A stretch of 64,000 nucleotides of DNA from Dehalococcoidia bacterium (GTDB lineage: Bacteria > Chloroflexota > Dehalococcoidia > UBA2979). Of the stretch, positions 1 through 64,000 are shown piece by piece. The stretch is from contig CAXXDN010000002.1 of assembly GCA_963667465.2 (NCBI GenBank), forward strand, positions 256,001 to 320,000, read 5' to 3'. How positions within the stretch are numbered: position 1 is the stretch's first letter; every line of letters begins with the position of its first letter. The notes beneath the pieces were generated by a model that had not been told where the DNA came from, did no database searches, and was given only the letters and a program-made list of their open reading frames with translations. The translations under genes were made by a program, and so were the position numbers.

Positions 1-2
1 GG

Positions 3-473
3 GTGCTGGCGGGCTGGCGCGAGGCTGGCGTGGCGTGGCGGCGCAGCGAGGAATCGCGCCGCCACGAGCTCGAAACGACCATCAGCCAGCTCGCGAACGA
101 CCGCTTCCCGTTCCCGGACGAGGCGCATCCGGACTACCGCACCTACGTCAACGTGCCGGAGCCGCAACTGGCGCTGGAGTTCACCGCGGGCGGCGCCTCG
201 CGCTCGCAGGTCTTCCCGGACATCGTCGTCGTCGAGCACCCGCGCAACCGCCCGATCATGGTCGCGCAGGTGGAGACGAAGGAAACGGTGACACGGCGCC
301 AGGCCGAGCTGGTCTGGGCGCAACTCGAGAACGACGACGCGCCGCTCTACATCTACGTGCCGTCCGGGTTCGCGGCCCGGGCCCGCGACTACGCGATCGC
401 CGCCGGCATCGAGCACGCGAGGATTCGCACGTGGCGACGCCAGCCGGGCAGGATGCTCGTCCGCGAGCTCTAG
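3..473 (+). CDS. Hypothetical protein with PD-(D/E)xK-like motif (probably 5'-partial)
   Basis: Protein-like composition; VFPDIVVVE...AQVETKE resembles a PD-(D/E)xK core; runs from the window edge. Confidence 0.6.
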   Translation: MLAGWREAGVAWRRSEESRRHELETTISQLANDRFPFPDEAHPDYRTYVNVPEPQLALEFTAGGASRSQVFPDIVVVEHPRNRPIMVAQVETKETVTRRQAELVWAQLENDDAPLYIYVPSGFAARARDYAIAAGIEHARIRTWRRQPGRMLVREL

Positions 474-603
474 CGCCTCTTTCGCCGCCCCGCCTTCGTG
501 ATCGTTCCACGCGTTGCACGGGCGTAGCGCATGGCCTTGTGGTGTAACCTGGTTGCGTTAGGCGTGTTCGGGCGCGAGTGCCGATCCGGATCGAGAGTAT
601 TCC

Positions 604-2223
604 TTGAGGTTCACGTACAGCCCGCAGCTCTTCCGCGGCGACTTCTTTGGCGGCATCACCGCCGCGGTGGTGGGGCTTCCCGTCGGCCTGGCGTTCGGGG
701 AGACATCGGGTCTCGGAGCGATCGCCGGCATCTACGGAGCGATCGCCGTGGGGTTCTTCGCCGCGGTGTTCGGTGGCACCCGCTCGCAGATCTCCGGCCC
801 CACCGGCCCGATGGCCGTAGCGATGGCGGTGATCGTCACCAGCCACGCCGAGACCCTCGCCGAGGCGTTCACGGTCGTGATCATGGCCGGACTGATCCAG
901 ATCGCGCTGGGCGTGGCGCGCATCGGCCGCTTCGTCGCCTACACGCCGTACTCCGTCATCTCCGGGTTCATGACCGGCATCGGCGCGATCATCATCCTGC
1001 TGCAGACCCTGCCCTTCCTCGGTTCGCCCGTCGTCGAGGGCGGACCGCTGGACGCAATCCGTGCCTGGCCCGACGCGATCGGCGGCCTCAACGGCAGCGC
1101 GCTCGTGATCGCCGTGGTGACGCTCGCCGTCGGCGTGGGCTGGCCACGCCAGCTCAGAACGTACCTGCCTCCCACCCTCGCGGCGCTGATCGCCGGCACC
1201 GCGGTGAGCCTCCTCTGGCTGGGCGACACGCCGGTCATCGGCGAAGTGCCGATCGGCCTGCCGGAGCTACAGGTTCCGGACCTCGCTCCCAACGTCCTGG
1301 TGCGCTCGGTGGAGCCCGCACTGGTCCTCGCGCTGCTCGGCTCCATCGATAGCCTGCTCACCTCGCTGGTGGCCGATTCGATGACGCGGACGCAGCACAA
1401 CCCGAACCGGGAGCTCGTGGGCCAGGGCATCGGCAACACGGTGGCGGGGCTGATCGGTGCGCTGCCCGGCGCCGGGGCGACGATGGGCACAGTGGTGAAC
1501 ATCCGCGCCGGAGGGCGGACCCAGATCTCCGGAGCGTTGCGCGCCGGCATCCTGCTGGCGCTGGTGCTGGGCCTCGGTACCTACGTCGAATCGATTCCCC
1601 ACGCGGCGCTGGCCGGGATCCTGATGAAGGTCGGCTGGGACATCATCGATTGGCGGTTCGTCACCCGGCTTCACCGCGTTCAGCGGGAACACCTGGTGGT
1701 GATGCTGATCACATTCGGGCTGACGGTGTTCCTGGACCTCGTCACGGCGGTGGCGATCGGCCTGATCGCCGCCGGGATGGCCAGCGCCCGGCGGCTCGAA
1801 CGCCTGCAGCTGGACAGGGTCGTCTCCGTACCGCTGCTGGACCAGAGCTTCTTCGCAGACGAGGAGGAGGACTCGGCGGACGCGTTCAGCGCTCGCGTCG
1901 GCATGGTCGCGCTGCGCGGCACCTTCACCGTCGCCTCCTCGAGCAGCCTGGTCAGCACGATCGGCGTCGACATCCGCGACCATGAGGTCGTGATCCTGGA
2001 CTTCACCGAGACCGAGTACATCGACGACAGCGCCGCCCTGGTGGTTGAGCAGATGATCGACATCGCCCTTGCGGAGGACACCGAGTGCATCGTGATGGGC
2101 CTGAGCGGCTCGCCCGCATCCTCGCTCCAGGCGCTCAACGTGCTGGACCGCGTTCCGGCGGAGCACTTCGTCGCGACGCTGGACGAGGCCCGCGAGACTG
2201 CCGCTCGAATGCTCCGCGCGTAG
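604..2223 (+). CDS. SulP/SLC26 family anion (sulfate/bicarbonate) transporter with STAS domain
   Basis: GDFFGGITAAVVGLP, SGPTGPM, NRELVGQGIGN motifs; C-terminal VILDFTETEYIDDS STAS. Confidence 0.93.
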   Translation: MRFTYSPQLFRGDFFGGITAAVVGLPVGLAFGETSGLGAIAGIYGAIAVGFFAAVFGGTRSQISGPTGPMAVAMAVIVTSHAETLAEAFTVVIMAGLIQIALGVARIGRFVAYTPYSVISGFMTGIGAIIILLQTLPFLGSPVVEGGPLDAIRAWPDAIGGLNGSALVIAVVTLAVGVGWPRQLRTYLPPTLAALIAGTAVSLLWLGDTPVIGEVPIGLPELQVPDLAPNVLVRSVEPALVLALLGSIDSLLTSLVADSMTRTQHNPNRELVGQGIGNTVAGLIGALPGAGATMGTVVNIRAGGRTQISGALRAGILLALVLGLGTYVESIPHAALAGILMKVGWDIIDWRFVTRLHRVQREHLVVMLITFGLTVFLDLVTAVAIGLIAAGMASARRLERLQLDRVVSVPLLDQSFFADEEEDSADAFSARVGMVALRGTFTVASSSSLVSTIGVDIRDHEVVILDFTETEYIDDSAALVVEQMIDIALAEDTECIVMGLSGSPASSLQALNVLDRVPAEHFVATLDEARETAARMLRA

Positions 2224-2257
2224 CAGCAGCGAACAGCCGCCTGCCGAGTCCGCTTCC

Positions 2258-2800
2258 TCAGCTCCGGGTCGAGTGCGTCATGCGCCCCGGCACCCCGAGG
2301 TCCGGCGCACCCGCCAGCGAAGCGATCGCGCTCAGTTCGCCGGCGTGCGCGAAGAGGTGCGCGATGCTCCTCGAGAGCAGGTCGCTCACGCGCTGTTCGC
2401 GCCGCAGATTGGGCGAACGGCTCACCAGCTCGTCGAGGCGTGAGGCATCGAGGCGGCGCAGCCAGGGGATCGCGCGCGAGCGGACGCGCCGGAACGCCTC
2501 GAGCGCGGCGGCCAGGTCCGGTGTCGAGGGCGCATCCCCGAAGTCGACGCGTTGGTCTTCGAGCCAGGAATCACGCTCGAGGTCTTGCAGTGCGGCGTTC
2601 CAGTAGTGGTCCTGCTGCTTCGCGACGTGGGAGACGATCCAGCCGCCGGAGTTCAGCCGATCGGCGCCGGCCTCGGGCGCGCCGCCGGGATCGAGGTCCG
2701 CGAGCGCCTCGGCGACCCGCTCGAACTCATCGAGCGCGTCGAAGAGCAGGCGCACGAGCGCGGGCGGCGAGGCCGGCGTGGGCTGGTGGGGCTGCGTCAC
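2258..2800 (-). CDS. DinB/DUF664 family protein
   Basis: NSGGWIVSHVA and HLFAHAGE His motifs; TAGACT -10 six nt upstream of GTG (leaderless). Confidence 0.75.
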   Translation of the reverse strand: MTQPHQPTPASPPALVRLLFDALDEFERVAEALADLDPGGAPEAGADRLNSGGWIVSHVAKQQDHYWNAALQDLERDSWLEDQRVDFGDAPSTPDLAAALEAFRRVRSRAIPWLRRLDASRLDELVSRSPNLRREQRVSDLLSRSIAHLFAHAGELSAIASLAGAPDLGVPGRMTHSTRS

Positions 2801-2809
2801 GCGCGCAGT

Positions 2810-2980
2810 CTAGCGCGGCGGCAGTCGGCGCAGCGCGATCGAGGTCGTCACCCGCGCGTGCCGCGCGAGCCGGGGCTCCACGGCAGGGCGCACCGTAGCC
2901 AGCTCCGCGCGCAGCCACTGCTCCAGCAGCAGCACAGCGGCGGCCCCGAGCAGCACCCCAAGCACCGTTGCGAACAGCAT
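2810..2980 (-). CDS. 56-aa single-pass membrane peptide (not in ORF track)
   Basis: Own translation MLFATVLGVLLGAAAVLLLEQWLRAELATVRPAVEPRLARHARVTTSIALRRLPPR; strong SD GGAGGTGA; upstream promoter. Confidence 0.7.
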   Translation of the reverse strand: MLFATVLGVLLGAAAVLLLEQWLRAELATVRPAVEPRLARHARVTTSIALRRLPPR

Positions 2981-2999
2981 TCCTCACCTCCCGCACGCA

Positions 3000-3066
3000 G
3001 AACGCATGTCCGCCACTCGGGGGACATGGTGGAACAGCTGTACGCCCGTGTCAAGCACAGGCGTTC
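3000..3066 (-). promoter_or_regulatory. Sigma70 promoter (TTGACA-N17-CACCAT) with three LexA-like boxes
   Basis: -35 at 3049-3054, -10 at 3026-3031; GAAC-N4-GTTC-like sites with one mismatch each at 3000-3011, 3032-3043, 3055-3066. Confidence 0.65.
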
Positions 3067-3095
3067 GGTTTGCCGTTCGGGCGCGGGGGAGCGGC

Positions 3096-4424
3096 TCAGG
3101 GACCGGGCTGCGGCTCGTCCTCGATCAGGGCTACGCCGCCGAGGTAGGGGCGCAGCACCGCGGGCACCTCGATGCCGTCGGGACGCTCGTACTGCTCGAG
3201 CAGTGCGGCGAGCGTGCGGGGGAGCGCGAGGCCGGAGCCGTTGAGCGTGTGCATGTGGCGCACGCGGCCCTCGGCGTCGCGGTAGCGCAGGCTGGCGCGC
3301 CGCGCCTGGTAGTCCAGGAAGTTGGAGCAGGAGGAGACTTCCAGCCACTCCTCCGCGCCGGGCGCCCAGACCTCGATGTCGTACGTCAGCGCCGAGGCCG
3401 CGCCCACGTCCCCGGCGGCGAGCCGCACGACGCGGTAGCGGAAGCCGAGCTGCCGCACGACCTCGAGCGCCTCGTCGAGCAGCGTCTCCAGCTCGTCCCA
3501 GGAGCGCTCGGGCTCGCAAAACTTCACGAGCTCGACCTTGTCGAACTGGTGGCCGCGCTTGATGCCTCGCACGTCACGCCCGGCGCTCATGCGCTCGCGG
3601 CGGAAGCAGGGCGTGTAGGCGACGTGATGGATGGGCAGCGCGTCCAGCGGCAAGATCTCGTCGCGATAGAGGTTGGTGACGGGCACCTCGGCGGTGGGGA
3701 TCAGCCAGACATCGTCCTCGTGGTCGCGGTAGAGGTTGTCGCCGAACTTCGGAAGCTGGCCGGAGCCGACCAGCATCTCCTCGCGGACCACGAACGGCAC
3801 GTAGACCTCGCCGTAGCCGCGCTCGCGGTGCAGGTCCAGCATCCAGCTGATGAGCGCGCGCTGTAGTCGCGCCGCCGCGCCGCGCAGCACGTAGAAGCGC
3901 GAGCCCGAGATCTTCGTCCCGCGCTCGAAGTCGATCAGCCCGCGCGCCTCGCCGATCTCCCAGTGCGGCCGCCGGCCCTCCTCGCTCGCGGGCGCCGGCG
4001 CAGTGGAGGCGGGAACCGGCTGAGCGGTATGCACGGGCTCGCCGGCGCCGTCGCCCCCGAACAGCACGAGCCCGGCGTCCTCGCCGCCCTCGGGCACCGA
4101 GGCGTGCAGCAGGTTCGGCAGCTCCAGCAGCAGGCGCTGCAGCTCCTCGTCGCGCTCGCGCACGGCGGCGTCGAGCTCGTCGAGGCGCGAGGCGACCTGG
4201 CGCTGGGCGTCGATCAGCCGCTGCCGCTCGTCCGGGTCGCGGGTCGCGCCGATCTCGCGTCCGGCCTGGTTGCGCTCGGCGCGCATCCCCTCGACCTCGG
4301 TGAGCAGCGCACGGTGCGCGCGATCGGCCTCGAGAATCTCGTCGATCGGCGCCTCGACGCCGCGCAGCGCGCAGGCGCGGCGCACCTCGTCGGTCTGCTC
4401 GCGGATCAGGGGCAGCGGCAGCAT
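3096..4424 (-). CDS. serS: Seryl-tRNA synthetase
   Basis: N-terminal coiled coil, LIPTAEVP, FRRE, HQFDKVE, EVSSCSN, HTLNGSGLA; start trimmed to MLPLPLIRE. Confidence 0.97.
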   Translation of the reverse strand: MLPLPLIREQTDEVRRACALRGVEAPIDEILEADRAHRALLTEVEGMRAERNQAGREIGATRDPDERQRLIDAQRQVASRLDELDAAVRERDEELQRLLLELPNLLHASVPEGGEDAGLVLFGGDGAGEPVHTAQPVPASTAPAPASEEGRRPHWEIGEARGLIDFERGTKISGSRFYVLRGAAARLQRALISWMLDLHRERGYGEVYVPFVVREEMLVGSGQLPKFGDNLYRDHEDDVWLIPTAEVPVTNLYRDEILPLDALPIHHVAYTPCFRRERMSAGRDVRGIKRGHQFDKVELVKFCEPERSWDELETLLDEALEVVRQLGFRYRVVRLAAGDVGAASALTYDIEVWAPGAEEWLEVSSCSNFLDYQARRASLRYRDAEGRVRHMHTLNGSGLALPRTLAALLEQYERPDGIEVPAVLRPYLGGVALIEDEPQPGP

Positions 4425-4428
4425 GCGA

Positions 4429-4962
4429 TCAGCTCCGCGGGTCCGCTGCGGGCGAACCGCTTGCGAGGGCGTCCGCCGCGGCGTCGATCGCGTCGAGGGC
4501 GAGCTGGCGCACGTCCTCCGGCACCGGCGCCGACGCGCCCGGCCCGCCGAGCACCACGCCCGGCTCGCGCAGCTCTTCACGGCTGACCCAGCGCCAGCCC
4601 TCGCCGCTGTCGGGGCGGCCAGGCAGATCCGGTGCGCCGGAATCGCCGGCCAGGCGAGGGCGCGTGAAGTAGACGAAGTCGATGTGCTCGTGCAGGTTGC
4701 CCGGCTCCTCGATCTCGTAGACGCCGATCGTCACCGGTGGCGGCAGCTGCCTCGGATCCAGGTGAAGGTAGGGGGTGCTGGTGGGGACGATGAGCGCCTC
4801 GACGCCGGTTTCCTCCTCGATCTCGCGCAGCACCGCCTGGATCGGGTCTTCGTCGGTCTCGATGTGCCCGCCGGGCGGCAGCCACAGCCCGAGCCGGTGC
4901 CAGTGGAGCGCGGTTCGCCCGTCGTGCGAGAGGAAGCCGGAAACCGTGAAGTGGCGCTCCAC
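4429..4962 (-). CDS. NUDIX hydrolase
   Basis: Nudix box GGHIETDEDPIQAVLREIEEETG; GTG start seven nt after TAGGCT. Confidence 0.88.
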   Translation of the reverse strand: MERHFTVSGFLSHDGRTALHWHRLGLWLPPGGHIETDEDPIQAVLREIEEETGVEALIVPTSTPYLHLDPRQLPPPVTIGVYEIEEPGNLHEHIDFVYFTRPRLAGDSGAPDLPGRPDSGEGWRWVSREELREPGVVLGGPGASAPVPEDVRQLALDAIDAAADALASGSPAADPRS

Positions 4963-5037
4963 GACTGCGAGCCTACGCGCCGCCCGTGCCGAGGGCAACG
5001 CAGCGCCGTGACGGGCGACAGCGCGAGCGGGTGAATA

Positions 5038-5135
5038 TTGCCGCTCCCGAGGGGTCCGCGATAACATGTACTTAACGATAGATACGACGTGTCACTGGTT
5101 TGCGGGCTTGCCTTGGGCGAGTCCGCATTCGTCTC
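5038..5135 (+). promoter_or_regulatory. Putative promoter and structured leader of the greA-like/lysS operon
   Basis: TTGCCG-N18-TAACAT in an AT-rich patch; 12-bp hairpin at 5101-5127 followed by TTCGTCTCT. Confidence 0.45.
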
Positions 5136-5199
5136 TCACAGGGGTACGGGTGGACCAGCGGCTCCGCGGCCGGTGGATTCGCATCCTCGGAGGTGGGAC

Positions 5200-5673
5200 A
5201 TGAGCGAGGATCGGGTGCTGCTCACGCGCGCAGGCCTCAAGCGGCTCGAGGACGAGCTGCACGAGCTTCGTACCAGCCGCCGCGTCGAGGTCGCCGAGGC
5301 GATCCACGAGGCACAGGAGCTCGGTATTGCCCAGATCGATGGGCAGTACGAGGACGCCAAGAACCAGCAAGCGTTCCTCGAAGGCCGCATCCGCGAGATC
5401 GAGCTGCTGCTCGAGGGCGCCGAGGTGATCGACGAGGATGCCGCGCACCACTCGATGGACGTGCGCATCGGCTCGAACGTCACCGTGGAGCTCAAGGGCG
5501 GCGCGCAACAGACCTTCCAGCTTGTCGGGCCCGCCGAGGCGAACCCCGGCGAGGGCCGCATCAGTCACGAGTCGCCCGTCGGGCAGGCGTTGCTCGGCAG
5601 GAAGCAGAATGACAGAGTGAAGGTCAGCGCCCCCGGCGGGAACACGACGATGACCATCGTCGAGGTGTCCTGA
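5200..5673 (+). CDS. greA: GreA/GreB-family factor with non-canonical coiled-coil tip
   Basis: LTRAGLKRLEDEL, AFLEGRIREIE, GRISHESPVGQALLG; SD GGAGG; tip reads GIAQIDGQY. Confidence 0.85.
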   Translation: MSEDRVLLTRAGLKRLEDELHELRTSRRVEVAEAIHEAQELGIAQIDGQYEDAKNQQAFLEGRIREIELLLEGAEVIDEDAAHHSMDVRIGSNVTVELKGGAQQTFQLVGPAEANPGEGRISHESPVGQALLGRKQNDRVKVSAPGGNTTMTIVEVS

Positions 5674-5738
5674 CCGGCGCGCGGGCGTTGTCGCGACGGC
5701 AGAAGGCCTGCCGCCGCCGCTGCGCGGGCAGGTGACCG

Positions 5739-7217
5739 ATGCCGTCTGAACAGGAACTGATCGAGCTGCGCCGGCAGAAGCGCGAGCAACTGCTCGCGCT
5801 CGGCGACGCCTACCCCGCGCGCACATCCCGCACCCATGAGGCAGCGAAGGCCGTCGCGCTCTTCGAACGCAGCGAGCGCGAGGGCCTCGAGGAGAGCCGC
5901 CGCGCGGTCACCGTCGCCGGTCGCATCACCGCGATCCGCGACATGGGCCGCGCCGCCTTCGTCGACCTGCGTGACGGCTCCGGCGGCATCCAGCTGCACC
6001 TGCGGCGCAACGTCCTCGGCGATCAGTTCGGACTGCTGGCGCTGGTCGACCTTGGCGACTTCGTCGAGGCGAGCGGGCGGCTGTTCCGCACGCGCCACGG
6101 CGAGGTCACGGTCGCGGCGACGCGCTGGCGGGTGCTCACGAAGGCGCTGCGGCCGCCACCCGAGAAGTGGGCCGGCCTCGTCGACGTGGAGACGCGCTAC
6201 CGCCAGCGCCACCTCGATCTGATGGCGAACGAGCGCTCGCGCGAGATCGCGCGTGCGCGCTCGGAGGTGCTCGCCGCGGTGCGCCGCTTCTTCCAGCGGC
6301 GCGGCTTCATGGAGGTGGAGACGCCGGTACTGCAGGAGGAGGCGGGCGGCGCGGCGGCGCGGCCCTTCTACACGCATCATGGAGCCCTCGATCGCGACCT
6401 CGCGCTGCGCATCTCGCTCGAGTTGCACCTGAAGCGGCTGGTGATCGGCGGCTTCGACAAGGTCTTCGAGATCGGCCGCGTCTTCCGCAACGAGGGCATC
6501 TCCCACCGCCACAACCCCGAGTTCACGCTGCTCGAGTCCTACGAGGCCTACGCTGACTACGAGGACGTGGCGAACATGGTGGAGGCGCTGTTCCGCTCCG
6601 TGGTGAGCGAGGTCACCGGCGGCCTCGAGGTGCGGCACGGCGAGGCGACGATCGATCTCGGCGAGCCGTGGCGGCGCACGACCTACCGCGAGGCGCTGCT
6701 CGAGCACACCGGCATCGACTATCGCGCGCACCCGGAGGCTGAGCAGATCCGCAGGCTCGCGCTCGACCGCGGGGTCGATGTGGACCCGGACGCCTCGTGG
6801 GGGACGGCGCTCGACGCGCTGATGGCCGCGTTCGTGGAGCCGCACCTGGTGCACCCGACGTTCGTCTTCGACTACCCGGCAGAGCTCTCGCCACTCGCCA
6901 AGCGCAAGCGCGACGATCCCACCGTGGCCGAGCGCTTCGAGCTGTTCGCGCTCGGCATCGAGCGCGCCAACGCCTACTCCGAGCAGAACGACCCGGTGGA
7001 GCAGCGCGAGCTGCTGCGCGAGCAGGCGCGCAAGGCCGCCGGCGGCGACGACGAGGCGGAAGTCGCCGACGAGGACTTCGTGCGCGCGCTGGAGCAGGGC
7101 ATGCCGCCTGCCGGGGGCCTCGGCGTCGGCATCGAGCGGCTGGTCATGCTCGTCACGGGCGAGCACTCGATCCGCGAGGTCGTGCTCTTCCCCGCGCTGC
7201 GCGAGTCGGGCGGCTAG
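5739..7217 (+). CDS. lysS: Lysyl-tRNA synthetase class II
   Basis: RYRQRHLDL, GGAAARPF, FRNEG, HNPEFT, GMPPAGGLGVGIERL. Confidence 0.97.
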   Translation: MPSEQELIELRRQKREQLLALGDAYPARTSRTHEAAKAVALFERSEREGLEESRRAVTVAGRITAIRDMGRAAFVDLRDGSGGIQLHLRRNVLGDQFGLLALVDLGDFVEASGRLFRTRHGEVTVAATRWRVLTKALRPPPEKWAGLVDVETRYRQRHLDLMANERSREIARARSEVLAAVRRFFQRRGFMEVETPVLQEEAGGAAARPFYTHHGALDRDLALRISLELHLKRLVIGGFDKVFEIGRVFRNEGISHRHNPEFTLLESYEAYADYEDVANMVEALFRSVVSEVTGGLEVRHGEATIDLGEPWRRTTYREALLEHTGIDYRAHPEAEQIRRLALDRGVDVDPDASWGTALDALMAAFVEPHLVHPTFVFDYPAELSPLAKRKRDDPTVAERFELFALGIERANAYSEQNDPVEQRELLREQARKAAGGDDEAEVADEDFVRALEQGMPPAGGLGVGIERLVMLVTGEHSIREVVLFPALRESGG

Positions 7218-7223
7218 CGGCGC

Positions 7224-7706
7224 GTGGGACGCATCCGCGAGGACGTGCACATCCACGCCAGCGCGAGCGAGACGTTCGAACGCCTCGAGGCAACCGCGCG
7301 CTACGCCGAGTGGCTGCCGCGCGCCTTCCACGATGTCGCGGCTCCACCCGGCTCCCCCGCGCGCCTCGAAGGTGTGCTCACGCTGCCGCTGCGATCGGAG
7401 CGCGTCCGCCTCGAAGCCGCCGAACGCGAGCCGGAGCGCTTGCTGCTCTTCCGCTCGGCCGCTGGCGATCGGGGCGCCTTCGACACGCTGAGCTGGGTAC
7501 TCACCGCCGAGGGCGCGGACGACGTGCACCTGCTCGTCGAGGCGATCTACACGCCGGCGGGCGGGTTCGCCGGCTGGCTGTTCGATCTGCTCGTCCAGCG
7601 CCAGCACCGGCGCCAGGCGCTGCGCGACGCCGTGTGGCGGCTCAAGCAGCTGCTCGAGGGCGCCGGGCCTGCCTCGCAGCCCGGCGACGGCGACACACCT
7701 TCGTGA
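7224..7706 (+). CDS. SRPBCC/START-fold family protein
   Basis: Typical N-terminal IREDVHIHAS..ETFE..YAEWLP and C-terminal LKQLLE helix. Confidence 0.65.
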   Translation: MGRIREDVHIHASASETFERLEATARYAEWLPRAFHDVAAPPGSPARLEGVLTLPLRSERVRLEAAEREPERLLLFRSAAGDRGAFDTLSWVLTAEGADDVHLLVEAIYTPAGGFAGWLFDLLVQRQHRRQALRDAVWRLKQLLEGAGPASQPGDGDTPS

Positions 7707-8377
7707 GCGCGAACCCGGCGCGAGCGCTCGTCTTCGACCTCGACGGCGTCCTCGTCGACTCCGAGCCCGTGCATCTCCGCGCGGCGAAGCGGCTTGTCGC
7801 CCCGCAGCCGCTGAGCGAGGAGGACTACGCCCGCTTCACCGGCCTCGCGATCGAGCCGTTCATGCGGTGGGTGCGCGAGCACTACGGCCTCGAGGACTCC
7901 GTCGAAGCGCTGATCCGGCGCTACGCCGCGCTCGTCACCGCCGAGCTGCGCAGCGGCGAGATCGAGCCGCTCGACGGCGCGCGCGAGCTGATCGCCGCCG
8001 CGCGCGAGGCCGGTTGGGCCGTCGGTCTCGCCTCGCAATCGATCGCCGAATGGGTGCACGCCACGCTCGAGGGCTGCGGCCTGGCGGGCGCGTTCGACGT
8101 GGCGATCAGCGGAGACGACACCGAGCGTGCGAAGCCGGAGCCCGACATCTTTCTGCTTGCGGCGGAGCGCCTTGGCGTCCCTCCTCCCGCCTGCGTGGCC
8201 ATCGAGGACTCACCCGCGGGCGTCCTGTCGGCCTCGTCGGCGGGCATGTTCGTCGTCCAGTCTCGGCAGGCCTCGACGGCCGCGCCGCCGCAGCGGGACG
8301 CGCGGCTCGTCGTCACTTCGCTGCGCGAGCTGGACCTCGCCGCGCTTGGTGCGCGGCTGCCGCTGGCGGGGCTGTAG
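7703..8377 (+). CDS. HAD family phosphatase (beta-PGM-like)
   Basis: FDLDGVLVDSE, KPEPDIF, IEDSPAGV; GTG overlaps upstream TGA. Confidence 0.9.
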   Translation: MSANPARALVFDLDGVLVDSEPVHLRAAKRLVAPQPLSEEDYARFTGLAIEPFMRWVREHYGLEDSVEALIRRYAALVTAELRSGEIEPLDGARELIAAAREAGWAVGLASQSIAEWVHATLEGCGLAGAFDVAISGDDTERAKPEPDIFLLAAERLGVPPPACVAIEDSPAGVLSASSAGMFVVQSRQASTAAPPQRDARLVVTSLRELDLAALGARLPLAGL

Positions 8378-8507
8378 CGCTCCGCCCCGGCTCGATCCGC
8401 CTATCGATCATGGGCTTACACAATCCAGCATGTCGGTGGTACCATGACCGGGTGCGGGGCGCCGAGGTCAGGCCTCGGCAGGGGTCAAGACGATCACGCC
8501 GGCGCAC

Positions 8508-9647
8508 GTGGAACAACACCGATCACTCTCGCTCCTCTTCCTCGCCCTCGCGGCGGGGTTGGCCGGCGGCCTCGCGGGCGGCCTGGTCGTCGTCGTTGCG
8601 CCCGGCGGGCGCGAGGCGACCGAGCAGGTGGCGGCGCCCACGCCCGTCGCCACCGCCGCGACCCCCGAGGCGGCCGCCGTAGCGATCGGCAGCGCCGAAC
8701 AACTCCAGCAAGCGATCGAGCGTGTCCTGCCTGCCATCGTTACGGTGATTGCCGACGGGGTGCCGCGACGCAACGAGCAGGGCGCCGTCACCCAGACCCG
8801 CAACGTCGGCTCCGGCATCGTGATCGACGATAGCGGCCACATCGTCACCAACTTCCACGTCATCGACGGTGCAGCCGAGATCAACGTGCTGCTCGCCACC
8901 GGCGAGCGGCGATCCGCCCGCGTCCGCTCGCACGACTCGCCGTACAGCGACCTCGCCGTGCTTCAGATCCCGCCCGAGGGCCTGCGCAGCGCCGCCTGGG
9001 GCGACTCCTCGCGGCTCGTCCCGGGTGAACCCGTGGCGGCGCTCTCCGCCGCCGGTTTCGCGATCGGGAACTCCGTCAGCGTTGGCGTCGTTTCAGCGAC
9101 GGAGCGCGAATGGCCGCGCAACGCCGTGATCCTCGATGACCTCGTGCAGACTGATGCAGCCGTGAACTCGGGCGACTCCGGTGGTGCGCTGATCAATGCC
9201 AGGGGCGAGGTGGTCGGGTTGCTCACCACGGTGGTGCGCGCCACCAGCACGGGGAGCCCGATCCAGGGCATCTCGTTCGCGCAGTCCTCGAATAGCCTGC
9301 GCCCGATCGTGAACGACATCGTGCTGTTCGGTTCGTACGTGCGGCCGCGGCTCGGCATCGAGCGGCCGTTCCGCCACCACGTCGAGCTGACGCCGGAGCT
9401 CTCCGCTTCCCAGGGCATCCCGCTGTCATTCGGCGCGATCGTCATCGAGGTCGAGGCGCGGAGCGCGGCGGAGCAGGCCGGTGTACGCGTTGGGGACATC
9501 GTGACCGCCGTCAACGGCCTGCCGATCGACCTCGAGAACCCCTTCGTGAATCTGCTGAAGCCACTGCGGCCCGGTGAGGTAGCCGATCTCACCGTGGTGC
9601 GCGGCGGCCAGCAGCTTTCGATCGCCGTGCTGCCCAGACTGGAGTGA
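8508..9647 (+). CDS. HtrA/DegP-like serine protease with PDZ domain
   Basis: TM anchor; TNFHVI, DLAVL, QTDAAVNSGDSGG triad; C-terminal PDZ. Confidence 0.92.
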   Translation: MEQHRSLSLLFLALAAGLAGGLAGGLVVVVAPGGREATEQVAAPTPVATAATPEAAAVAIGSAEQLQQAIERVLPAIVTVIADGVPRRNEQGAVTQTRNVGSGIVIDDSGHIVTNFHVIDGAAEINVLLATGERRSARVRSHDSPYSDLAVLQIPPEGLRSAAWGDSSRLVPGEPVAALSAAGFAIGNSVSVGVVSATEREWPRNAVILDDLVQTDAAVNSGDSGGALINARGEVVGLLTTVVRATSTGSPIQGISFAQSSNSLRPIVNDIVLFGSYVRPRLGIERPFRHHVELTPELSASQGIPLSFGAIVIEVEARSAAEQAGVRVGDIVTAVNGLPIDLENPFVNLLKPLRPGEVADLTVVRGGQQLSIAVLPRLE

Positions 9648-9650
9648 TCC

Positions 9651-11705
9651 ATGGACAAGTCTGACCCCCCGATCCGGCACGACCCTGAATCCTTCGCGCC
9701 CCTCGACGAGGGCGACTTCGATTCACCCTTCGAGGAGTACGACGAGGAGTACGACGAGGACTTCGGCGACGACTACGAGGGCGGGGACCGCGGCGGACTG
9801 GTCCGCATCATCGCCGTCGTCGGCGTCCTCGTGGCGCTGATCGCCGTCCTCGTCTGGTCCCCGTTCTCGATCATCGATCGCGGCGGCGATGAGCCGGGCG
9901 ACGTCGGCGCCGCCGCGCGCGGCGAGTTGCCCGACGTGGCGGACGGCCTGAGCGCGCGCAGCAAGCTCTACGACCTCGCGGGCGACGGCGCGATCAGCGG
10001 CCCCGCCGAGCTGACCGTGCTGCTCAGCGAGCCGGTCGGTGCGGGCGAACAACTCGGGTTCTACACCTACGTGGGCGGTGAGTGGCGCTACCTCGCGGCC
10101 GTGAGCGTGGTCGAAGACGGCGGCGCGGCGCAGGGCGAGGTCCCGGTCGTACCGAGGAACATTGCCGTCCTCGCGCATACCGAGATCGAGCGCACGATCG
10201 CGCTGATCGTCGAGGCCGGCGCGGCTCCCGACCTCGGCGCGTTGCCCGCTCCGGCGATCGTCGCCGTCCTGGCTGCCGAACCGGGCGAGGACGTGGCCGG
10301 AGAACCGGCGCTCGACGTCCAGGGCGGTGCACTCGACGCTGCGCTTGCGGAATCCGGCGAGGCGCGCGTCTACCTCGGCGTGACGGTGGGCAGCAGCGTC
10401 ATCGCGGAGACCGTGGACCGCCTGCTGGCGACGCCCGAACTCACCACGGTGCACGTCGACGAGCTGCTGATTGCGGCGCAGGACCACGGTGCGGACGGGC
10501 TGCTGATCGACTACGGCGCGCTCGATCCCGCCTTGCGAGCGCCGTTCAGTGATTTCATCGCCGCTCTCGCCGAAGGCGCAGAGGTGCGCGGCCTGGGCCT
10601 GGTGGTCGCGGTCCCGGCACCGGATGGCGCCAACTTCGGCGCATACGACTGGTCCGCGCTGGCCGCCAGCAGCGACGGCCTCTGGCTGCGCGCTCCCCGG
10701 GACGCCTCGGTCTACTACGAGGTGCTGGAGGAGGCGCTTGCCTCGCAACGGGACGACGGCCTCGACCTCTCCCGCGTCTCGCTGATCATCGATCGGCGCT
10801 CGTGGGAGCGCTCGACGGACGGCCTCCGCCCACTCACGCTGCAGGACGGGCTGGCGCTGGCGAGCACGCTCAGCGATGCCGCCGATGGCGCAATTGGGCC
10901 CGGGGACTCCGTCGCCGTCTCCGCCGTCAACATCGACCGCGAGTCGGGCAACAGCGGCCTCTTCTGGGACGACGGCGCGCGAGCCGTGAGCTTCGTCTAC
11001 GCGGGGCGCAGCGGGCCCCGCAGCGTCTGGCTGGAGAACCGCTTCTCCGCGGCCTTCCGCCTGGACCTCGCAGCGCGCTTCGACCTCGGCGGGGTTGTGG
11101 TGGCAGGTGCGGCGCCGAGCGACAAGCTGCCCGACCTCGGAGCGCTCGTCAGCAGCTTCGCCGAGGGCGACTCGGTCGACCTCGAGCTGCCGTACGGGCC
11201 GTACCTCGACCCCGAGTGGAGTGCATCCGACGGAGTCGTCGGGGACGGCGGGAGCGCGGGCGTGGTCGTCTGGCGCGCGCCGGACCGCGAAGGCGCCTAC
11301 GACCTCACCCTGGTCGTTTCGGACGGCACCATCTTCGTCGGCAGGCGGATGGTGATGCACGTCGCCTCGGGGGCGCCGCCGGTCCAGCCGGGCACGAGCA
11401 ACGAGGCGGGCGGTCCGAGCGACGGCGGCGAGAGCACGCCTGCGGCGGCCGCGATCGAGACGCCCTCCCCCGGCACTTCGTCCGGCGCCGACAACTCCGG
11501 CGCCACGCCCGAGGCGACGCCGACGGCCACGCCCGAGCCGACACCGACGGCCACGCCCGAGGCGACGCCGACAGCCACACCCGAGGCGACGCCGACGGCC
11601 ACGCCCGAGCCCACGCCGACGGCCACGCCCGAGCCGACACCGACGGCCACACCCGAGCCGACACCCCCGCCGGAGGGACCGCCGGGCCCGGCCGGCAACA
11701 TCTAG
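9651..11705 (+). CDS. Membrane-anchored extracellular protein with degenerate GH18-like TIM barrel and Pro/Thr tail
   Basis: Acidic N-terminus plus TM; ADGLLIDY, AYDWSAL, VWLENRFS...RFDLGGV resemble GH18. Confidence 0.6.
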   Translation: MDKSDPPIRHDPESFAPLDEGDFDSPFEEYDEEYDEDFGDDYEGGDRGGLVRIIAVVGVLVALIAVLVWSPFSIIDRGGDEPGDVGAAARGELPDVADGLSARSKLYDLAGDGAISGPAELTVLLSEPVGAGEQLGFYTYVGGEWRYLAAVSVVEDGGAAQGEVPVVPRNIAVLAHTEIERTIALIVEAGAAPDLGALPAPAIVAVLAAEPGEDVAGEPALDVQGGALDAALAESGEARVYLGVTVGSSVIAETVDRLLATPELTTVHVDELLIAAQDHGADGLLIDYGALDPALRAPFSDFIAALAEGAEVRGLGLVVAVPAPDGANFGAYDWSALAASSDGLWLRAPRDASVYYEVLEEALASQRDDGLDLSRVSLIIDRRSWERSTDGLRPLTLQDGLALASTLSDAADGAIGPGDSVAVSAVNIDRESGNSGLFWDDGARAVSFVYAGRSGPRSVWLENRFSAAFRLDLAARFDLGGVVVAGAAPSDKLPDLGALVSSFAEGDSVDLELPYGPYLDPEWSASDGVVGDGGSAGVVVWRAPDREGAYDLTLVVSDGTIFVGRRMVMHVASGAPPVQPGTSNEAGGPSDGGESTPAAAAIETPSPGTSSGADNSGATPEATPTATPEPTPTATPEATPTATPEATPTATPEPTPTATPEPTPTATPEPTPPPEGPPGPAGNI
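11501..11666 (+). repeat. Coding 24-nt tandem repeat (ATPE[A/P]TPT)
   Basis: About seven degenerate copies of GCCACGCCCGAGSCGACRCCGACG. Confidence 0.9.
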
Positions 11706-11717
11706 CAGGGAGCGCCG

Positions 11718-12302
11718 ATGCCACTGCGAGTGATCGCCGGGAGCGCACGCGGAGTGCGGTTGCAGACCCCGCGTGGCAGCGCCACGCGGCCAACCTCCGC
11801 GCGCCTGCGCGAGTCGCTGTTCGGCATGCTCGAGGCGGCGGACGCCGACCTCAGTGCGGTGCTCGATCTCTACGCCGGCAGCGGCGCGCTCGGCATCGAG
11901 GCGCTCTCGCGCGGGGCCGGTCGCTGCGTCTTCGTCGAGTCCAGCCGCCGCGTCTCCCGCGTGCTGCGCGACAACCTCGATCGCGCCGGCATGAGTGATC
12001 GCGGCAAGGTGGTCAGCGGCCGCGTTGGCCGCTGGCGACCGGATGAGGACGAACGCTTCACGCTCGTGCTCGCCGACCCGCCGTACGACGATGGCGACTC
12101 GTGGCGCGCGATCGAGCGGGCGATCGAGGGCGCGGTCGCGCCCGGCGCGCTGATCGCGGTCGAACATGCGGCGCGCAGCCAGGCGCCGGCCACGCTCGGC
12201 GGCTGCGCAGTCTGGCGCCGCCGGCGCCAGGGCGACGGCGCGATTGCCGCCTATCGCTGCCTGGCCCCGCGGGATGCAGCGACGGAGGAGCGACAACCGT
12301 GA
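11718..12302 (+). CDS. rsmD: 16S rRNA m2G966 methyltransferase
   Basis: LRVIAGSARG, TRPT..RESLF, LDLYAGSGALGIEALSRGA, DPPY. Confidence 0.93.
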   Translation: MPLRVIAGSARGVRLQTPRGSATRPTSARLRESLFGMLEAADADLSAVLDLYAGSGALGIEALSRGAGRCVFVESSRRVSRVLRDNLDRAGMSDRGKVVSGRVGRWRPDEDERFTLVLADPPYDDGDSWRAIERAIEGAVAPGALIAVEHAARSQAPATLGGCAVWRRRRQGDGAIAAYRCLAPRDAATEERQP

Positions 12303-12775
12303 CGACGGCGATGTACCCCGGCCGCTTTGATCCCGTGACCCTCGGCCACGTCGATATCGCGCGCCGTGCGTCCAACCTCTACGAGAACGTCGTCGTCGCC
12401 GTCGCCAACAGCCGCTCCGCGCTGTTCAGCACGGACGAGCGCGTTGCGCTCTTCGGCGAGGCCGTGGCCGATCTGCCGAACGTGCGCGTCATCGCGAACT
12501 ACGGGCTCACTGTCGACTGCGCACGCGCCGAGGGCGCAACGGTCCTGGTCAAGGGCCTGCGCTCGATCAACGACTTCATGGACGAGTTCGATCAGGCGCT
12601 GATGAATCGCAAGATGGCGCCGGACGTGGATTCGGCGTTCCTGATGACCTCCGTCGAGCATCTGGTGCTCAGCGCCTCGCGGGTTCGCGAGCTGGCGGGC
12701 TTTGGCCTCGATGTGAGCGACCTCGTGCCGCCCGGCGTGGCGGCGGCGCTGCAGGAAAAGTTTGGCGAAGAGTAG
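12299..12775 (+). CDS. coaD: Phosphopantetheine adenylyltransferase
   Basis: YPGRFDPVTLGHVDI, KGLR, SASRVRE; follows rsmD. Confidence 0.93.
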   Translation: MTTAMYPGRFDPVTLGHVDIARRASNLYENVVVAVANSRSALFSTDERVALFGEAVADLPNVRVIANYGLTVDCARAEGATVLVKGLRSINDFMDEFDQALMNRKMAPDVDSAFLMTSVEHLVLSASRVRELAGFGLDVSDLVPPGVAAALQEKFGEE

Positions 12776-12851
12776 CGGGGTGATTGGGTCGTGGCCCGGA
12801 TCCGGCGAGAGCCGGAGCTGCTGCCACAGCGACTGACGGGGAGGCGAACCG

Positions 12852-13703
12852 ATGGATCTGTTGCATCACGTCGACCAGATCGAGGAGCTGGTGGCCAACG
12901 CCCAGCGGATGCCGATCGGCGGGCGCGCGATCGTCGATCGCCAGCGGCTGCTCCACATCGTGGACCAGCTCCGGACGTCCGTCCCCGGCGAGGTCCAGGA
13001 AGCGCAGAAGCTGATCGAGGAGCGCGAGGCGCTGCTGCGCGGCGCCGAGGAAGAGGCGCAGCTGCTGGTGGCGCGCGCCGAAGAGCACGTCACCAAGCTC
13101 ACCGCCCAGCACGAGATCGTCCGCGCCGCGCAGGTGCGCGCCGAGGAGATCGCGCAGGAAGCCGAGCTGCGCGCCGAGGAGCGCCTCGCCGAGGTGAACG
13201 CAGAGATCGAGGGCCGGATCAGCGAGTCGCGCCGCTTCAGCGAGCAGCAGATGGTCGCCGCCGACCGCTATGCCCAGGAGTTGCTTGCCCGGCTCGAGCA
13301 GCAGCTCGAAGCCTTCCGGCGGTCCGTACGCTCCGGCCTCGACCAGCTCGAGGCGCCTCCCGCCGGGTACCGGGCTCCCGCACACGCGGATCGCGCGGAC
13401 CCGGTGCTCGCGGCGCCGGTCACAGCGGATAGCGGCAACGGCAACGGCAACGGGAACGGCAACGGCAACGGGACGGGTCACGAGCGCACGCCACAGCGCT
13501 CACGTTCGGCCCTCGGGACGCTGATGGGACCGGACGCCGAGGCCGCGGCCGCCGGCGACCCGGAGGCGGAGCAGGCCGTGATCGACGACTTTGCGATGCC
13601 GCCCCTCGACGACCAGCCGGGCGCAGCCGGAGCTCCGGCGCCCCCGCCCACCGGCGAGCATGCCGAGGACGGCCCGGAACCGCAGCCTCGCCTGGACTTC
13701 TGA
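12852..13703 (+). CDS. SepIVA/DivIVA-like coiled-coil protein
   Basis: EELVANAQRMP...VDRQRLLHIVDQLR..VPGEVQEA; conserved position after coaD; disordered tail. Confidence 0.7.
   Translation: MDLLHHVDQIEELVANAQRMPIGGRAIVDRQRLLHIVDQLRTSVPGEVQEAQKLIEEREALLRGAEEEAQLLVARAEEHVTKLTAQHEIVRAAQVRAEEIAQEAELRAEERLAEVNAEIEGRISESRRFSEQQMVAADRYAQELLARLEQQLEAFRRSVRSGLDQLEAPPAGYRAPAHADRADPVLAAPVTADSGNGNGNGNGNGNGTGHERTPQRSRSALGTLMGPDAEAAAAGDPEAEQAVIDDFAMPPLDDQPGAAGAPAPPPTGEHAEDGPEPQPRLDF
13433..13472 (+). repeat. Hexanucleotide repeat (GGCAAC)n encoding Gly-Asn
   Basis: About six copies, GNGNGNGNGNGNG. Confidence 0.85.
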
Positions 13704-13725
13704 GCGCGGGAGGGGCCAGGACAGG

Positions 13726-14517
13726 CTAGCCCTCCCAGACCTCCTCGATGAAGTCGAACAGCCGCGCGCGCACGGCGTCGCCCTGCGGCGAGTCGAGCAG
13801 GTTGGTCCCGTGCGCGACCCCGGGGACGACGAGGCGGGCGTCCTCATCAAGCCCGGCGCGCGTTGCGAAGCTGTCGAGGGCGTTCATCGCCGCGAGGTCG
13901 CCCTCCGCCGCGATCAGCGTGAGCGGGCAGGTCACTCCGGCGATCGTGCTCTTCGCATCGAGGCCGCGCATGCGAGACGGCGCCGACAGTACCGCGACGC
14001 CATCGAGGGATTCGTCCACCGCCACGACGATCGCCGCGGTACCGCCCATCGATGCTCCGACAAGCACAATCCCGTCGAATCCGCGTTCGCGCGCGAAGGC
14101 GATCGCCGCGCGCACGTCGTGGTCGATCTCGCCGGGATCCTGTTCGCCTCCGGACGCTCCGTAGCCGCGGAAATCCAGGGTCAGCGCGCTGATGCCGCGC
14201 GACTGGAGCTGCCGCGCGAACGGGTACCACGCCGTCTGATCGGCCGGGAACATGTGCAGCAGGATCACCACCCGCTCCGGGTTCGCCTCGAAAAGCCGCG
14301 CGTCCAGGCTCACGCCATCATCCGTGCGGATCGTCTCCAGCGAGGCGCCCGCGACCGGTTGCGGCTCCGGATCCTGGTCGCCCTGGGTCCGGCAGGCGGC
14401 AAGCAGCGCCGCGCACGCGAGCAGCAGCGCGCTTGCGAGCCGCAGGCCGGGCAGCGGCGGGAATGGCTGCGCCGGAGTGGGCAGCCGCGTGGGAGGCGGC
14501 CGGTGTTGCGTAGCCAT
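13726..14517 (-). CDS. Alpha/beta hydrolase lipoprotein
   Basis: Lipobox LLAAC, DFRGYG, GASMGG, AHGT. Confidence 0.85.
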   Translation of the reverse strand: MATQHRPPPTRLPTPAQPFPPLPGLRLASALLLACAALLAACRTQGDQDPEPQPVAGASLETIRTDDGVSLDARLFEANPERVVILLHMFPADQTAWYPFARQLQSRGISALTLDFRGYGASGGEQDPGEIDHDVRAAIAFARERGFDGIVLVGASMGGTAAIVVAVDESLDGVAVLSAPSRMRGLDAKSTIAGVTCPLTLIAAEGDLAAMNALDSFATRAGLDEDARLVVPGVAHGTNLLDSPQGDAVRARLFDFIEEVWEG

Positions 14518-14522
14518 GGCGT

Positions 14523-17003
14523 CTACCTCAGAACGAGGTTGAGCATCCGGCCGGGCACGTAGATCACTCGCTCCGGTTCGCGGCCGTCGAGCAGCTCGGC
14601 GACACGCGGCCGGGACCCGGCCAGTGCCCGCACCTCCTCCTCCGATGCCGTCGGCGACACGTCGATGCGGTCGCGCAGGCGGCCATTGATCTGCACCGGC
14701 AGCTCCACCGTCTCGAGGACGCTGAGGGCGGGATCGACCGCCGGCCAGTCCTGCTGGTGTACCGAGTAGGGCTGCCCGATGCGCTCCCACAGCTCCTCGG
14801 CGATGTGCGGGCAGACCGGGGCGAGCATCAGTAGCAACAGCCGCAGCGACTCGTTCCAGTCGGCCTCGTCGACGGGCCCGGCCTCGCGGGTCCGCACCAG
14901 CGTGTTGGTCAACTCCATCATCGCGGCGACCGCGGTGTTGAGGTGGAAGCCGGCGTAGTCCTCGGTGACGCGCTCCAGCGTGCGGTGCGCCTCGCGCAGC
15001 GCCGCGCGGGATGCGCCGCCTGCCGCGCCGCCCCCCACCGCCGGATCGGCGGCGAGGCCCCAGACCCGCCTCAGCCAGCGGGCGACGCCGACGATGCCCT
15101 CGACGTCATAGGGGCCGCCCTGGTCCCAGGGCCCCAGGAACATCAGGTAGGCGCGGAAGGTGTCGGCCCCCCATTGCTCGACCTGGTCGTCGGGCGGGAC
15201 GACGTTGCCGCGCGACTTGGACATGCGCCGCCCGTCCGGGCCGAGGATCTGGCCCTGCGCGAAGTAGCGCGTGAACGGCTCATCGCCGGGGACGATCCCG
15301 GCGTCGCGTGCGGCCTTGTAGAAGAAGCGGGCGTAGAGCAGGTGCATCGTCGCGTGCTCGGCGCCGCCGGTGTACTGGTCCACCGGGAGCCAGGCGGTGG
15401 CGGGATCGGGCGCGATTGCCGCCTCGCCGTTCACGGCGTCTGCGTAGCGCATGTAGTACCACGAGGAGCACATGAAGGTGTCCATCGTGTCCGTCTCGCG
15501 CCGCGCCGGTCCCTCGCACTCCGGGCAGGTGGTGCGCACGAAGTCATCGGAGAGCGCGAGCGGCGACTGGCCTGTCGGGAGGAACTCGACGTCGTAGGGC
15601 AGCGCGACCGGCAGCTCGTCCTCGGGCACGGGGACGATGCCGCACTGGCCGGCGCAGTAGACCATCGGGATCGGCGCGCCCCAGTAGCGCTGGCGCGAGA
15701 TCAGCCAGTCGCGGAGGCGGTACTGGATCTTCGGTCCGCCCCAGCCCTGCGCCTCGAGGTGTGCCGTGACCGTCGCCTTGCCCTCCTCCGAGGGCAGCCC
15801 GTCGAAGCTCCCGGAGTTGACCAGCGTGCCCGCCTCGACGAATGCCTCGGCGAGCGGCTTGCCGTCCCACTCGGGCGGCGCGATCACCACCTGGATGGGC
15901 AGCCCGAACTTCTCCGCGAACTCGAAGTCGCGCTGGTCGTGCGCGGGCACGGCCATCACCGCGCCCGTGCCGTAGGTGGCGAGGGCGTAGTCGGCGATCC
16001 AGATCGGGACGCGGTCGCCCGTGAGGTGGTTGACGCACCAGGCGCCGGTGAAGACGCCGGTCTTCTCGCGGTCGGTCGCCTGCCGCTCCAGCTCGGAGGC
16101 GAGCCCCGCGGCGCGCACGTAGGCCTCGACCTCGGCGCGCTGCTCCTCCGTCGTGATCTCCCGTACGAGCCGATGCTCCGGGGCGAGCACCATGAACGTC
16201 ACGCCGTGCAGCGTGTCGGGGCGGGTGGTGAAGACGCGGATCTCGTCGGTGCCGTCCGGTGTGGGGGTTTCGAGGGCGAACGAGGCCTCGGAACCCTCGG
16301 AGCGGCCGATCCAGTTGCGCTGCATCAGCTTGACGTAATCAGGCCATTCGAGGTCTTCGTTGGCCAGCAGTTCCTCGGCGTAGTTGGTGATGCGGAAGAA
16401 CCACTGCTCCATCGCGCGCTGCTCGACCTCGCTGTGGCAGCGCTCGCAGGCGCCGTCGACGACCTGCTCGTTGGCGAGCACGGTGTTGCAGGAGGGGCAC
16501 CAGTTGACTGGGGCGTCGGCGCGGTAGGCGAGCCCCTGGCGGTAGAGCTGGAGGAACCACCACTGCGTCCAGCGGTAGTAGTCCGGCGAGCTGGTGTCGA
16601 CCTCGCGGGTCCAGTCGAACATCGTGCCCATGCGCTTGAGCTGCTCGCGCATGTGGATGATGTTGCCGTCGGTCCAGTCCTTGGGGTGCGCGCCGCCGGC
16701 GATGGCGGCGTTCTCGGCGGGCAGGCCGAAGGCGTCGAAGCCGATCGGGAAGAGCACGTTGTAGCCGCGCATGCGGCGGAAGCGTGCGAGGGCGTCCGAG
16801 GGCGCCATCGCGAACCAGTGGCCGACGTGGAGGTCGCCCGAGGTGTAGGGCAGCATCGTGAGCGCGTACCAGTTGTCGCGCCCGGCTACGTGGTCCTCGG
16901 TGCGATAGAGGCCGCTTTCCTCCCAACGCTGTCGCCAGCGCTGCTCGAGCGCGCCCGGCTCGTAGCGCCCGGTTTGCGGCTGCTGCTCGGTGCTGCTCGT
17001 CAC
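14523..17003 (-). CDS. leuS: Leucyl-tRNA synthetase
   Basis: LHVGH, FTTRPDT, DWLISRQRYWG, RMSKS; GTG start six nt after TACGAT. Confidence 0.97.
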   Translation of the reverse strand: MTSSTEQQPQTGRYEPGALEQRWRQRWEESGLYRTEDHVAGRDNWYALTMLPYTSGDLHVGHWFAMAPSDALARFRRMRGYNVLFPIGFDAFGLPAENAAIAGGAHPKDWTDGNIIHMREQLKRMGTMFDWTREVDTSSPDYYRWTQWWFLQLYRQGLAYRADAPVNWCPSCNTVLANEQVVDGACERCHSEVEQRAMEQWFFRITNYAEELLANEDLEWPDYVKLMQRNWIGRSEGSEASFALETPTPDGTDEIRVFTTRPDTLHGVTFMVLAPEHRLVREITTEEQRAEVEAYVRAAGLASELERQATDREKTGVFTGAWCVNHLTGDRVPIWIADYALATYGTGAVMAVPAHDQRDFEFAEKFGLPIQVVIAPPEWDGKPLAEAFVEAGTLVNSGSFDGLPSEEGKATVTAHLEAQGWGGPKIQYRLRDWLISRQRYWGAPIPMVYCAGQCGIVPVPEDELPVALPYDVEFLPTGQSPLALSDDFVRTTCPECEGPARRETDTMDTFMCSSWYYMRYADAVNGEAAIAPDPATAWLPVDQYTGGAEHATMHLLYARFFYKAARDAGIVPGDEPFTRYFAQGQILGPDGRRMSKSRGNVVPPDDQVEQWGADTFRAYLMFLGPWDQGGPYDVEGIVGVARWLRRVWGLAADPAVGGGAAGGASRAALREAHRTLERVTEDYAGFHLNTAVAAMMELTNTLVRTREAGPVDEADWNESLRLLLLMLAPVCPHIAEELWERIGQPYSVHQQDWPAVDPALSVLETVELPVQINGRLRDRIDVSPTASEEEVRALAGSRPRVAELLDGREPERVIYVPGRMLNLVLR

Positions 17004-17066
17004 CTGCTCATCGTACGAGCGCGGCATGCACGGTCAACCGTGCGCGCCGCCGTGCGGAACCGCCGG

Positions 17067-17516
17067 TCAACCCGCGGCCTCGAATTCGTCCAGATCGACT
17101 ACCTGGGCGGTGGCCGGTGCGAAGGCGCGCACCAGCCGCTGGTCGCCGGTCACGAGAGGGCGCCCGGCGCGCAATGCGAGGGCGACGTACAGGCAGTCGT
17201 ACAGCGACCGTCCGAAGGTGAGCGCCAACTCCAGAGCCTGCGAGGCAAGAGCCGCGCTGGCGACGAGCGCAGGCAGCGCGGCGCTGAGGCAGTCGAGAGC
17301 CTCGCGTGCATCGTCCTCAATCAGGTCGCCGGTCAGGTGCGTGCGCTTCCAAAGGACGTTGCTGACCTCCGCGACATAGATGTCCGGCGCGAGGAGTTCT
17401 GCATCGCCCCGGGCGTACTCTTCCAGCAGGCTGCGGGCGCGGTCAGCGCCCGGCTCGGGGAGCATCCACTTCACGGCGACCGAGGCGTCGACGACGAAGC
17501 TGCGGGCGGAGATCAA
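17067..17516 (-). CDS. vapC: VapC PIN-domain toxin
   Basis: VVDASVAVKW, EVSNVL, YDCLYVALA, LVTGD. Confidence 0.9.
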   Translation of the reverse strand: MISARSFVVDASVAVKWMLPEPGADRARSLLEEYARGDAELLAPDIYVAEVSNVLWKRTHLTGDLIEDDAREALDCLSAALPALVASAALASQALELALTFGRSLYDCLYVALALRAGRPLVTGDQRLVRAFAPATAQVVDLDEFEAAG

Positions 17517-17629
17517 CGCTCGCGGTCTTCGCGGATCAGCGAAACGCTGTCGTCCAGTGCGCCGCCGGCGTGCTCCCTGATGCGAGCGCGCAGTGCGTCC
17601 ATAGCGCGGACACGGTCCTGGAGGCGCAT
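17513..17629 (-). CDS. Short or truncated VapB-like antitoxin (not in ORF track)
   Basis: MRLQDRVRAMDALRARIREHAGGALDDSVSLIREDRER; TGA overlaps the vapC TTG; C-terminus typical of VapB/FitA. Confidence 0.6.
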   Translation of the reverse strand: MRLQDRVRAMDALRARIREHAGGALDDSVSLIREDRER

Positions 17630-17696
17630 ACGGGAACGGCGCCGCTCGATGTGTTCCCGGAGTGCCGACCGAGTGAGTAGACTGCCGCGCGCGCCC

Positions 17697-17876
17697 TCAC
17701 CATGCCGCGAGGATCAGCGCTGCCAGCAGCGGCACGCCGAGCGAGACTGCGATCAGCGCGCGCCGCGACTCGCGCAGGCGTGCCTCCGGCTCGGAGGCGG
17801 CCAGGGCGCGGCGGAACTGCCAGAGCGTGACCAGCACGTAGCAGGCGAACAGCGCCGCGAGAAATGGAACAGCCAT
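17697..17876 (-). CDS. 59-aa two-TM membrane protein (not in ORF track)
   Basis: MAVPFLAALFACYVLVTLWQFRRALAASEPEARLRESRRALIAVSLGVPLLAALILAAW; TACACT-N6-ATG leaderless promoter. Confidence 0.7.
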   Translation of the reverse strand: MAVPFLAALFACYVLVTLWQFRRALAASEPEARLRESRRALIAVSLGVPLLAALILAAW

Positions 17877-17901
17877 GGCGCGAGTGTAGCGGCGCGCCCG
17901 G

Positions 17902-19362
17902 CTAGCGGCCGTCCGCCGTCCCGCTCGGTGGCGCGATCAGCAGGATCGCCCCGTGGAACGTCAGCAGGTAGACCTCGCCACGGGCGTCTGTCCCGAAGGA
18001 GGCGACCTGCTGATCGCTGCGGGCGACCTCGACGACGTCTCCGCTGTCGGGCCCCAGCGCCCAGAGGCGGCCGCTGCAGAAATCGGCGAAGAGGTAGCTG
18101 CCCGCCAGCGTGGGCACGCCCTCGCCCTCGTAGACCACCCCGCCGGTGACGGAGCAGCCGAGGCCGCGCCCGTACTCGGCGATCGGCGGGATTGCGCCCG
18201 CGCGGTCGCAGCCGCTGCGCGGCTCGAAGCAGCGGGTGCCCTCGAGGCGGTCCCAGCCGTAGTCGCCGCCGCGCTCGATCACGTCGATCTCCTCGAGCGC
18301 GTTCTGGCCGACGTCGCCTGTCCAGAGGCGTCCGGCGCTGTCGAAGGCCATACGCCAGGGGTTGCGCAGCCCGTACGCCCAGATCTCGCCGCGCGCGCCC
18401 GGCGTGCCGGTGAACGGGTTGTCGGGCGGGATGCGGTACGGCTCGGCCTCCGAGGCCTCTCGCACGTCGATGCGGATGATGCTGCCGAGCAATGTGCCGA
18501 GGTTCTGCCCGTTCCCCCGCGGGTCGCCGGCCGAGCCGCCGTCGCCGAGGCCGAGGTAGAGCATCCCGTCCGGCCCGAAGCGGATCGCGCCCCCGTTGTG
18601 GTTCGGGAATGGCTGCTCGACCTCGAGGACCACGAGCTCGGACTGCTCGTCCACGGCCAGTGCGTTGTCCGCGTCGACGGTGAAGCGCGAGAGCCGCGTG
18701 CGGCGCGGCCCCGGGTCCGCCGAGCGATCGACCGAGTAGTAGAGCCACAGCCAGCCGTTCGCCGCGAACACCGGATCGACGGCGACGCTGAGCAGGCCTT
18801 CCTCGTTGCTCGCCCGGCTGACCTGTGGGCGCAGGTCGAGCAGCAGCGCCTCGCCGCCCTCGTGGAGGACGTAGACGCGCCCGTCCTGCTCCGCGACGAA
18901 GACGCCGCCGTCCGGGTTCGGCCCGGCCGGATAGGCCCCGAGCTCCACCGGCCGCTCGAACTCCCGCCCGCCGAACGCGGGAACGAGGCTCACGGCGACT
19001 GGCTCGGTCGCCGAGGGCGTCACGGACGCAGGCGTGGCGGTGGAGGTTGGGGACGGCGCCGCCGTCGGTGATGGCGACGCGGTCGGAATTGGCGAGGCTG
19101 TTGGCGAGGGCGAAGCGGTCAGAACGGGCGAGGCTGTTGGCGAGGGCGAAGCGGTCGGCAAGGGAGTGGGGGCGGGCGGTGTCGCCGTCGCCGTCGCGGC
19201 GGCCGTGGGTGTCGCGGTGGCCGTGGGCGACGGCGCGGCCGTCGCGACCGGCGGCGGGCTCGAGACGACCGAGGGCGTGCCGCCGCTCTCGCCCTCGCAG
19301 GCGACGAGCAGCGCCGCGAGAGCCGTCGCGATCAGGGCTGCGCCGAGCGCGCGGCGCGTCAT
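17902..19362 (-). CDS. PQQ-dependent glucose/sorbosone dehydrogenase family lipoprotein
   Basis: Lipobox LVAC, Pro/Thr linker, NHNGG, GDGG, YGLRNPWR, GDVGQ. Confidence 0.9.
   Translation of the reverse strand: MTRRALGAALIATALAALLVACEGESGGTPSVVSSPPPVATAAPSPTATATPTAAATATATPPAPTPLPTASPSPTASPVLTASPSPTASPIPTASPSPTAAPSPTSTATPASVTPSATEPVAVSLVPAFGGREFERPVELGAYPAGPNPDGGVFVAEQDGRVYVLHEGGEALLLDLRPQVSRASNEEGLLSVAVDPVFAANGWLWLYYSVDRSADPGPRRTRLSRFTVDADNALAVDEQSELVVLEVEQPFPNHNGGAIRFGPDGMLYLGLGDGGSAGDPRGNGQNLGTLLGSIIRIDVREASEAEPYRIPPDNPFTGTPGARGEIWAYGLRNPWRMAFDSAGRLWTGDVGQNALEEIDVIERGGDYGWDRLEGTRCFEPRSGCDRAGAIPPIAEYGRGLGCSVTGGVVYEGEGVPTLAGSYLFADFCSGRLWALGPDSGDVVEVARSDQQVASFGTDARGEVYLLTFHGAILLIAPPSGTADGR
19040..19165 (-). 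repeat. Coding repeat TASPSPTASP (linker)
   Basis: GGCGAGGCTGTTGGCGAGGGCGAAGCGGTC duplicated with 36-nt period. Confidence 0.8.
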
Positions 19363-19395
19363 CGGCAGCTTCGAGGCGTTCCCGGTGCGCCGCGA

Positions 19396-20478
19396 CTACT
19401 CGAAGACGATCACCTGGCGGGCGACCTCGCCCTGGTTCATCGCCTCGAACATGTCGTTGACCTCCTCGAGCTCACCGCGGCGCGTGATCATCTCGTCGAG
19501 CTTGAGGCGGCCCTGCATGTAGAGCTCGATCAGCTTCGGCATGTCGACGCGGAACTTGTTCGAGCCCATCGTGGTGGCGCGGATCGTCTTCTCGCCGGAC
19601 AGCATCCGCCCGCCGAGCGCGATCGTCTCGTTGGCCGGGACCACGCCGATGATCGTCGCCATGCCGCCGAGGCCGAGCGACTGCACGCACTGCAGCGCGA
19701 CGGTGGCGTTGCCGATCGCCTCGAAGGAGTAGTCGACGCCGCCGCCGCTGAGCCGCCGCACGGCGGCGACGGGGTCCTCCTCGGAGGCGTTGACGCCGTG
19801 CGTTGCGCCGAACTCGCGGGCCGTGCCCAGCTTCGACTCCAGCAGGTCGACGGCGATGATCTCGCGTGCGCCGGAGAGGTAGGCGCCCTGCACGGCGGAG
19901 AGCCCCACGCCCCCGACGCCAAAGACGGCGACGCTCGACCCGGGCTTCACCTGCGCGGCGTTGAGCACCGCGCCGACGCCCGTGATCACGCCGCAACCGA
20001 CCAGCGAGGCGACATCGAGCGGCATGTCGTCGCGCACCTTCACGACGCCGCGCTCGCTGAGCAGCATCCACTCCGCGAAGCTGGCGATGTTGGAGACGGA
20101 GTTGTGGACGCGCTCGCCGTTGAGCGTGATCCGTGGCGGGTCGTCGAGCGTGCGGAAGGGCTTGTCGATGCAGCGGTTGGGGTGGCCGGTCAGGCACTCG
20201 TTGCACTCGCCGCAGAAGGCGGAGCCGCAAGCAATCACGTGGTCGCCCGGCTGCACGTACGTCACCTTCGAGCCGACCGCCTCGACGACGCCCGCGGCCT
20301 CGTGCCCGAGGATCGCCGGCGTGCGCATCGGCATCAGATCCTCGATGTAGTGCAGGTCCGAGTGGCAGACGCCGGAGGCCGAGGTGCGGACCAGGATCTC
20401 GCGGTCGCCCGGTTCGTCGATCTCGACCTGCTCGATGGTCAAGGGCTCGTGCACGCCGTGCATGATCGCGGCCTTCAT
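19396..20478 (-). CDS. Zn-dependent alcohol dehydrogenase (MDR)
   Basis: CHSD, GHE, CGECNECLTGHPNRC, GVGGVG. Confidence 0.93.
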   Translation of the reverse strand: MKAAIMHGVHEPLTIEQVEIDEPGDREILVRTSASGVCHSDLHYIEDLMPMRTPAILGHEAAGVVEAVGSKVTYVQPGDHVIACGSAFCGECNECLTGHPNRCIDKPFRTLDDPPRITLNGERVHNSVSNIASFAEWMLLSERGVVKVRDDMPLDVASLVGCGVITGVGAVLNAAQVKPGSSVAVFGVGGVGLSAVQGAYLSGAREIIAVDLLESKLGTAREFGATHGVNASEEDPVAAVRRLSGGGVDYSFEAIGNATVALQCVQSLGLGGMATIIGVVPANETIALGGRMLSGEKTIRATTMGSNKFRVDMPKLIELYMQGRLKLDEMITRRGELEEVNDMFEAMNQGEVARQVIVFE

Positions 20479-20785
20479 CGTTCGCTCCTCTCGCGCTCGG
20501 GCGGGCGAGCGCCGGTGGGGCTCAACTCGGTTCGGTCCCGATTGTAGGGGGTCGGGCCCTCGTGATCCGCGTGCGGATTGCGTCGCCGTGCGGTGGGGCT
20601 GCCTTCGGTAGCGTGGGACCGTCCGCGGGCACGGGGAGGGCGCTCATGCGATCGGGCCTGTTCGGGCTAGAATGCCCGCACCGGGCATGGAGCCGGTTCT
20701 GCGGCGATGCCTCGCTGGCTGTGCCACTCGTGAGGACGACCGGTCGGGACGAGTCCGCCTCCGCGGCGCCCGAAGGAATTGACCT

Positions 20786-22978
20786 TTGACTGATCTGTTG
20801 GCTCGCATCAGCGCGCGAAGGCCGTGGCTGACCATCGGCGCCTGGGTAGCGCTGCTCATCGTCGCCGGCGTGCTCAACGTGAACCTGCTGGAGAGTGCCA
20901 CGACCACCGAGTTGCGGCTGTCCCCCGGCTTCGAGTCTGAAGACACCCGGCGGCTCCTCGAGGAACGCTTCCCCGGCACCCAGCAGCCTCGCGAGGTGGT
21001 CGTCGTTCAGTCGGACTCGCTGACCATCGACGACCCGGCCTTCGGCGCGAAGGTCAGCGGGGTCTTCGCCGCTGTCGCCGGTCTCGGCACCGAGGTCGTG
21101 ACCGGTGGGCTGCACTACTTCCTCCTGCCCGATCCGCGGTTCGTTTCCGCCGATCGCAAGACGACGATCATCCTCTTCGAGATGGCGGGCTCGCTCGAGG
21201 ATGCCGAGCGCAACATCGAGCACGTCTTCGCCGCGATCGACGAGGTCAGTACGGATGACGGCTTCCGCGTTCTGATCGTGGGCTCCGCCAGCAGCTCCTA
21301 CGAGACCAACGAGTTCGCCACCCATGACCTGGAACAGGGCGAGCGCTTCGGGGTTCCGGTCGCGCTGCTCATCCTGCTCGTGCTCTTCGGCGCCGTCGTG
21401 GCGGCGCTCGTTCCGATCGGGCTCGCGATCGTGGGTATCGGGATCGCGCTCGGACTTGCCGCGCTGATTGGGCAGGTCTACGAGCTGGTGTTCTTCGTCA
21501 CGCTGATGATCACGATGATCGGCCTGGCAGTCGGCATCGACTACTCGCTGCTTATGATCTCGCGCTTCCGCGACGAGATGAATAAGGGCCTGCCCGTGGC
21601 CGAGGCCGTCGAGCGAACGGGCGCGACGGCGGGGCGGACGGTGCTGTTCAGCGGCGTCACGGTGGTGATCGCGCTGCTCGGACTCTTCATCGTGCCGATG
21701 GGCTTCTTTCGGTCTCTCGGTCTGGGCGCGGTGCTCGTGGTCATCGTCGAGCTGGCCGCCACGCTCACGTTGCTGCCGGCCGTGTTGATGCTGCTCGGCC
21801 CCAACGTGAACCGGCTGTCGATCCCTCTCGTCGGCAAGCGCGGCTCCGGGAGCGCGGAGTCCGCCGACGACTCGGGCGGCGGATTCTGGGACGTCACGAC
21901 GCGCCTCGTGACCCGCTTCCCCGTGATCGGCCTCCTCCTCGTCGGCATCCCGATGGTGGCGGTGACGCTCTTCTACTTCCAGATCGAGACGGGCCTGAAC
22001 GGTGTCGACAAGCTCCCCGAGGGCGCACGGACGCGCGAGGCGTTTCTCGCCCTCGAGGCCAACCCCTCGTTCTCCTTCGGCGTCGCCAACCCGGTCGAGA
22101 TCGCCATCGACGGCAATCCCCAGGACCCCCAGGTGCAGGCGGCCGTTGAGCGCCTGATCGCCTCGCTGGCCGCGCTCTCGCCGTCGGCGCCGGTGCTCCA
22201 GGTCAATCCGGAGGGCGACCTCGGGTTGCTGCAGGTCGTGTTGCCGGGCGAGCCGAGCAGCCCCGCCACGGTCGACGCGGTGAACACCATTCGCGACGAG
22301 CTCGTTCCCGCGGCGTTCGCCGACGCTCCGGCCACGGCTTCGGTGGGAGGCATCAGCTCGGTGGCGAGCGACGTCTTCGCGATCACGGACCGCTACACGC
22401 CGATCGTCTTCGCCTTCGTGCTCGGCTTCAGCTTCATCGTCCTGATGCTGGTCTTCCGCTCGATCGTGATTCCGGTGAAGGCCGTTTTCATGAACCTGCT
22501 GTCGGTCGGCGCCTCGTACGGAATCCTCGTGCTGGTGTTCCAGAAGAACGTGGGGAGGGAGCTCCTGGGGTTCCAGCACGCCGAGGTGATCGACGTGTGG
22601 ATCCCGCTGTTCCTGTTCGCGGTCCTGTTCGGGCTGTCCATGGACTACCACGTGTTCCTGCTGAGCCGCGTCCGCGAGCGCTACGACCAGACCGGCAACA
22701 ACGCCGAGGCCGTTGCCCGCGGGCTGCGCGAGACGACCGGGATCATCACCGGCGCCGCGCTGATCATGGTCGCCGTGTTCGGTGCGTTCGCTTCCGGGAA
22801 GACGATCGTGAACCAGCAGGTCGGGTTCGGTCTCGCCGTGGCGATCCTGCTCGACGCGACGCTCGTGAGATCCGTGCTCGTGCCGGCCAGCATGGAGCTG
22901 CTGGGCAGCCGCAACTGGTACCTGCCGTCGTGGCTCGAATGGCTGCCCGGCGTGCGGGTCGAGCCGGTCGAGGAGTAG
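20786..22978 (+). CDS. MMPL/RND family transporter
   Basis: GLAVGIDYSL, GRTVLFSG, GLSMDYHVFL, DATLVRSVLVP. Confidence 0.93.
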   Translation: MTDLLARISARRPWLTIGAWVALLIVAGVLNVNLLESATTTELRLSPGFESEDTRRLLEERFPGTQQPREVVVVQSDSLTIDDPAFGAKVSGVFAAVAGLGTEVVTGGLHYFLLPDPRFVSADRKTTIILFEMAGSLEDAERNIEHVFAAIDEVSTDDGFRVLIVGSASSSYETNEFATHDLEQGERFGVPVALLILLVLFGAVVAALVPIGLAIVGIGIALGLAALIGQVYELVFFVTLMITMIGLAVGIDYSLLMISRFRDEMNKGLPVAEAVERTGATAGRTVLFSGVTVVIALLGLFIVPMGFFRSLGLGAVLVVIVELAATLTLLPAVLMLLGPNVNRLSIPLVGKRGSGSAESADDSGGGFWDVTTRLVTRFPVIGLLLVGIPMVAVTLFYFQIETGLNGVDKLPEGARTREAFLALEANPSFSFGVANPVEIAIDGNPQDPQVQAAVERLIASLAALSPSAPVLQVNPEGDLGLLQVVLPGEPSSPATVDAVNTIRDELVPAAFADAPATASVGGISSVASDVFAITDRYTPIVFAFVLGFSFIVLMLVFRSIVIPVKAVFMNLLSVGASYGILVLVFQKNVGRELLGFQHAEVIDVWIPLFLFAVLFGLSMDYHVFLLSRVRERYDQTGNNAEAVARGLRETTGIITGAALIMVAVFGAFASGKTIVNQQVGFGLAVAILLDATLVRSVLVPASMELLGSRNWYLPSWLEWLPGVRVEPVEE

Positions 22979-23226
22979 GGCGGCTCAGAGCACACAACCC
23001 AGCCGCGCACGCCATCGGGCTGCGGTGCGAACGGTGGCTCCACACCTCGCGCTTGCGGCGCGCCAGAGCCGGCGCGCGATGCTGATCCGGACCTCCCCCC
23101 GAACTGTCTGCAACAGGGACCATTCTCGGCCTGTGGTACCCTCGTGACGGTGCTGTGCTATGCGGGGCCTCCGGCGATCCAGCCGGGCGAGGGTAGGTAC
23201 GACTTCGGAGTGAAACGAGGATTGGC

Positions 23227-24465
23227 GTGGTGCGGAGGCCCTCCACGACCCGTGAGGCAAGCGCCACGAACGCTCGCGCGAGCCTCGAAGATCTCGTCCT
23301 CCCTACCGACTACCGGACGAATGTCGAACGGGCGCTGGCCTTCGACCCCGTGGGCGCGGCGAACTACCTCGAACACACGTTGATAGGCGATCCGGCAGCC
23401 GATGATTTGACCGACGCGCTCTCGGATCTCGACCCCCAGGAGTCGAGGCGGATCCTCCGTCGCGCGATGGACGCCGAGGATCCGCGCGACCTTCGCGAGC
23501 TGCCGGTGCTGCGGGACTTCTTCGAGGAGATCTCGGTCCCTCCGGACTGGGTGAACGAAGCTGACTTCAGCCCGGGCATTCGCGCGTTCCACAGGAATTC
23601 GCGACTGGTGATGGGCGCGATGGTGGGCGGCACGCTTGTCGAGGCGTTCTCCACCAACATCAGCAAGTCGTTCTTCTTCACCGGACGGGTGCGGGATCAA
23701 GGCGTGCGGCGGCTGCGCCAGAACAACCGCCACATGATCGAGATCTTCCTGCCCGGCGGCATGGAGCGAGGCGGCGACGGCTGGAAGCTCGCGGTCCGGA
23801 TCCGACTCGTGCACGCGCGCGTGAGACGTCTCCTCGACGACGCCGAGGACTGGGACCACGACGCATGGGGCAGGCCGATCAGTTCCGCGCATGTGGGCTA
23901 CGCGATCACCGCGTTCTCGGCGAGACTGCTTAAGCATCTGCGGAGCCTTGGCGCTGTCTTCGACGAGGAAGAGCGTGCGAGCTTCATGCAGGTGTGGCGC
24001 TACTCCGGTCACCTGATGGGCATCCCGGACACGATCCTCTTCCGCGACGAAGCGGAAGCACTGAGGCTCTTCGAGGTCGGCACGATCTGCGAGCCGGAGC
24101 CCAGCATCGAGGCGATCGCGATGGCGAGTTCGCTCGTGAACTCCGCCCCGCTGATCATCGGCATTGACGAGCCAGGTGAGCGCCAGCGCCTCGCCAGGTA
24201 CGTGTTCACGATCTCGCGGGCGCTGATCGGCAAGGAGCTCGCGGACCAGCTCCATTACCCCGCCAGCCCGACGTTCGGAGTGCTGGCGTGGTTCCGGCTG
24301 CAGGAGCGCTACCAGCGCCTCGTGGGCAAGCTCTTCCCGCAACGCATCCAGCAAAGCAGCTTAAGCATGTTCACTTCGCTCCTCGACGCCTCCGGATACG
24401 ACGAGGGCGGGATCACCTACGGGTTGCCTGACCACGCTCACGCCGAGGAGTCCAGCCACTGGTAG
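23227..24465 (+). CDS. MpaB/Lcp-like heme oxygenase (DUF2236)
   Basis: GDPAADD, PDWV, RIRLVHARVR, WGRPIS, WRYSGHLMGI. Confidence 0.8.
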   Translation: MVRRPSTTREASATNARASLEDLVLPTDYRTNVERALAFDPVGAANYLEHTLIGDPAADDLTDALSDLDPQESRRILRRAMDAEDPRDLRELPVLRDFFEEISVPPDWVNEADFSPGIRAFHRNSRLVMGAMVGGTLVEAFSTNISKSFFFTGRVRDQGVRRLRQNNRHMIEIFLPGGMERGGDGWKLAVRIRLVHARVRRLLDDAEDWDHDAWGRPISSAHVGYAITAFSARLLKHLRSLGAVFDEEERASFMQVWRYSGHLMGIPDTILFRDEAEALRLFEVGTICEPEPSIEAIAMASSLVNSAPLIIGIDEPGERQRLARYVFTISRALIGKELADQLHYPASPTFGVLAWFRLQERYQRLVGKLFPQRIQQSSLSMFTSLLDASGYDEGGITYGLPDHAHAEESSHW

Positions 24466-24817
24466 GCGAGCCTCGCGGGCTCCAGCAGTTGCGATGGGGC
24501 GCGCGCCCTTCGCGGCAGGGAACGTCGCGTGGCAGCCATGTAGAGCGCCAGGTACCCGCCAGCAGTCCGGCCGCGACGAGGAACGCTCCCTGGAAGCCGT
24601 TCCTGTCGGCAATCAGGAACCCCCCGGACGGGCCCAACGCCGCTCCCAGGTCCAGCCAGGTCCAGCAGGTCGCGTACCGGCCCATGACGGCGGCGCGTGT
24701 GGCAGCGGGCGATGTCGCTGCCACAGACAGCACGACATACATCAGAGAGCCGCCCATGATGACCGTGGCGGCAGGGGACACCGCGTACATCATGCCGGCC
24801 GGAATGGTCGATCTCAT
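24438..24817 (-). pseudogene. C-terminal remnant of an MFS transporter
   Basis: RAAVMGRYAT..WLDLGAALGPSGGFLIAD..GFQGAF covers only the last helices; 10-bp tandem duplication at 24646-24665. Confidence 0.55.
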
Positions 24818-24930
24818 GCGCGTCCCCGGGCGCGGCCTCGCTGACTCCTGCGGGAGGACTCCGCGGGAAGTCGGAGGCCAGCACGGGCAAGCAACCTGCG
24901 AACGGTGAAGTCACCGACCGTCGCGGCCAG

Positions 24931-25389
24931 TCAGAACCCGTCCCAGCCGGGCAGGGCGGCCGCCTGCCGGACCCACTCGGCCAGCCGCTCCTCGTCGAGC
25001 TCGCCCTCGTGGATGTCGATCCAGCGCGAGTCCGGGTCTTTGCCGGAGCCGGGTGGTACGGGGTTCAGCGACGCGCCCTGGAGGAAGGTGACCTTCACGT
25101 ATCGGGTGAAGACGTGGTAGCTCACGAACCACCCTTCGCCCTCGACGCCGTACCACGGCGAGTTCCACCTCACGGCCTTCCGCACGTCAGGCACATTGCT
25201 CACGATCAGGTCGTCGAGGCGCCGCCCGAGATCGCTCTTCCAGTCCGGCATGGCCGCGATGTAGGCCTGCACGGGGGCGTCGCCGTCCCCCTTCGGGATC
25301 TGCGGATTGCCGCCCGAGAGGAGCTTCGGGTTCGCCGGGGCGACCCACTCCGAAGCCTTCGCTGTTCCCCTCGATGTCTTGTCGGCCAT
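24931..25389 (-). CDS. DUF1801 domain protein
   Basis: VQAYIAAMPDWK, KAVRWNSPWY, WVRQAA. Confidence 0.85.
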   Translation of the reverse strand: MADKTSRGTAKASEWVAPANPKLLSGGNPQIPKGDGDAPVQAYIAAMPDWKSDLGRRLDDLIVSNVPDVRKAVRWNSPWYGVEGEGWFVSYHVFTRYVKVTFLQGASLNPVPPGSGKDPDSRWIDIHEGELDEERLAEWVRQAAALPGWDGF

Positions 25390-25468
25390 TGCACTTGCTC
25401 CATGCGCGCTTCGTGCGGCTCTTCGGCAGCGGTCGGCGGCACGGGCGCGAACGGGAGCATCCGTGTGA

Positions 25469-25624
25469 TCACCTACCGTGTCGGCCCCAGGCGGCGCCGA
25501 GCGCTATGCCCACGGCAACTCCAATCGCCACGCCGACGCCGATGTTCCCGAGTAGCGCGCCTATGCCTACGCCTGCTCCAGCTCCGAGAGCGATGTAGAT
25601 TCCGAGGTTCTTGTTTGCGCGCAT
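25469..25624 (-). CDS. 51-aa glycine-zipper membrane peptide
   Basis: GxxxG series LGAGAGVGIGALLGNIGVGVAIGVAVG; SD AGGAG. Confidence 0.7.
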   Translation of the reverse strand: MRANKNLGIYIALGAGAGVGIGALLGNIGVGVAIGVAVGIALGAAWGRHGR

Positions 25625-25693
25625 GATCTGTCTCCTTTGCGCGCATGCTCTGTCGCCCCGTTGAACTGCGGAAGTTTGCGGTTCAGTGCGGGA

Positions 25694-25769
25694 TGGTGGA
25701 CCTGAGGGGGCTCGAACCCCTGACCTCCACACTGCCAGTGTGGCGCTCTCCCAGCTGAGCTACAGGCCC
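25694..25769 (-). tRNA. tRNA-Ala(GGC)
   Basis: 76-nt cloverleaf GGGCCTGTAGCTCAG...GTTCGAG...GGTCCACCA, anticodon GGC, G3:U70, encoded CCA. Confidence 0.98.
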
Positions 25770-25867
25770 GCTTCACCAAGTCTAGCGCGAACCCGCGACA
25801 GGTGCGCGAGGCAGGCCCGCCGCTCCTAGAATGCCCGCAAGGGCGCGAGGGGGAGCAAGGGGCGACC

Positions 25868-26386
25868 ATGCGCGATCGCATCCGGATCGAGCAGGGCGAC
25901 ATCACGCAGCAGCAAGTCGACGCCATCGTCAACGCAGCCAACAACTCGCTGCTCGGTGGTGGTGGCGTGGACGGCGCGATCCACCGCGCCGCAGGGCCCG
26001 AACTGCTCGAGGCCTGCCGCGAGATCGGCGGCTGCCCCACCGGTGAGGCGTGCATCACCTACGGCTACAACCTCGCAGCGACGTACGTGATCCACACCGT
26101 CGGGCCGATCTGGGCCGGCGGCGATCAGGGCGAGGCGGACCTGCTCGCCAATGCCTACCGCGGCAGCCTGGAACTCGCCTGCGACCACGATGCCGCGACC
26201 GTCGCTTTCCCTGCGATCAGCACAGGTGCGTATGGCTTCCCGCTACAGCGGGCAACGCGCATCGCGATCGCCGAGACGCTTGCGTTCCTCGAAGGCAGCG
26301 AGTTGCCCGAGACAGTCACGTTCGTCTGCTTCGATCTGGCGACGCGCGCGGTCTATGAGTCCGTGCTCGGCGAGCTCTCGGCCTGA
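25868..26386 (+). CDS. ymdB: Macro-domain O-acetyl-ADP-ribose deacetylase
   Basis: [32 protein letters not shown]. Confidence 0.92.
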
Positions 26387-26396
26387 GCGCACCCGG

Positions 26397-27143
26397 TCAG
26401 GCCAGCGGACGCTTGCTCGGGATGCCGGGGCGGCGCGGGTAACGCTCCGACAGCGCACCGCCGCGACGCACGAGGATCACCAGCTGCGGCACGGCTCCCT
26501 CCGGCAGTGAGAGTGGGAGCGGATCGAGGGCGTGACCGCCGAGCGCCTCAATCGCTGCCTCCGCGTCGCGCAGCTCGTCGCGTGCGCGGCTGCCCTTCGG
26601 CGCGGCGAGGATCCCGCCCGGCCGCAGCAGCGGCAGCGCGTACTCCACCAGCACCGGCAGCGGTGCGACGGCACGGGCGACGGCCAGGTCGAAGCCCTCG
26701 CGCAGCTCCGGGTCGCGGCCGGCCTCCTCGGCGCGCATCCGCCGCACGGCGACACCGTCGAGCGCGAGTTCGGCGATGACGGTTTCGAGGAACTCGCAGC
26801 GCCGGCCGTGCGACTCGACCAGGGTCAGCGCCAGCGCCGGGTCGGCGAGCCCCATTGGGATGCCCGGCACCCCCGCGCCGCTTCCGATGTCGACGACGGC
26901 ACGGCTCACGCCCGCCTCGATGATGCCTGCCTCGCGCAGCGCCACGAGCAGTGCGAGCGACTCGCCGAAGAGCCGCTGCTGGATGGTGGGGGCGTCGCGG
27001 ATCGCGGTCACGCCCGCCCGCGCGCGCCACTCCTCGATCAGTGCGAGGTAGCGCCCGAAGCGATCCAGGGCCTCCGTGCCAGGTTCGAGGCCGAGGCGGG
27101 ACAGCTCCGATCGGAGCGGGTCGAGGTGCTCCGTTGTTGACAT
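26397..27143 (-). CDS. rsmG: 16S rRNA m7G527 methyltransferase
   Basis: DIGSGAGVPG, RAEE, ARAVA, YPRRPGIP. Confidence 0.92.
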   Translation of the reverse strand: MSTTEHLDPLRSELSRLGLEPGTEALDRFGRYLALIEEWRARAGVTAIRDAPTIQQRLFGESLALLVALREAGIIEAGVSRAVVDIGSGAGVPGIPMGLADPALALTLVESHGRRCEFLETVIAELALDGVAVRRMRAEEAGRDPELREGFDLAVARAVAPLPVLVEYALPLLRPGGILAAPKGSRARDELRDAEAAIEALGGHALDPLPLSLPEGAVPQLVILVRRGGALSERYPRRPGIPSKRPLA

Positions 27144-27249
27144 GCGCGCTTGCCGATCTTCTACACTGCTTGGGCCGGGCACGACCGAGTATCCGGAACG
27201 GCGGGACGCCCGGAGCGCCCTCACACCGAACGAGCAGGAGGCACCGGCC

Positions 27250-28083
27250 ATGGCCGAGGCTATCAGCGCGGGCGATGCTGGCGCACACTTCCTCAACGCG
27301 CTCGAGGCTGAGAAGGCGCGCGAGGAGCGCGCCGAGATTGACCGTTTCATCGAGTGGCTCGGCGCTGACCACCTGATGGGCGACCTCACCGCCGACCAGA
27401 TCGGCGAGTACCTGCGCGAGCGTTTCCCCGAGGCGTTCGCGACCGACGACAATCCGGCGGAGCTCGACGACGAGATGAGCACGCTGCTGGAGCCGCTGCG
27501 CGCCTTCCTCGCGTACGCCTCGCGGCTGGCTTTCACCGATGAGAATCTTGTGCCCGCCCTGCGGCTGCGCGAGGGCGGTGGCGGCGCGCGCGGTGGCGCC
27601 GGCGCCGCCGCCGAACTGGGCGGCGCCTACTACGTCACGATCGAGGGCCTGGAGTCGCTGGAGCAGGAGCTCGAGGAGTTGAAGGCGCGCCGTCCCGAGA
27701 TCGCCGAGTCGCTGCGCGCGGCGATGGCGGACAAGGACTTCCGCGAGAACGCTCCGCTCGACGCCGCGCGCGATGCACAGGCGCACCTCGAGGCGCGCAT
27801 CCGCGCGATCGAGGACCAGCTGCGCCATGCCGTGATCATCGATCCGGAGACGAAGCGGGGCCGCGCCAACGTCGGCTCCACCGTGAAGGTGCTGAACCTC
27901 AACCTGGACAGCGAGCAGACCTTCCAGCTCGTCAGCCCCAGCGAAGTCAACCCCGCCAGCGGCAAGATCTCCGTCGAGTCGCCCGTCGGCCTCGCCGTCA
28001 TCAACCAGCGCCCCGGCGACGAGGTGCTGGTGCACGCGCCCGCCGGCCAGTTGCGCCTGCGCGTCCTCGAGGTGGAGGGCTAG
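27250..28083 (+). CDS. greA: GreA with N-terminal helical extension
   Basis: KDFRENAPL keeps the D/E pair; KISVESPVG; ~125-aa extra N-terminal domain. Confidence 0.87.
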   Translation: MAEAISAGDAGAHFLNALEAEKAREERAEIDRFIEWLGADHLMGDLTADQIGEYLRERFPEAFATDDNPAELDDEMSTLLEPLRAFLAYASRLAFTDENLVPALRLREGGGGARGGAGAAAELGGAYYVTIEGLESLEQELEELKARRPEIAESLRAAMADKDFRENAPLDAARDAQAHLEARIRAIEDQLRHAVIIDPETKRGRANVGSTVKVLNLNLDSEQTFQLVSPSEVNPASGKISVESPVGLAVINQRPGDEVLVHAPAGQLRLRVLEVEG

Positions 28084-28180
28084 CGGGCAGGCGCAGCGGC
28101 CTCCGACCAACCATCAGGCAGGTTCGGTCAGCGTAGAATGCGCGCGCGCGCCGCTGATGCGCGTGATGCGGAGGTTCCTC

Positions 28181-29251
28181 GTGAGAGTTCTGGTGATGGG
28201 CGGCACACGGTTCAACGGACTCCATCTCGTCCAGGAACTGGTCAAGCACGGACACGAGGTCACGACCTTCAATCGCGGCATCACGCAGGCCGTGCTGCCG
28301 CCCGGGGTGCGCCGCCTCCACGGCGACCGCACCGACCACGAGGCGATGCGCGAGGTCTTCGCCGATGAGGAGTTCGACTGCATCCAGGACATGAGCGCGT
28401 ACACGACCGACGACGTACGCAGCATGGACGAAATCTTCCACGGACGGACCGGGCATTACATCTTCGCCAGCTCCACCGCGATCTACGCGCACGCGAAAAT
28501 CCTGCCGATCCGCGAGACCCACCCGGTGGACCTGTCAGAGAAGCAGATCGAGTACGGGCGCAACAAGATCGCGTGCGAGCAGTACCTCACGCGCGCGTAC
28601 CGGGACCATGGGTTCCCGGCCTCGATGGTGCCGTTCGCCTCGGTCTTCGGGCCGCACAACATGATCAGGGACCGCGAGCAGCGGATGTTCGTGCGCCTGC
28701 TGCAGGGGCGGCCCGCGCTGGTCCCCGGGGACGGCACCACGCTCGGCCAGATCGGCCACGTCGACGACGAGGCGAAGGCGCTGCGCATGATGATGCTCAA
28801 CCCCAACACCTTCGGGAAGCGCTACAACCTCACTGGCAAGGACTACTTCACCGACGAGGGCTACATCGACACGATCGCGGACGTGATCGGCGTGACGCCT
28901 GAGAAGATCTCCGTCCCCGCGGCGCTCATGAACGACCTCTGGGCGGACAAGCTCCCGCTCGGCGGTGGGCCGCTCGTCGATCGCCGAGGCGCCGGGGGCG
29001 GGGCTTGGCTGACGCGGGTCTCGCAGCTGGTGCAGCGCTCCGCGCCGAACATCCACCCCTGGAACCAGAACGTCATCTTCTCGATCGACCGTCTGATGAA
29101 GGAGATCAACTGGGAGCCGGAGTACAACTTCCGCTCCGCCGTCGAGCAGACCTTCGAGTGGTTCATGAGCGAAGGCCTCGACAAGACACTCGCCGAGGAG
29201 CTCGACTTCTCGCTCGAGGAGCTGCTGCTCGAACGCATCCGCAGCGGGTAG
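28181..29251 (+). CDS. NAD-dependent epimerase/dehydratase family
   Basis: GGTRFNG, FASSTAIY, YGRNK. Confidence 0.88.
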   Translation: MRVLVMGGTRFNGLHLVQELVKHGHEVTTFNRGITQAVLPPGVRRLHGDRTDHEAMREVFADEEFDCIQDMSAYTTDDVRSMDEIFHGRTGHYIFASSTAIYAHAKILPIRETHPVDLSEKQIEYGRNKIACEQYLTRAYRDHGFPASMVPFASVFGPHNMIRDREQRMFVRLLQGRPALVPGDGTTLGQIGHVDDEAKALRMMMLNPNTFGKRYNLTGKDYFTDEGYIDTIADVIGVTPEKISVPAALMNDLWADKLPLGGGPLVDRRGAGGGAWLTRVSQLVQRSAPNIHPWNQNVIFSIDRLMKEINWEPEYNFRSAVEQTFEWFMSEGLDKTLAEELDFSLEELLLERIRSG

Positions 29252-29319
29252 CAGCCGCCCTCCGGTCGCCCTCCCGCTGATACGCTGGTTGCGACGGCAA
29301 ACGAGGCAGGCAATGGCCG

Positions 29320-29991
29320 ATGGACGAACGAACCTCCGGAACGGCGCGACAGGCGGGCGGTGATCGAGGCGCGGCCGCCTTCGGGGCGCGCGTGCTCTCA
29401 CGAGGGCGTTTCCTCGGACTGCTCGCGGGCGGCGCGGTGGCGGGCTGGGCTGCGGTGAAGGTGCTTGGCTCCCTGACCGGTGGCTGGCGCATCAACACCG
29501 TCGAGCAGCCACGGCCGCAGTTCGACGCCACCGCCTACCGCCTCACCATCGACGGCCTCGTCGGGCAGCCGCTCACGCTCAGCTACGGCGAGTTGCTCGC
29601 GCTGCCCGCCGTGCGGCAGGTCAGCGACTTCCACTGCGTCGAGGGCTGGGGTGTCGATGACGTGCAGTGGGACGGCGTCTCGCTGCAGACGATCACGGAC
29701 CTCGTGAAGCCCTCGCCGGAGGCAGGCTTCATCACCTTCCATTCGCTCGGCGAGATTTACCGCGATTCACTCACGATGGAGCAGGCGCTGCTGCCGGACG
29801 CGCTGGTCGCCTACCGCATGAACGGCGCGGAGCTGCCCCCTGATCATGGCCCGCCCGCCCGGCTGATCATGCCGCGCATGTACGGCTACAAGGGCCCGAA
29901 GTGGCTCACCCGCATCGAGTTCCGCGACCGTCGCGACATCGGCTACTGGGAGGAGCGCGGCTGGCGCGTCGACGCATGGATCGAGGCCTGA
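29320..29991 (+). CDS. Sulfite-oxidase-family molybdopterin oxidoreductase (MsrP/YuiH-like)
   Basis: DFHCVEGW, HGPPARL, YGYKGPKWL, GYWEERG; degenerate Tat-like SRGRFL. Confidence 0.88.
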   Translation: MDERTSGTARQAGGDRGAAAFGARVLSRGRFLGLLAGGAVAGWAAVKVLGSLTGGWRINTVEQPRPQFDATAYRLTIDGLVGQPLTLSYGELLALPAVRQVSDFHCVEGWGVDDVQWDGVSLQTITDLVKPSPEAGFITFHSLGEIYRDSLTMEQALLPDALVAYRMNGAELPPDHGPPARLIMPRMYGYKGPKWLTRIEFRDRRDIGYWEERGWRVDAWIEA

Positions 29992-30704
29992 CCGCGTCCG
30001 CTCGCGGCGGCGAGCAGCACTCTGGATCCGAATTCATCGAGCGCTTCGAGTCGCCCTCGCGGCGCATCCACTGGACGCTCGGCAGCCTCTACGTGCTGCT
30101 GCTGCTGAGCGGCGTCACCAACTTCTGGCCGGAGGCGAAGGCGCTGCAGTTCGTCGACGTGCGGGTCTTCGCCTGGCTGCACGTCGTGCTTGGCTGGGCG
30201 TTCGTGGCCGGCCTCGCGGCCGTGCTCGGCCCGCTGCTCGCGCCCACGCCGGCCGGGCATGCGCTGCGCGCCGACCTGCGGGCGCTGACGCGCGCGGGCG
30301 TCGACGACTACCTGTGGCTCCAGCATCTGGCGCTGCGCACGCTGCGATCGCCCTCGACGCCGCCGCCCGTCGGCAAGTTCAACGCCGGGCAGAAGCTCAA
30401 CGCGCTCGCCTCGCTGACGCTCAGCCTGGGGCTGGCGGCCAGCGGGGCGGTGCTGGGGGTGAACTACATGACGAAGTCCGTGTTCGGGGTCGGCTTCGTC
30501 GAGAGCGTCTTCCCGTGGCATACGGCGCTCGGCCTGCTGGCGATCCCGCCGCTGATCGCGCACCTCTACCTCGCCCTGCTGCATCCCGCCACGCGCGAGT
30601 CCCTGCGCGGCATGGTCCTCGGGCGCGTGCGGCGCGACTGGGCCCGCGAGCACCACCCTGCGTGGGTCGACGAGGTCGAGCGGGCCGAGGGACGAGAGGA
30701 CTAG
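29976..30704 (+). CDS. Di-heme cytochrome b (FdnI-like) membrane partner
   Basis: RIHW, WLHV, GKFNAGQK, WHT..AHLY, WAREHH. Confidence 0.85.
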   Translation: MDRGLTASARGGEQHSGSEFIERFESPSRRIHWTLGSLYVLLLLSGVTNFWPEAKALQFVDVRVFAWLHVVLGWAFVAGLAAVLGPLLAPTPAGHALRADLRALTRAGVDDYLWLQHLALRTLRSPSTPPPVGKFNAGQKLNALASLTLSLGLAASGAVLGVNYMTKSVFGVGFVESVFPWHTALGLLAIPPLIAHLYLALLHPATRESLRGMVLGRVRRDWAREHHPAWVDEVERAEGRED

Positions 30705-31630
30705 CCGACCAGCAACACGTCGACGGCGACCGAGGCGAAGAGCAGCACCAGGTAGGCGATCGAGTAGTGGAAGAGCGGCATCGCGTCCGCGATGCCCTCG
30801 CTGCGCGCGAGCCGGATCGCGAGGTAGAGGAAGGCCGCGCCCCCGCCGACGGCGGTCAGGAAGTAGATCAGGGAGAGGCCGGCGACGAGGGTGAAGGCGA
30901 GCGTGAGACCGATCAGCATCAGCGTGTAGAGCACGATCTGGCGCTTCGTCTCCGCCTCGCCGCGCACGACGGGCAGCATCGGCACGCCCGCCCGCTCGTA
31001 GTCGTCGGAGAAGACGAGGGCAAGCGCCCAGAAGTGCGGGGGCGTCCAGTAGAAGACGATCAGGAACAGGAAGAGCGGCTCGATCCCGACCTGGCTGGTG
31101 ACGGCGGCCCAGCCGATCACCGGCGGGGCTGCGCCGGCCGCACCGCCGAGCACGATGTTCTGGGTGGTGCTGCGCTTCAGGTAGTAGCTGTAGACCAGCA
31201 CGTAGAAACCGAGCGCGCCCATCGCGAGCGCGGCCGCGAGCAGGTTCACCGTCAGGCTCAACCAGATCGCCGAGACCGCTCCGAGCGCGAGCCCGAACAG
31301 GAGGGCACGCGAGGGCGTCACGTTGCCCCTCGGCAGTGGGCGGGCGCTGGTGCGTGCCATCACCTCGTCGATATCGCGGTCGGCCACCTGGTTGATCGCG
31401 TTCGCGCCGCCGGCGGCGAGCGTCCCCCCGATCAGGGTGGCGATGATCAGCCAGGTCGAGGGCCAGCCCCGCTCGGCGAGCACCATCGCGGGCACGGTCG
31501 TGACCAGCAGCAGCCAGATGATGCGCGGCTTGGCCAGCGCGACGTAGGCGCGCACCGTCTGTCGCACTGTCTGTGGCAGCGAGCGCGACTCCGTGGCTTT
31601 GGCGCCCGCGACGGACGCCTCGTTACGCAC
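30701..31630 (-). CDS. ctaB: Protoheme IX farnesyltransferase (heme O synthase)
   Basis: KPRII, DRDID.VMART..RP, WTPPHFWALA, GVPMLP. Confidence 0.95.
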   Translation of the reverse strand: MRNEASVAGAKATESRSLPQTVRQTVRAYVALAKPRIIWLLLVTTVPAMVLAERGWPSTWLIIATLIGGTLAAGGANAINQVADRDIDEVMARTSARPLPRGNVTPSRALLFGLALGAVSAIWLSLTVNLLAAALAMGALGFYVLVYSYYLKRSTTQNIVLGGAAGAAPPVIGWAAVTSQVGIEPLFLFLIVFYWTPPHFWALALVFSDDYERAGVPMLPVVRGEAETKRQIVLYTLMLIGLTLAFTLVAGLSLIYFLTAVGGGAAFLYLAIRLARSEGIADAMPLFHYSIAYLVLLFASVAVDVLLVG

Positions 31631-32573
31631 GGGCGGTGTCTCGCCCGCTCGCCAGCGTTGCGGGCGAGTGGGCTGTGGCGCTGCGGCCGGGGAGGTAGAG
31701 GGCGGCCGCGACGATCAGCACGCAGAGCCCCCAGGTTGCCGCGGCGCCGGCGAGGTGCACCGTGCGCACGGCGCTTGAGAAGTCGGTCCAGATGTTCGCC
31801 GCGCCAACCAGCATCTGCAAGGCATAGAGCGCGCCGAGGCCCCATGCCGCCGTGCGTAGCAGGTCGTCCTCGTCCGGCAGGTCGCGCGCGTGCCAGATCA
31901 GCCGCAGCACGCCGATGAAGGCGGCGAGCACGAGCAGGCGGTGCATCCAGTGGACGTGCTGTGCGCGCAGCCCGTCGAGGAAGGGCGCGGGCGCCTCCGG
32001 ACAGCCCGGCCAGCTGCTGCACGCGTCCGTCGCGTCCGCTCCGACGACGTACGAGCCGCCGATCAGCGCGACGGCGACCAGCACCGTGGTGGAGATCGAG
32101 ACCCGCAGGTACATCGCGCGTCGCGGGTCCTCGAGGCGGCGGCGCTCCGGCCCGAGGAAAGCAAACGCGGCGATCAGCGCGAGCACGGCTAGCAGCAGCA
32201 GCGCCCCGCTCAGGTGCAGCGTGACGATCTCGGCGGGCAGCTCGCGCTCGACCGTCACCTTGCCGAGCCAGGCCTGGAGCGCCAGCAGCGGCAGCGAAGC
32301 GATCGCCAGATTGCGCAGCGCACGGTCCCGGCGATGGAGCCGCAGCGTGACGGCGGCAGTCGCGACAATGAGCAGGCCGACGATCGCCGCCGCCGTGCGG
32401 TGCGTGTACTCGATGATCGCGGTCCGCTCCGCGGGCGGGATGAGCTGGCCGTGGCAGAGCGGCCAGTCCGGGCAGCCGAGGCCGGAGCCGGTGGTCCGCA
32501 CGATCGCGCCGATCGCGATCAGCACCAGCGTCGCGCCGACGGTGACGGCGGCCAGCCGCTGGTAGCGCGTCAC
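31623..32573 (-). CDS. ctaA: Heme A synthase
   Basis: GSGLGCPDWPLCHG, EYTHR, HWMHR. Confidence 0.92.
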   Translation of the reverse strand: MTRYQRLAAVTVGATLVLIAIGAIVRTTGSGLGCPDWPLCHGQLIPPAERTAIIEYTHRTAAAIVGLLIVATAAVTLRLHRRDRALRNLAIASLPLLALQAWLGKVTVERELPAEIVTLHLSGALLLLAVLALIAAFAFLGPERRRLEDPRRAMYLRVSISTTVLVAVALIGGSYVVGADATDACSSWPGCPEAPAPFLDGLRAQHVHWMHRLLVLAAFIGVLRLIWHARDLPDEDDLLRTAAWGLGALYALQMLVGAANIWTDFSSAVRTVHLAGAAATWGLCVLIVAAALYLPGRSATAHSPATLASGRDTARA

Positions 32574-32749
32574 TGCGCCTCGTCCTTCTCCGCCTCCTCG
32601 CCCTCGGCCTCGGCCTCGGCGAGGCGCTCCTCGAGGCGCTGGACCTCGCGCTGCACGGAGCGCAGCCGCGCCTGCAGCCAGAGCAGGTAGACGAAGAGCC
32701 CGGCCCAGAACACGGCGAAGCCGGCGAAGAGGAACTCGAGGAAGTCCAT
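32570..32749 (-). CDS. ccmD: CcmD-like heme exporter protein
   Basis: 59 aa, one TM plus charged coil, directly after ccmC. Confidence 0.75.
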   Translation of the reverse strand: MDFLEFLFAGFAVFWAGLFVYLLWLQARLRSVQREVQRLEERLAEAEAEGEEAEKDEAQ

Positions 32750-33549
32750 CAGGCTGCCCCGCTCCGTTGCGCCTCGCGGCGGTCGATCTCGGTGCGCAGG
32801 TCGTCGCTGCGCACGCCGATCTGCTCGACCTCGGAGCGCAGCGCCACCAGCCACAGCGCGAGCAGCGTGATCGCCACCATGCCGAGCAGCAGTACCGCAA
32901 GCATCGAGTCCGGCAGTGTCTGGCTGCCGGGCAGGCGCGTCACGATCGGGTCGGGGTGCAGGGTGCGCCACCAGCGCACGGAGAGGTTGACGATCGGGAT
33001 ATCGACGAAGCCGATGATCGCGAAGACCGCGGCGTAGCGGGCCGCCTGCACGTCGGTGCGCTCGGAGAGGCTGCGAGCCAGCAGGTAGCCGGCGTAGATC
33101 AGCAGCAGCACGAGGGTGCTTGTCAGGCGCGCGTCCCAGGCCCACCACACGCCCCAGATCGGCTTGCCCCAGATTGCGCCCGTGGCCAGCGTGAGCGCCG
33201 TGAACAGCACGCCCACGCTGGCCGCCGCCCGCGCGACCGCGTCGAAGCGCAGGTTGCGCGTCCAGAGCAGCGCGATTGAGGCGACGAACACGACGAAGAA
33301 GCAGAGATAGGCGGCAATCGCCGAGGGCACGTGGATGTAGAAGATGCGCTGCACCTCGCCCTCGATCGCCTCGCGCGGCGCGACGATCACGGCGCCGACG
33401 AGCATCGCGAGCATGAACGCGCCGGTGAGCGGCGGCAGCAGCGTCCAGCGCGCGTCGTACAGGGCCAGCATGGGACGCAGGGCGGCCAGGGCCCAGCGGG
33501 CCGCCGTGCCCCGCGAGGCGGTGTCGGCGGTGGGGGTCTGCGCGCTCAT
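32749..33549 (-). CDS. ccmC: Heme exporter protein C
   Basis: RIFYIHVP, WGKPIWGVWWAWDARLT, WWRTLHP. Confidence 0.95.
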   Translation of the reverse strand: MSAQTPTADTASRGTAARWALAALRPMLALYDARWTLLPPLTGAFMLAMLVGAVIVAPREAIEGEVQRIFYIHVPSAIAAYLCFFVVFVASIALLWTRNLRFDAVARAAASVGVLFTALTLATGAIWGKPIWGVWWAWDARLTSTLVLLLIYAGYLLARSLSERTDVQAARYAAVFAIIGFVDIPIVNLSVRWWRTLHPDPIVTRLPGSQTLPDSMLAVLLLGMVAITLLALWLVALRSEVEQIGVRSDDLRTEIDRREAQRSGAA

Positions 33550-34202
33550 TGCTCCGCCACGAAGGGGAACAGCAGGACACTGCCGAGGGCGGTCCACGCG
33601 GTGAAGACGGCGAGCAGCAGTAGCCAGGGCTCGCCGCCCGTCGGCAGATCGAGCGCGCCGCCCGTCGCGTGCACGGCGGCGATCAGCAGCGGCGTGAGCA
33701 GCGGCAACGCGAGTACGGGGATCAGCACCTCGCGCGAACGCACGCGGCTCCCGAGGGTGGAGAGCAGCGTAGTCAGGCTGACGTAGCCGAGCGTGCCGAG
33801 GACCATGATCGCGATCAGCTCCACGCTGAGCAGGGCGGTGTTGAAGAGGATAGTCGCCATCACCAGTACGGCCACCTCGATCAGCAGCAGCGCGAGCAGA
33901 TTGCTGATCAGCTTCGCCCCGTAGATCGCCGTGCGCGGCGCGGGGGCGACCAGCAGCGCGTCGAACGTGCCCTGCTCCGCCTCGGCCGCGAACGAGCGCC
34001 CGCTGGCGATGATCCCGGCGAAGAGGAACGTCACCCAGAGCACGCCCGGCAGCAGCGGCTTCACCTCGCCCGTCGCGAGGTCGAGGGCGAACGAGTAGGT
34101 CAGGACGCTGATCGCGGCGAAGGTCGCCGCGGAGAGCCAGCCGGACCGTTGCCGCCAGAGCAGCCGCAGATCCTTGAGCAGCACGGCAGTGGTTGCGTTC
34201 AT
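33546..34202 (-). CDS. ccmB: Heme exporter protein B
   Basis: KDLRL, E.EQGTFDALL, LIPVLALPL. Confidence 0.9.
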   Translation of the reverse strand: MNATTAVLLKDLRLLWRQRSGWLSAATFAAISVLTYSFALDLATGEVKPLLPGVLWVTFLFAGIIASGRSFAAEAEQGTFDALLVAPAPRTAIYGAKLISNLLALLLIEVAVLVMATILFNTALLSVELIAIMVLGTLGYVSLTTLLSTLGSRVRSREVLIPVLALPLLTPLLIAAVHATGGALDLPTGGEPWLLLLAVFTAWTALGSVLLFPFVAEQ

Positions 34203-34873
34203 CGCGCAGCTCCCGCCGCAGCCCGGGACGCTTGCACGACCGCGCGGCCGGCGAGGAGTCGCCCGCGCTCCAGTTCCAGCACGCCGTCCGCCCAGGAGGA
34301 AACGCGCTCCCGCAGGTGCGTGGCGGCCAGGACGGTCAGGCCCGGCGCGTGCAGCACCAGCCGGTTGAGCACCTCGAGCGCCTCGCGGTCGAGGCCGGTC
34401 TCCGGCTCGTCGAGCAGCAGCACGGGTGGGCGGTGCAGCAGCGCGCGGGCGATCGCGAGCCGCTGGTGGTAGCCGCGCGAGAGCACGGCGGTGGGCTCGT
34501 CGCGGCGCAGCCACAGCCCCACCGCGCGCAACAGCTCCTCGACCCGCGCCCCGGCGTCGGCCACCGAGTAGAGGCGGGCGAAGAAGCGCAGGTTCTCCTC
34601 CGGCGTCAGCTCCTCGTAGAGCATCGGCTGATGCGTCAGCACCCCGATCGAGGCGCGCAGCGCCGAGCCATCCGAGGCGAGGTCGTGCCCGGCGACGGTC
34701 GCCTCGCCCTCGTTCGGCGAGAGCAGGGTGGAGAGCAGCGCGAGCAGCGTCGTCTTGCCCGCGCCGTTCGCGCCGAGCAGCGCGACCTTCGCGCCCTCGG
34801 CGACCTCGAACGAGACGTGGTCGACGGCGAGCGCGCTCCCGAAGCGCTTCGTCAGCCCGCGCGCCTCGATCAC
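34199..34873 (-). CDS. ccmA: Heme exporter ATPase
   Basis: GANGAGKTT, LSRG, LLLDEP. Confidence 0.9.
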   Translation of the reverse strand: MIEARGLTKRFGSALAVDHVSFEVAEGAKVALLGANGAGKTTLLALLSTLLSPNEGEATVAGHDLASDGSALRASIGVLTHQPMLYEELTPEENLRFFARLYSVADAGARVEELLRAVGLWLRRDEPTAVLSRGYHQRLAIARALLHRPPVLLLDEPETGLDREALEVLNRLVLHAPGLTVLAATHLRERVSSWADGVLELERGRLLAGRAVVQASRAAAGAAR

Positions 34874-35892
34874 GCGGAGCCCCCGGCGCCCGCGCGCCGC
34901 AGGCCGGCGCGTAGCAGCAGCGCCCCGCCGCCGGTCACGAGGAGCGCGAGCAGCACCCCGGCGAGCGCGCCGCCCCTGTCGGTCAGCGGGTTAGCGGCGT
35001 TGCGCCCCGCCAGCCCCTCAAGGCGCACGCTGACGCTCTCGCCGGGCCTTGCCGCCGGGCGCACGATCACCTCGACGCGCTCCGTCGCGACTTCGCGCGA
35101 GTCCGCTCGCTCGCTTGCGCCGAGCGGCTCGAGGTCCTGGACGAAACGGCCGGGCACTTCGATCTCCATGCGCCCTGTCGGGAACGGCGCGGTGATGCGC
35201 AGGGTGTAGGCGTCTGCGGCGCGATCGTAGCCGACCACGTAGCGCGTGACGACCGAGGTGACGCCGGGCCGCAGCGCAGTCGTCGCGGCGATCACCCCGC
35301 CCTCGATCACGAAGCCGCTGTCCGTCCCCGCGCCGGAGGCCGCAACCACGCCGTCGGGCAGCGGCAGCCGCAGCGTGACGCCCTCCGCGTCGCCGACGTA
35401 GATGCGGTCGCCGGGGTTCGTCACCTCGTCGGTGCGCTCGATCGTCAGCTGCGCGGCTGCGCGGTCGAGCGCCAGCAGTGTCACCAGCGTCGCCTCGATG
35501 CGCAGGCCGGGGCGTTCGCGGGTCGCCTCGTAGATCGTGAGCTCGACGTCCGTCGTCGGGAGTTCGCGGGAGAGCAACAGGGGCGGCGAGAGGTACTGCA
35601 CGCCCTGGTACTCGGCGCGCACGACGTAGGTGCGCTGCGGATCGGCGGGCGCCTCGAACAGGAACGTGCCGCCCGCGCCGCTCACGGTCTGCACCGTCTC
35701 CAGACCACTGGCGCCGCCGAGGATGATCAGTTCCACGGCGATGTGCTCGGGAGCGGGGGCGCCTGCGCTGCCCTGCACCAGCGTCCCTCGGATCTCGCCG
35801 TCGGGCGTCTGCCCCGACGCCGGCGGAGCAAGGCCCGCCGGCGCGCCGCCGAGGAGGAGCGCGAGCAGCAGCAGCAGCGCCGTCCGGATCAC
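34870..35892 (-). CDS. Secreted beta-sandwich protein with C-terminal TM anchor in ccm cluster
   Basis: Signal peptide, YVVRAEYQGVQY, C-terminal TM; translationally coupled. Confidence 0.7.
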   Translation of the reverse strand: MIRTALLLLLALLLGGAPAGLAPPASGQTPDGEIRGTLVQGSAGAPAPEHIAVELIILGGASGLETVQTVSGAGGTFLFEAPADPQRTYVVRAEYQGVQYLSPPLLLSRELPTTDVELTIYEATRERPGLRIEATLVTLLALDRAAAQLTIERTDEVTNPGDRIYVGDAEGVTLRLPLPDGVVAASGAGTDSGFVIEGGVIAATTALRPGVTSVVTRYVVGYDRAADAYTLRITAPFPTGRMEIEVPGRFVQDLEPLGASERADSREVATERVEVIVRPAARPGESVSVRLEGLAGRNAANPLTDRGGALAGVLLALLVTGGGALLLRAGLRRAGAGGSA

Positions 35893-36176
35893 GCCCGTGC
35901 GCGCACGTCGTCGCCCTCCGCGCGCAGCGTCTCGGTCAGCTCGCGCAGGCGGGGCGCGAGTGCGCGCCGCCCGGTGAGCCGTTCTCCGGGCGAGATGCGG
36001 CCGCTCGCCGCGTCGTCGTCCAGTTCGCGCAGCTCCGCGAGCAGCCGCGCGCGCTCCTCGCGCAGCGCCTCCAGCGAGGGCGCCTCGGCGGCCGGCAGAG
36101 CGGGCGCGCGGCGCAGGGGCAGGCCGATCAGCAGCGCCGCCAGCGTGGCGAACAGCAGCAGCACCAGCCACTCCAT
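35889..36176 (-). CDS. CcmI N-terminal-like small membrane protein
   Basis: TM then LLAELRELDDD...GRISP. Confidence 0.7.
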   Translation of the reverse strand: MEWLVLLLFATLAALLIGLPLRRAPALPAAEAPSLEALREERARLLAELRELDDDAASGRISPGERLTGRRALAPRLRELTETLRAEGDDVRARA

Positions 36177-36700
36177 CAGGCGTCGCCTCCCCGCTCGGCG
36201 CCCGCGTCGAGCTGTTCGTCGAGCCAGCGCTCGTCGACCTCGGACGGCGCTCCGGCTGCGGCGAGGGGGCGCGCGCTGCGCCGCAGCCGCCACAGCGTCA
36301 TGCCGCCCCCGAGGCCGACGAGCAGGATCGAGCCGCCGACCCAGCCGAAGAGCACGAGGTTGAAGCCCGACCGCGGCAGATCCGCAAGCACGCGGTCGCC
36401 GAAGCGGGTGGAGAAGAAGAGCAGCACGTCGTCGTTGTTCGCGCCCGCCGCGAGCTGGTCGCGGATCTCGCGGCGCATGTCGTGGCAGACCTGCAACTCG
36501 CAGTGGTCGAGGCGCAGGTTCGTGCACTTTGGGCAGAGCAGCTGGCGCTCGAGCTGCAGCGCCTGCGCCTCCGGGTCCGGCTCGCTCGCCGAGCCCTCGC
36601 CGGGGGGCGCGATCGCCAGCAGCGCCGCCAGCGCGACGATGGCGATCGCCGCGACCGCCGCCGCGCCGAGCCCGATCCGCCGTCGCGCGGCCGGGTGCAG
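36176..36700 (-). CDS. ccmH: Cytochrome c biogenesis protein CcmH (apparent CTG start)
   Basis: Frame extends upstream of the track start: signal/TM, LLCPKC, MRREIRDQL, RFGDRVL; SD GGAGG six nt before CTG. Confidence 0.85.
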   Translation of the reverse strand: MHPAARRRIGLGAAAVAAIAIVALAALLAIAPPGEGSASEPDPEAQALQLERQLLCPKCTNLRLDHCELQVCHDMRREIRDQLAAGANNDDVLLFFSTRFGDRVLADLPRSGFNLVLFGWVGGSILLVGLGGGMTLWRLRRSARPLAAAGAPSEVDERWLDEQLDAGAERGGDA

Positions 36701-36701
36701 C

Positions 36702-38717
36702 TCAGGCCTCCGAGACCGGGCTGGCCGCGCCGGACGCTGGCGCCTCGCGGCGCTGCCTCGCGGGAGCGTTCACGGGTGCGAAGACCACGAGGCCGCCCGC
36801 GATGTAGACGCCTGCCCCGATCCAGAGCCAGAGCATCAGCGGGTTCACGAAGGCGCTGATCTCCGCGACGCCCTCGCTGTCCCAGCCCTGCAGGAAGACG
36901 TAGAGGTCCTCGCGCAGCCCCGTCTCGATGTCCACCTTCGTGAGCGGCACGCCAGGGAAGTTGGGGAAGAAGCGCCGCCCCGGTTCGAGCACGGCGACGA
37001 ACTCCCCGCCGTCCTGCACGCGCAGCAGCGACACCACCTCGGACTCGATCCCGTTCGCCAGGTCCGTACGCTCGCGCAGCCCGATGTACTCCACCGAGTA
37101 GCGCCCGATCTCGAACGACTCGCCGGGCGCGACCAGCGCGCGCGTCTGCTCCTGGTAGACGCTGGAGGAGACGGCGGCGATCGCCATCACGGCCAGCCCG
37201 AGGTGCACCAGGTAGCCGCCGTAGCGCCGCCGGTCGCGCTCGAACAGCGCCAGCACGGCGGCGGGCCAGTGCCGCCCGCTCGCCGCCCGCAGCGCGCGCG
37301 CCCCGAGCGCGAACTCGCGCAGCGTGACGTAGAGCAGCACTGTGGCGGAGATCAGCCCGGCGAGCGCGTAGCGGTCGCGCACGCCGAGCGTGACGAGGAG
37401 CGCGAGGCTCAGCAGCGCCACGGCCACGGGCCCTCGGAAGCGGCGCAGCAGCGTGACGCGGGCGGCGCGGCGCCACGGCAGCACCGTGCCGATCGCCATC
37501 AGCACCAGCAGCGCGACGAGCAACGGGCCGACGACGTCGTTGTAGAACGGCGCGGAGACGGTGATGCGCGCGTCCTGCAGCAGCTCCGAGAAGACCGGGA
37601 AGAGTGTCCCGCCAAGCACGATCAGCGCGATCACCGTGAACAGGTAGTTGTTCACGATCAGCGAGCTCTCCCGCGAGGCCAGCGACTCGAAGTCGTGGTC
37701 CGCCTGCAGCCGCCCGCTGCGCAGCGCCAGCAACACGACCGAGCCGAGCAGGGTCAGCCCGAGCAGCGCGAGGAAGTACGGGCCCACGTCGGAGACGGCG
37801 AACGAGTGCACGGAGGCGACAAGCCCGCTGCGCACGTTGAACGTCCCGAAGACGGCGAGCGCGAACGCCGCCAGCACGAGTGCGAGGTTCCACAGCTTCA
37901 GCATTCCGCGCCGCTCCTGGACCATCATCGAGTGCACGAACGCGGTCATCGGCAGCAGCGGCAGGATCGCCGAGTTCTCGACCGGGTCCCAGCCCCAGTA
38001 GCCGCCCCAGCCGAGCGTGGTGTAGGCCCAGAAGGCGCCGAGCAGGTTGCCGATGCTGAGCAGCAGCCAGGAGAGCAGCGCCCAGTGCCGCACGCTGCGC
38101 AGCCAGCGCCCATCGATCCGCCCGGACAGCAGCGCCGCCGCCCCAAGGGCGAAGGGCACCGCGGTGCTGACCAGCCCGGCGAGCATGAACGGCGGGTGGA
38201 CCAGCATCGAGCGGTCGACGAGCAGGGGATTGAGGCCGACGCCGTCCTCGGGTGTGACGGGGCTGACCTCGAAGGGCGAGGCGAGGAAGGCGACGGGCAG
38301 CAGGAAGGCGGCGAGGATGCCGCCGCTGATCGCCACCGCCTGCGCTGAGCCCCAGGGAATGCGCGGTACGGTCAGCAGCGCGAAGGCGGCGAGGAAGAGC
38401 GAGAGCAGCCACGTCCAGAACAGCAGCGAACCCGGCTGCCCACTGTAGAGCGAGGCCCACTTCATGTGCGGCAGCATCTCGCTCGATGAGACCTGCGCGA
38501 CGTGCGTCAGCGAGAAGTCGTCGTTGAGCAGCGCGTAGGCCAGCGTCCCGATCGCCAGCGTGGTGAAGCCGGCCGCGACCGGCAGCGCTCGCCGCGCCGC
38601 GCGCAGCAGCTCCGGCCGCTCGCGCAGGCTGGCCGCGAGCGCGGCGCCGAGGGCAAACAGCGCCGCCGCGAGCGCGGTCAGCACGGCGGCGGCTCCGATG
38701 GTGGCGGTGAGGTTCAT
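36702..38717 (-). CDS. ccmF: Heme lyase CcmF
   Basis: HPP, WAY..LGWGGYWGWDPVEN, SVHSFA, HLG. Confidence 0.96.
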   Translation of the reverse strand: MNLTATIGAAAVLTALAAALFALGAALAASLRERPELLRAARRALPVAAGFTTLAIGTLAYALLNDDFSLTHVAQVSSSEMLPHMKWASLYSGQPGSLLFWTWLLSLFLAAFALLTVPRIPWGSAQAVAISGGILAAFLLPVAFLASPFEVSPVTPEDGVGLNPLLVDRSMLVHPPFMLAGLVSTAVPFALGAAALLSGRIDGRWLRSVRHWALLSWLLLSIGNLLGAFWAYTTLGWGGYWGWDPVENSAILPLLPMTAFVHSMMVQERRGMLKLWNLALVLAAFALAVFGTFNVRSGLVASVHSFAVSDVGPYFLALLGLTLLGSVVLLALRSGRLQADHDFESLASRESSLIVNNYLFTVIALIVLGGTLFPVFSELLQDARITVSAPFYNDVVGPLLVALLVLMAIGTVLPWRRAARVTLLRRFRGPVAVALLSLALLVTLGVRDRYALAGLISATVLLYVTLREFALGARALRAASGRHWPAAVLALFERDRRRYGGYLVHLGLAVMAIAAVSSSVYQEQTRALVAPGESFEIGRYSVEYIGLRERTDLANGIESEVVSLLRVQDGGEFVAVLEPGRRFFPNFPGVPLTKVDIETGLREDLYVFLQGWDSEGVAEISAFVNPLMLWLWIGAGVYIAGGLVVFAPVNAPARQRREAPASGAASPVSEA

Positions 38718-38741
38718 GCGGGCGGCCTCGCGTTCGCCTCG

Positions 38742-39185
38742 TCAGGGCGCCGCGATCGAGGCGTCTTCGGCGTCGGTCACGAACTCCGGCTCATGCCGGA
38801 TGATCACGCTCGTCGCCTGTAGCAGCCCCTCGCCGGCGGCGACGCCCTCGACGACCACGAAGGCGCGCGGCGTGAACAGGTCGGGGACGATGCCGTCGTA
38901 CTCGATGCGCATCGTCTCGCCCTCTTCGCCCTCGATCACCCAGCTCACGGGGCGGCCGTTCTCCTCGACGATTGTGCCGTCGACGACGCGCCCGCCGACC
39001 CGCCAGCGGCGGCCCTCGGCGTCGATCTCCTGGGCGAACTCCTCGGGCGTGGTGTAGTAGGCGCCGTCGAAGGCCTGCACCGCCATCGCCGTGATCGCGG
39101 CGGTCGCGATCACGAGGATCGCGACGAGGCGGCCTCGCCGGCTGGCGAGCGGGCCGTTGCTGACGAGGTTGCCGAGTCTGCTCAT
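38742..39185 (-). CDS. ccmE: Heme chaperone CcmE (HxxxF variant)
   Basis: YYTTP, RVGGRV, YDGIVPDLF, VVVEG, RHEPEF. Confidence 0.88.
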   Translation of the reverse strand: MSRLGNLVSNGPLASRRGRLVAILVIATAAITAMAVQAFDGAYYTTPEEFAQEIDAEGRRWRVGGRVVDGTIVEENGRPVSWVIEGEEGETMRIEYDGIVPDLFTPRAFVVVEGVAAGEGLLQATSVIIRHEPEFVTDAEDASIAAP

Positions 39186-39231
39186 CGCTCTCGCTTCGCT
39201 GCCCCGGCGGCGCGCGCTGGCCGGTACTCGC

Positions 39232-39825
39232 TCATGACTCGGAGCCGCCACCGGCCGAGATGATCGCTTCCAGCATCGCGCGGAACTCGCTTTCGCGCAG
39301 TTCCCCCAGGAACTTGTGCTGCACCTGCAGCCCCGGCGAGAGGAAGTACGCCTCCGGCACGCCGTTCACGCCGAACTCCAGGTAGACCTCGCCGGCGGCA
39401 TCCACCAGCGAGGGGAACGTCAGCCCGTGGCGCTCGACGAAGCGCCGCGCCTCGCGCTCGCTGTCGAGGATATTGACCCCGAGGAAGGCGTAGCCGCGAG
39501 CCTCGAACTCTCTCCAGAGCTGCTCGATCAGCGGCGCCTCGCGCTCGCAGGGCGCGCACCAGGAGGCCCAGAAGTAGAGAAAGATCGGCCCGTCGGCGTA
39601 GTCCGCGATGGCGACCTCGCCGCCGCCGAGCGCGGGGAGGCTGAACTCGGCCGCGCGCTCGATGCCGGGATCGACCGCGCCGAGCGGGTCCCGCCCGACA
39701 TCGCGCAGCGAGGCGATCGCCAGCACGGCGATCAGCGCGAGCGCGGCGGAGCCGACGCCGATCACCAGCAGCCTGCCGTGGAGCGAGCGTGCGAACGTCC
39801 GCGCGGCCGCGATGATCATCGTCAC
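39232..39825 (-). CDS. TlpA/CcmG thiol-disulfide oxidoreductase
   Basis: TM anchor, FWASWCAPC, GVPE; start uncertain. Confidence 0.9.
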   Translation of the reverse strand: MTMIIAAARTFARSLHGRLLVIGVGSAALALIAVLAIASLRDVGRDPLGAVDPGIERAAEFSLPALGGGEVAIADYADGPIFLYFWASWCAPCEREAPLIEQLWREFEARGYAFLGVNILDSEREARRFVERHGLTFPSLVDAAGEVYLEFGVNGVPEAYFLSPGLQVQHKFLGELRESEFRAMLEAIISAGGGSES

Positions 39826-40060
39826 ACCTGCTTCGCCGGAGCGCCTCGACACGGCGTTTCATCGGACGGAATCGGCTCGCCAGTGGCGTCCGAAACGGCT
39901 CCCGAGCGTCGCGGGAGGGCCCCGCGAGAGTTGCGCCGGGGCGCTCGTCGACCCGCTTCGCGCTTGACCCCGACACGGCCCAATGATAGCCATAGCTTCG
40001 CGTTGGGGGATCGCGCGCATTGTGCTCGCTGAGCGCGTGCGATTGACGGAGGGAGCCCCG

Positions 40061-41164
40061 GTGCGCAGTTCCCGCAGCCTCCGGCGTCTCGCCCCGGTTG
40101 CCCTGCTTGCCTTCGCCCTTGCGTTGGCGGCATGCAGCGACCCTCAGACGACCGTCGATCCCAAGTCGGACTTCGCCGACGACATCCAGTTTGTCTACCT
40201 GCTGACGTTCTGGCTGGGCATGGCCGTCTTCGTCGGCATCCTCGCGCTCACCGTCGGCCTCGCCTTCTGGTACCGCGAGCGCCCCGGCCGCGTCGCGAAG
40301 CAGATCCACGGCAACACCCGCCTCGAGGTCGTGTGGACGCTCATCCCTGTCGTGCTCGTCGTGGTGATGGCCGTGCCGACCTGGCAGGTCATCGCGGACA
40401 GCAGCAAGCCGGCTCCCGACGACGCGCTGCGAGTCAACGCTATCGGCCGCCAGTGGTGGTTCGAGTTCCAGTACGACCTCGACAACGACGGCGAGTACGA
40501 CGATCTGATCACCGCGAACGAGTTGCACATCCCGGCTGGCCGCGCGGTTACCTTCAACCTCCTCTCCGCCGACGTGATCCACTCCTTCTGGGTGCCGCAG
40601 CTCGCCGGCAAGGTGGACATGGTGCCGGGGCACGCGAACGACCTCTGGTTCACGCCCCACGAGGACGCCGCCCGCGCCGAGGCCTACCTCGGCCAGTGCG
40701 CCGAGTTCTGCGGCACCGCGCACGCCAACATGCGTTTCCGCGTGTACGTAGACACGCCGGAGGGCTTCGACGCCTGGGTGGCGAACGAGCAGGCGGACGG
40801 CGCCGAGCCGGCGGACGAGCTGGCGCAGCTGGGACAGGAGCTGTTCCTGACCCCCGTCTGGACGCTCCCCGGCGGCGGTGGCGGTATTCTCGGCTGCACC
40901 GGCTGCCACACCGTGGCCGGCGCCCCCGGCGCCGTGGGCAAGATCGGCCCGGACCTGACGCACGTCGGATCGCGCGGCACGATCGCCGCGGGAATCCTCG
41001 ACACGAACTTCGAAAACCTCGTCGCCTGGATCAGCAACCCCGATCGGGAGAAGCCCGGCGCCGACTACAACGACGATACAGCGAGATTCATGCCCGCCTT
41101 CGAGACCGTGCTGACGCGTGAGCAGATCGAGGCAATCGCCGTCTATCTGCTTGGGCTACAGTAG
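40061..41164 (+). CDS. coxB: Cytochrome caa3 oxidase subunit II with fused cytochrome c
   Basis: Lipobox LAAC, DVIHSFW, CAEFCGTAHANM (CuA), CTGCH heme c. Confidence 0.96.
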   Translation: MRSSRSLRRLAPVALLAFALALAACSDPQTTVDPKSDFADDIQFVYLLTFWLGMAVFVGILALTVGLAFWYRERPGRVAKQIHGNTRLEVVWTLIPVVLVVVMAVPTWQVIADSSKPAPDDALRVNAIGRQWWFEFQYDLDNDGEYDDLITANELHIPAGRAVTFNLLSADVIHSFWVPQLAGKVDMVPGHANDLWFTPHEDAARAEAYLGQCAEFCGTAHANMRFRVYVDTPEGFDAWVANEQADGAEPADELAQLGQELFLTPVWTLPGGGGGILGCTGCHTVAGAPGAVGKIGPDLTHVGSRGTIAAGILDTNFENLVAWISNPDREKPGADYNDDTARFMPAFETVLTREQIEAIAVYLLGLQ

Positions 41165-41202
41165 GTATCGGGCGAGCGCGGAGCCTGGAGGGGAGCACGA
41201 CG

Positions 41203-43005
41203 ATGGCAACCGTTGCCGGCACGATGGCCGCACCGACTGCCGAGGGCGTGGTCTGGTCCTGGCTGACCACCGTCGATCACAAGCGCATCGGCGTCCTCTA
41301 CGGGGTGACCGCCTTCATCTTCTTCCTCGTCGGCGGCATCGAGGCACTGCTGATCCGCACACAGCTCGCCGTGCCCAACGGCGGAGTCATCGATCCCGAG
41401 CTCTACAACCAGCTCTTCACGATGCACGCGTTGACGATGATCTTCCTCGCGGTGATGCCGCTTGGGGCGGCCTTCTTCAACTACCTGATCCCGCTGATGA
41501 TCGGCGCGCGAGACGTCGCGTTCCCGCGGCTCAACGCGCTGTCCTACTGGATTTTCCTCGGCGGCGGCCTGGTGCTGACCAGCAGTTTCTTCCTCGGCGG
41601 CGCCCCGGACACCGGCTGGTTCGCGTACGCGCCGATCAGCGGAACCACCGCCTACTCCGGCAGCGGCATGGACTACTACGTGATCGGCCTGCTGATCCTC
41701 GGGCTGTCATCGCTGGCGGCGGCGCTGAACTTCGCAGTCACGATCATCAACATGCGCGCGCCGGGCATGACCATGATGCGGATGCCGGTCTTCGTCTGGA
41801 TGACGCTGATCGTGGCGTTCCTGCTGATTCTCGCGCTGCCGGTGCTGACCGTCGCGCTGGTCCAGCTGCTCTTCGACCGCCAGTTCACGACGAGCTTCTT
41901 CCTGCCCGGTGGCGGCGGCGACCCGATCCTCTGGCAGCACCTCTTCTGGATCTTCGGCCACCCGGAGGTCTACATCCTGATCCTCCCGGCGATGGGCATC
42001 GTCTCCGAGGTGCTCCCCACCTTTTCCCGCAAGCCGCTGTTCGGCTACGCGGCGATGGTCTTCGCTGGCGTCGCCATCGGCTTCCTCGGCTGGGCAGTGT
42101 GGAGCCACCACATGTTCACCACCGGCCTTGGCGCCGTGCCGCGCGTGGTCTTTGCAACCAGCACGATGATCATCGGGGTGCCGACAGGCATCAAGATCTT
42201 CAACTGGCTCAGCACGATGTGGGGCGGCAGCATCCGTTTCACGACGGCGACGTACTTCTCCGTCTCCTTCATCGCGCTGTTCACCATCGGTGGTATCTCG
42301 GGCGTGATGCACGCCTCGCCACCGGTCGACCAGCAGCAGCAGGACACCTACTTCATCGTCGCCCACCTCCACTACGTGCTCGTCGGCGGCGCGATCGTCG
42401 GCATCTTCTCCGGTCTCTACTACTGGTGGCCGAAGATGACCGGGCGCTTCCTCTCCGAGACGCTCGGGAAGTGGAACTTCTGGCTGATGTTCATTGGCCT
42501 CAACATGACGTTCTTCCCGATGCACTTCCTGGGCGTTGCCGGGATGCCGCGGCGCATCTACACCTATGACGAGGGGCTCGGCTGGGAGTTCTGGAACCTC
42601 TTCGCCTCGATCGGCGCCTTCATCCTCGCGCTCGGGGTGCTGGTCTTCGTGATCAACGTCGCGCGCACCATGCGCCAGCCGAAGACCGCCGATGACAACC
42701 CCTGGGGCGGGTCCACCCTCGAGTGGGCCACGAGCTCGCCGCCGCCGGAGCACGACTTCGACGCGATCCCCGAGGTGCGCGCGCGCGACCCGCTGTGGCA
42801 CGACCGCGACCACGGCCTGAGCCAGCCCGAGGGCGATCCGGACGAGCACATCCACATGCCGCCGCCGTCCTACTACCCGCTGATCCTCGCGTTCGGCGTG
42901 CTGATGCTTGGTGTCGGCCCGCTCTCGCACCTCGCGGTGACGGCGCTGGGCGTGCCGGTGATCATCTACGCGATCTGGGGCTGGGTCCTGGAACCCACGG
43001 AGTAG
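41203..43005 (+). CDS. coxA: Cytochrome c oxidase subunit I (A1 type)
   Basis: TVDHKRIG, GHPEVY, WSHHM, AHLHY, GMPRR. Confidence 0.97.
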   Translation: MATVAGTMAAPTAEGVVWSWLTTVDHKRIGVLYGVTAFIFFLVGGIEALLIRTQLAVPNGGVIDPELYNQLFTMHALTMIFLAVMPLGAAFFNYLIPLMIGARDVAFPRLNALSYWIFLGGGLVLTSSFFLGGAPDTGWFAYAPISGTTAYSGSGMDYYVIGLLILGLSSLAAALNFAVTIINMRAPGMTMMRMPVFVWMTLIVAFLLILALPVLTVALVQLLFDRQFTTSFFLPGGGGDPILWQHLFWIFGHPEVYILILPAMGIVSEVLPTFSRKPLFGYAAMVFAGVAIGFLGWAVWSHHMFTTGLGAVPRVVFATSTMIIGVPTGIKIFNWLSTMWGGSIRFTTATYFSVSFIALFTIGGISGVMHASPPVDQQQQDTYFIVAHLHYVLVGGAIVGIFSGLYYWWPKMTGRFLSETLGKWNFWLMFIGLNMTFFPMHFLGVAGMPRRIYTYDEGLGWEFWNLFASIGAFILALGVLVFVINVARTMRQPKTADDNPWGGSTLEWATSSPPPEHDFDAIPEVRARDPLWHDRDHGLSQPEGDPDEHIHMPPPSYYPLILAFGVLMLGVGPLSHLAVTALGVPVIIYAIWGWVLEPTE

Positions 43006-43018
43006 GCAAGGACGACAC

Positions 43019-43738
43019 GTGGCGACAGCCGAGCAGCACGTCGAGCACCACTCCGTCACCGGTATCGACAACCGGAAGCTCCTCATGTGGATCTTCCTCG
43101 GGTCCGAGTGCCTGTTCTTCGGCGCCCTCATCTCCACCTACCTGATCTTCAAGGCCGACATCCCCGCCCCGCCCCTGAGCTTCGTCGAGGCCCATACCCA
43201 CATCGAGAACGGCCATGAGATCGTCACCGGCTGGTTCCCGATCGACCGCGTCATCGACGACGTCTACACGAACCAGGACGGCACCTTCAGGGAGGTCGAG
43301 TTCGCGGGCGTGCTCGACATCCCGATCACCTCGCAGAGCACCTTCGTGCTGCTGATGAGCTCGGTGACGATGGTGCTCGCGGTCTATGGAGCACAACACG
43401 GCCGGCTGTTGATGATGAAGGCGTGGCTGCTCGCCACCGTTCTGCTGGGCCTGATCTTCCTCGGCTATCAGGTCTACGAATTCCGCTTCTTCGGGAGCGA
43501 GGGGCTCACGCTGGAGACGAACCAGTTCGGCGCCTCGTTCTTCGTACTGACGGGCTTCCACGGAACGCACGTCTTCATAGGCGTACTGATCCTCGCGTCG
43601 TTGCTGCTGGCGTCGTTCCGGCGCAGCGGACTGGGACCGGAGGCCGGCTTCCACGTCGAAACGGCGGGCCTCTATTGGCACTTCGTCGATATCGTCTGGA
43701 TCGTGATCTTCACGATCATCTACCTGATACCGGCCTGA
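43019..43738 (+). CDS. coxC: Cytochrome c oxidase subunit III
   Basis: MWIFLGSE, TGFHGTHV, YWHFVDIVW. Confidence 0.95.
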   Translation: MATAEQHVEHHSVTGIDNRKLLMWIFLGSECLFFGALISTYLIFKADIPAPPLSFVEAHTHIENGHEIVTGWFPIDRVIDDVYTNQDGTFREVEFAGVLDIPITSQSTFVLLMSSVTMVLAVYGAQHGRLLMMKAWLLATVLLGLIFLGYQVYEFRFFGSEGLTLETNQFGASFFVLTGFHGTHVFIGVLILASLLLASFRRSGLGPEAGFHVETAGLYWHFVDIVWIVIFTIIYLIPA

Positions 43739-43775
43739 TCGCGGCGGATCCGATCAGGGAGGAGTGGAGCACGCG

Positions 43776-44111
43776 ATGAGCCACGGCGGATCTCACGCAC
43801 CACACGCCCAGGAGCAGCACGGCCTCACGCCGAGGCAGTACATCGGGCTCGGTATCGCGCTCACGATCATCACCATCGTCGAGCTCGGCGCCTCGCTCTG
43901 GGTGGACCTCGGCAGCCTGCTGATCCCGGTCCTGATCGTGCTGTCCGCCGTCAAATTCATCGCGGTCGTCGCCTTCTTCATGCACCTCTACTACGAACCG
44001 CAGCTGCTGACGCGTGTCTTCGTCGGCTCGTTCGTGCTCGCGACCGGCGTGATGATCGCGCTGCTCGCCCTCTTCTGGACCGACATCACGGACCTGCTGA
44101 ACGGCGTCTGA
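43776..44111 (+). CDS. coxD: Cytochrome c oxidase subunit IV
   Basis: LTIITIVE, VKF..V..FFMHL. Confidence 0.88.
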   Translation: MSHGGSHAPHAQEQHGLTPRQYIGLGIALTIITIVELGASLWVDLGSLLIPVLIVLSAVKFIAVVAFFMHLYYEPQLLTRVFVGSFVLATGVMIALLALFWTDITDLLNGV

Positions 44112-44138
44112 GCCTCACGAAGCCCGGGCGAGCAACAC

Positions 44139-44165
44139 CGGCCCCGCGACTGCGGGGCCGTCTTC
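44139..44165. terminator. Hairpin between the convergent cox operon and ctaG
   Basis: CGGCCCCGC-GACT-GCGGGGCCG followed by TCTTC. Confidence 0.7.
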
Positions 44166-44188
44166 GTCGCGCCTCGGGGCTCTCGACG

Positions 44189-45124
44189 TCAGGACGAGGT
44201 TGCGCCAGCCTGCGCTGCGGCCAGCCGCTCCGCCTCCTCGGCCTGCTGGCGCTGCTCCGCCTTGTGCGCCCACACGGCGAAGACGATGCCGGCGGCGATC
44301 AGGAACATCATCTGGCCGGGCACCCACATGATCAGCCCGCCGATCTCCTGGTCGCGGATCGGCTCGATGGCGATGAGCGGCTCCACGTTGTCGTAGAAGT
44401 CGTAGAGCAGCGACCCGCTGAACGTGATCATCGCGCCCAGGAACGCCTTCGGCGTGCCGACGACGATGAGCAGCCCCATCCGCCAGACGTAGCCGAGCCT
44501 CGAGCGCAGCGGGGCGGGGTCGATCACGTTCCACCAGACCAGCACCCCGGCTGCCGTCATGCTGAAGTGCTGCAGGTCGTGCACGATGTCGTCAGTTACG
44601 GCGGCGTCGTACCAGCCGGGCGCGAGGTGCCAGGCCCACAGCACCCCGGTATGCACGACGACCGCCATCAGCGGGTGCGTCACGAACCGGTAGAGCGCGC
44701 GCGCCTCCGGGCGGCGCAGCACTGGTCGCACCAGCACGCGCCGCACCGCGCGAGGCATCCCGCGCAGCACCGGCGTGGTCGGCGCGCCGAGCAGAATCAA
44801 CGGCGCCGCGTACATCATCAGCAGGTCATGCTGAATCATGTGCACGAAGAAGTGGTGCTCGGCGACAGCGTCGAGGGGTGACTCGATCGTGAGCAGCAGG
44901 ATTGCGATGCCTGTCAGGTAACAGGCGGTGCGCCAGCGTGGATGCGGGCGGCTGCGATTGCGCCAGACATAGAGGCCGCGCAGGTAGAGCCCCGTCACGA
45001 TCGCGACCGGGATGACCAGCTCCGGGTCGAAGTTCCAGCGCTCCCACCACTGCTGGCCGGCGTGGACGCCCTCGTGCGCCGCGCCCGCCGCCTGTCCGAG
45101 CCGCGTGATCAGATCGACCTGCAC
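44189..45124 (-). CDS. ctaG: Caa3-type oxidase assembly factor CtaG
   Basis: HMIQH, WAWH, HDLQH, DQEIGGLIMW; start uncertain. Confidence 0.88.
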   Translation of the reverse strand: MQVDLITRLGQAAGAAHEGVHAGQQWWERWNFDPELVIPVAIVTGLYLRGLYVWRNRSRPHPRWRTACYLTGIAILLLTIESPLDAVAEHHFFVHMIQHDLLMMYAAPLILLGAPTTPVLRGMPRAVRRVLVRPVLRRPEARALYRFVTHPLMAVVVHTGVLWAWHLAPGWYDAAVTDDIVHDLQHFSMTAAGVLVWWNVIDPAPLRSRLGYVWRMGLLIVVGTPKAFLGAMITFSGSLLYDFYDNVEPLIAIEPIRDQEIGGLIMWVPGQMMFLIAAGIVFAVWAHKAEQRQQAEEAERLAAAQAGATSS

Positions 45125-45299
45125 GGGAGCCCTCCGCAGCCGCCGCAGAAGCGGCTCGCCTCCCCGACAGTTTGCCCCGGCGCGCGGCAGGGCGCAGCAC
45201 GGCGCGATTGACCGCGCTCGCGTTGCCCTCGTACGATCGGGGCCGGCGAGTTCGTGTACGAGATACGCGAACAGCCACCCGGAAGGGCGAGGACCGCGA

Positions 45300-47015
45300 A
45301 TGCGACCGCTGCGCGTGGCGCTGGCGCAGATCAACACAACCGTCGGTGACTTCGACGGCAACCGCGCACGCATCCTCGAGGCCGCGCGAGAGGCCGCCGC
45401 GCGCGACGCCGACCTCGTCGCCTTCCCGGAGCTCGCGATCACCGGCTTCCCGCCGGAGGACCTGCTGCTGCGCGCCCCGTTCATCGAGGAGGCGGGGCGC
45501 TCGCTCGCGCGGCTGATCGAGGAGTCGCGAGGCCTGCCGCCGCTGATCGTCGGCGCGCCGGAGTTCGACGTCGCGCTCTACAACACCGCGTTCGTGCTGC
45601 ACGACGGGCGCGTCGTGGGCGGGCACCGCAAGCAGCACCTGCCCAACTACGGCGTCTTCGACGACGAGCGCTACTTCCAGCCCGGCGTCTCGACGCCGCG
45701 CTTCGTCATCGGCGGTGTCGAGGTGGCGGCGAGCGTCTGCGAGGACATCTGGTACCCGGACGGCCCCGCGCGCGAGGCTGCCCTTGCCGGGGCGCTGGTC
45801 GTCGTGAACATCAACCACTCGCCGTTCCACGCAGGCAAGCGCCGCGAGCGCGAGCGGATGCTCGCCACCCGCGCCGTCGACAACCACGTCGCCATCGCCT
45901 ACGTGAACCAGGTCGGCGGGCAGGACGAGATCGTGCTCGACGGCAACTCGATCGTGCTCGGTCCGGACGGGGACGTCCTCGCGCGCGGGTCCTCCTTCCT
46001 CGAAGACCTCGTCGTTGTCGACATACCTGTCGAAGAAGTGGTGCAGGCGCGCATGCACGAGTCGCGGCGCGGCCGCGAGCGGCCCGCGGCCGCGCCGCCG
46101 GCCGTGCCCGTCACGCCAGCCACCGAGGGCGTGCGGGCGCCGCTCGAAGCCGTGCTGACGGAGCCGCCGGACGAACTCGAGGAGACGTACCGCGCGCTGG
46201 TTACCGGCACGCGCGACTACCTCGGCAAGACCGGCTTCGAGGACGCGATCATCGCGCTCTCGGGTGGCATCGACTCCTCGCTGGTCGCGGCGATCGCTGT
46301 CGACGCGCTGGGGCCGGAGCACGTGCGAGGCATCTCGTTGCCCTCGCGCTACTCCTCGGAGGGCTCGATCGCGGACGCGCAGGATCTGGCGACGCGGCTC
46401 GGCATCCAGCTCTCGGCGATCCCGATCGAGCCGCTGCACCAGGCTGCCATCGACGCGCTCGCCCGCGAGTTCGAGGGCAGCGAGGCGGGCCCGGCCGAGG
46501 AGAACGTGCAGTCGCGGCTGCGCGGCCTGCTTGTGATGGCGCTCTCCAACAAGACGGGCGCGATCGTGCTCACGACGGGCAACAAGTCCGAGTACGCCTG
46601 CGGCTACGCCACGCTCTATGGCGACATGGCGGGCGGCTACGCGGTGATCAAGGACGTGCCGAAGACCCTCGTCTACGCCCTCTCGCGCTACCGCAACAGC
46701 GTGAGCGAGGTGATCCCGCAGGCCGTGATCGACAAGCCGCCCTCCGCCGAACTGCGCCCCGACCAGCTCGACACCGACTCACTACCGCCCTACGAGGTAC
46801 TCGACCCGATCATCGAGGCCTACGTAGAGGCCGACGACTCCTTCGAGACGATCGTCGCCCGCGGCTATGACGAGGCGACAGTGCGCCGCGTCATCGACCT
46901 GATCAACCGCAACGAGTACAAGCGCCGCCAGTCGCCGCCGGGCATCAAGATCACCCCCCGCGCCTTCGGCCGTGACCGCCGCTACCCCCTCGCCTCGCGC
47001 TACCGGGGGCACTGA
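45300..47015 (+). CDS. nadE: Glutamine-dependent NAD+ synthetase
   Basis: FPEL, CEDIW, SGGIDS, TGNKSE, PSAEL, NEYKRRQ. Confidence 0.96.
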   Translation: MRPLRVALAQINTTVGDFDGNRARILEAAREAAARDADLVAFPELAITGFPPEDLLLRAPFIEEAGRSLARLIEESRGLPPLIVGAPEFDVALYNTAFVLHDGRVVGGHRKQHLPNYGVFDDERYFQPGVSTPRFVIGGVEVAASVCEDIWYPDGPAREAALAGALVVVNINHSPFHAGKRRERERMLATRAVDNHVAIAYVNQVGGQDEIVLDGNSIVLGPDGDVLARGSSFLEDLVVVDIPVEEVVQARMHESRRGRERPAAAPPAVPVTPATEGVRAPLEAVLTEPPDELEETYRALVTGTRDYLGKTGFEDAIIALSGGIDSSLVAAIAVDALGPEHVRGISLPSRYSSEGSIADAQDLATRLGIQLSAIPIEPLHQAAIDALAREFEGSEAGPAEENVQSRLRGLLVMALSNKTGAIVLTTGNKSEYACGYATLYGDMAGGYAVIKDVPKTLVYALSRYRNSVSEVIPQAVIDKPPSAELRPDQLDTDSLPPYEVLDPIIEAYVEADDSFETIVARGYDEATVRRVIDLINRNEYKRRQSPPGIKITPRAFGRDRRYPLASRYRGH

Positions 47016-47031
47016 CCACAGACTGGCTGCG

Positions 47032-47075
47032 CCGTCCGGCCCCCTCTCCTGGGGGAGAGGGCGGGGGTGAGGGGC
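47032..47075. repeat. REP/CIR-like palindromic repeat
   Basis: CCCTCTCC-loop-GGAGAGGG-CGGGGGTGAGGGG; related copies at 60648-60691 and 60788-60834. Confidence 0.75.
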
Positions 47076-47129
47076 ACGCCGAACATCCGAGGACGCGCGC
47101 CACGCCCATTGGCCGGGCTGACCCGGCTG

Positions 47130-47157
47130 GGGTTCCGGCTTTCGCCGGAATGACGGT
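47130..47157. repeat. RPE-like palindrome
   Basis: Reverse complement reads GTCATTCCGGCGAAAGCCGGAACCC. Confidence 0.6.
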
Positions 47158-47241
47158 GGGAGGGGATGCGTGAAGCCGTGGACATACAACGAGGGCGGCC
47201 CCACAGCCGCCCTCGCTTCGTTGCCCGTTGCGGCGGGGCCG

Positions 47242-48522
47242 CTACCCCGCGGATGCGGCTGCGGCCTCGCCGATCGGCTCGCCCGTGGCGGTGTCGCGCT
47301 CGAAGGGGCTGAACAGCTCCAGCTCCTCGCCCATCTCGCGGACTGCGGGGATCACCTCTTCGCCCATCAGCGTCAGGCTGCGCATCGAGTCCTCGTGCGT
47401 CATCGCGCCGTCGCCGTCCCAGAGGAAGATCGAGCCGGGGCGCAGCTCCTGGAGCACCTCGCGAATCTTCGGGATGACCGACTTCGGTGTGCCCGTGATG
47501 ATCGTCTTCGTCTCGACCTGATCCTCGTAGCTGCGGCCCTGGTTGCCGCGCACGCGCGGCGCGACGGCGCCCGCGACCTGCCGGCCGGCCGGCTGTGCGC
47601 CGCCCGTGGGCAGCAGGTTCGTGCGTGAGGTCAGGCCGGGCAGGTTCTGGATGTAGGGGTTCACGTTCCCCGTGTTGCCCTCGAGGAACGGGTTGGGCGG
47701 GCCCTCGATGAACTTGCGGGCGGTCTCGTAGGCCAGCTCCTCGGTCTCGTCGACGTGGACCTTGAAGAGGTAGCCGATGTTCTGCGTGCCGGACTCGTAG
47801 CCCTCGCGCTCGGCGACCTCGTGGTAGTAGGCGAAGGACTGCTTGGTCGGCTCGAGCTGGGTGGCGAGCATGATGTAGGGGTAGCGGTGCCGCGCGGCCC
47901 ACTCGACGGTGTTGCGGCTGACGACGCCGGGGATCCACATCTGCGGGTGCGGCTTCTGGTAGGGGCGGACGAACGGGTTCACGTAGCGGTAGTTGAAGTG
48001 CTCGCCCTCCCAGCGGAAGGGGCCGGGCCGCGTCCACGCCGCCACCACGAAGTCATGCGCCTCCTGGAAGCGCTCCCAGTTGAAGGGTGGCTGCGCGTTG
48101 TGCGAGACGCTTTCGCGGCCGCCGCCGCGCACCCAGCCGGTGACGAGACGCCCTCGCGAGATCATGTCGATCTCGGACAGGCTCTCGGCGAGGAAGAGCG
48201 GGTCGTCCCAGAGCGGCAGGACGTTGCCGGCGAGGACGATCTTCACCTTCTTCGTGATCCTCGCGAGGATGGCGGCCTCGACGTTGAGGACGCTGCCCAT
48301 GCAGAAGGGGGTGGAGTGGTGCTCGTTGAGCATCACGCCGTCGAAGCCCATCTCCTCGGCGTAGACCTTCTCATCGAGGTAGCGGTTGTAGAGCTCGGCG
48401 CCGAGCCTGGGGTTGTAGTTCCCGTTGGAGATATTGAGGTCGGTGTTGGAGCGGCCCGTGATGCCGAAGAATCCGGAATCGCGGTCCTGGTAGGGCCGCT
48501 CGGTGAAGTAGCCGATGAACAT
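47242..48522 (-). CDS. Luciferase-like (LLM) flavin-dependent monooxygenase
   Basis: AEEMGFDG..NEHH, DMISRGRL, PYQKPHP. Confidence 0.92.
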   Translation of the reverse strand: MFIGYFTERPYQDRDSGFFGITGRSNTDLNISNGNYNPRLGAELYNRYLDEKVYAEEMGFDGVMLNEHHSTPFCMGSVLNVEAAILARITKKVKIVLAGNVLPLWDDPLFLAESLSEIDMISRGRLVTGWVRGGGRESVSHNAQPPFNWERFQEAHDFVVAAWTRPGPFRWEGEHFNYRYVNPFVRPYQKPHPQMWIPGVVSRNTVEWAARHRYPYIMLATQLEPTKQSFAYYHEVAEREGYESGTQNIGYLFKVHVDETEELAYETARKFIEGPPNPFLEGNTGNVNPYIQNLPGLTSRTNLLPTGGAQPAGRQVAGAVAPRVRGNQGRSYEDQVETKTIITGTPKSVIPKIREVLQELRPGSIFLWDGDGAMTHEDSMRSLTLMGEEVIPAVREMGEELELFSPFERDTATGEPIGEAAAASAG

Positions 48523-48640
48523 GTTTCGCCCTCCCGCAGCGTGCGGACGCGTCCGCCCGCCCATGCTACCGAATCCCGCGCCCGCGCGCGCTGTCAGGGG
48601 CGGAGGAGGCGGATGTCTGGTTGTCGCGCTCGGCGCTCGT

Positions 48641-49165
48641 TCAGTCGTCCGCGCGCCGTCGCCAGTCGAGCCGTTCCAAGATGTACGGCCACAGGGCACC
48701 GCCAAAGTGCGGATCGACCGGGCCGATGAGGTTCTCGGCGCGATCTTCCTCGGCAGCGGTCTCGCACATCCATACGCGGCAGGTCGCGGCCTGCTCTTTT
48801 GTCGCGGGGTCGAAGGCGAACATCAACATCGCGCCGGTCGATTCCGGATCTAGGAGGACTGAGTCAGGATCGAAGCCGGCCAGCCGCGTCTCGTTCCGGT
48901 GCCCGCCACGATACTGGCTGTTGTACCAGACAGCCCGAATCGCCTGACTATGCGAATGGCTGTCCATGGTCATCTCGATCGGTTCCGAGGGGTTGACCTT
49001 GCCTGCCCAGAAGACCCTTGGGACCACTCGGACGGTGACCTGCCTCGGGATGAAGATGCCATCAGGGCCTCCGGCCCGTCCGGGCCCGATGTAAGGGAGC
49101 CGCGTCGAGTACAGCGGCTTGAGTGTCGCCATGTGTTCGCTCAGCCAATCCACCACATCTCGCAC
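48641..49165 (-). CDS. Stand-alone EcoRII N-terminal (B3-like) DNA-binding domain protein
   Basis: GIFIP, VNP, RAVWYNS..GG.RNETRL, LLDPESTGAMLMFAF, VWMC...EED, IGPV match recalled EcoRII-N motifs; no nuclease domain. Confidence 0.8.
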   Translation of the reverse strand: MRDVVDWLSEHMATLKPLYSTRLPYIGPGRAGGPDGIFIPRQVTVRVVPRVFWAGKVNPSEPIEMTMDSHSHSQAIRAVWYNSQYRGGHRNETRLAGFDPDSVLLDPESTGAMLMFAFDPATKEQAATCRVWMCETAAEEDRAENLIGPVDPHFGGALWPYILERLDWRRRADD

Positions 49166-49291
49166 TGACCAAGCCCCTATCTCCCCTGCTCAGTCGGTCG
49201 TGGCGCTGATCATACTGCCCAAATCGTGCCCCAATCCTGGATCGGCAGACTCCGTTACCCTGGCGGGCCATTGGCTTGGGTGGGGGAACGC

Positions 49292-49996
49292 GTGGAACTC
49301 GGGAGCCTCAGGCCCAGCGCGATCGTCAGCTACCACCGGATGTGCACGGAGGAGCACGAGGTGCGCCTCCAGAGGGGAATGAACTTCCGTCTCGATCCGA
49401 GGTACAGCGTGATGTTGATGAGCCGCCGTGAGGGCGCGCCGTACGCGGACGCTGTCGAGGACGGGGGCGAGACCCTCGTCTACGAGGGGCACGACGCCTC
49501 GCGTGTCAGGGGCGGGCGAGACCCTACGACGATGGACCAGCCACTCGCATGGGCGTCGGGACGGCCAACTCAGAACGCTCTCTTCCGGGAAGCGGCCCTT
49601 GCATACCGGGATGGTCGTGTCGAAGCAGAACTAGTGAAGGTCTACGAGAAGCTCCTGAGGGGAATGTGGGTCTTCAACGGGATCTTCCGGTTGACCGACT
49701 GTTGGGGTGAAGAGAGCGTCGGGCGCACAGTGTTCAAGTTCCGCCTCGAACTTGCCGGGGAAGACTTGCAGGCGCCCGAGCCCTCACTCCGCGAACGAAG
49801 CCGCATGATCCCCTCGGCAGTGAAGCTCGCGGTGTGGGAGCGTGACGGCGGGAAATGTCGCATGTGTGGGGAGGGCGACGAGATTCACTTCGACCACATC
49901 ATCCCCTACTCAGCGGGCGGCTCGTCGATCACGGTGGACAACGTTCAGATCCTCTGTGCCCGCCACAATCTGGAGAAGAGCGACCGCATCGAGTAG
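49292..49996 (+). CDS. SRA/YDG-like plus HNH endonuclease (putative type IV restriction)
   Basis: LQRGMN, PYAD, LVYEGHD, DQP, QN, VFKFRL; C-terminal CRMC, HFDHIIP, NVQILCARHN. Confidence 0.8.
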   Translation: MELGSLRPSAIVSYHRMCTEEHEVRLQRGMNFRLDPRYSVMLMSRREGAPYADAVEDGGETLVYEGHDASRVRGGRDPTTMDQPLAWASGRPTQNALFREAALAYRDGRVEAELVKVYEKLLRGMWVFNGIFRLTDCWGEESVGRTVFKFRLELAGEDLQAPEPSLRERSRMIPSAVKLAVWERDGGKCRMCGEGDEIHFDHIIPYSAGGSSITVDNVQILCARHNLEKSDRIE

Positions 49997-50051
49997 CCTT
50001 CGTTCGCTCCCGCGCCCGCGCCCGCGCCCACGCGCGCTGCCCCTATCCGCC

Positions 50052-50891
50052 TCACCCAAGAAACGGCCGTGCAGCCCCCACGAGCCGCAGGGCGTGGGCG
50101 TGCGCCTCGACATCGTGGGCGCGGATGACGTGGGCGCCGCGGGCGGCGGCCAGCGTGTGGAAGGCGAGCGTCGCCTCCAGCAGGCCGGGGGCGTCCTGCC
50201 GCTTCTCGTGTCCCAGCGCCTCGGCGAGGAAGCCCTTGCGCGAGGCGGAGACGAGCACGGGGTAGCCTTCGGCGGCGAGCGCCGGCAGGTCGCCGAGCAG
50301 CCGCAGGTTGTCCTCCAGCGACTTCGCGAACTCGAAGCCGGGGTCGAGCCAGGGGCGCGGCGCGCCGGCCGCCTCGAGGGCGTTCGCGCGCTCGAGCAGG
50401 AAGGCGCGCACCTCGCCGCCGATGTCGTCGTAGGTCTGGTCCACGGCGTAGTGGCCGTGCGGGCGGCCGCGCATGTGCATGACGACGCCGGGCAGGCCGT
50501 GCCCCGCGGCGACGGCGATCAGCTTCGGGTCGCGGAAGCCGCTGACGTCGTTGAGCAGGTGCGCGCCGGCCTCGGCGGCGGCGCGGGCGACGGCAGGTGT
50601 CCACGTGTCGACCGAGACGGGGACGCCCTCGCCGCTGAGCGCCTCGATCACCGGCGCGACGCGCTCGATCTCCTCCTGCGCCTCGATCTCCGCGGCCCTC
50701 GATGAGGTCGAGTGTGCGCCGACGTCAATGATGTCGGCGCCCTGCTCGTGCAGCTCGCGCGCCCGCGCGAGCGCCTTCGAGGGGTCGACAACGGAGGCGG
50801 CGATCGGCGAGTCGCGGGAGACGTTGAGGATCGCCATGATCGCGGCGCGCCCGCTGGTGTCGATGCGGTGCTCGCCGAGCTGGAGCAGCAC
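50052..50891 (-). CDS. folP: Dihydropteroate synthase
   Basis: IMAILNV, IDVGAHST, SVDT, LNDVSG, DPGF.FAK, SRK, RAHDV. Confidence 0.92.
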   Translation of the reverse strand: MLLQLGEHRIDTSGRAAIMAILNVSRDSPIAASVVDPSKALARARELHEQGADIIDVGAHSTSSRAAEIEAQEEIERVAPVIEALSGEGVPVSVDTWTPAVARAAAEAGAHLLNDVSGFRDPKLIAVAAGHGLPGVVMHMRGRPHGHYAVDQTYDDIGGEVRAFLLERANALEAAGAPRPWLDPGFEFAKSLEDNLRLLGDLPALAAEGYPVLVSASRKGFLAEALGHEKRQDAPGLLEATLAFHTLAAARGAHVIRAHDVEAHAHALRLVGAARPFLG

Positions 50892-51024
50892 GCGGCATCC
50901 TCCTCGTAGCGCGGGCGTGCGCCCGCTGCGCTGCGAGTCTACGCGCGGCCCCGGCTACGGGGCGTGGGTGGACTGTCGCAGCGCTGCGCCGCGTCGTAGA
51001 GTCGCCGGGAAGGCCAAGGGGTGT

Positions 51025-51222
51025 ATGCCGAAGGTACGGGAAGCGATCCGTCTCGTGGAGCGTGACGGGTGGGAGCTGGACCGTACGCGCGGAAGCCACC
51101 GCCAATACCGGCATCCGCACAAGCCCGGTACCGTGACGATCGCGGGCCGGCCGAGCAAGGACCTGGCGCCCGGGACATGGAATAACATCCTCAAGCAAGC
51201 GGGACTCAGCAGAGGAGACTAG
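51025..51222 (+). CDS. hicA: HicA mRNA interferase toxin
   Basis: GW...RTRGSHRQYRHP...GTVT...ILKQAGL. Confidence 0.92.
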   Translation: MPKVREAIRLVERDGWELDRTRGSHRQYRHPHKPGTVTIAGRPSKDLAPGTWNNILKQAGLSRGD

Positions 51223-51223
51223 G

Positions 51224-51430
51224 GTGAAGTACACCGTCGTCATCGAAAGGACCGACAACGGGTACTCGGCATACGCGCCGGACTTGCCGGGCTGCATCGC
51301 CGCTGGTGATTCCGTGGCCGAAGTCGAGGCACTGATCCGTGAGGCGATCATCCTGCACCTGCAGTCGCTTCGGGAGCACGGCGACCCGGTCCCCGAACCG
51401 CAAGCGTCCGCCGCTCTGGTCGAGGTGTAG
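51224..51430 (+). CDS. hicB: HicB antitoxin (short)
   Basis: YSAYAPDLPGCIAAGDS.....IREAI. Confidence 0.92.
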   Translation: MKYTVVIERTDNGYSAYAPDLPGCIAAGDSVAEVEALIREAIILHLQSLREHGDPVPEPQASAALVEV

Positions 51431-51447
51431 CTTCGCGCGAGGCATCG

Positions 51448-52290
51448 ATGACTGAAGAGACTGACGGAGATCCCGGCGAGGCGACAGGCGACGGCGCGCC
51501 CGCACCCGCACCCGAGGGCGAACCGGTGCTGGTGGCGGTGGACTTCACCGCCAACGAGTTGCGCGTGCTGTTCAGCGACCTGCACGGCAGGCCGGTCGAG
51601 CGCGGCGACTGGCCGCTGCCCCCACTCGCCGGCGAGCAGGCCTGGTCGTGGGAGGTCGGCGGGCGGATCGCAACGCTGTTCGCGGCCAACGGCGAGCGCC
51701 GCTCCGCACTCGCGATCGCCGTCGCCGCACCCGGCGTCGTCGACCCGCTGAGCGGGCGCCTCACGGACTCGGCGGGCCAGGCGGACTGGGAGGGCCTCTC
51801 GATCGTCGAGGCGCTGAGACGGCACTTCGACGCGCCGATCGCCTGTGAGGGCCGCACGCTGGCCGCGCTGCAGGGCGAGCGCTGGCAGGGGGCCGCGCAG
51901 GCCCTCGACGACGTGCTCTACGTCTCGCTGCGAGGCGTACCCGCGGCTGCGGCAGTCGTCGGCGGGCGGCCCGTGCGCGGAGCGCGTTTCGCCGCCGGCC
52001 AGCTGCCGGCGATGCCCGAGCTCACGCCGGGTGAGCCGATCAGCGACGAGGAACTCGAGACTGCGTCCGGCCTGCTCGCCGACGCGAGCGCACTGCTCGA
52101 CCCCGACATAGTGCTGATCGACGGCGAGGAGCACCACCGCAGCCGCCTGATCCCGCTGCTGCAGCGCGTCCTCGACGAGGTCGCGCCCGGCCCGCGCGTC
52201 GTCGCCTCGGCGCTTGGTGAGGGCGCGGCGCTGGCGGGCGCGCTGCGCATGGCCTCGACGCTGGCGTACGAGGGAGAGCGCAAGCCATGA
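51448..52290 (+). CDS. ROK family protein (degenerate)
   Basis: AVAAPGVVD, ALQGERWQG, AGQL, LLDPDIVLI, AALAGA; canonical END motif absent. Confidence 0.75.
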   Translation: MTEETDGDPGEATGDGAPAPAPEGEPVLVAVDFTANELRVLFSDLHGRPVERGDWPLPPLAGEQAWSWEVGGRIATLFAANGERRSALAIAVAAPGVVDPLSGRLTDSAGQADWEGLSIVEALRRHFDAPIACEGRTLAALQGERWQGAAQALDDVLYVSLRGVPAAAAVVGGRPVRGARFAAGQLPAMPELTPGEPISDEELETASGLLADASALLDPDIVLIDGEEHHRSRLIPLLQRVLDEVAPGPRVVASALGEGAALAGALRMASTLAYEGERKP

Positions 52291-52727
52291 CGCAGCAGCC
52301 CCCACAGTCTGACCTGCCCTTCGAACCGCCTCCGGAGCGGCAGTACTCCGTCCAGCTGCACGCGGAGGGCGTCGGCACGCTGCTCGGCGCGATCGCGTGG
52401 GTCATGGGCGCCCTGGCGATCATGCGCGACCGCGGCCACGCCGAAGGCAACGAGGAGCTGCACGAGCTGCAGGAGACCATCGAGCCGCGCCTCGAGGCGC
52501 TGCTCAACGACCTCGCGATGTCGCGCGGGGCGGTCGAGGGCGGCGCCGACACGGAACTCGGCCAGCGCGTCGAGGACGCCTACACGCGCGTTCGCGAGGC
52601 GTTCGAGCGCTGGATCCAGCTCACCGCCGTCGACACCGCCAGCGTCGCGATCGGCCAGCGGCTCGCCGAGATCGCCGACGATGCGGACACGGAGCCCGAA
52701 GCGGGCGAAGCGGCGGACGAGGCGTAG
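52287..52727 (+). CDS. Hypothetical helical protein
   Basis: ATGA-coupled to the ROK gene; protein-like acidic composition. Confidence 0.65.
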   Translation: MTQQPPQSDLPFEPPPERQYSVQLHAEGVGTLLGAIAWVMGALAIMRDRGHAEGNEELHELQETIEPRLEALLNDLAMSRGAVEGGADTELGQRVEDAYTRVREAFERWIQLTAVDTASVAIGQRLAEIADDADTEPEAGEAADEA

Positions 52728-52771
52728 CGTCCCGTCCGGGACGCCTGGAGGCAGACCAGCAGGAGGTAGTC

Positions 52772-53653
52772 ATGGCATTCGCACACCCGGAGTCCCTCGT
52801 CTCAACCGAGTGGCTGGCGGAGCACCTGGCGGACGACGCCGTCCGGGTCTTCGAGGCGACCGTGTTCCTGCGACCCCGCGACGGCGGCGGTTACAACGTC
52901 GAATCGGGCCGGGCCGAGTACGAGTCGGGACACATCCCCGGCGCAGGCTTCCTCGATCTGCAGGGCGAATTCTCCGACAACGACCAGCGGCTGCGCTTCA
53001 TGATGCCCTCGGCCGAGGCATTCGCCGAGGCGGCCGGGCGGCATGGCATCTCGGAGGCGTCGAGGCTGATCCTCTACGACCGCTCGGGCTCGACGTGGGC
53101 GGCGCGGCTGTGGTGGATGTTCCGCTCGATGGGCTGCGAGGGCGCGGCGGTACTCGACGGCGGCTGGCGCGGCTGGACCGCCGAGGGCCGGGCCGTCTCG
53201 ACCGATGCGGCGACGTACGCGCCCGCGACCTTCACACCGACTGCCGACCCGGCCCGCTTCGCCGACCTCGGCGAGGTCCGGGCGTTCGTCGATTCGGGCG
53301 CCGCGGGCGGGAGCTGCCTGATCAACGCGCTGGGGCCGGACCAGCACTCCGGCGCCGACGGCGGGCGGACCTACGGGCGCCCCGGCCACATCCCCGGCGC
53401 GACCAACGTGCCGGCGGGACAGCTGCTCGATCGCGACACCGGACGCTACCGGCCGGCTGAGGAGCTGGGGCCACTTTTCGAGCAGGCGGGCGCCGACAGG
53501 ACGCAGCGCGTAGTCACGTACTGCGGCGGGGGCATTGCCGCCTCCAACGACGCCTTCGTACTCGCGCTGCTCGGCTACGAGGACGTCGCCGTCTACGACG
53601 CCTCGATGTCGGAGTACGCCGCCGATCCTGCGCTGCCGCTCGTCGTCGACTGA
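52772..53653 (+). CDS. Tandem rhodanese sulfurtransferase (SseA-like)
   Basis: LVSTEWL, GHIPGA twice, LDGG..W, YCGGG, YDASMSEY. Confidence 0.93.
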   Translation: MAFAHPESLVSTEWLAEHLADDAVRVFEATVFLRPRDGGGYNVESGRAEYESGHIPGAGFLDLQGEFSDNDQRLRFMMPSAEAFAEAAGRHGISEASRLILYDRSGSTWAARLWWMFRSMGCEGAAVLDGGWRGWTAEGRAVSTDAATYAPATFTPTADPARFADLGEVRAFVDSGAAGGSCLINALGPDQHSGADGGRTYGRPGHIPGATNVPAGQLLDRDTGRYRPAEELGPLFEQAGADRTQRVVTYCGGGIAASNDAFVLALLGYEDVAVYDASMSEYAADPALPLVVD

Positions 53654-53741
53654 GCGGCTGAGGGCTCCCGCCGCACGGGCGAGCGCCCGTGCCCTACCAT
53701 GCGCCCCGCACGAGCCCGCAGAGAGCGGAGAGGAGCCCTCG

Positions 53742-54677
53742 ATGTCCCTCGCAGACCGAACGCCTCCGACCGTCGACGAGTTCCGCGCCTACCGGGAGCG
53801 CTACAGCAACTGGGGTCGCTGGGGCGAGGACGACCAGTTCGGCGCGCTCAACCTGATCACGCCCGAGGCGCGCGCGGCGGCCGCCGCGACCGTGCGTGAG
53901 GGCCGCTCGGTCTCGCTCTCCTACCCGCTGGCGATGGAGCCGGGACCGGAGAACCTGGAGCCCGTCCAGCACGAGATGCGGCTCGATGACGACCACTGCT
54001 CGGACTTCATCGGCATTGCCTACCACGGGCGCGCGAACACCCACCTCGACGCGCTCTGCCACGTCTACACGCGCGCCGGCGGCGAGCTCTTCAACGGCCA
54101 CTCCTCGGCGGAGCACATCACTCCCGAGGGCGCGACCACGCTCTCCGTCGACCACTGGCGCGAGGGCATCGTGACGCGCGGGGTGCTCTACGACATCCCA
54201 CGGCTGCGGGGCGCGGACTTCGTGACTCGCAAGGAGCCGGTGCACGGCTGGGAGCTGGCCGACGCCGCCGAGGCGGCAGGCATCGAGCCGCGCGCGGGCG
54301 ACGCCGTGGTGATTCGCTCCGGCGCGGGTCCGTTCTACGCGGCCCATCCCGGCTTCCCCACGGGCTACGACGACCCGTCGCGCCCGGGCGTGCACGCTTC
54401 CTGCCTGGAGTTCTTCCACGCCAACGACGCTTCGCTGCTGGTCTGGGACCTGATGGACGCGCCGATGCACAACGAGGATGGCTCGGTGCTGATGGGCGCG
54501 CCGCTGCACCGCCTCACGATCCCGTACCTCGGTATGCCGCTGCTCGACAACGCGCAGCTCGAGGACATCGCCGAGGCGTGCGCGGCGGCGGGGCGCTGGG
54601 AGTTCATGCTGGTGGTCGCGCCGCTTGTCGTGCCGCGCGGCACCGGCTCACCCGTCAACCCGATCGCCGTGTTATAA
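53742..54677 (+). CDS. Cyclase family metal hydrolase
   Basis: SNWGRWG..D, HGRANTHLDALCH, RGVLYD, GTGSPVNP. Confidence 0.88.
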   Translation: MSLADRTPPTVDEFRAYRERYSNWGRWGEDDQFGALNLITPEARAAAAATVREGRSVSLSYPLAMEPGPENLEPVQHEMRLDDDHCSDFIGIAYHGRANTHLDALCHVYTRAGGELFNGHSSAEHITPEGATTLSVDHWREGIVTRGVLYDIPRLRGADFVTRKEPVHGWELADAAEAAGIEPRAGDAVVIRSGAGPFYAAHPGFPTGYDDPSRPGVHASCLEFFHANDASLLVWDLMDAPMHNEDGSVLMGAPLHRLTIPYLGMPLLDNAQLEDIAEACAAAGRWEFMLVVAPLVVPRGTGSPVNPIAVL

Positions 54678-54710
54678 GCCCGCTTCGCGAGCCAGCCTGA
54701 GGCCGAGTGC

Positions 54711-55577
54711 CTACGCCTCGGCCTGGTCGTAGCCCTCGTCGATGTGCTCGAAGCGCCTCGCGACGACGCGGCGCGTCTCCGTGTGGGTGAGGATGTAGGC
54801 GCGCCGCTCGCGCACGCCCGCGAGGACCGCGCGGCCCACATCGAGCGGGTCGCGGCGTGCGTCGGGGGAGCGGCTCGGGTCACGCGGCGCGACGCGCTGC
54901 GCGATGATCGGCGCGGGGATGTCGCGCGCCGGTCCGAACGCGTCCTGCCGGTTGCGTTGCGCCTCGCCGATGCGCGTGTGCGTGGCGCCGGGGCAGAACA
55001 GCGTGACGTCGATGCCCCCGGGCGCCAACTCGAGGCGCAGCGACTCGGTCAGCCCGACGACGGCGAACTTGGAGGCGACGTAACCGCCGAGGTTGCCGCC
55101 GCCGCGCCCGGCGACGAGCCCGGACATCGACGACGTGTTGATGATCTGAGCGCGTGTGCCGTCCTCGTCTGGCTCCTGCTCTTGCATGCGCGGCACGAAG
55201 ACCTGCACGCCGTTGAGCACCCCGTAGAGGTTCACGGCGAGCATCCAGTCGAGGTCGCTCGCCGGCATCTCGGCCGTTGGGCCGAAGACCAGCACCCCGG
55301 CATTGTTGAACAGCACGTCGACGGCGCCGAACTCGCCGTAGGCCATGTCGGCCAGCGCGCCCACCGAGGCCGGGTCGGACACGTCGGCGGAAGCCCCCAG
55401 GCTGCGCACGCCGTGCTCGCGCACGAGCGCCGCCGTCTCCTCCGCCGCGCCGCCCTCGATGTCCGCCACGACGACGTGCATGCCCAGCTCCGCCGCGGCG
55501 AGGCAGATGCCGCGCCCGATCCCGCTGCCACCGCCCGTCACCACCGCCACGCGCCCTCCGAGGTCACGCATCGCCAT
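54711..55577 (-). CDS. SDR oxidoreductase
   Basis: TGGGSGIG, NNAG, YVASK. Confidence 0.93.
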   Translation of the reverse strand: MAMRDLGGRVAVVTGGGSGIGRGICLAAAELGMHVVVADIEGGAAEETAALVREHGVRSLGASADVSDPASVGALADMAYGEFGAVDVLFNNAGVLVFGPTAEMPASDLDWMLAVNLYGVLNGVQVFVPRMQEQEPDEDGTRAQIINTSSMSGLVAGRGGGNLGGYVASKFAVVGLTESLRLELAPGGIDVTLFCPGATHTRIGEAQRNRQDAFGPARDIPAPIIAQRVAPRDPSRSPDARRDPLDVGRAVLAGVRERRAYILTHTETRRVVARRFEHIDEGYDQAEA

Positions 55578-56607
55578 CGTCCTTTCCCGCGCCGTTCGTT
55601 CCGGTCAGGCCAAACTCCTCGGCCAGCAGCTCGTAGGAGCGCAGCCGGTCCTTGTAGTCGTACGTGATCGTCACGACCACGAACTCGTCGACCGCGAGCT
55701 CCCGGGCGAGCGCCTCGAGGCGATCGCGCAGGCGCTGCGGGCCGCCGACGAGGCTGGTCTGCTTCTGATACTCGATGAAGTCGAGCTCGGGCTGTGAGAG
55801 GCGCTCGGCCTCGGGGTCGTCGGGTGGAGGCACGCCGATGCGCAGGCCCTGGCGATTGCGCAGGCGCCACAGCCAGCGGCTCATCGCCAGCCGCTCGGCC
55901 TCCTCGTCCGTCTCGGCGCAGAGTGCGGAGACGCCGGCATTGACGAGTGGCTCGTCGAGCCACTGCGAGGGCCGGAAGAGGCGCCGGTAGAGCGTGATCG
56001 CCTCGCCGGCCCACTCGGCCTGGATGAAGTGCGCGAAGGAGAAGGGCAGCCCCTGCTCCGCCGCCGTGCTGGCGCTGTCCAGCGAGGAGCCGAGCAGCCA
56101 CGGCGTCGGGACGCTCTCGCCGCGCGGCTGGGCGTGGATGCCGGTCAGCGGGTGGCCCTCGGGCAGCTCGTCGCGGAGCAGCCGCATCAGGTCGGCGACC
56201 TGGCGCGGGTAGTGAGCGACATCGCGCATGCCCGGCCCCGGCGCGAGCGCCGCCGAGGTGCGGCCGTCCGTGCCCGGCGCGCGCCCCAGCCCGAGGTCGA
56301 TGCGGCCGGGGAACATCGTCTCCAGCATCCGGAACTGCTCGGCCACCTTGAGCGACGAGTAATGCGGCAGCATCACGCCGCCCGAGCCCACGCGAATGCG
56401 CGACGTCACCGAGGCGACGCGCGGGATCAGCACCTCGGGCGCGGCGCAGGCGAGCCCGCTGCTGTTGTGGTGCTCCGCCAGCCAGTAGCGGGTGTAGCCG
56501 AGCCGCTCTGTCGCCTGCGCGAGCTGCAGCGTCTCCTCGATCGCCCCGGCGGCCGTGCCGCCCTGGCGGATCGGCGACTGATCGAGGACGCCGAGGGTGA
56601 TCGCCAC
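55564..56607 (-). CDS. LLM-class flavin-dependent oxidoreductase (YhbW-like)
   Basis: VLDQSP, WLAEHH, GSGGVML, DLGLGRAPG, LGSS. Confidence 0.92.
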   Translation of the reverse strand: MAITLGVLDQSPIRQGGTAAGAIEETLQLAQATERLGYTRYWLAEHHNSSGLACAAPEVLIPRVASVTSRIRVGSGGVMLPHYSSLKVAEQFRMLETMFPGRIDLGLGRAPGTDGRTSAALAPGPGMRDVAHYPRQVADLMRLLRDELPEGHPLTGIHAQPRGESVPTPWLLGSSLDSASTAAEQGLPFSFAHFIQAEWAGEAITLYRRLFRPSQWLDEPLVNAGVSALCAETDEEAERLAMSRWLWRLRNRQGLRIGVPPPDDPEAERLSQPELDFIEYQKQTSLVGGPQRLRDRLEALARELAVDEFVVVTITYDYKDRLRSYELLAEEFGLTGTNGAGKDDGDA

Positions 56608-56690
56608 GCTGCCGCTCCGTCCGCTCGCGCTGTTGCGTTACGCGTCAGGGTACCGCGAGCGTCGCTCTGCGGCGCGGGGGCGCCGGACGC

Positions 56691-56719
56691 AAAGCGGGCG
56701 CGCTCATGGCGCGCCCGCT
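56691..56719 (-). terminator. Probable terminator of the thiolase/DUF35 operon
   Basis: 11-bp stem AGCGGGCGCGC/GCGCGCCCGCT with a short U tail on the minus strand. Confidence 0.55.
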
Positions 56720-56744
56720 GGCTGTGCCGCGCTAGGTGGCGGCC

Positions 56745-57170
56745 TTACGAGGCGACCGGCCTCCACTGCGGCAGCGTCCAGTCGTCGTCGACCTTCTCGA
56801 AGTAGACCTCGACGGGCAGGTCGCAGACGGCTTCCTCGACGGGGATGTCGACGTTGCCCATCATGCGCAGGCCCTCGTCGAGCTGGATCACTCCGAAGAT
56901 GTAGGGCACACGCTCCTGGAACCATGGATCCTGCGCCTGGGCGATGATCGTGAAGGTGTGGAGCCGCCCCTTGCCGCTCACCTCCACCCACTCGTAGTCG
57001 TTGGAGAAGCAGTGCGGGAGCGGGCAGAACTCGCGTGGGTACCAGAACAGCCGGCTGCAGGCGTTGCAGCGCTGGACCGTGAGCCGCTCCTCCTTCGTCG
57101 CCTCCCAGAAGGGCTCGGTGAGTGCGTTCGCCTGCGGTACGGGCCGCTTCGGGCCATCGTCGTTGGTCAT
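56745..57170 (-). CDS. Zn-ribbon/OB-fold DUF35 protein
   Basis: PFWE, QRCNAC, YPR.FCP..HC, SGKG, LDEG.RMMGN, PQW. Confidence 0.92.
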   Translation of the reverse strand: MTNDDGPKRPVPQANALTEPFWEATKEERLTVQRCNACSRLFWYPREFCPLPHCFSNDYEWVEVSGKGRLHTFTIIAQAQDPWFQERVPYIFGVIQLDEGLRMMGNVDIPVEEAVCDLPVEVYFEKVDDDWTLPQWRPVAS

Positions 57171-57259
57171 CGTCCGCGTCCCCTCCTGCTCCTGTCACCC
57201 GCCGCCACTGGAGGCGGCGGGCGCGCTCCGGCGCTTCGTTCAAGGTGGCTACCGTTTGG

Positions 57260-58426
57260 TTACTTGGGGTCCTTCCCGAGGACCAGTGAGCACATCACGC
57301 TCAGTCCGCCACCTCAGCCGTTGACGAAGCAGTAATCCACCGTTTCCTTCTGGCGGCCCTCGCCGCGGCCCATCAGCTGGCGCACCGCCTCCGTGGCGTG
57401 CGACATGCCTCCGGCGGTGCCGGGCTGGCCGAACGAGAGCTGGCCGCCGTGGGTGTTCACGGCGATGCCGTCGCTCTTGTAGGTGACGTCCTCGTTCGCG
57501 AAGTACGTTCCGCCCTCGCCCTTGGGGGCGAAGCCGGCGTCCTCGAACTCGATGATCACCGTGATCGTGTAGCAGTCGTACAGCGAGGCGATGTCCATCT
57601 CGTTGGGCCCAACGCCGGCCATCTTGTAGGCGGCGCGGGCCGAGAGCTCGACCGGGGACTTCGTCATGCGGTCCACGTAGGTGATGCCCGGCACGCCGCG
57701 GTCCATCGAGTGACCGACGCCGAGGATGTAGACGGGGTCGTGCGGGGATGACTCGACGGCCTCCGGGCGGCTCACCATCAGCGCCGCGGCGCCGAGGGTC
57801 GGCATCACGCACTCGAGCAGGGTCAGCGGGTTCGCGACCATGCGCGAGTTGAGCACATCGTCGGTGGTCGCGGGGGTGCCGTAGAAGGCCGCATCCGGGT
57901 TCGCCTGGGCGTTCTCCCGCTGCTGCACCGCGATCGCGACGCGCTCCTCGTCGGTGAGGCCGAACTCGTGCTTGTAGCGGTTGGCGACCAGCGCGTACCA
58001 GAAGTTCGCGCCGGGGCCCGGTCCGAACGGACCGGCGAACTGCGGGAACTGGCCGCCGATGGCGCCACCACCGCCGCCGCCGAAGCCGCCGACCTCGCCG
58101 GAGGTGACCAGGCAGAGCACGTTGTTGGCCAGTCCGGAATTGACGGCCATCGCCGCGATGGCGACCGACGTGGGGCCGGACGAGCCCATCATGTTCACGC
58201 CGTGCGCCCAGGTCGGCTGGATGCCGAGGGTCTCCGCGAACTCACAGGTGTTGAGGAAGGGGATCTCCGTGATCAGCCCGTCCACCTGCTCCTTGAGCAG
58301 GCCCGAGTCCTCGATGCAGAGGCGCGCCGCCTCCTGCGCCAGGCCGGGGCCGGTGCGGCCGGGCTTGCGCCGCTCCGGCTTCAGTTCGCCGATTCCGATG
58401 ATCGAGGCCGCTCCGCGCAGGCTCAT
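57260..58426 (-). CDS. Thiolase-superfamily (SCP2/Ltp2-type) protein with in-frame TGA, candidate selenoprotein
   Basis: LYDCYT, EDAGFAPKGEGG, NTHGGQLS, EAVRQL; TGA at 57314-57316 followed in frame by GGGLSVMCSLVLGKDPK-TAA. Confidence 0.8.
57280..57307 (-). promoter_or_regulatory. SECIS-like hairpin 3' of the thiolase UGA
   Basis: GGAC-TGAGCG-TGATG-TGCTCA-CTG-GTCC; upper stem starts after a 10-nt spacer from UGA. Confidence 0.6.
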
Positions 58427-58652
58427 CGGCAGCTCCTCCCGCTCGCGTCTGGGCAGGCTCGCGAATGGCAGATCGGTTCCCGCCCTTCGCGTCTTCATCG
58501 AATCTAACAGTCCGCGAGCAGGCTAGCGAACCCTTGACTTTGCTCCAACGCTACATAACGGCAGAAAATTGGCGCCGATTCCGGAATCGGCGCACGCGGG
58601 TGCGATCCGGCCGCCCGACGGCGCTAGAATCCGAAACCGAGGGAGGCCGCCC

Positions 58653-58904
58653 ATGAGCGAAGAGCAGGGAGTCGAGATCACGGTCGAGTACTGCGTGCCG
58701 TGCAGCTATCTCGCCCGCGCGCAGTGGATGATCGGCGAGATCATGTACGACATCCAGGACGACGTACGAAGGCTGGAGATGCGCACCGGCGACGGCGGCT
58801 GCTTCGAGTGGTCCGTGGACGGTGAGCTGGTCTTCAGCAAGAAACAGAGCGGGCGCTTCCCGGAGATCGAGGAACTCAAGGAACTGATCTACTCGCGCGT
58901 CTGA
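58653..58904 (+). CDS. Rdx (SelT/SelW/SelH) family protein, CxxC form
   Basis: VEYCVPC, GGCFE..VDGELVFSK, GRFPE; TAGAAT -10 and GGAGG SD. Confidence 0.9.
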   Translation: MSEEQGVEITVEYCVPCSYLARAQWMIGEIMYDIQDDVRRLEMRTGDGGCFEWSVDGELVFSKKQSGRFPEIEELKELIYSRV

Positions 58905-58935
58905 TCGTGCGACTGGAGGCACCGAGGAGCGGAAG

Positions 58936-59492
58936 ATGAGCAACACGATCCGGGTCTACGACCCCACGGGCCACGCCCCCGTCGAGCAGTACCCGCTGGC
59001 GCCGCTGCCCGCCTCGCTCGACGGCCTGCGCCCCGGCATCGTCGAGAACCGCAAGGCCAACGCTGGCCTGCTGATGCGGCAGCTGGTCGCGGGCCTGCGC
59101 GAACACTTCGAGCTCGGCGAGCTGACGACGATCGGCAAGCCGAGCGCCGGACCGCCGACGAAGCGCAACGAGCGCAAGCTCGTGGAGGGAGCCGACTTCG
59201 CTCTCATCGGATCGAGCGACTGAGGATCCTGCACGGCGTGGAGTGTCCACGCCTCCATCCTCTTCGAGCGGCAGGGCATCCCCACCGTCAACATCACCAC
59301 CGAGGCGTTCGTCAGCCTGTTCGAGCTCGAGGCCGAGCAGCGCGGCATGCCGGACCTGCGCTACATCGTGGTGCCGCACCCGATCGGCGGCATCCGGGAA
59401 GACGCCGTCGCCGAGAAGGCCCGCGCCTCCATCCGGACCTGCTGGCGTCGCTTACGCCCGAGCCCGTGCCGATCGCCGGTGGCGACCGATGA
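58936..59492 (+). CDS. UGSC-family selenoprotein (Sec at 59221-59223; apparent 1-nt frameshift near 59434)
   Basis: GIVENRKANA, GSSD-TGA-GSCTAWSVH, ERQGIPTV, VVPHPIG in one frame. Confidence 0.85.
59235..59253 (+). promoter_or_regulatory. Bacterial SECIS element
   Basis: Perfect stem GGCGTGGA-GTG-TCCACGCC after an 11-nt spacer from UGA. Confidence 0.8.
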
Positions 59493-60610
59493 CGACGGGC
59501 GCCACGTCCCGCCTCGGCGATCCCGCGGCGCTGGTCGAGCTGCCCGCCGATCCGGGCGAGCTGCACGACGCCTTCGCCGAGCGCGGCTGGTCGGACGGCC
59601 TGCCCGTCATCCCGCCCACCGAGGAGCGGGTCGAGGCGATGCTCGCCTACACCGATCGCGATCGGCGCGAGGTGCTGGGCGTGCTGCCGCCTCGCCGCGG
59701 CGTGGCGACCATCGAGGTGGTGGCGATCAACGCCGTCCTCGCGGGCTGCGAGCCGCGCGCGCTGCCGCTGCTGCTGGCGGCGGTGCAGGGCATCGTGCAG
59801 CCGCAGTTCAACCTCAGCGGCATCAACGCGACGACGCACCCGTGCGCGGTGCTGGTGCTCGTCAACGGCCCAATCGGGCGCGAGCTGGGGGTGCACGGCG
59901 GCCCCGGCTGCTACGGCCCCGGCTTTCGCGCGAACGCAACGATCGGGCGCGCGATCCGGCTGCTGCTGCTCAACGTTGCGGGCGCCTCGCCCGGTCACGG
60001 CGACCGCGCCACGCAGGGCACGCCCGCCAAGTTCGCGCTCTGCCTCGCGGAGAACGAGGAGGCCAGCCCGTGGCCGCCGTTCCACACCACGCGCGGCTTC
60101 GAGCCGGAGGACAGCACGGTCACCGTCGCCGCCAGCGAGGGTCCGCACAACATCCAGGAGCACGGCAGCAACACCGCGCTCGGCGTCCTGCAGACGGTCG
60201 CCGGCGCGCTCGGGCAAGCGGGGAGCAACAACATCCTCAGCCGTGGCGAGCCGCTGCTCGCGCTTGGCCCCGAGCACGCCGCGACGATCGCCTACGAGGG
60301 TTGGACCCGCGAGGGTGTCCAGCAGTACGTCCACGAGCACGCGCGCTACCCCGCGTCGCGGCTCTCACCTGAGTTCCTCGAGTCCGTCAACGTGCGCATC
60401 GAGCCGGAGTCGGGGCTCGTTCAGTTCCCGGCGGACGCGCTGCTCCCAATCGTCAACGAGCCGGAGCACCTGCAGCTCTTCGTCGCCGGCGGGCCGGGCA
60501 AGCACTCCTCGTGGCTGCCGACCTTCGGACAGCGCACCCAGCCGGTCACGACCGTGATCGCCGACCGCTTCGGTCGCCCCGTCGGCAGCGTCGAGGACCT
60601 TCGCGGCTAA
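59489..60610 (+). CDS. UGSC-associated conserved protein (WSDGLP family)
   Basis: GWSDGLPVIPPTEERVEAML, INAVLAGC, ANATIGRAIRL, AENEE.SPW, VAGGPG. Confidence 0.8.
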   Translation: MTTGATSRLGDPAALVELPADPGELHDAFAERGWSDGLPVIPPTEERVEAMLAYTDRDRREVLGVLPPRRGVATIEVVAINAVLAGCEPRALPLLLAAVQGIVQPQFNLSGINATTHPCAVLVLVNGPIGRELGVHGGPGCYGPGFRANATIGRAIRLLLLNVAGASPGHGDRATQGTPAKFALCLAENEEASPWPPFHTTRGFEPEDSTVTVAASEGPHNIQEHGSNTALGVLQTVAGALGQAGSNNILSRGEPLLALGPEHAATIAYEGWTREGVQQYVHEHARYPASRLSPEFLESVNVRIEPESGLVQFPADALLPIVNEPEHLQLFVAGGPGKHSSWLPTFGQRTQPVTTVIADRFGRPVGSVEDLRG

Positions 60611-60647
60611 GCCGCTCCCGGCGCGCCCAACCGGCCGCCGAGGGCCC

Positions 60648-60834
60648 TCCGGCCCCCTCTCCCCGCGCGGGAGAGGGCGGGGGTGAGGGGGCGCCGCGCG
60701 CCAGCGCGGCCAGCGCCGACGTGCTGCTGCGTCTGAACCCAGGGATCGAGGCGATCGCACGAGAACTCCGCGAGTCACCTCCGGAGTCCCCCTCACCCTA
60801 ACCCTCTCCCGCCAGGGGAGAGGGGATCGGACGG
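60648..60834. repeat. Inverted pair of REP/CIR-like repeats (REPIN-like)
   Basis: Copies at 60648-60691 and 60788-60834 in opposite orientation, between convergent genes. Confidence 0.75.
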
Positions 60835-60888
60835 TACCGCGGGGTGCAGAGCGCGCTCACCCTCGAAGCGAGGGACCGGACCGACCTG

Positions 60889-61542
60889 CTAGTTGAGCGC
60901 GCCCGGCTCGCTCCAGCGCCGCACCGCGCTGTCCGTCGAGCGCTGCCGCATCTGCTCGATCAGCGGCGCGAACATCGCCACCGCACGCTCCAGCCGGAGC
61001 GCGGGGTCGAGCATTTCGAGCAGCTCTTGCCGCTCATCCGCGTTACCCGCCCCGGTCGCGCCGATCGCATCGGCGAGCACGCCGGGAGGCCTGGTGACGG
61101 GTTCGGGGGAGCGAGGGCGCACGTAGCCGCCCTGCGAGCTGAAGCGCAGTCGCTCGAAGTCGTCGAGCAGCTCTTGCCCGCGCTCCAGCAGCTCCTGCGG
61201 CGCCTCCCCCGGCTGGTCCTCGATCTCCTCGACATCGGCCCAGAGGTAGGGACGGTCGTGGTGCAGCTCCAGGATGCGCACGCGCCGCTCGCCGCGCGCG
61301 AGCAGCTGGATCGCGTTCAGCACGCCCTGCGCGACCTGCTCGATGCGCGCGGTGGCGCCGACCATGAACGGGTCCGCGAAGCCGCCCACCTCGGGGCCCT
61401 CGCGGATCAGCGCGACCCCGAACGGCTGCTCCTGCTCCACGCACTCCTGCACCAGTTGCAGGTAGCGCGGCTCGAAGACGTTGAGCGGGAGCGGCATGCC
61501 CGGGAAGAGCACGGTGTGCAGCGGGAACAGGCGCAGCTCCAT
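60889..61542 (-). CDS. Lon N-terminal substrate-binding domain protein
   Basis: LFPLHTVLFPG, VFEPRY, FGVALIREG, RQELLE. Confidence 0.9.
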   Translation of the reverse strand: MELRLFPLHTVLFPGMPLPLNVFEPRYLQLVQECVEQEQPFGVALIREGPEVGGFADPFMVGATARIEQVAQGVLNAIQLLARGERRVRILELHHDRPYLWADVEEIEDQPGEAPQELLERGQELLDDFERLRFSSQGGYVRPRSPEPVTRPPGVLADAIGATGAGNADERQELLEMLDPALRLERAVAMFAPLIEQMRQRSTDSAVRRWSEPGALN

Positions 61543-61628
61543 GCGCGGCCTCCTGCATGCTCGCGTACCTCAGCCTAGCGTACGCGAGACGCTATGATGC
61601 GGCTCCCGCACGCCGAAGGGAGGCGCCG

Positions 61629-62114
61629 GTGCCGAACCTGCGCGAACGCATCAGCCTGACCGACGAGGAGCTGCGCGAGTTCCTCGAGAGCGCCCACACG
61701 CTGCAGGTCGCCAGCATCGGTCCCGACGGCCGTCCGCACCTGGTGCCGATGTGGTTCTCCGTCGACGACGAGGGCTGCATCGTCTTCACCACCTACCGCT
61801 CCTCGCAGAAGGTGCGCAACATCGAGCGCGACCCGCGCGTCACACTGCTTGTCGAGGACGGCGTGGTCTACGACAAGCTGCGCGGCGTGATGATCGAGGG
61901 CGAGGCGGAGCTGCTCGACGATGTCGAGGTCACGCGCAACGTGATGCGCCTGATCGGCGTGAAGTACTACAGCGAGGGACCGGGCGGCGACTCGGCCCGC
62001 GCAGGCTCACAGGCGCGCCCCGACCGCCGCCGCGCCGTGCCGAAGCGCATCGTCGTGCGCATCCGGCCGGGCAAGGTCTCCTCGTGGGACCACACCAAGC
62101 TGCTGACGGACTAG
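61629..62114 (+). CDS. PPOX-class (FMN/F420-binding split barrel) oxidoreductase
   Basis: DGRPHLVPMW, SQKVRNIERDPRVT, SWDH. Confidence 0.88.
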   Translation: MPNLRERISLTDEELREFLESAHTLQVASIGPDGRPHLVPMWFSVDDEGCIVFTTYRSSQKVRNIERDPRVTLLVEDGVVYDKLRGVMIEGEAELLDDVEVTRNVMRLIGVKYYSEGPGGDSARAGSQARPDRRRAVPKRIVVRIRPGKVSSWDHTKLLTD

Positions 62115-62144
62115 CCGGACTCTCCGGAAAGGGAAGGAGCGGCC

Positions 62145-63020
62145 ATGTCGAGGTTCGATCCCGCCGCGACGCTTGACGATGTACGCGAGGACGCGCGCGA
62201 GCTCCTGCGAGGCGCGATCGACGTGCATGTGCACGCCTCGCCCGACCCCTACGCCCAGCGCCGGATGGCCGCCGACGCGCTCGTTGCGCGGGCCGCCGAG
62301 GCGGGCATGGGCGGCATTGTCCTGAAGAGCCACGAGTACAACACCCAGCCGCTCGCCTGGCTGCTCGACCGCCAGCACAAGGAGATCCGCGTCTACGGCG
62401 GCATTGCGCTCGACCACTGCGTCGGCGGGCTCAACATCGAAGCCGTCAGCGTCGCGATGCGCATCGGCACGACGGTGGTGTGGATGCCGACCTTCGACGC
62501 GCAAGGCTGGCGCGATGAGCGCCCCGGCGGCCGCCACAGCCCCGGTCCCGGGATCACCATCCTCGACGAGATGGGCGACCTGCGTCACGAGGTGATGGCG
62601 ATCCTCGACCTGATCGGGGAGTACGACGCCGTACTCGCCACCGGCCACCTCTCCACGCCCGAAGTCGCCGTGCTGGGGCGCGAGTCGCGCCGTCGCGGGA
62701 TCCGCACGGTCGTCACGCACGGCTCCTTCTACATCGACCTCGCGGTGCAGCAGGAGCTGGCGGGCCTCGGCGCCTACGTGGAGCAGGTGGCGACAGCGAC
62801 CAGCCACGAGGACGGCGACGAGCAGTGGGAGCTGATCGAGTCCCAGGTCCGGGCCGTCGGCCCGGAGCGCGTCATCCTCTCGACCGACTTCGGCCAGGCC
62901 CGGAACCCCGAGCCGCCCGTCGGCTTCGGCCGCTGGATCGAGCACTTCCTCGACGCCGGCTACTCGGCCTCGGACGTCGGGCGCATGGTGCGGGAGAACC
63001 CGGCCGAGCTGATCGGGTAG
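62145..63020 (+). CDS. Amidohydrolase-fold protein (DUF6282-like)
   Basis: IDVHVHASPD, LKSH, WMPT, TGH, THG, STDFGQ, ENP. Confidence 0.8.
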   Translation: MSRFDPAATLDDVREDARELLRGAIDVHVHASPDPYAQRRMAADALVARAAEAGMGGIVLKSHEYNTQPLAWLLDRQHKEIRVYGGIALDHCVGGLNIEAVSVAMRIGTTVVWMPTFDAQGWRDERPGGRHSPGPGITILDEMGDLRHEVMAILDLIGEYDAVLATGHLSTPEVAVLGRESRRRGIRTVVTHGSFYIDLAVQQELAGLGAYVEQVATATSHEDGDEQWELIESQVRAVGPERVILSTDFGQARNPEPPVGFGRWIEHFLDAGYSASDVGRMVRENPAELIG

Positions 63021-63048
63021 GGGGCTAGAGATCGGGTAGGGGGCTAGA
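63011..63048. repeat. Exact 19-bp tandem duplication
   Basis: GATCGGGTAGGGGGCTAGA at 63011-63029 and 63030-63048. Confidence 0.92.
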
Positions 63049-63304
63049 GAGGGACGCGCAACCGCTCCTCGTAACGTTCGCGGGCGCGCTCCCACATCTC
63101 GCTGATGCCGAAAAAGTAGCGGCCGTGCGTCTCTAGCAGGTCGTCCTCGGACTCCGCACCGAGCAGGACGATCTCGTGCTCAGTCCCAAGGGCCGTGCCT
63201 TCGCGCTCCGAATACGCCACGAGGGCCTCGTCCAGGTCTTCGAACGTGGTGATGCTGACCAGCTTCTGCGTGGCGCGATTGTAGTCGAGCAGGAAGTGCT
63301 TCAT
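63044..63304 (-). CDS. Putative antitoxin resembling the CapRel C-terminal domain
   Basis: HFLLDY..., ALVAY..RE, IVLLGAES...L..THGRYF; ATGA-coupled to the SAS gene. Confidence 0.65.
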   Translation of the reverse strand: MKHFLLDYNRATQKLVSITTFEDLDEALVAYSEREGTALGTEHEIVLLGAESEDDLLETHGRYFFGISEMWERARERYEERLRVPL

Positions 63305-63999
63305 GCATCAAGTCCTACAGCAATGACAAGAGCGGCGTCCAGGTGGCCCTCCGCCGAATCAAGCGCCTCTCGCACCCGCCCGATCGTTGGCTCCAGCGCG
63401 GCGAGCTGCTCCGGGTGCATTGACTCATCGATCATCGCGGACTCAATGAGGCGCAGCAAGTCGCTCGTGGCTTCTCTTGCTGTCCGGAGTGCCGAGTGGA
63501 ACTGGGCCAGCGATCCGATCGCGGACTTCGCACTCTCCGAGTTATCGGGATTCGCGCTCAGCGCCTCGCGCAGCCCATTGATGCGCTCTTCGGTCTTGTC
63601 GAAGTTCCCGAAGAATGTCGACACGGCGCCGAGGAGTTGGTTGATGCCGGGTGGACCGCCGCCGTACTTGATCTCAGGATCGAGTCGTTCCCCCAGCCTC
63701 TCGACTGCGTTAGCCCACTGTTCTTCCAGTTCCGTGCGCAGCTGTACCTCGACCGCCTTGCCCTGAGAGCGGATCACCACGTGCAGCGCGCGGTATCCGC
63801 CGCGCGGCTCGGCTTGATAATCGCGCTCGCGGACGATCTCAAGGTCTCGACGGATTAGTCCGAGGAGCTCGTGTTGCTCCCGCATTGTCGGCAGGACGAC
63901 ACGGCAGCCGGCGATGTCCTCGATGCGGGAGAGGTCGCTTGTCAGGCGGCGCAGCTTCTCAACGGTAGTCTCGAAGCGCTTGAGGCGGTAGGTGACAGG
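63301..63999 (-). CDS. RelA/SpoT small alarmone synthetase (5'-partial), toxSAS candidate
   Basis: Own translation from the edge: YRLKRFETTVEKLRR, IEDIAGCRVV, RDY, GGYRALH, VEVQLRT..EEQWA. Confidence 0.9.
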   Translation of the reverse strand, partial: PVTYRLKRFETTVEKLRRLTSDLSRIEDIAGCRVVLPTMREQHELLGLIRRDLEIVRERDYQAEPRGGYRALHVVIRSQGKAVEVQLRTELEEQWANAVERLGERLDPEIKYGGGPPGINQLLGAVSTFFGNFDKTEERINGLREALSANPDNSESAKSAIGSLAQFHSALRTAREATSDLLRLIESAMIDESMHPEQLAALEPTIGRVREALDSAEGHLDAALVIAVGLDA

Positions 64000-64000
64000 C

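What the first reader, a model, noticed from the sequence alone, without database searches (positions are those of the whole stretch)
57260..58426. Thiolase-superfamily enzyme with an in-frame UGA in its active-site loop: candidate new selenoprotein family
Seen: the track ORF stops at FVNG-TGA (57314-57316), but the frame continues GGGLSVMCSLVLGKDPK-TAA, which supplies the Gly-rich loop and last beta strand that a thiolase fold needs. A hairpin (TGAGCG-TGATG-TGCTCA, extended by GGAC/GTCC) follows after a 10-nt spacer. The usual N-domain nucleophile Cys is absent (GVNMMGSSGP), and a Cys lies 8 residues after the UGA codon. Established: this loop carries the CxG catalytic Cys in classical thiolases, and bacterial SECIS hairpins lie directly 3' of UGA. 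Inference: UGA encodes Sec, giving a seleno-thiolase-like enzyme. I do not recall this among bacterial selenoprotein families. A clear selenoprotein lies 1.9 kb away.
Basis: partly seen in the sequence, partly recalled or inferred. Interest (0 to 1): 0.92.

Follow-up and report, generated by a model that had tools for sequence, protein, structure and literature searches.

The report
Selenocysteine in a thiolase-like aldolase
A thiolase-fold enzyme gene of a marine Dehalococcoidia bacterium almost certainly reads an internal UGA as selenocysteine at a catalytic-loop position, defining a widespread selenoprotein family that databases currently store as truncated proteins.

Summary
The gene (58426..57260, minus strand) has an in-frame TGA at 57314-57316, then 17 more in-frame codons and TAA.

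The same codon is TGA in homologs down to 42% identity (115 distinct sequence contexts). All stop 17 or 18 codons later. A hairpin whose loop lies 17-23 nt after the UGA occurs only in the TGA forms. The genome has tRNA-Sec, selA, selB and a Sec-type selD.

About 30 relatives carry a second TGA, exactly at the catalytic Cys of the YDCY motif, which is a classic Cys/Sec pair.

By sequence and fold the protein is closest to the bile-acid side-chain retro-aldolase Sal (PDB 9MYR) and to Ltp2, not to a classical thiolase. It has Gly at the nucleophile position and a DUF35 partner gene directly downstream.

Profile alignment puts Sec371 on the Cys of the classical CxG motif. Close non-Sec homologs carry Asn there, not Cys, which is unusual. 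A Cys at -5 tracks Sec perfectly; the Cys at +8 does not.

The family appears confined to Dehalococcoidia/SAR202. No thiolase term appears in the eight selenoproteome papers searched. Selenium insertion and the enzyme's chemistry remain untested.

The parts
57260..58426 (-). Full read-through coding sequence of the thiolase-fold (Sal/Ltp2-like) selenoprotein: 388 residues plus TAA
   Evidence: Translation. Pfam PF22691 Thiolase_C_1 scores 132.6 bits (cut-off 28) and reaches profile position 144 of 144 only when the tail is included. PDB 9myr_A matches at E 8.3e-75. AF2 model pTM 0.87; Foldseek TM 0.89 to 9myr.
57314..57316 (-). In-frame TGA, codon 371, read as selenocysteine. It aligns with the Cys of the classical thiolase CxG motif.
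   Evidence: TGA sits at the same aligned codon in 115 distinct contexts. hhalign places U371 on the Cys of CIGGG. It corresponds to CtSal Thr389, two residues before the oxyanion-hole Gly391.
57287..57303 (-). Core of the SECIS-like hairpin UGAGCG-UGAUG-UGCUCA, +11 to +27 after the UGA. A GGAC/GUCC extension spans 57280-57307.
   Evidence: Position-specific hairpin test, synonymous-recoding test, pair counts.
57268..57284 (-). Second hairpin GGUCCU-CGGGA-AGGACC, directly 3' of the first. It competes with the GUCC extension of hairpin 1.
   Evidence: It is conserved with compensatory changes in the other clades; columns 36/49 show CG 29 and UA 17. Its role is unknown.
57263..57313 (-). The 17 codons after the UGA (GGGLSVMCSLVLGKDPK). 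They supply the Gly-rich loop and the last beta strand.
   Evidence: AF2 strands at 365-372 and 377-384, with block pLDDT of 85-95. Entropy at the third codon position is 1.17 against 0.58 and 0.52 at positions 1 and 2.
57569..57580 (-). YDCY motif (Tyr283, Asp284, Cys285, Tyr286), the catalytic Tyr/Cys pair of Sal-type aldolases. Cys285 is TGA in about 30 relatives.
   Evidence: PMC12329534 passages.
57329..57331 (-). Cys366 (-5 from Sec), a residue found only in the Sec forms
   Evidence: 46 of 46 truncated clusters have Cys here, against 0 of 73 full-length clusters.
58184..58186 (-). Gly81, at the position of the thiolase nucleophile Cys
   Evidence: hhalign. Coordinates.
56745..57170 (-). 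DUF35 partner gene (zinc ribbon plus OB fold, 141 aa), 89 nt downstream
   Evidence: Pfam PF12172 and PF01796. A DUF35 gene follows 122 of 138 TGA-form genes at 24-215 nt.
55564..56607 (-). Luciferase-like monooxygenase gene on the same strand, probably in the same operon
   Evidence: Pfam PF00296, E 8.4e-37. Co-transcription is inferred from spacing only.
54711..55577 (-). Short-chain dehydrogenase gene on the same strand
   Evidence: Pfam PF00106, E 6.3e-47.

Best explanation
The gene at 58426..57260 (minus strand) is an intact selenoprotein gene.

Shown or strongly supported:
- UGA371 is followed 10 nt later by a hairpin of the bacterial SECIS type. The organism has tRNA-Sec, SelA, SelB and SelD. 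The natural reading is that UGA371 is decoded as selenocysteine and translation continues for 17 more residues, which form the last loop and beta strand of the fold.
- By sequence and fold the protein is a thiolase-fold enzyme of the Sal/Ltp2 aldolase branch. It lacks the thiolase nucleophile Cys (Gly81). It keeps the catalytic Tyr283 and Cys285 of the YDCY motif and the Gln329/Gln334 pair. Its gene is followed by a DUF35 partner gene.
- By profile alignment, Sec371 occupies the position of the catalytic Cys of the classical CxG motif, two residues before Gly373. The equivalent Gly in CtSal provides the oxyanion hole.

Inferred:
- The enzyme, bound to its DUF35 subunit, cleaves or forms a C-C bond next to a CoA thioester, by a retro-aldol or Claisen-type reaction.
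- The selenol of Sec371 acts together with Cys285 (which is Sec in some relatives) at the alpha-carbon/enolate site, as proton donor/acceptor or as nucleophile.
- The substrate is unknown. The neighbouring luciferase-like monooxygenase and short-chain dehydrogenase genes suggest breakdown of an oxygenated alicyclic or branched acyl-CoA.
For: **TGA conservation**
- 16 of 41 related genomes hold homologs with a TGA at this codon, up to 4 paralogs per genome and down to 44% identity.
- There are 115 distinct TGA contexts in all.
- 46 of the 120 best protein clusters end exactly after residue 370.

**The tail is translated**
- The next in-frame stop comes 17 or 18 codons later in 115 of 115 contexts, whereas the other two frames scatter.
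- Third codon positions vary about twice as much as the first and second.
- The tail matches the C-terminus of full-length homologs and folds as the last strand.

**Hairpin**
- Against synonymous recodings, TGA forms fold at -19.9 kcal/mol against a null of -13.1, and 54 of 81 fall in the lowest 5% of their own null. Non-TGA homologs fold at -13.4 against -13.2, with 0 of 10 in the lowest 5%.
- A hairpin with its loop centre 17-23 nt after the codon scores -12.5 against -5.5 in TGA forms, with 43 of 69 in the lowest 5%. For non-TGA homologs the count is 1 of 10.
- 72% of cells pair, against 33-52% when the structure is slid. There are 42 compensatory cells against 19.9 in shuffles, exceeded in 0 of 500.
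- The loop geometry matches the genome's own UGSC and selD genes.
- The ATG in the loop is invariant in 82 of 82 sequences.

**Second site**
- 30 distinct full-length relatives also have TGA at the YDCY Cys.
- These carry a positioned hairpin as well: -10.1 against -6.2, with 19 of 23 in the lowest quartile. Cys forms show 21 of 74.

**Sec machinery**
- The genome has tRNA-Sec, selB, selA and a selD that itself contains a TGA.
- selB was found in 15 of the 16 genomes that carry TGA forms. The 16th has selA, tRNA-Sec and selD.
- None of the 7 other genomes without a selB match has a TGA form.

**Not an assembly error**
- A contig of a second study covers the site with no differences.

**Enzyme family**
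-, plus PMC12329534 passages.
Against: - No selenium incorporation or protein-level evidence was available.
- At site 371 the close non-Sec homologs carry Asn (69 of 73), Ser (3) or Lys (1), never Cys. Only 2 of the 150 distant representatives have Cys there. Most selenoproteins have Cys homologs at the Sec site.
- Whole-window folding energy after the second TGA site (residue 285) shows no excess over synonymous recodings: 1 of 26 in the lowest 5%.
- bSECISearch could not be run, and Rfam gave nothing.
- Many of the sequences come from closely related MAGs, so the counts are not independent. The loci were picked by a pattern that itself requires C-x-V-N-G-TGA-G-G.
- The RNA-library contigs are about 93% identical relatives and do not prove transcription.
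- The catalytic role of Sec, and the proximity of residues 285 and 371, are inferred from alignments. No distances were measured.
Confidence: 0.88

Rival explanations
1. The UGA is a genuine stop. The cell makes a 370-residue protein, and the conserved downstream stretch is an RNA element, for example for translational coupling with the DUF35 gene.
For: Gene callers end the protein there in 46 of 120 clusters. Two conserved hairpins lie between the TGA and the DUF35 gene.
Against: - The stretch keeps frame, length (17 or 18 codons in 115 of 115 contexts) and third-position variability.
- It is homologous at protein level to the C-terminus of full-length homologs.
- Without it the Pfam domain and the last strand of the fold are missing.
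- A second TGA in the middle of the gene, at the catalytic Cys, in 30 relatives cannot be a stop.
Confidence: 0.04
2. The UGA is read through without selenium, as Cys, Trp or Arg, either by near-cognate tRNA or by a lineage-wide reassignment.
For: No direct selenium evidence exists. Position 371 tolerates many residues in distant homologs.
Against: - Of the 5 matches in the own genome at E<=1e-40, only this one has an in-frame TGA, and selA and selB have none. So there is no genome-wide reassignment.
- The positioned hairpin and the complete Sec machinery fit Sec insertion.
- No TGA form occurs in the 7 related genomes that lack selB and other Sec genes.
Confidence: 0.04
3. On mechanism: Sec371 and Cys285 are primarily a redox pair (selenenylsulfide, or diselenide in the two-Sec forms). 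The pair either regulates the enzyme or carries out reductive chemistry at the alpha-carbon. It does not act as an acid/base pair in an aldol or Claisen reaction.
For: Most bacterial selenoproteins are redox proteins (PMC13188914 passages). Residue 285 switches between Cys and Sec at least 7 times on the tree. The Sec-specific Cys366 could be a resolving residue.
Against: The fold and the retained YDCY, Gln and Gly residues are those of a C-C lyase. No reductase partner gene lies in the operon. In the model, residues 366 and 371 sit five apart on one strand.
Confidence: 0.25
4. Sequencing or assembly error, or a pseudogene.
For: It is a single TGA in an otherwise open frame. One relative, L052, does carry an extra TAG and looks decayed.
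Against: The same TGA occurs in 90 verified loci of named assemblies plus 16 related genomes. A contig from another study is identical across the site.
Confidence: 0.01

Closest known systems
CtSal, bile-acid side-chain retro-aldolase of Comamonas testosteroni (PDB 9MYR; PMC12329534)
   Same: - Best sequence match in the PDB (E 8.3e-75) and best fold match (TM 0.89, 39% identity).
- YDCY motif with the catalytic Tyr and Cys.
- Gly at the thiolase nucleophile position.
- Both Gln residues proposed to stabilise the thiolate.
- The Gly whose backbone forms the oxyanion hole.
- A DUF35 partner.

   Different: - CtSal has Thr389 where this protein has Sec371.
- CtSal's Gln161, the side-chain half of its oxyanion hole, is Ala140 here.
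- The partner here is a free-standing 141-aa DUF35 protein, not the DUF35 domain of a MaoC hydratase.
- The substrate is unknown, and no steroid genes were seen nearby.
Ltp2-ChsH2(DUF35) steroid aldolase (PDB 6OK1)
   Same: Thiolase fold without catalytic cysteines, a DUF35 partner, and Tyr294 equivalent to Tyr283.
   Different: Ltp2 has YDHF and a second catalytic Tyr344. Here the motif is YDCY, and Thr aligns with Tyr344.
Classical and SCP2-type thiolases
   Same: Same fold. Sec371 aligns with the CxG catalytic Cys of classical thiolases, and Cys285 aligns with the HDCF Cys of SCP2 thiolases (PMC7682436 passages).
   Different: No nucleophile Cys (Gly81). NEAF is replaced by YDCY and GHP by GQP. 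TIGR01930 scores 18.5 bits against a cut-off of 240.55. Known thiolases use one of the two Cys positions. This family has a chalcogen residue at both.
Known bacterial selenoproteins (for example UGSC, SelD, GrdB/PrdB)
   Same: In-frame UGA, a hairpin immediately 3' with its loop about 17-23 nt downstream, dependence on selABCD, and a Cys/Sec pair at residue 285 in relatives.
   Different: The fold is a thiolase fold, not a thioredoxin-like or redox fold. The Sec site corresponds to Asn, not Cys, in close homologs. Searches for thiolase terms found nothing in the main text of the 2026 inventory PMC13188914.

Membership tests
Bacterial selenoprotein gene (Sec-UGA with bacterial SECIS) | In-frame UGA conserved at the same codon in orthologs and paralogs | tested here: met
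   115 distinct contexts. 16 of 41 related genomes.
Bacterial selenoprotein gene (Sec-UGA with bacterial SECIS) | Sequence after the UGA conserved as protein in the same frame | tested here: met
Bacterial selenoprotein gene (Sec-UGA with bacterial SECIS) | Stem-loop directly 3' of the UGA at SECIS distance | tested here: met
   Same geometry as the genome's own UGSC and selD genes. The bSECISearch model itself was not run.
Bacterial selenoprotein gene (Sec-UGA with bacterial SECIS) | tRNA-Sec, SelA, SelB and SelD present in the genome | tested here: met
Bacterial selenoprotein gene (Sec-UGA with bacterial SECIS) | Cys-containing homologs at the Sec position | tested here: not met
   At site 371, the 73 full-length clusters have Asn 69, Ser 3 and Lys 1, and 2 of the 150 listed representatives have Cys. 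The feature is met at the second site, residue 285, where Cys and Sec alternate.
Bacterial selenoprotein gene (Sec-UGA with bacterial SECIS) | Selenium actually incorporated | not testable with these tools
   Needs 75Se labelling or mass spectrometry.
Thiolase superfamily (Pfam Thiolase_C_1, PF22691) | Score above the curated cut-off, and thiolase fold | tested here: met
   132.6 bits against a cut-off of 28. Foldseek TM 0.76-0.89 to thiolase-fold structures.
Classical thiolase (acetyl-CoA C-acyltransferase, TIGR01930) | Nucleophile Cys in CxS, plus NEAF, GHP and CxG motifs, and a family score above cut-off | tested here: not met
   Gly81 at the nucleophile position, YDCY for NEAF, GQP for GHP, and UGG for CxG. 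18.5 bits against a cut-off of 240.55.
Sal-type beta-hydroxyacyl-CoA retro-aldolase | YDCY with catalytic Tyr and Cys, and Gly at the nucleophile position | tested here: met
   PMC12329534 passages.
Sal-type beta-hydroxyacyl-CoA retro-aldolase | Gln347/Gln352 and the oxyanion-hole pair Gly391/Gln161 | tested here: inconclusive
   Gln329, Gln334 and Gly373 are kept. Gln161 aligns with Ala140.
Sal-type beta-hydroxyacyl-CoA retro-aldolase | Complex with a DUF35 domain | tested here: inconclusive
   A DUF35 gene follows 122 of 138 TGA-form genes. Binding was not tested. The partner is not fused to a MaoC hydratase as it is in Shy.
Sal-type beta-hydroxyacyl-CoA retro-aldolase | Retro-aldol activity on a beta-hydroxyacyl-CoA | not testable with these tools
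   Needs an enzyme assay.

The most novel reading that the evidence does not exclude
Sec371 at the CxG position and Cys/Sec285 at the HDCF/YDCY position form a two-chalcogen catalytic dyad over the alpha-carbon of an acyl-CoA. This dyad would give the thiolase fold a chemistry not yet described for it. One option is C-C cleavage through a selenoester or Se-C intermediate, with Sec as a relocated nucleophile. Another is a reductive alpha-cleavage of the glycine/proline-reductase type that ends in a selenenylsulfide. If so, selenium supply would be tied to the breakdown of refractory organic carbon by SAR202-type Dehalococcoidia, which carry up to four such genes per genome.
Probability: 0.25. 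Interest if true: 0.9.

Novelty: new variant of a known kind. Interest (0 to 1): 0.78.

Why it matters
- **A new fold among selenoproteins.** This would add the thiolase fold, a C-C bond enzyme rather than a thiol oxidoreductase, to the selenoproteins. Sec would sit on a textbook catalytic position.
- **Annotation.** The family is common in Dehalococcoidia/SAR202 genomes: 16 of 41 relatives have it, with up to 4 copies per genome. Databases systematically truncate it; 46 of the 120 nearest protein clusters end at the UGA.
- **Why screens could miss it.** Screens that rely on Cys/Sec pairs would miss the one-Sec forms, because close homologs carry Asn at that site.
- **A testable question.** It poses a concrete biochemical question: what does a selenol do beside the catalytic Cys of a Sal-type aldolase? 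It also suggests a possible link between selenium and marine carbon turnover.

Tried and rejected
- **Whole-window folding energy after the second TGA site (residue 285).** It gave no signal: 1 of 26 in the lowest 5%. Only the position-specific test did.
- **Plain folding energy.** Without the synonymous null it does not separate TGA forms from other forms at site 285: -11.1 against -10.7.
- **A single consensus structure for the 82 hairpins.** It does not fit all of them. Two registers (loop centre +19 or +21) and a third form in the 'SSMAT' clade coexist. The measures 'pairs with a change on both sides' and 'further pair types' did not exceed the shuffles (316 of 500 and 354 of 500; 466 and 499 of 500).
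- **Rfam.** A permissive scan of 56600-60000 gave only a chance snoRNA match, E 0.52.
- **NCBIfam.** No family passes its cut-off. The best is PRK06158, at 248.9 bits against 421.
- **RNA evidence.** Contigs from the RNA libraries X15 and X17 cover the gene end, the TGA and part of the DUF35 gene. They are about 93% identical relatives, they may stem from DNA in the library, and not all differences were listed. I do not count them as proof of expression or of the codon.
- **The Cys at +8.** The idea that it partners Sec was dropped. It is Cys in only 79 of 115 contexts. By the hairpin register of the model it faces the other side of the sheet, which I inferred without measuring.
- **Literature.**
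  - Two full-text searches combining thiolase with selenoprotein terms returned 5 and 53 papers. None is on this topic, judged from listings, plus passages of PMC5109826.
  - SAR202 plus selenocysteine returned 3 papers, none relevant by title. One search was badly framed and useless.
  - Haft & Tolstoy 2025 (PMC12013261) is not held. Deng et al. 2026 was not found.
  - Supplementary tables of deep-Sep, BSepDB and the other papers are closed, and they may list this family.
- **Not run.** Complex prediction, the protein-atlas search, the listing of cluster members, the search for related loci and build_rna_model.
Full report
**What is there**

The gene lies on the minus strand. Its ATG is at 58426, with GGAGG 9 nt upstream. 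Codon 371 is TGA (57316-57314). The frame then continues for 17 codons, GGGLSVMCSLVLGKDPK, to TAA at 57262-57260.

After a 10-nt spacer comes the hairpin UGAGCG-UGAUG-UGCUCA (57303-57287), which a GGAC/GUCC extension can lengthen. A second hairpin, GGUCCU-CGGGA-AGGACC (57284-57268), follows directly. That includes the neighbouring selenoprotein: a UGSC-family gene has its TGA at 59221-59223 on the plus strand, 1,905 nt away. UGSC is a published family (PMC2398784, passages).

**Is the UGA read as Sec?**

1. *Machinery.* The 2.97-Mb, 70% G+C genome has one tRNA-Sec among 52 tRNA genes. It has selB (299 bits, cut-off 242), selA (517 bits, cut-off 268) and a selD that itself contains one TGA (358 bits, cut-off 125).

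2. *Conservation across relatives.* A read-through search of 41 related genomes found homologs with one TGA in 16 of them. There are up to four paralogs per genome, at identities from 100% down to 44%. Alignment shows that the TGA is always at the same codon.

Of these, 90 are verified homologs with the stop. All but one of the 90 carry the labels Dehalococcoidia, SAR202, Chloroflexi/Chloroflexota or Chloroflexia. The exception, L142, is a 1.5-kb contig binned as Rhodospirillaceae. The 22 loci with other labels, and L158 (Ktedonobacteria), show no homology and are chance matches. L077, L085 and L111 also stayed unverified; I assumed, without checking, that their matches lie too near a locus end.

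4. *Counts.* Taken together there are 115 distinct TGA contexts.

5. *The tail is translated.* In all 115 contexts the next in-frame stop comes 17 (22 cases) or 18 (93 cases) codons later, while the other two frames scatter. Third codon positions have entropy 1.17, against 0.58 and 0.52 for the first and second. The tail aligns with the C-terminus of full-length homologs. It completes the Pfam domain up to position 144 of 144. In an AlphaFold model (mean pLDDT 81, pTM 0.87) it forms the last strand, 377-384, paired with 365-372.

6. *Databases are truncated.* 46 of the 120 nearest clusters end exactly after residue 370.

**The hairpin**

In 93 unique TGA forms the longest perfect helix is typically 6-10 bp with a 5-nt loop centred 19 or 21 nt after the UGA. 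The ATG codon of Met378 lies in that loop and is invariant in 82 of 82 aligned sequences. Full-length non-Sec homologs mostly have Gln or Glu at that residue (judged by eye).

The hairpin overlaps coding sequence, so I compared each sequence with recodings that keep the peptide and the gene's own codon usage.

| Test | TGA forms | Non-TGA homologs |
|---|---|---|
| Whole-window MFE against synonymous null | -19.9 vs -13.1 kcal/mol; 54 of 81 in lowest 5% | -13.4 vs -13.2; 0 of 10 |
| Hairpin with loop centre 17-23 nt after the codon | -12.5 vs -5.5; 43 of 69 in lowest 5% | -4.2 vs -4.6; 1 of 10 |

On the 82-sequence alignment, one register pairs 72.4% of cells, against 33-52% when the structure is slid. 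It has 42 compensatory cells against 19.9 +/- 3.5 in shuffles, exceeded in 0 of 500. The measures that count pairs or pair types did not beat the shuffles. The alternative register behaves alike.

The genome's own UGSC and selD genes have hairpins with loops at +20..22 and +17..20. Rfam has no match. bSECISearch was not available.

**A second Sec site in relatives**

Thirty distinct full-length relatives carry a second TGA. It replaces exactly the Cys of the YDCY motif, Cys285 here. On a quick maximum-likelihood tree of 107 rows this state changes at least 7 times between Cys and Sec, whereas Sec371 needs only 4 changes. The tree includes loci picked by the pattern scan.

Downstream of this first TGA, whole-window energy shows no excess: 1 of 26 in the lowest 5%. 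A positioned hairpin does show an excess: -10.1 against -6.2, with 19 of 23 in the lowest quartile. For Cys forms of the same family the count is 21 of 74. A mid-gene TGA at a catalytic Cys cannot be a stop, so this is strong independent support for Sec decoding in the family.

**Co-occurrence with the machinery**

selB was found in 33 of the 41 genomes, including 15 of the 16 with TGA forms. The exception, G021 (89% complete), has selA, tRNA-Sec and a TGA-containing selD. None of the 7 other selB-negative genomes has a TGA form. Their best homologs, where present, carry AAC, TCC or GTG at the site. Related genomes are not independent, so this is consistent with the reading rather than decisive.

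**What the protein is**

- Pfam gives Thiolase_C_1. The classical thiolase domains and every NCBIfam model stay below their cut-offs.
- The best solved relatives are 9myr_A (E 8.3e-75; Foldseek TM 0.89), 4u4e and 6ok1.
- 9MYR is CtSal, the bile-acid side-chain retro-aldolase bound to a DUF35 domain. In CtSal, Tyr302 and Cys304 of YDCY are catalytic, Gly replaces the thiolase nucleophile, Gln347 and Gln352 are proposed to stabilise the thiolate, and Gly391 together with Gln161 forms the oxyanion hole (PMC12329534; abstract and passages).
- The query keeps Tyr283, Cys285, Gln329, Gln334 and Gly373. It has Ala140 for Gln161 and Sec371 for Thr389.
- A profile alignment with the genome's three classical thiolases (probability 96%) puts Gly81 on the nucleophile Cys, YDCY on NEAF, GQP on GHP, and Sec371 on the Cys of CIGGG.
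- In SCP2 thiolases the CxG Cys is lost and the HDCF Cys takes over (PMC7682436, passages). This family therefore has a chalcogen residue at both alternative positions.
- A free-standing DUF35 gene (Pfam PF12172 plus PF01796) lies 89 nt downstream. A DUF35 gene follows 122 of 138 TGA-form genes, and 11 more have no room left in the locus.
- A luciferase-like monooxygenase gene and a short-chain dehydrogenase gene follow on the same strand.

**Unusual points**

- Close full-length homologs carry Asn (69 of 73), Ser (3) or Lys (1) at the Sec site, never Cys. Among 150 distant representatives the site is variable (Asn 28, Thr 14... Cys 2), and 4 of them end at residue 370. This may be why screens based on Cys/Sec pairs missed the family.
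- Cys366 (-5) is present in 46 of 46 truncated clusters and in 0 of 73 full-length ones. Of the loci found by protein search rather than by pattern, 30 of 32 have it.

**Reads**

A contig of run X5 matches the whole stretch with no differences, but X5 may be the source of the assembly. A contig of X6, labelled sponge metagenome and from a different study, covers 56734-57346 with no differences and includes the TGA. RNA-library contigs of roughly 93% identical relatives span the region but prove neither transcription nor the codon.

**Prior reports**

The terms thiolase, acetyltransferase, acyltransferase and lipid-transfer do not occur in the main text of the following papers:

- PMC13188914, a 2026 review whose Table 1 is offered as the most comprehensive inventory. 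It also lacks PF22691, PF00108, PF02803, ketoacyl and oxoacyl.
- PMC12013277
- PMC13326102
- PMC2398784
- PMC9402790
- bioRxiv 10.1101/2022.07.06.499078
- PMC5029168

. PMC9312934 was searched for thiolase, acetyltransferase, lipid-transfer and acyl-CoA, and has none of them.

Supplements are closed. So my statement is 'not found in what I could search', not 'unpublished'.

**Verdict**

This is a genuine and so far apparently unlisted selenoprotein family within the thiolase superfamily. Sec decoding is very likely (about 0.9). The enzyme class, a Sal-like C-C lyase with a DUF35 partner, is well supported by homology. The role of the selenol, the meaning of Cys366 and of the second hairpin, and the substrate all remain open.

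Noticed in passing
window 58653-60610 (+): Upstream, on the other strand, lie three genes: an Rdx/SelW-like ORF with CVPC (58653-58904), a UGSC-family selenoprotein gene (starts at 58936, TGA at 59221-59223, with an 8-bp hairpin from +12), and a 373-aa ORF with no Pfam match (59489-60610). The last may be the 'Unknown_1' domain that the GOS paper reports fused to UGSC proteins. The UGSC frame has no stop before 60372, so its true end is unclear.
   Followed up: partly
window 57268-57284 (-), and columns 34-51 of alignment A2: A second conserved hairpin lies directly 3' of the SECIS-like hairpin. All three clades keep it, in shifted registers and with compensatory changes. One of these links the Val codon GUC/GUU to an Asp/Asn change (GAC/AAC). 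Its function is unknown.
   Followed up: partly
G000 genome-wide: The genome holds at least 19 thiolase-like paralog matches to this protein. I did not check which of them keep the nucleophile Cys. Only this one has a TGA. Its closest paralog (C2:855652-856803, 61% identity) has Asn at the site and nests inside the Sec clade on the tree.
   Followed up: partly
G001:C3:48610-51611 and the same arrangement in G004, G011, G012, G014, G017: Several genomes of the genus carry two TGA-form paralogs (about 73% identical) in tandem, roughly 0.7 kb apart. The window's genome has only one. G009 keeps a short 72%-identical fragment beside its copy.
   Followed up: no
L027 (G029:C6:411160-412311) and L052 (G017:C4:339459-340223): L027 is a divergent TGA form (FVNT-U-RGY) without Cys366 and with Ser at +8. 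Its sister on the tree has Asn. L052 has an extra TAG and only partial coverage, so it is probably a decaying copy.
   Followed up: no
P0143, P0225: Two distant representatives have Cys at the aligned CxG position but Ala or Ser in place of the YDCY Cys. This suggests the catalytic Cys can sit at either position in this branch. The alignment is uncertain at this distance.
   Followed up: no
L010:1531 (G000:C1, selD): The genome's selenophosphate synthetase is itself a selenoprotein (SCGG-U-AGK), with a hairpin loop 17-20 nt after its UGA.
   Followed up: partly
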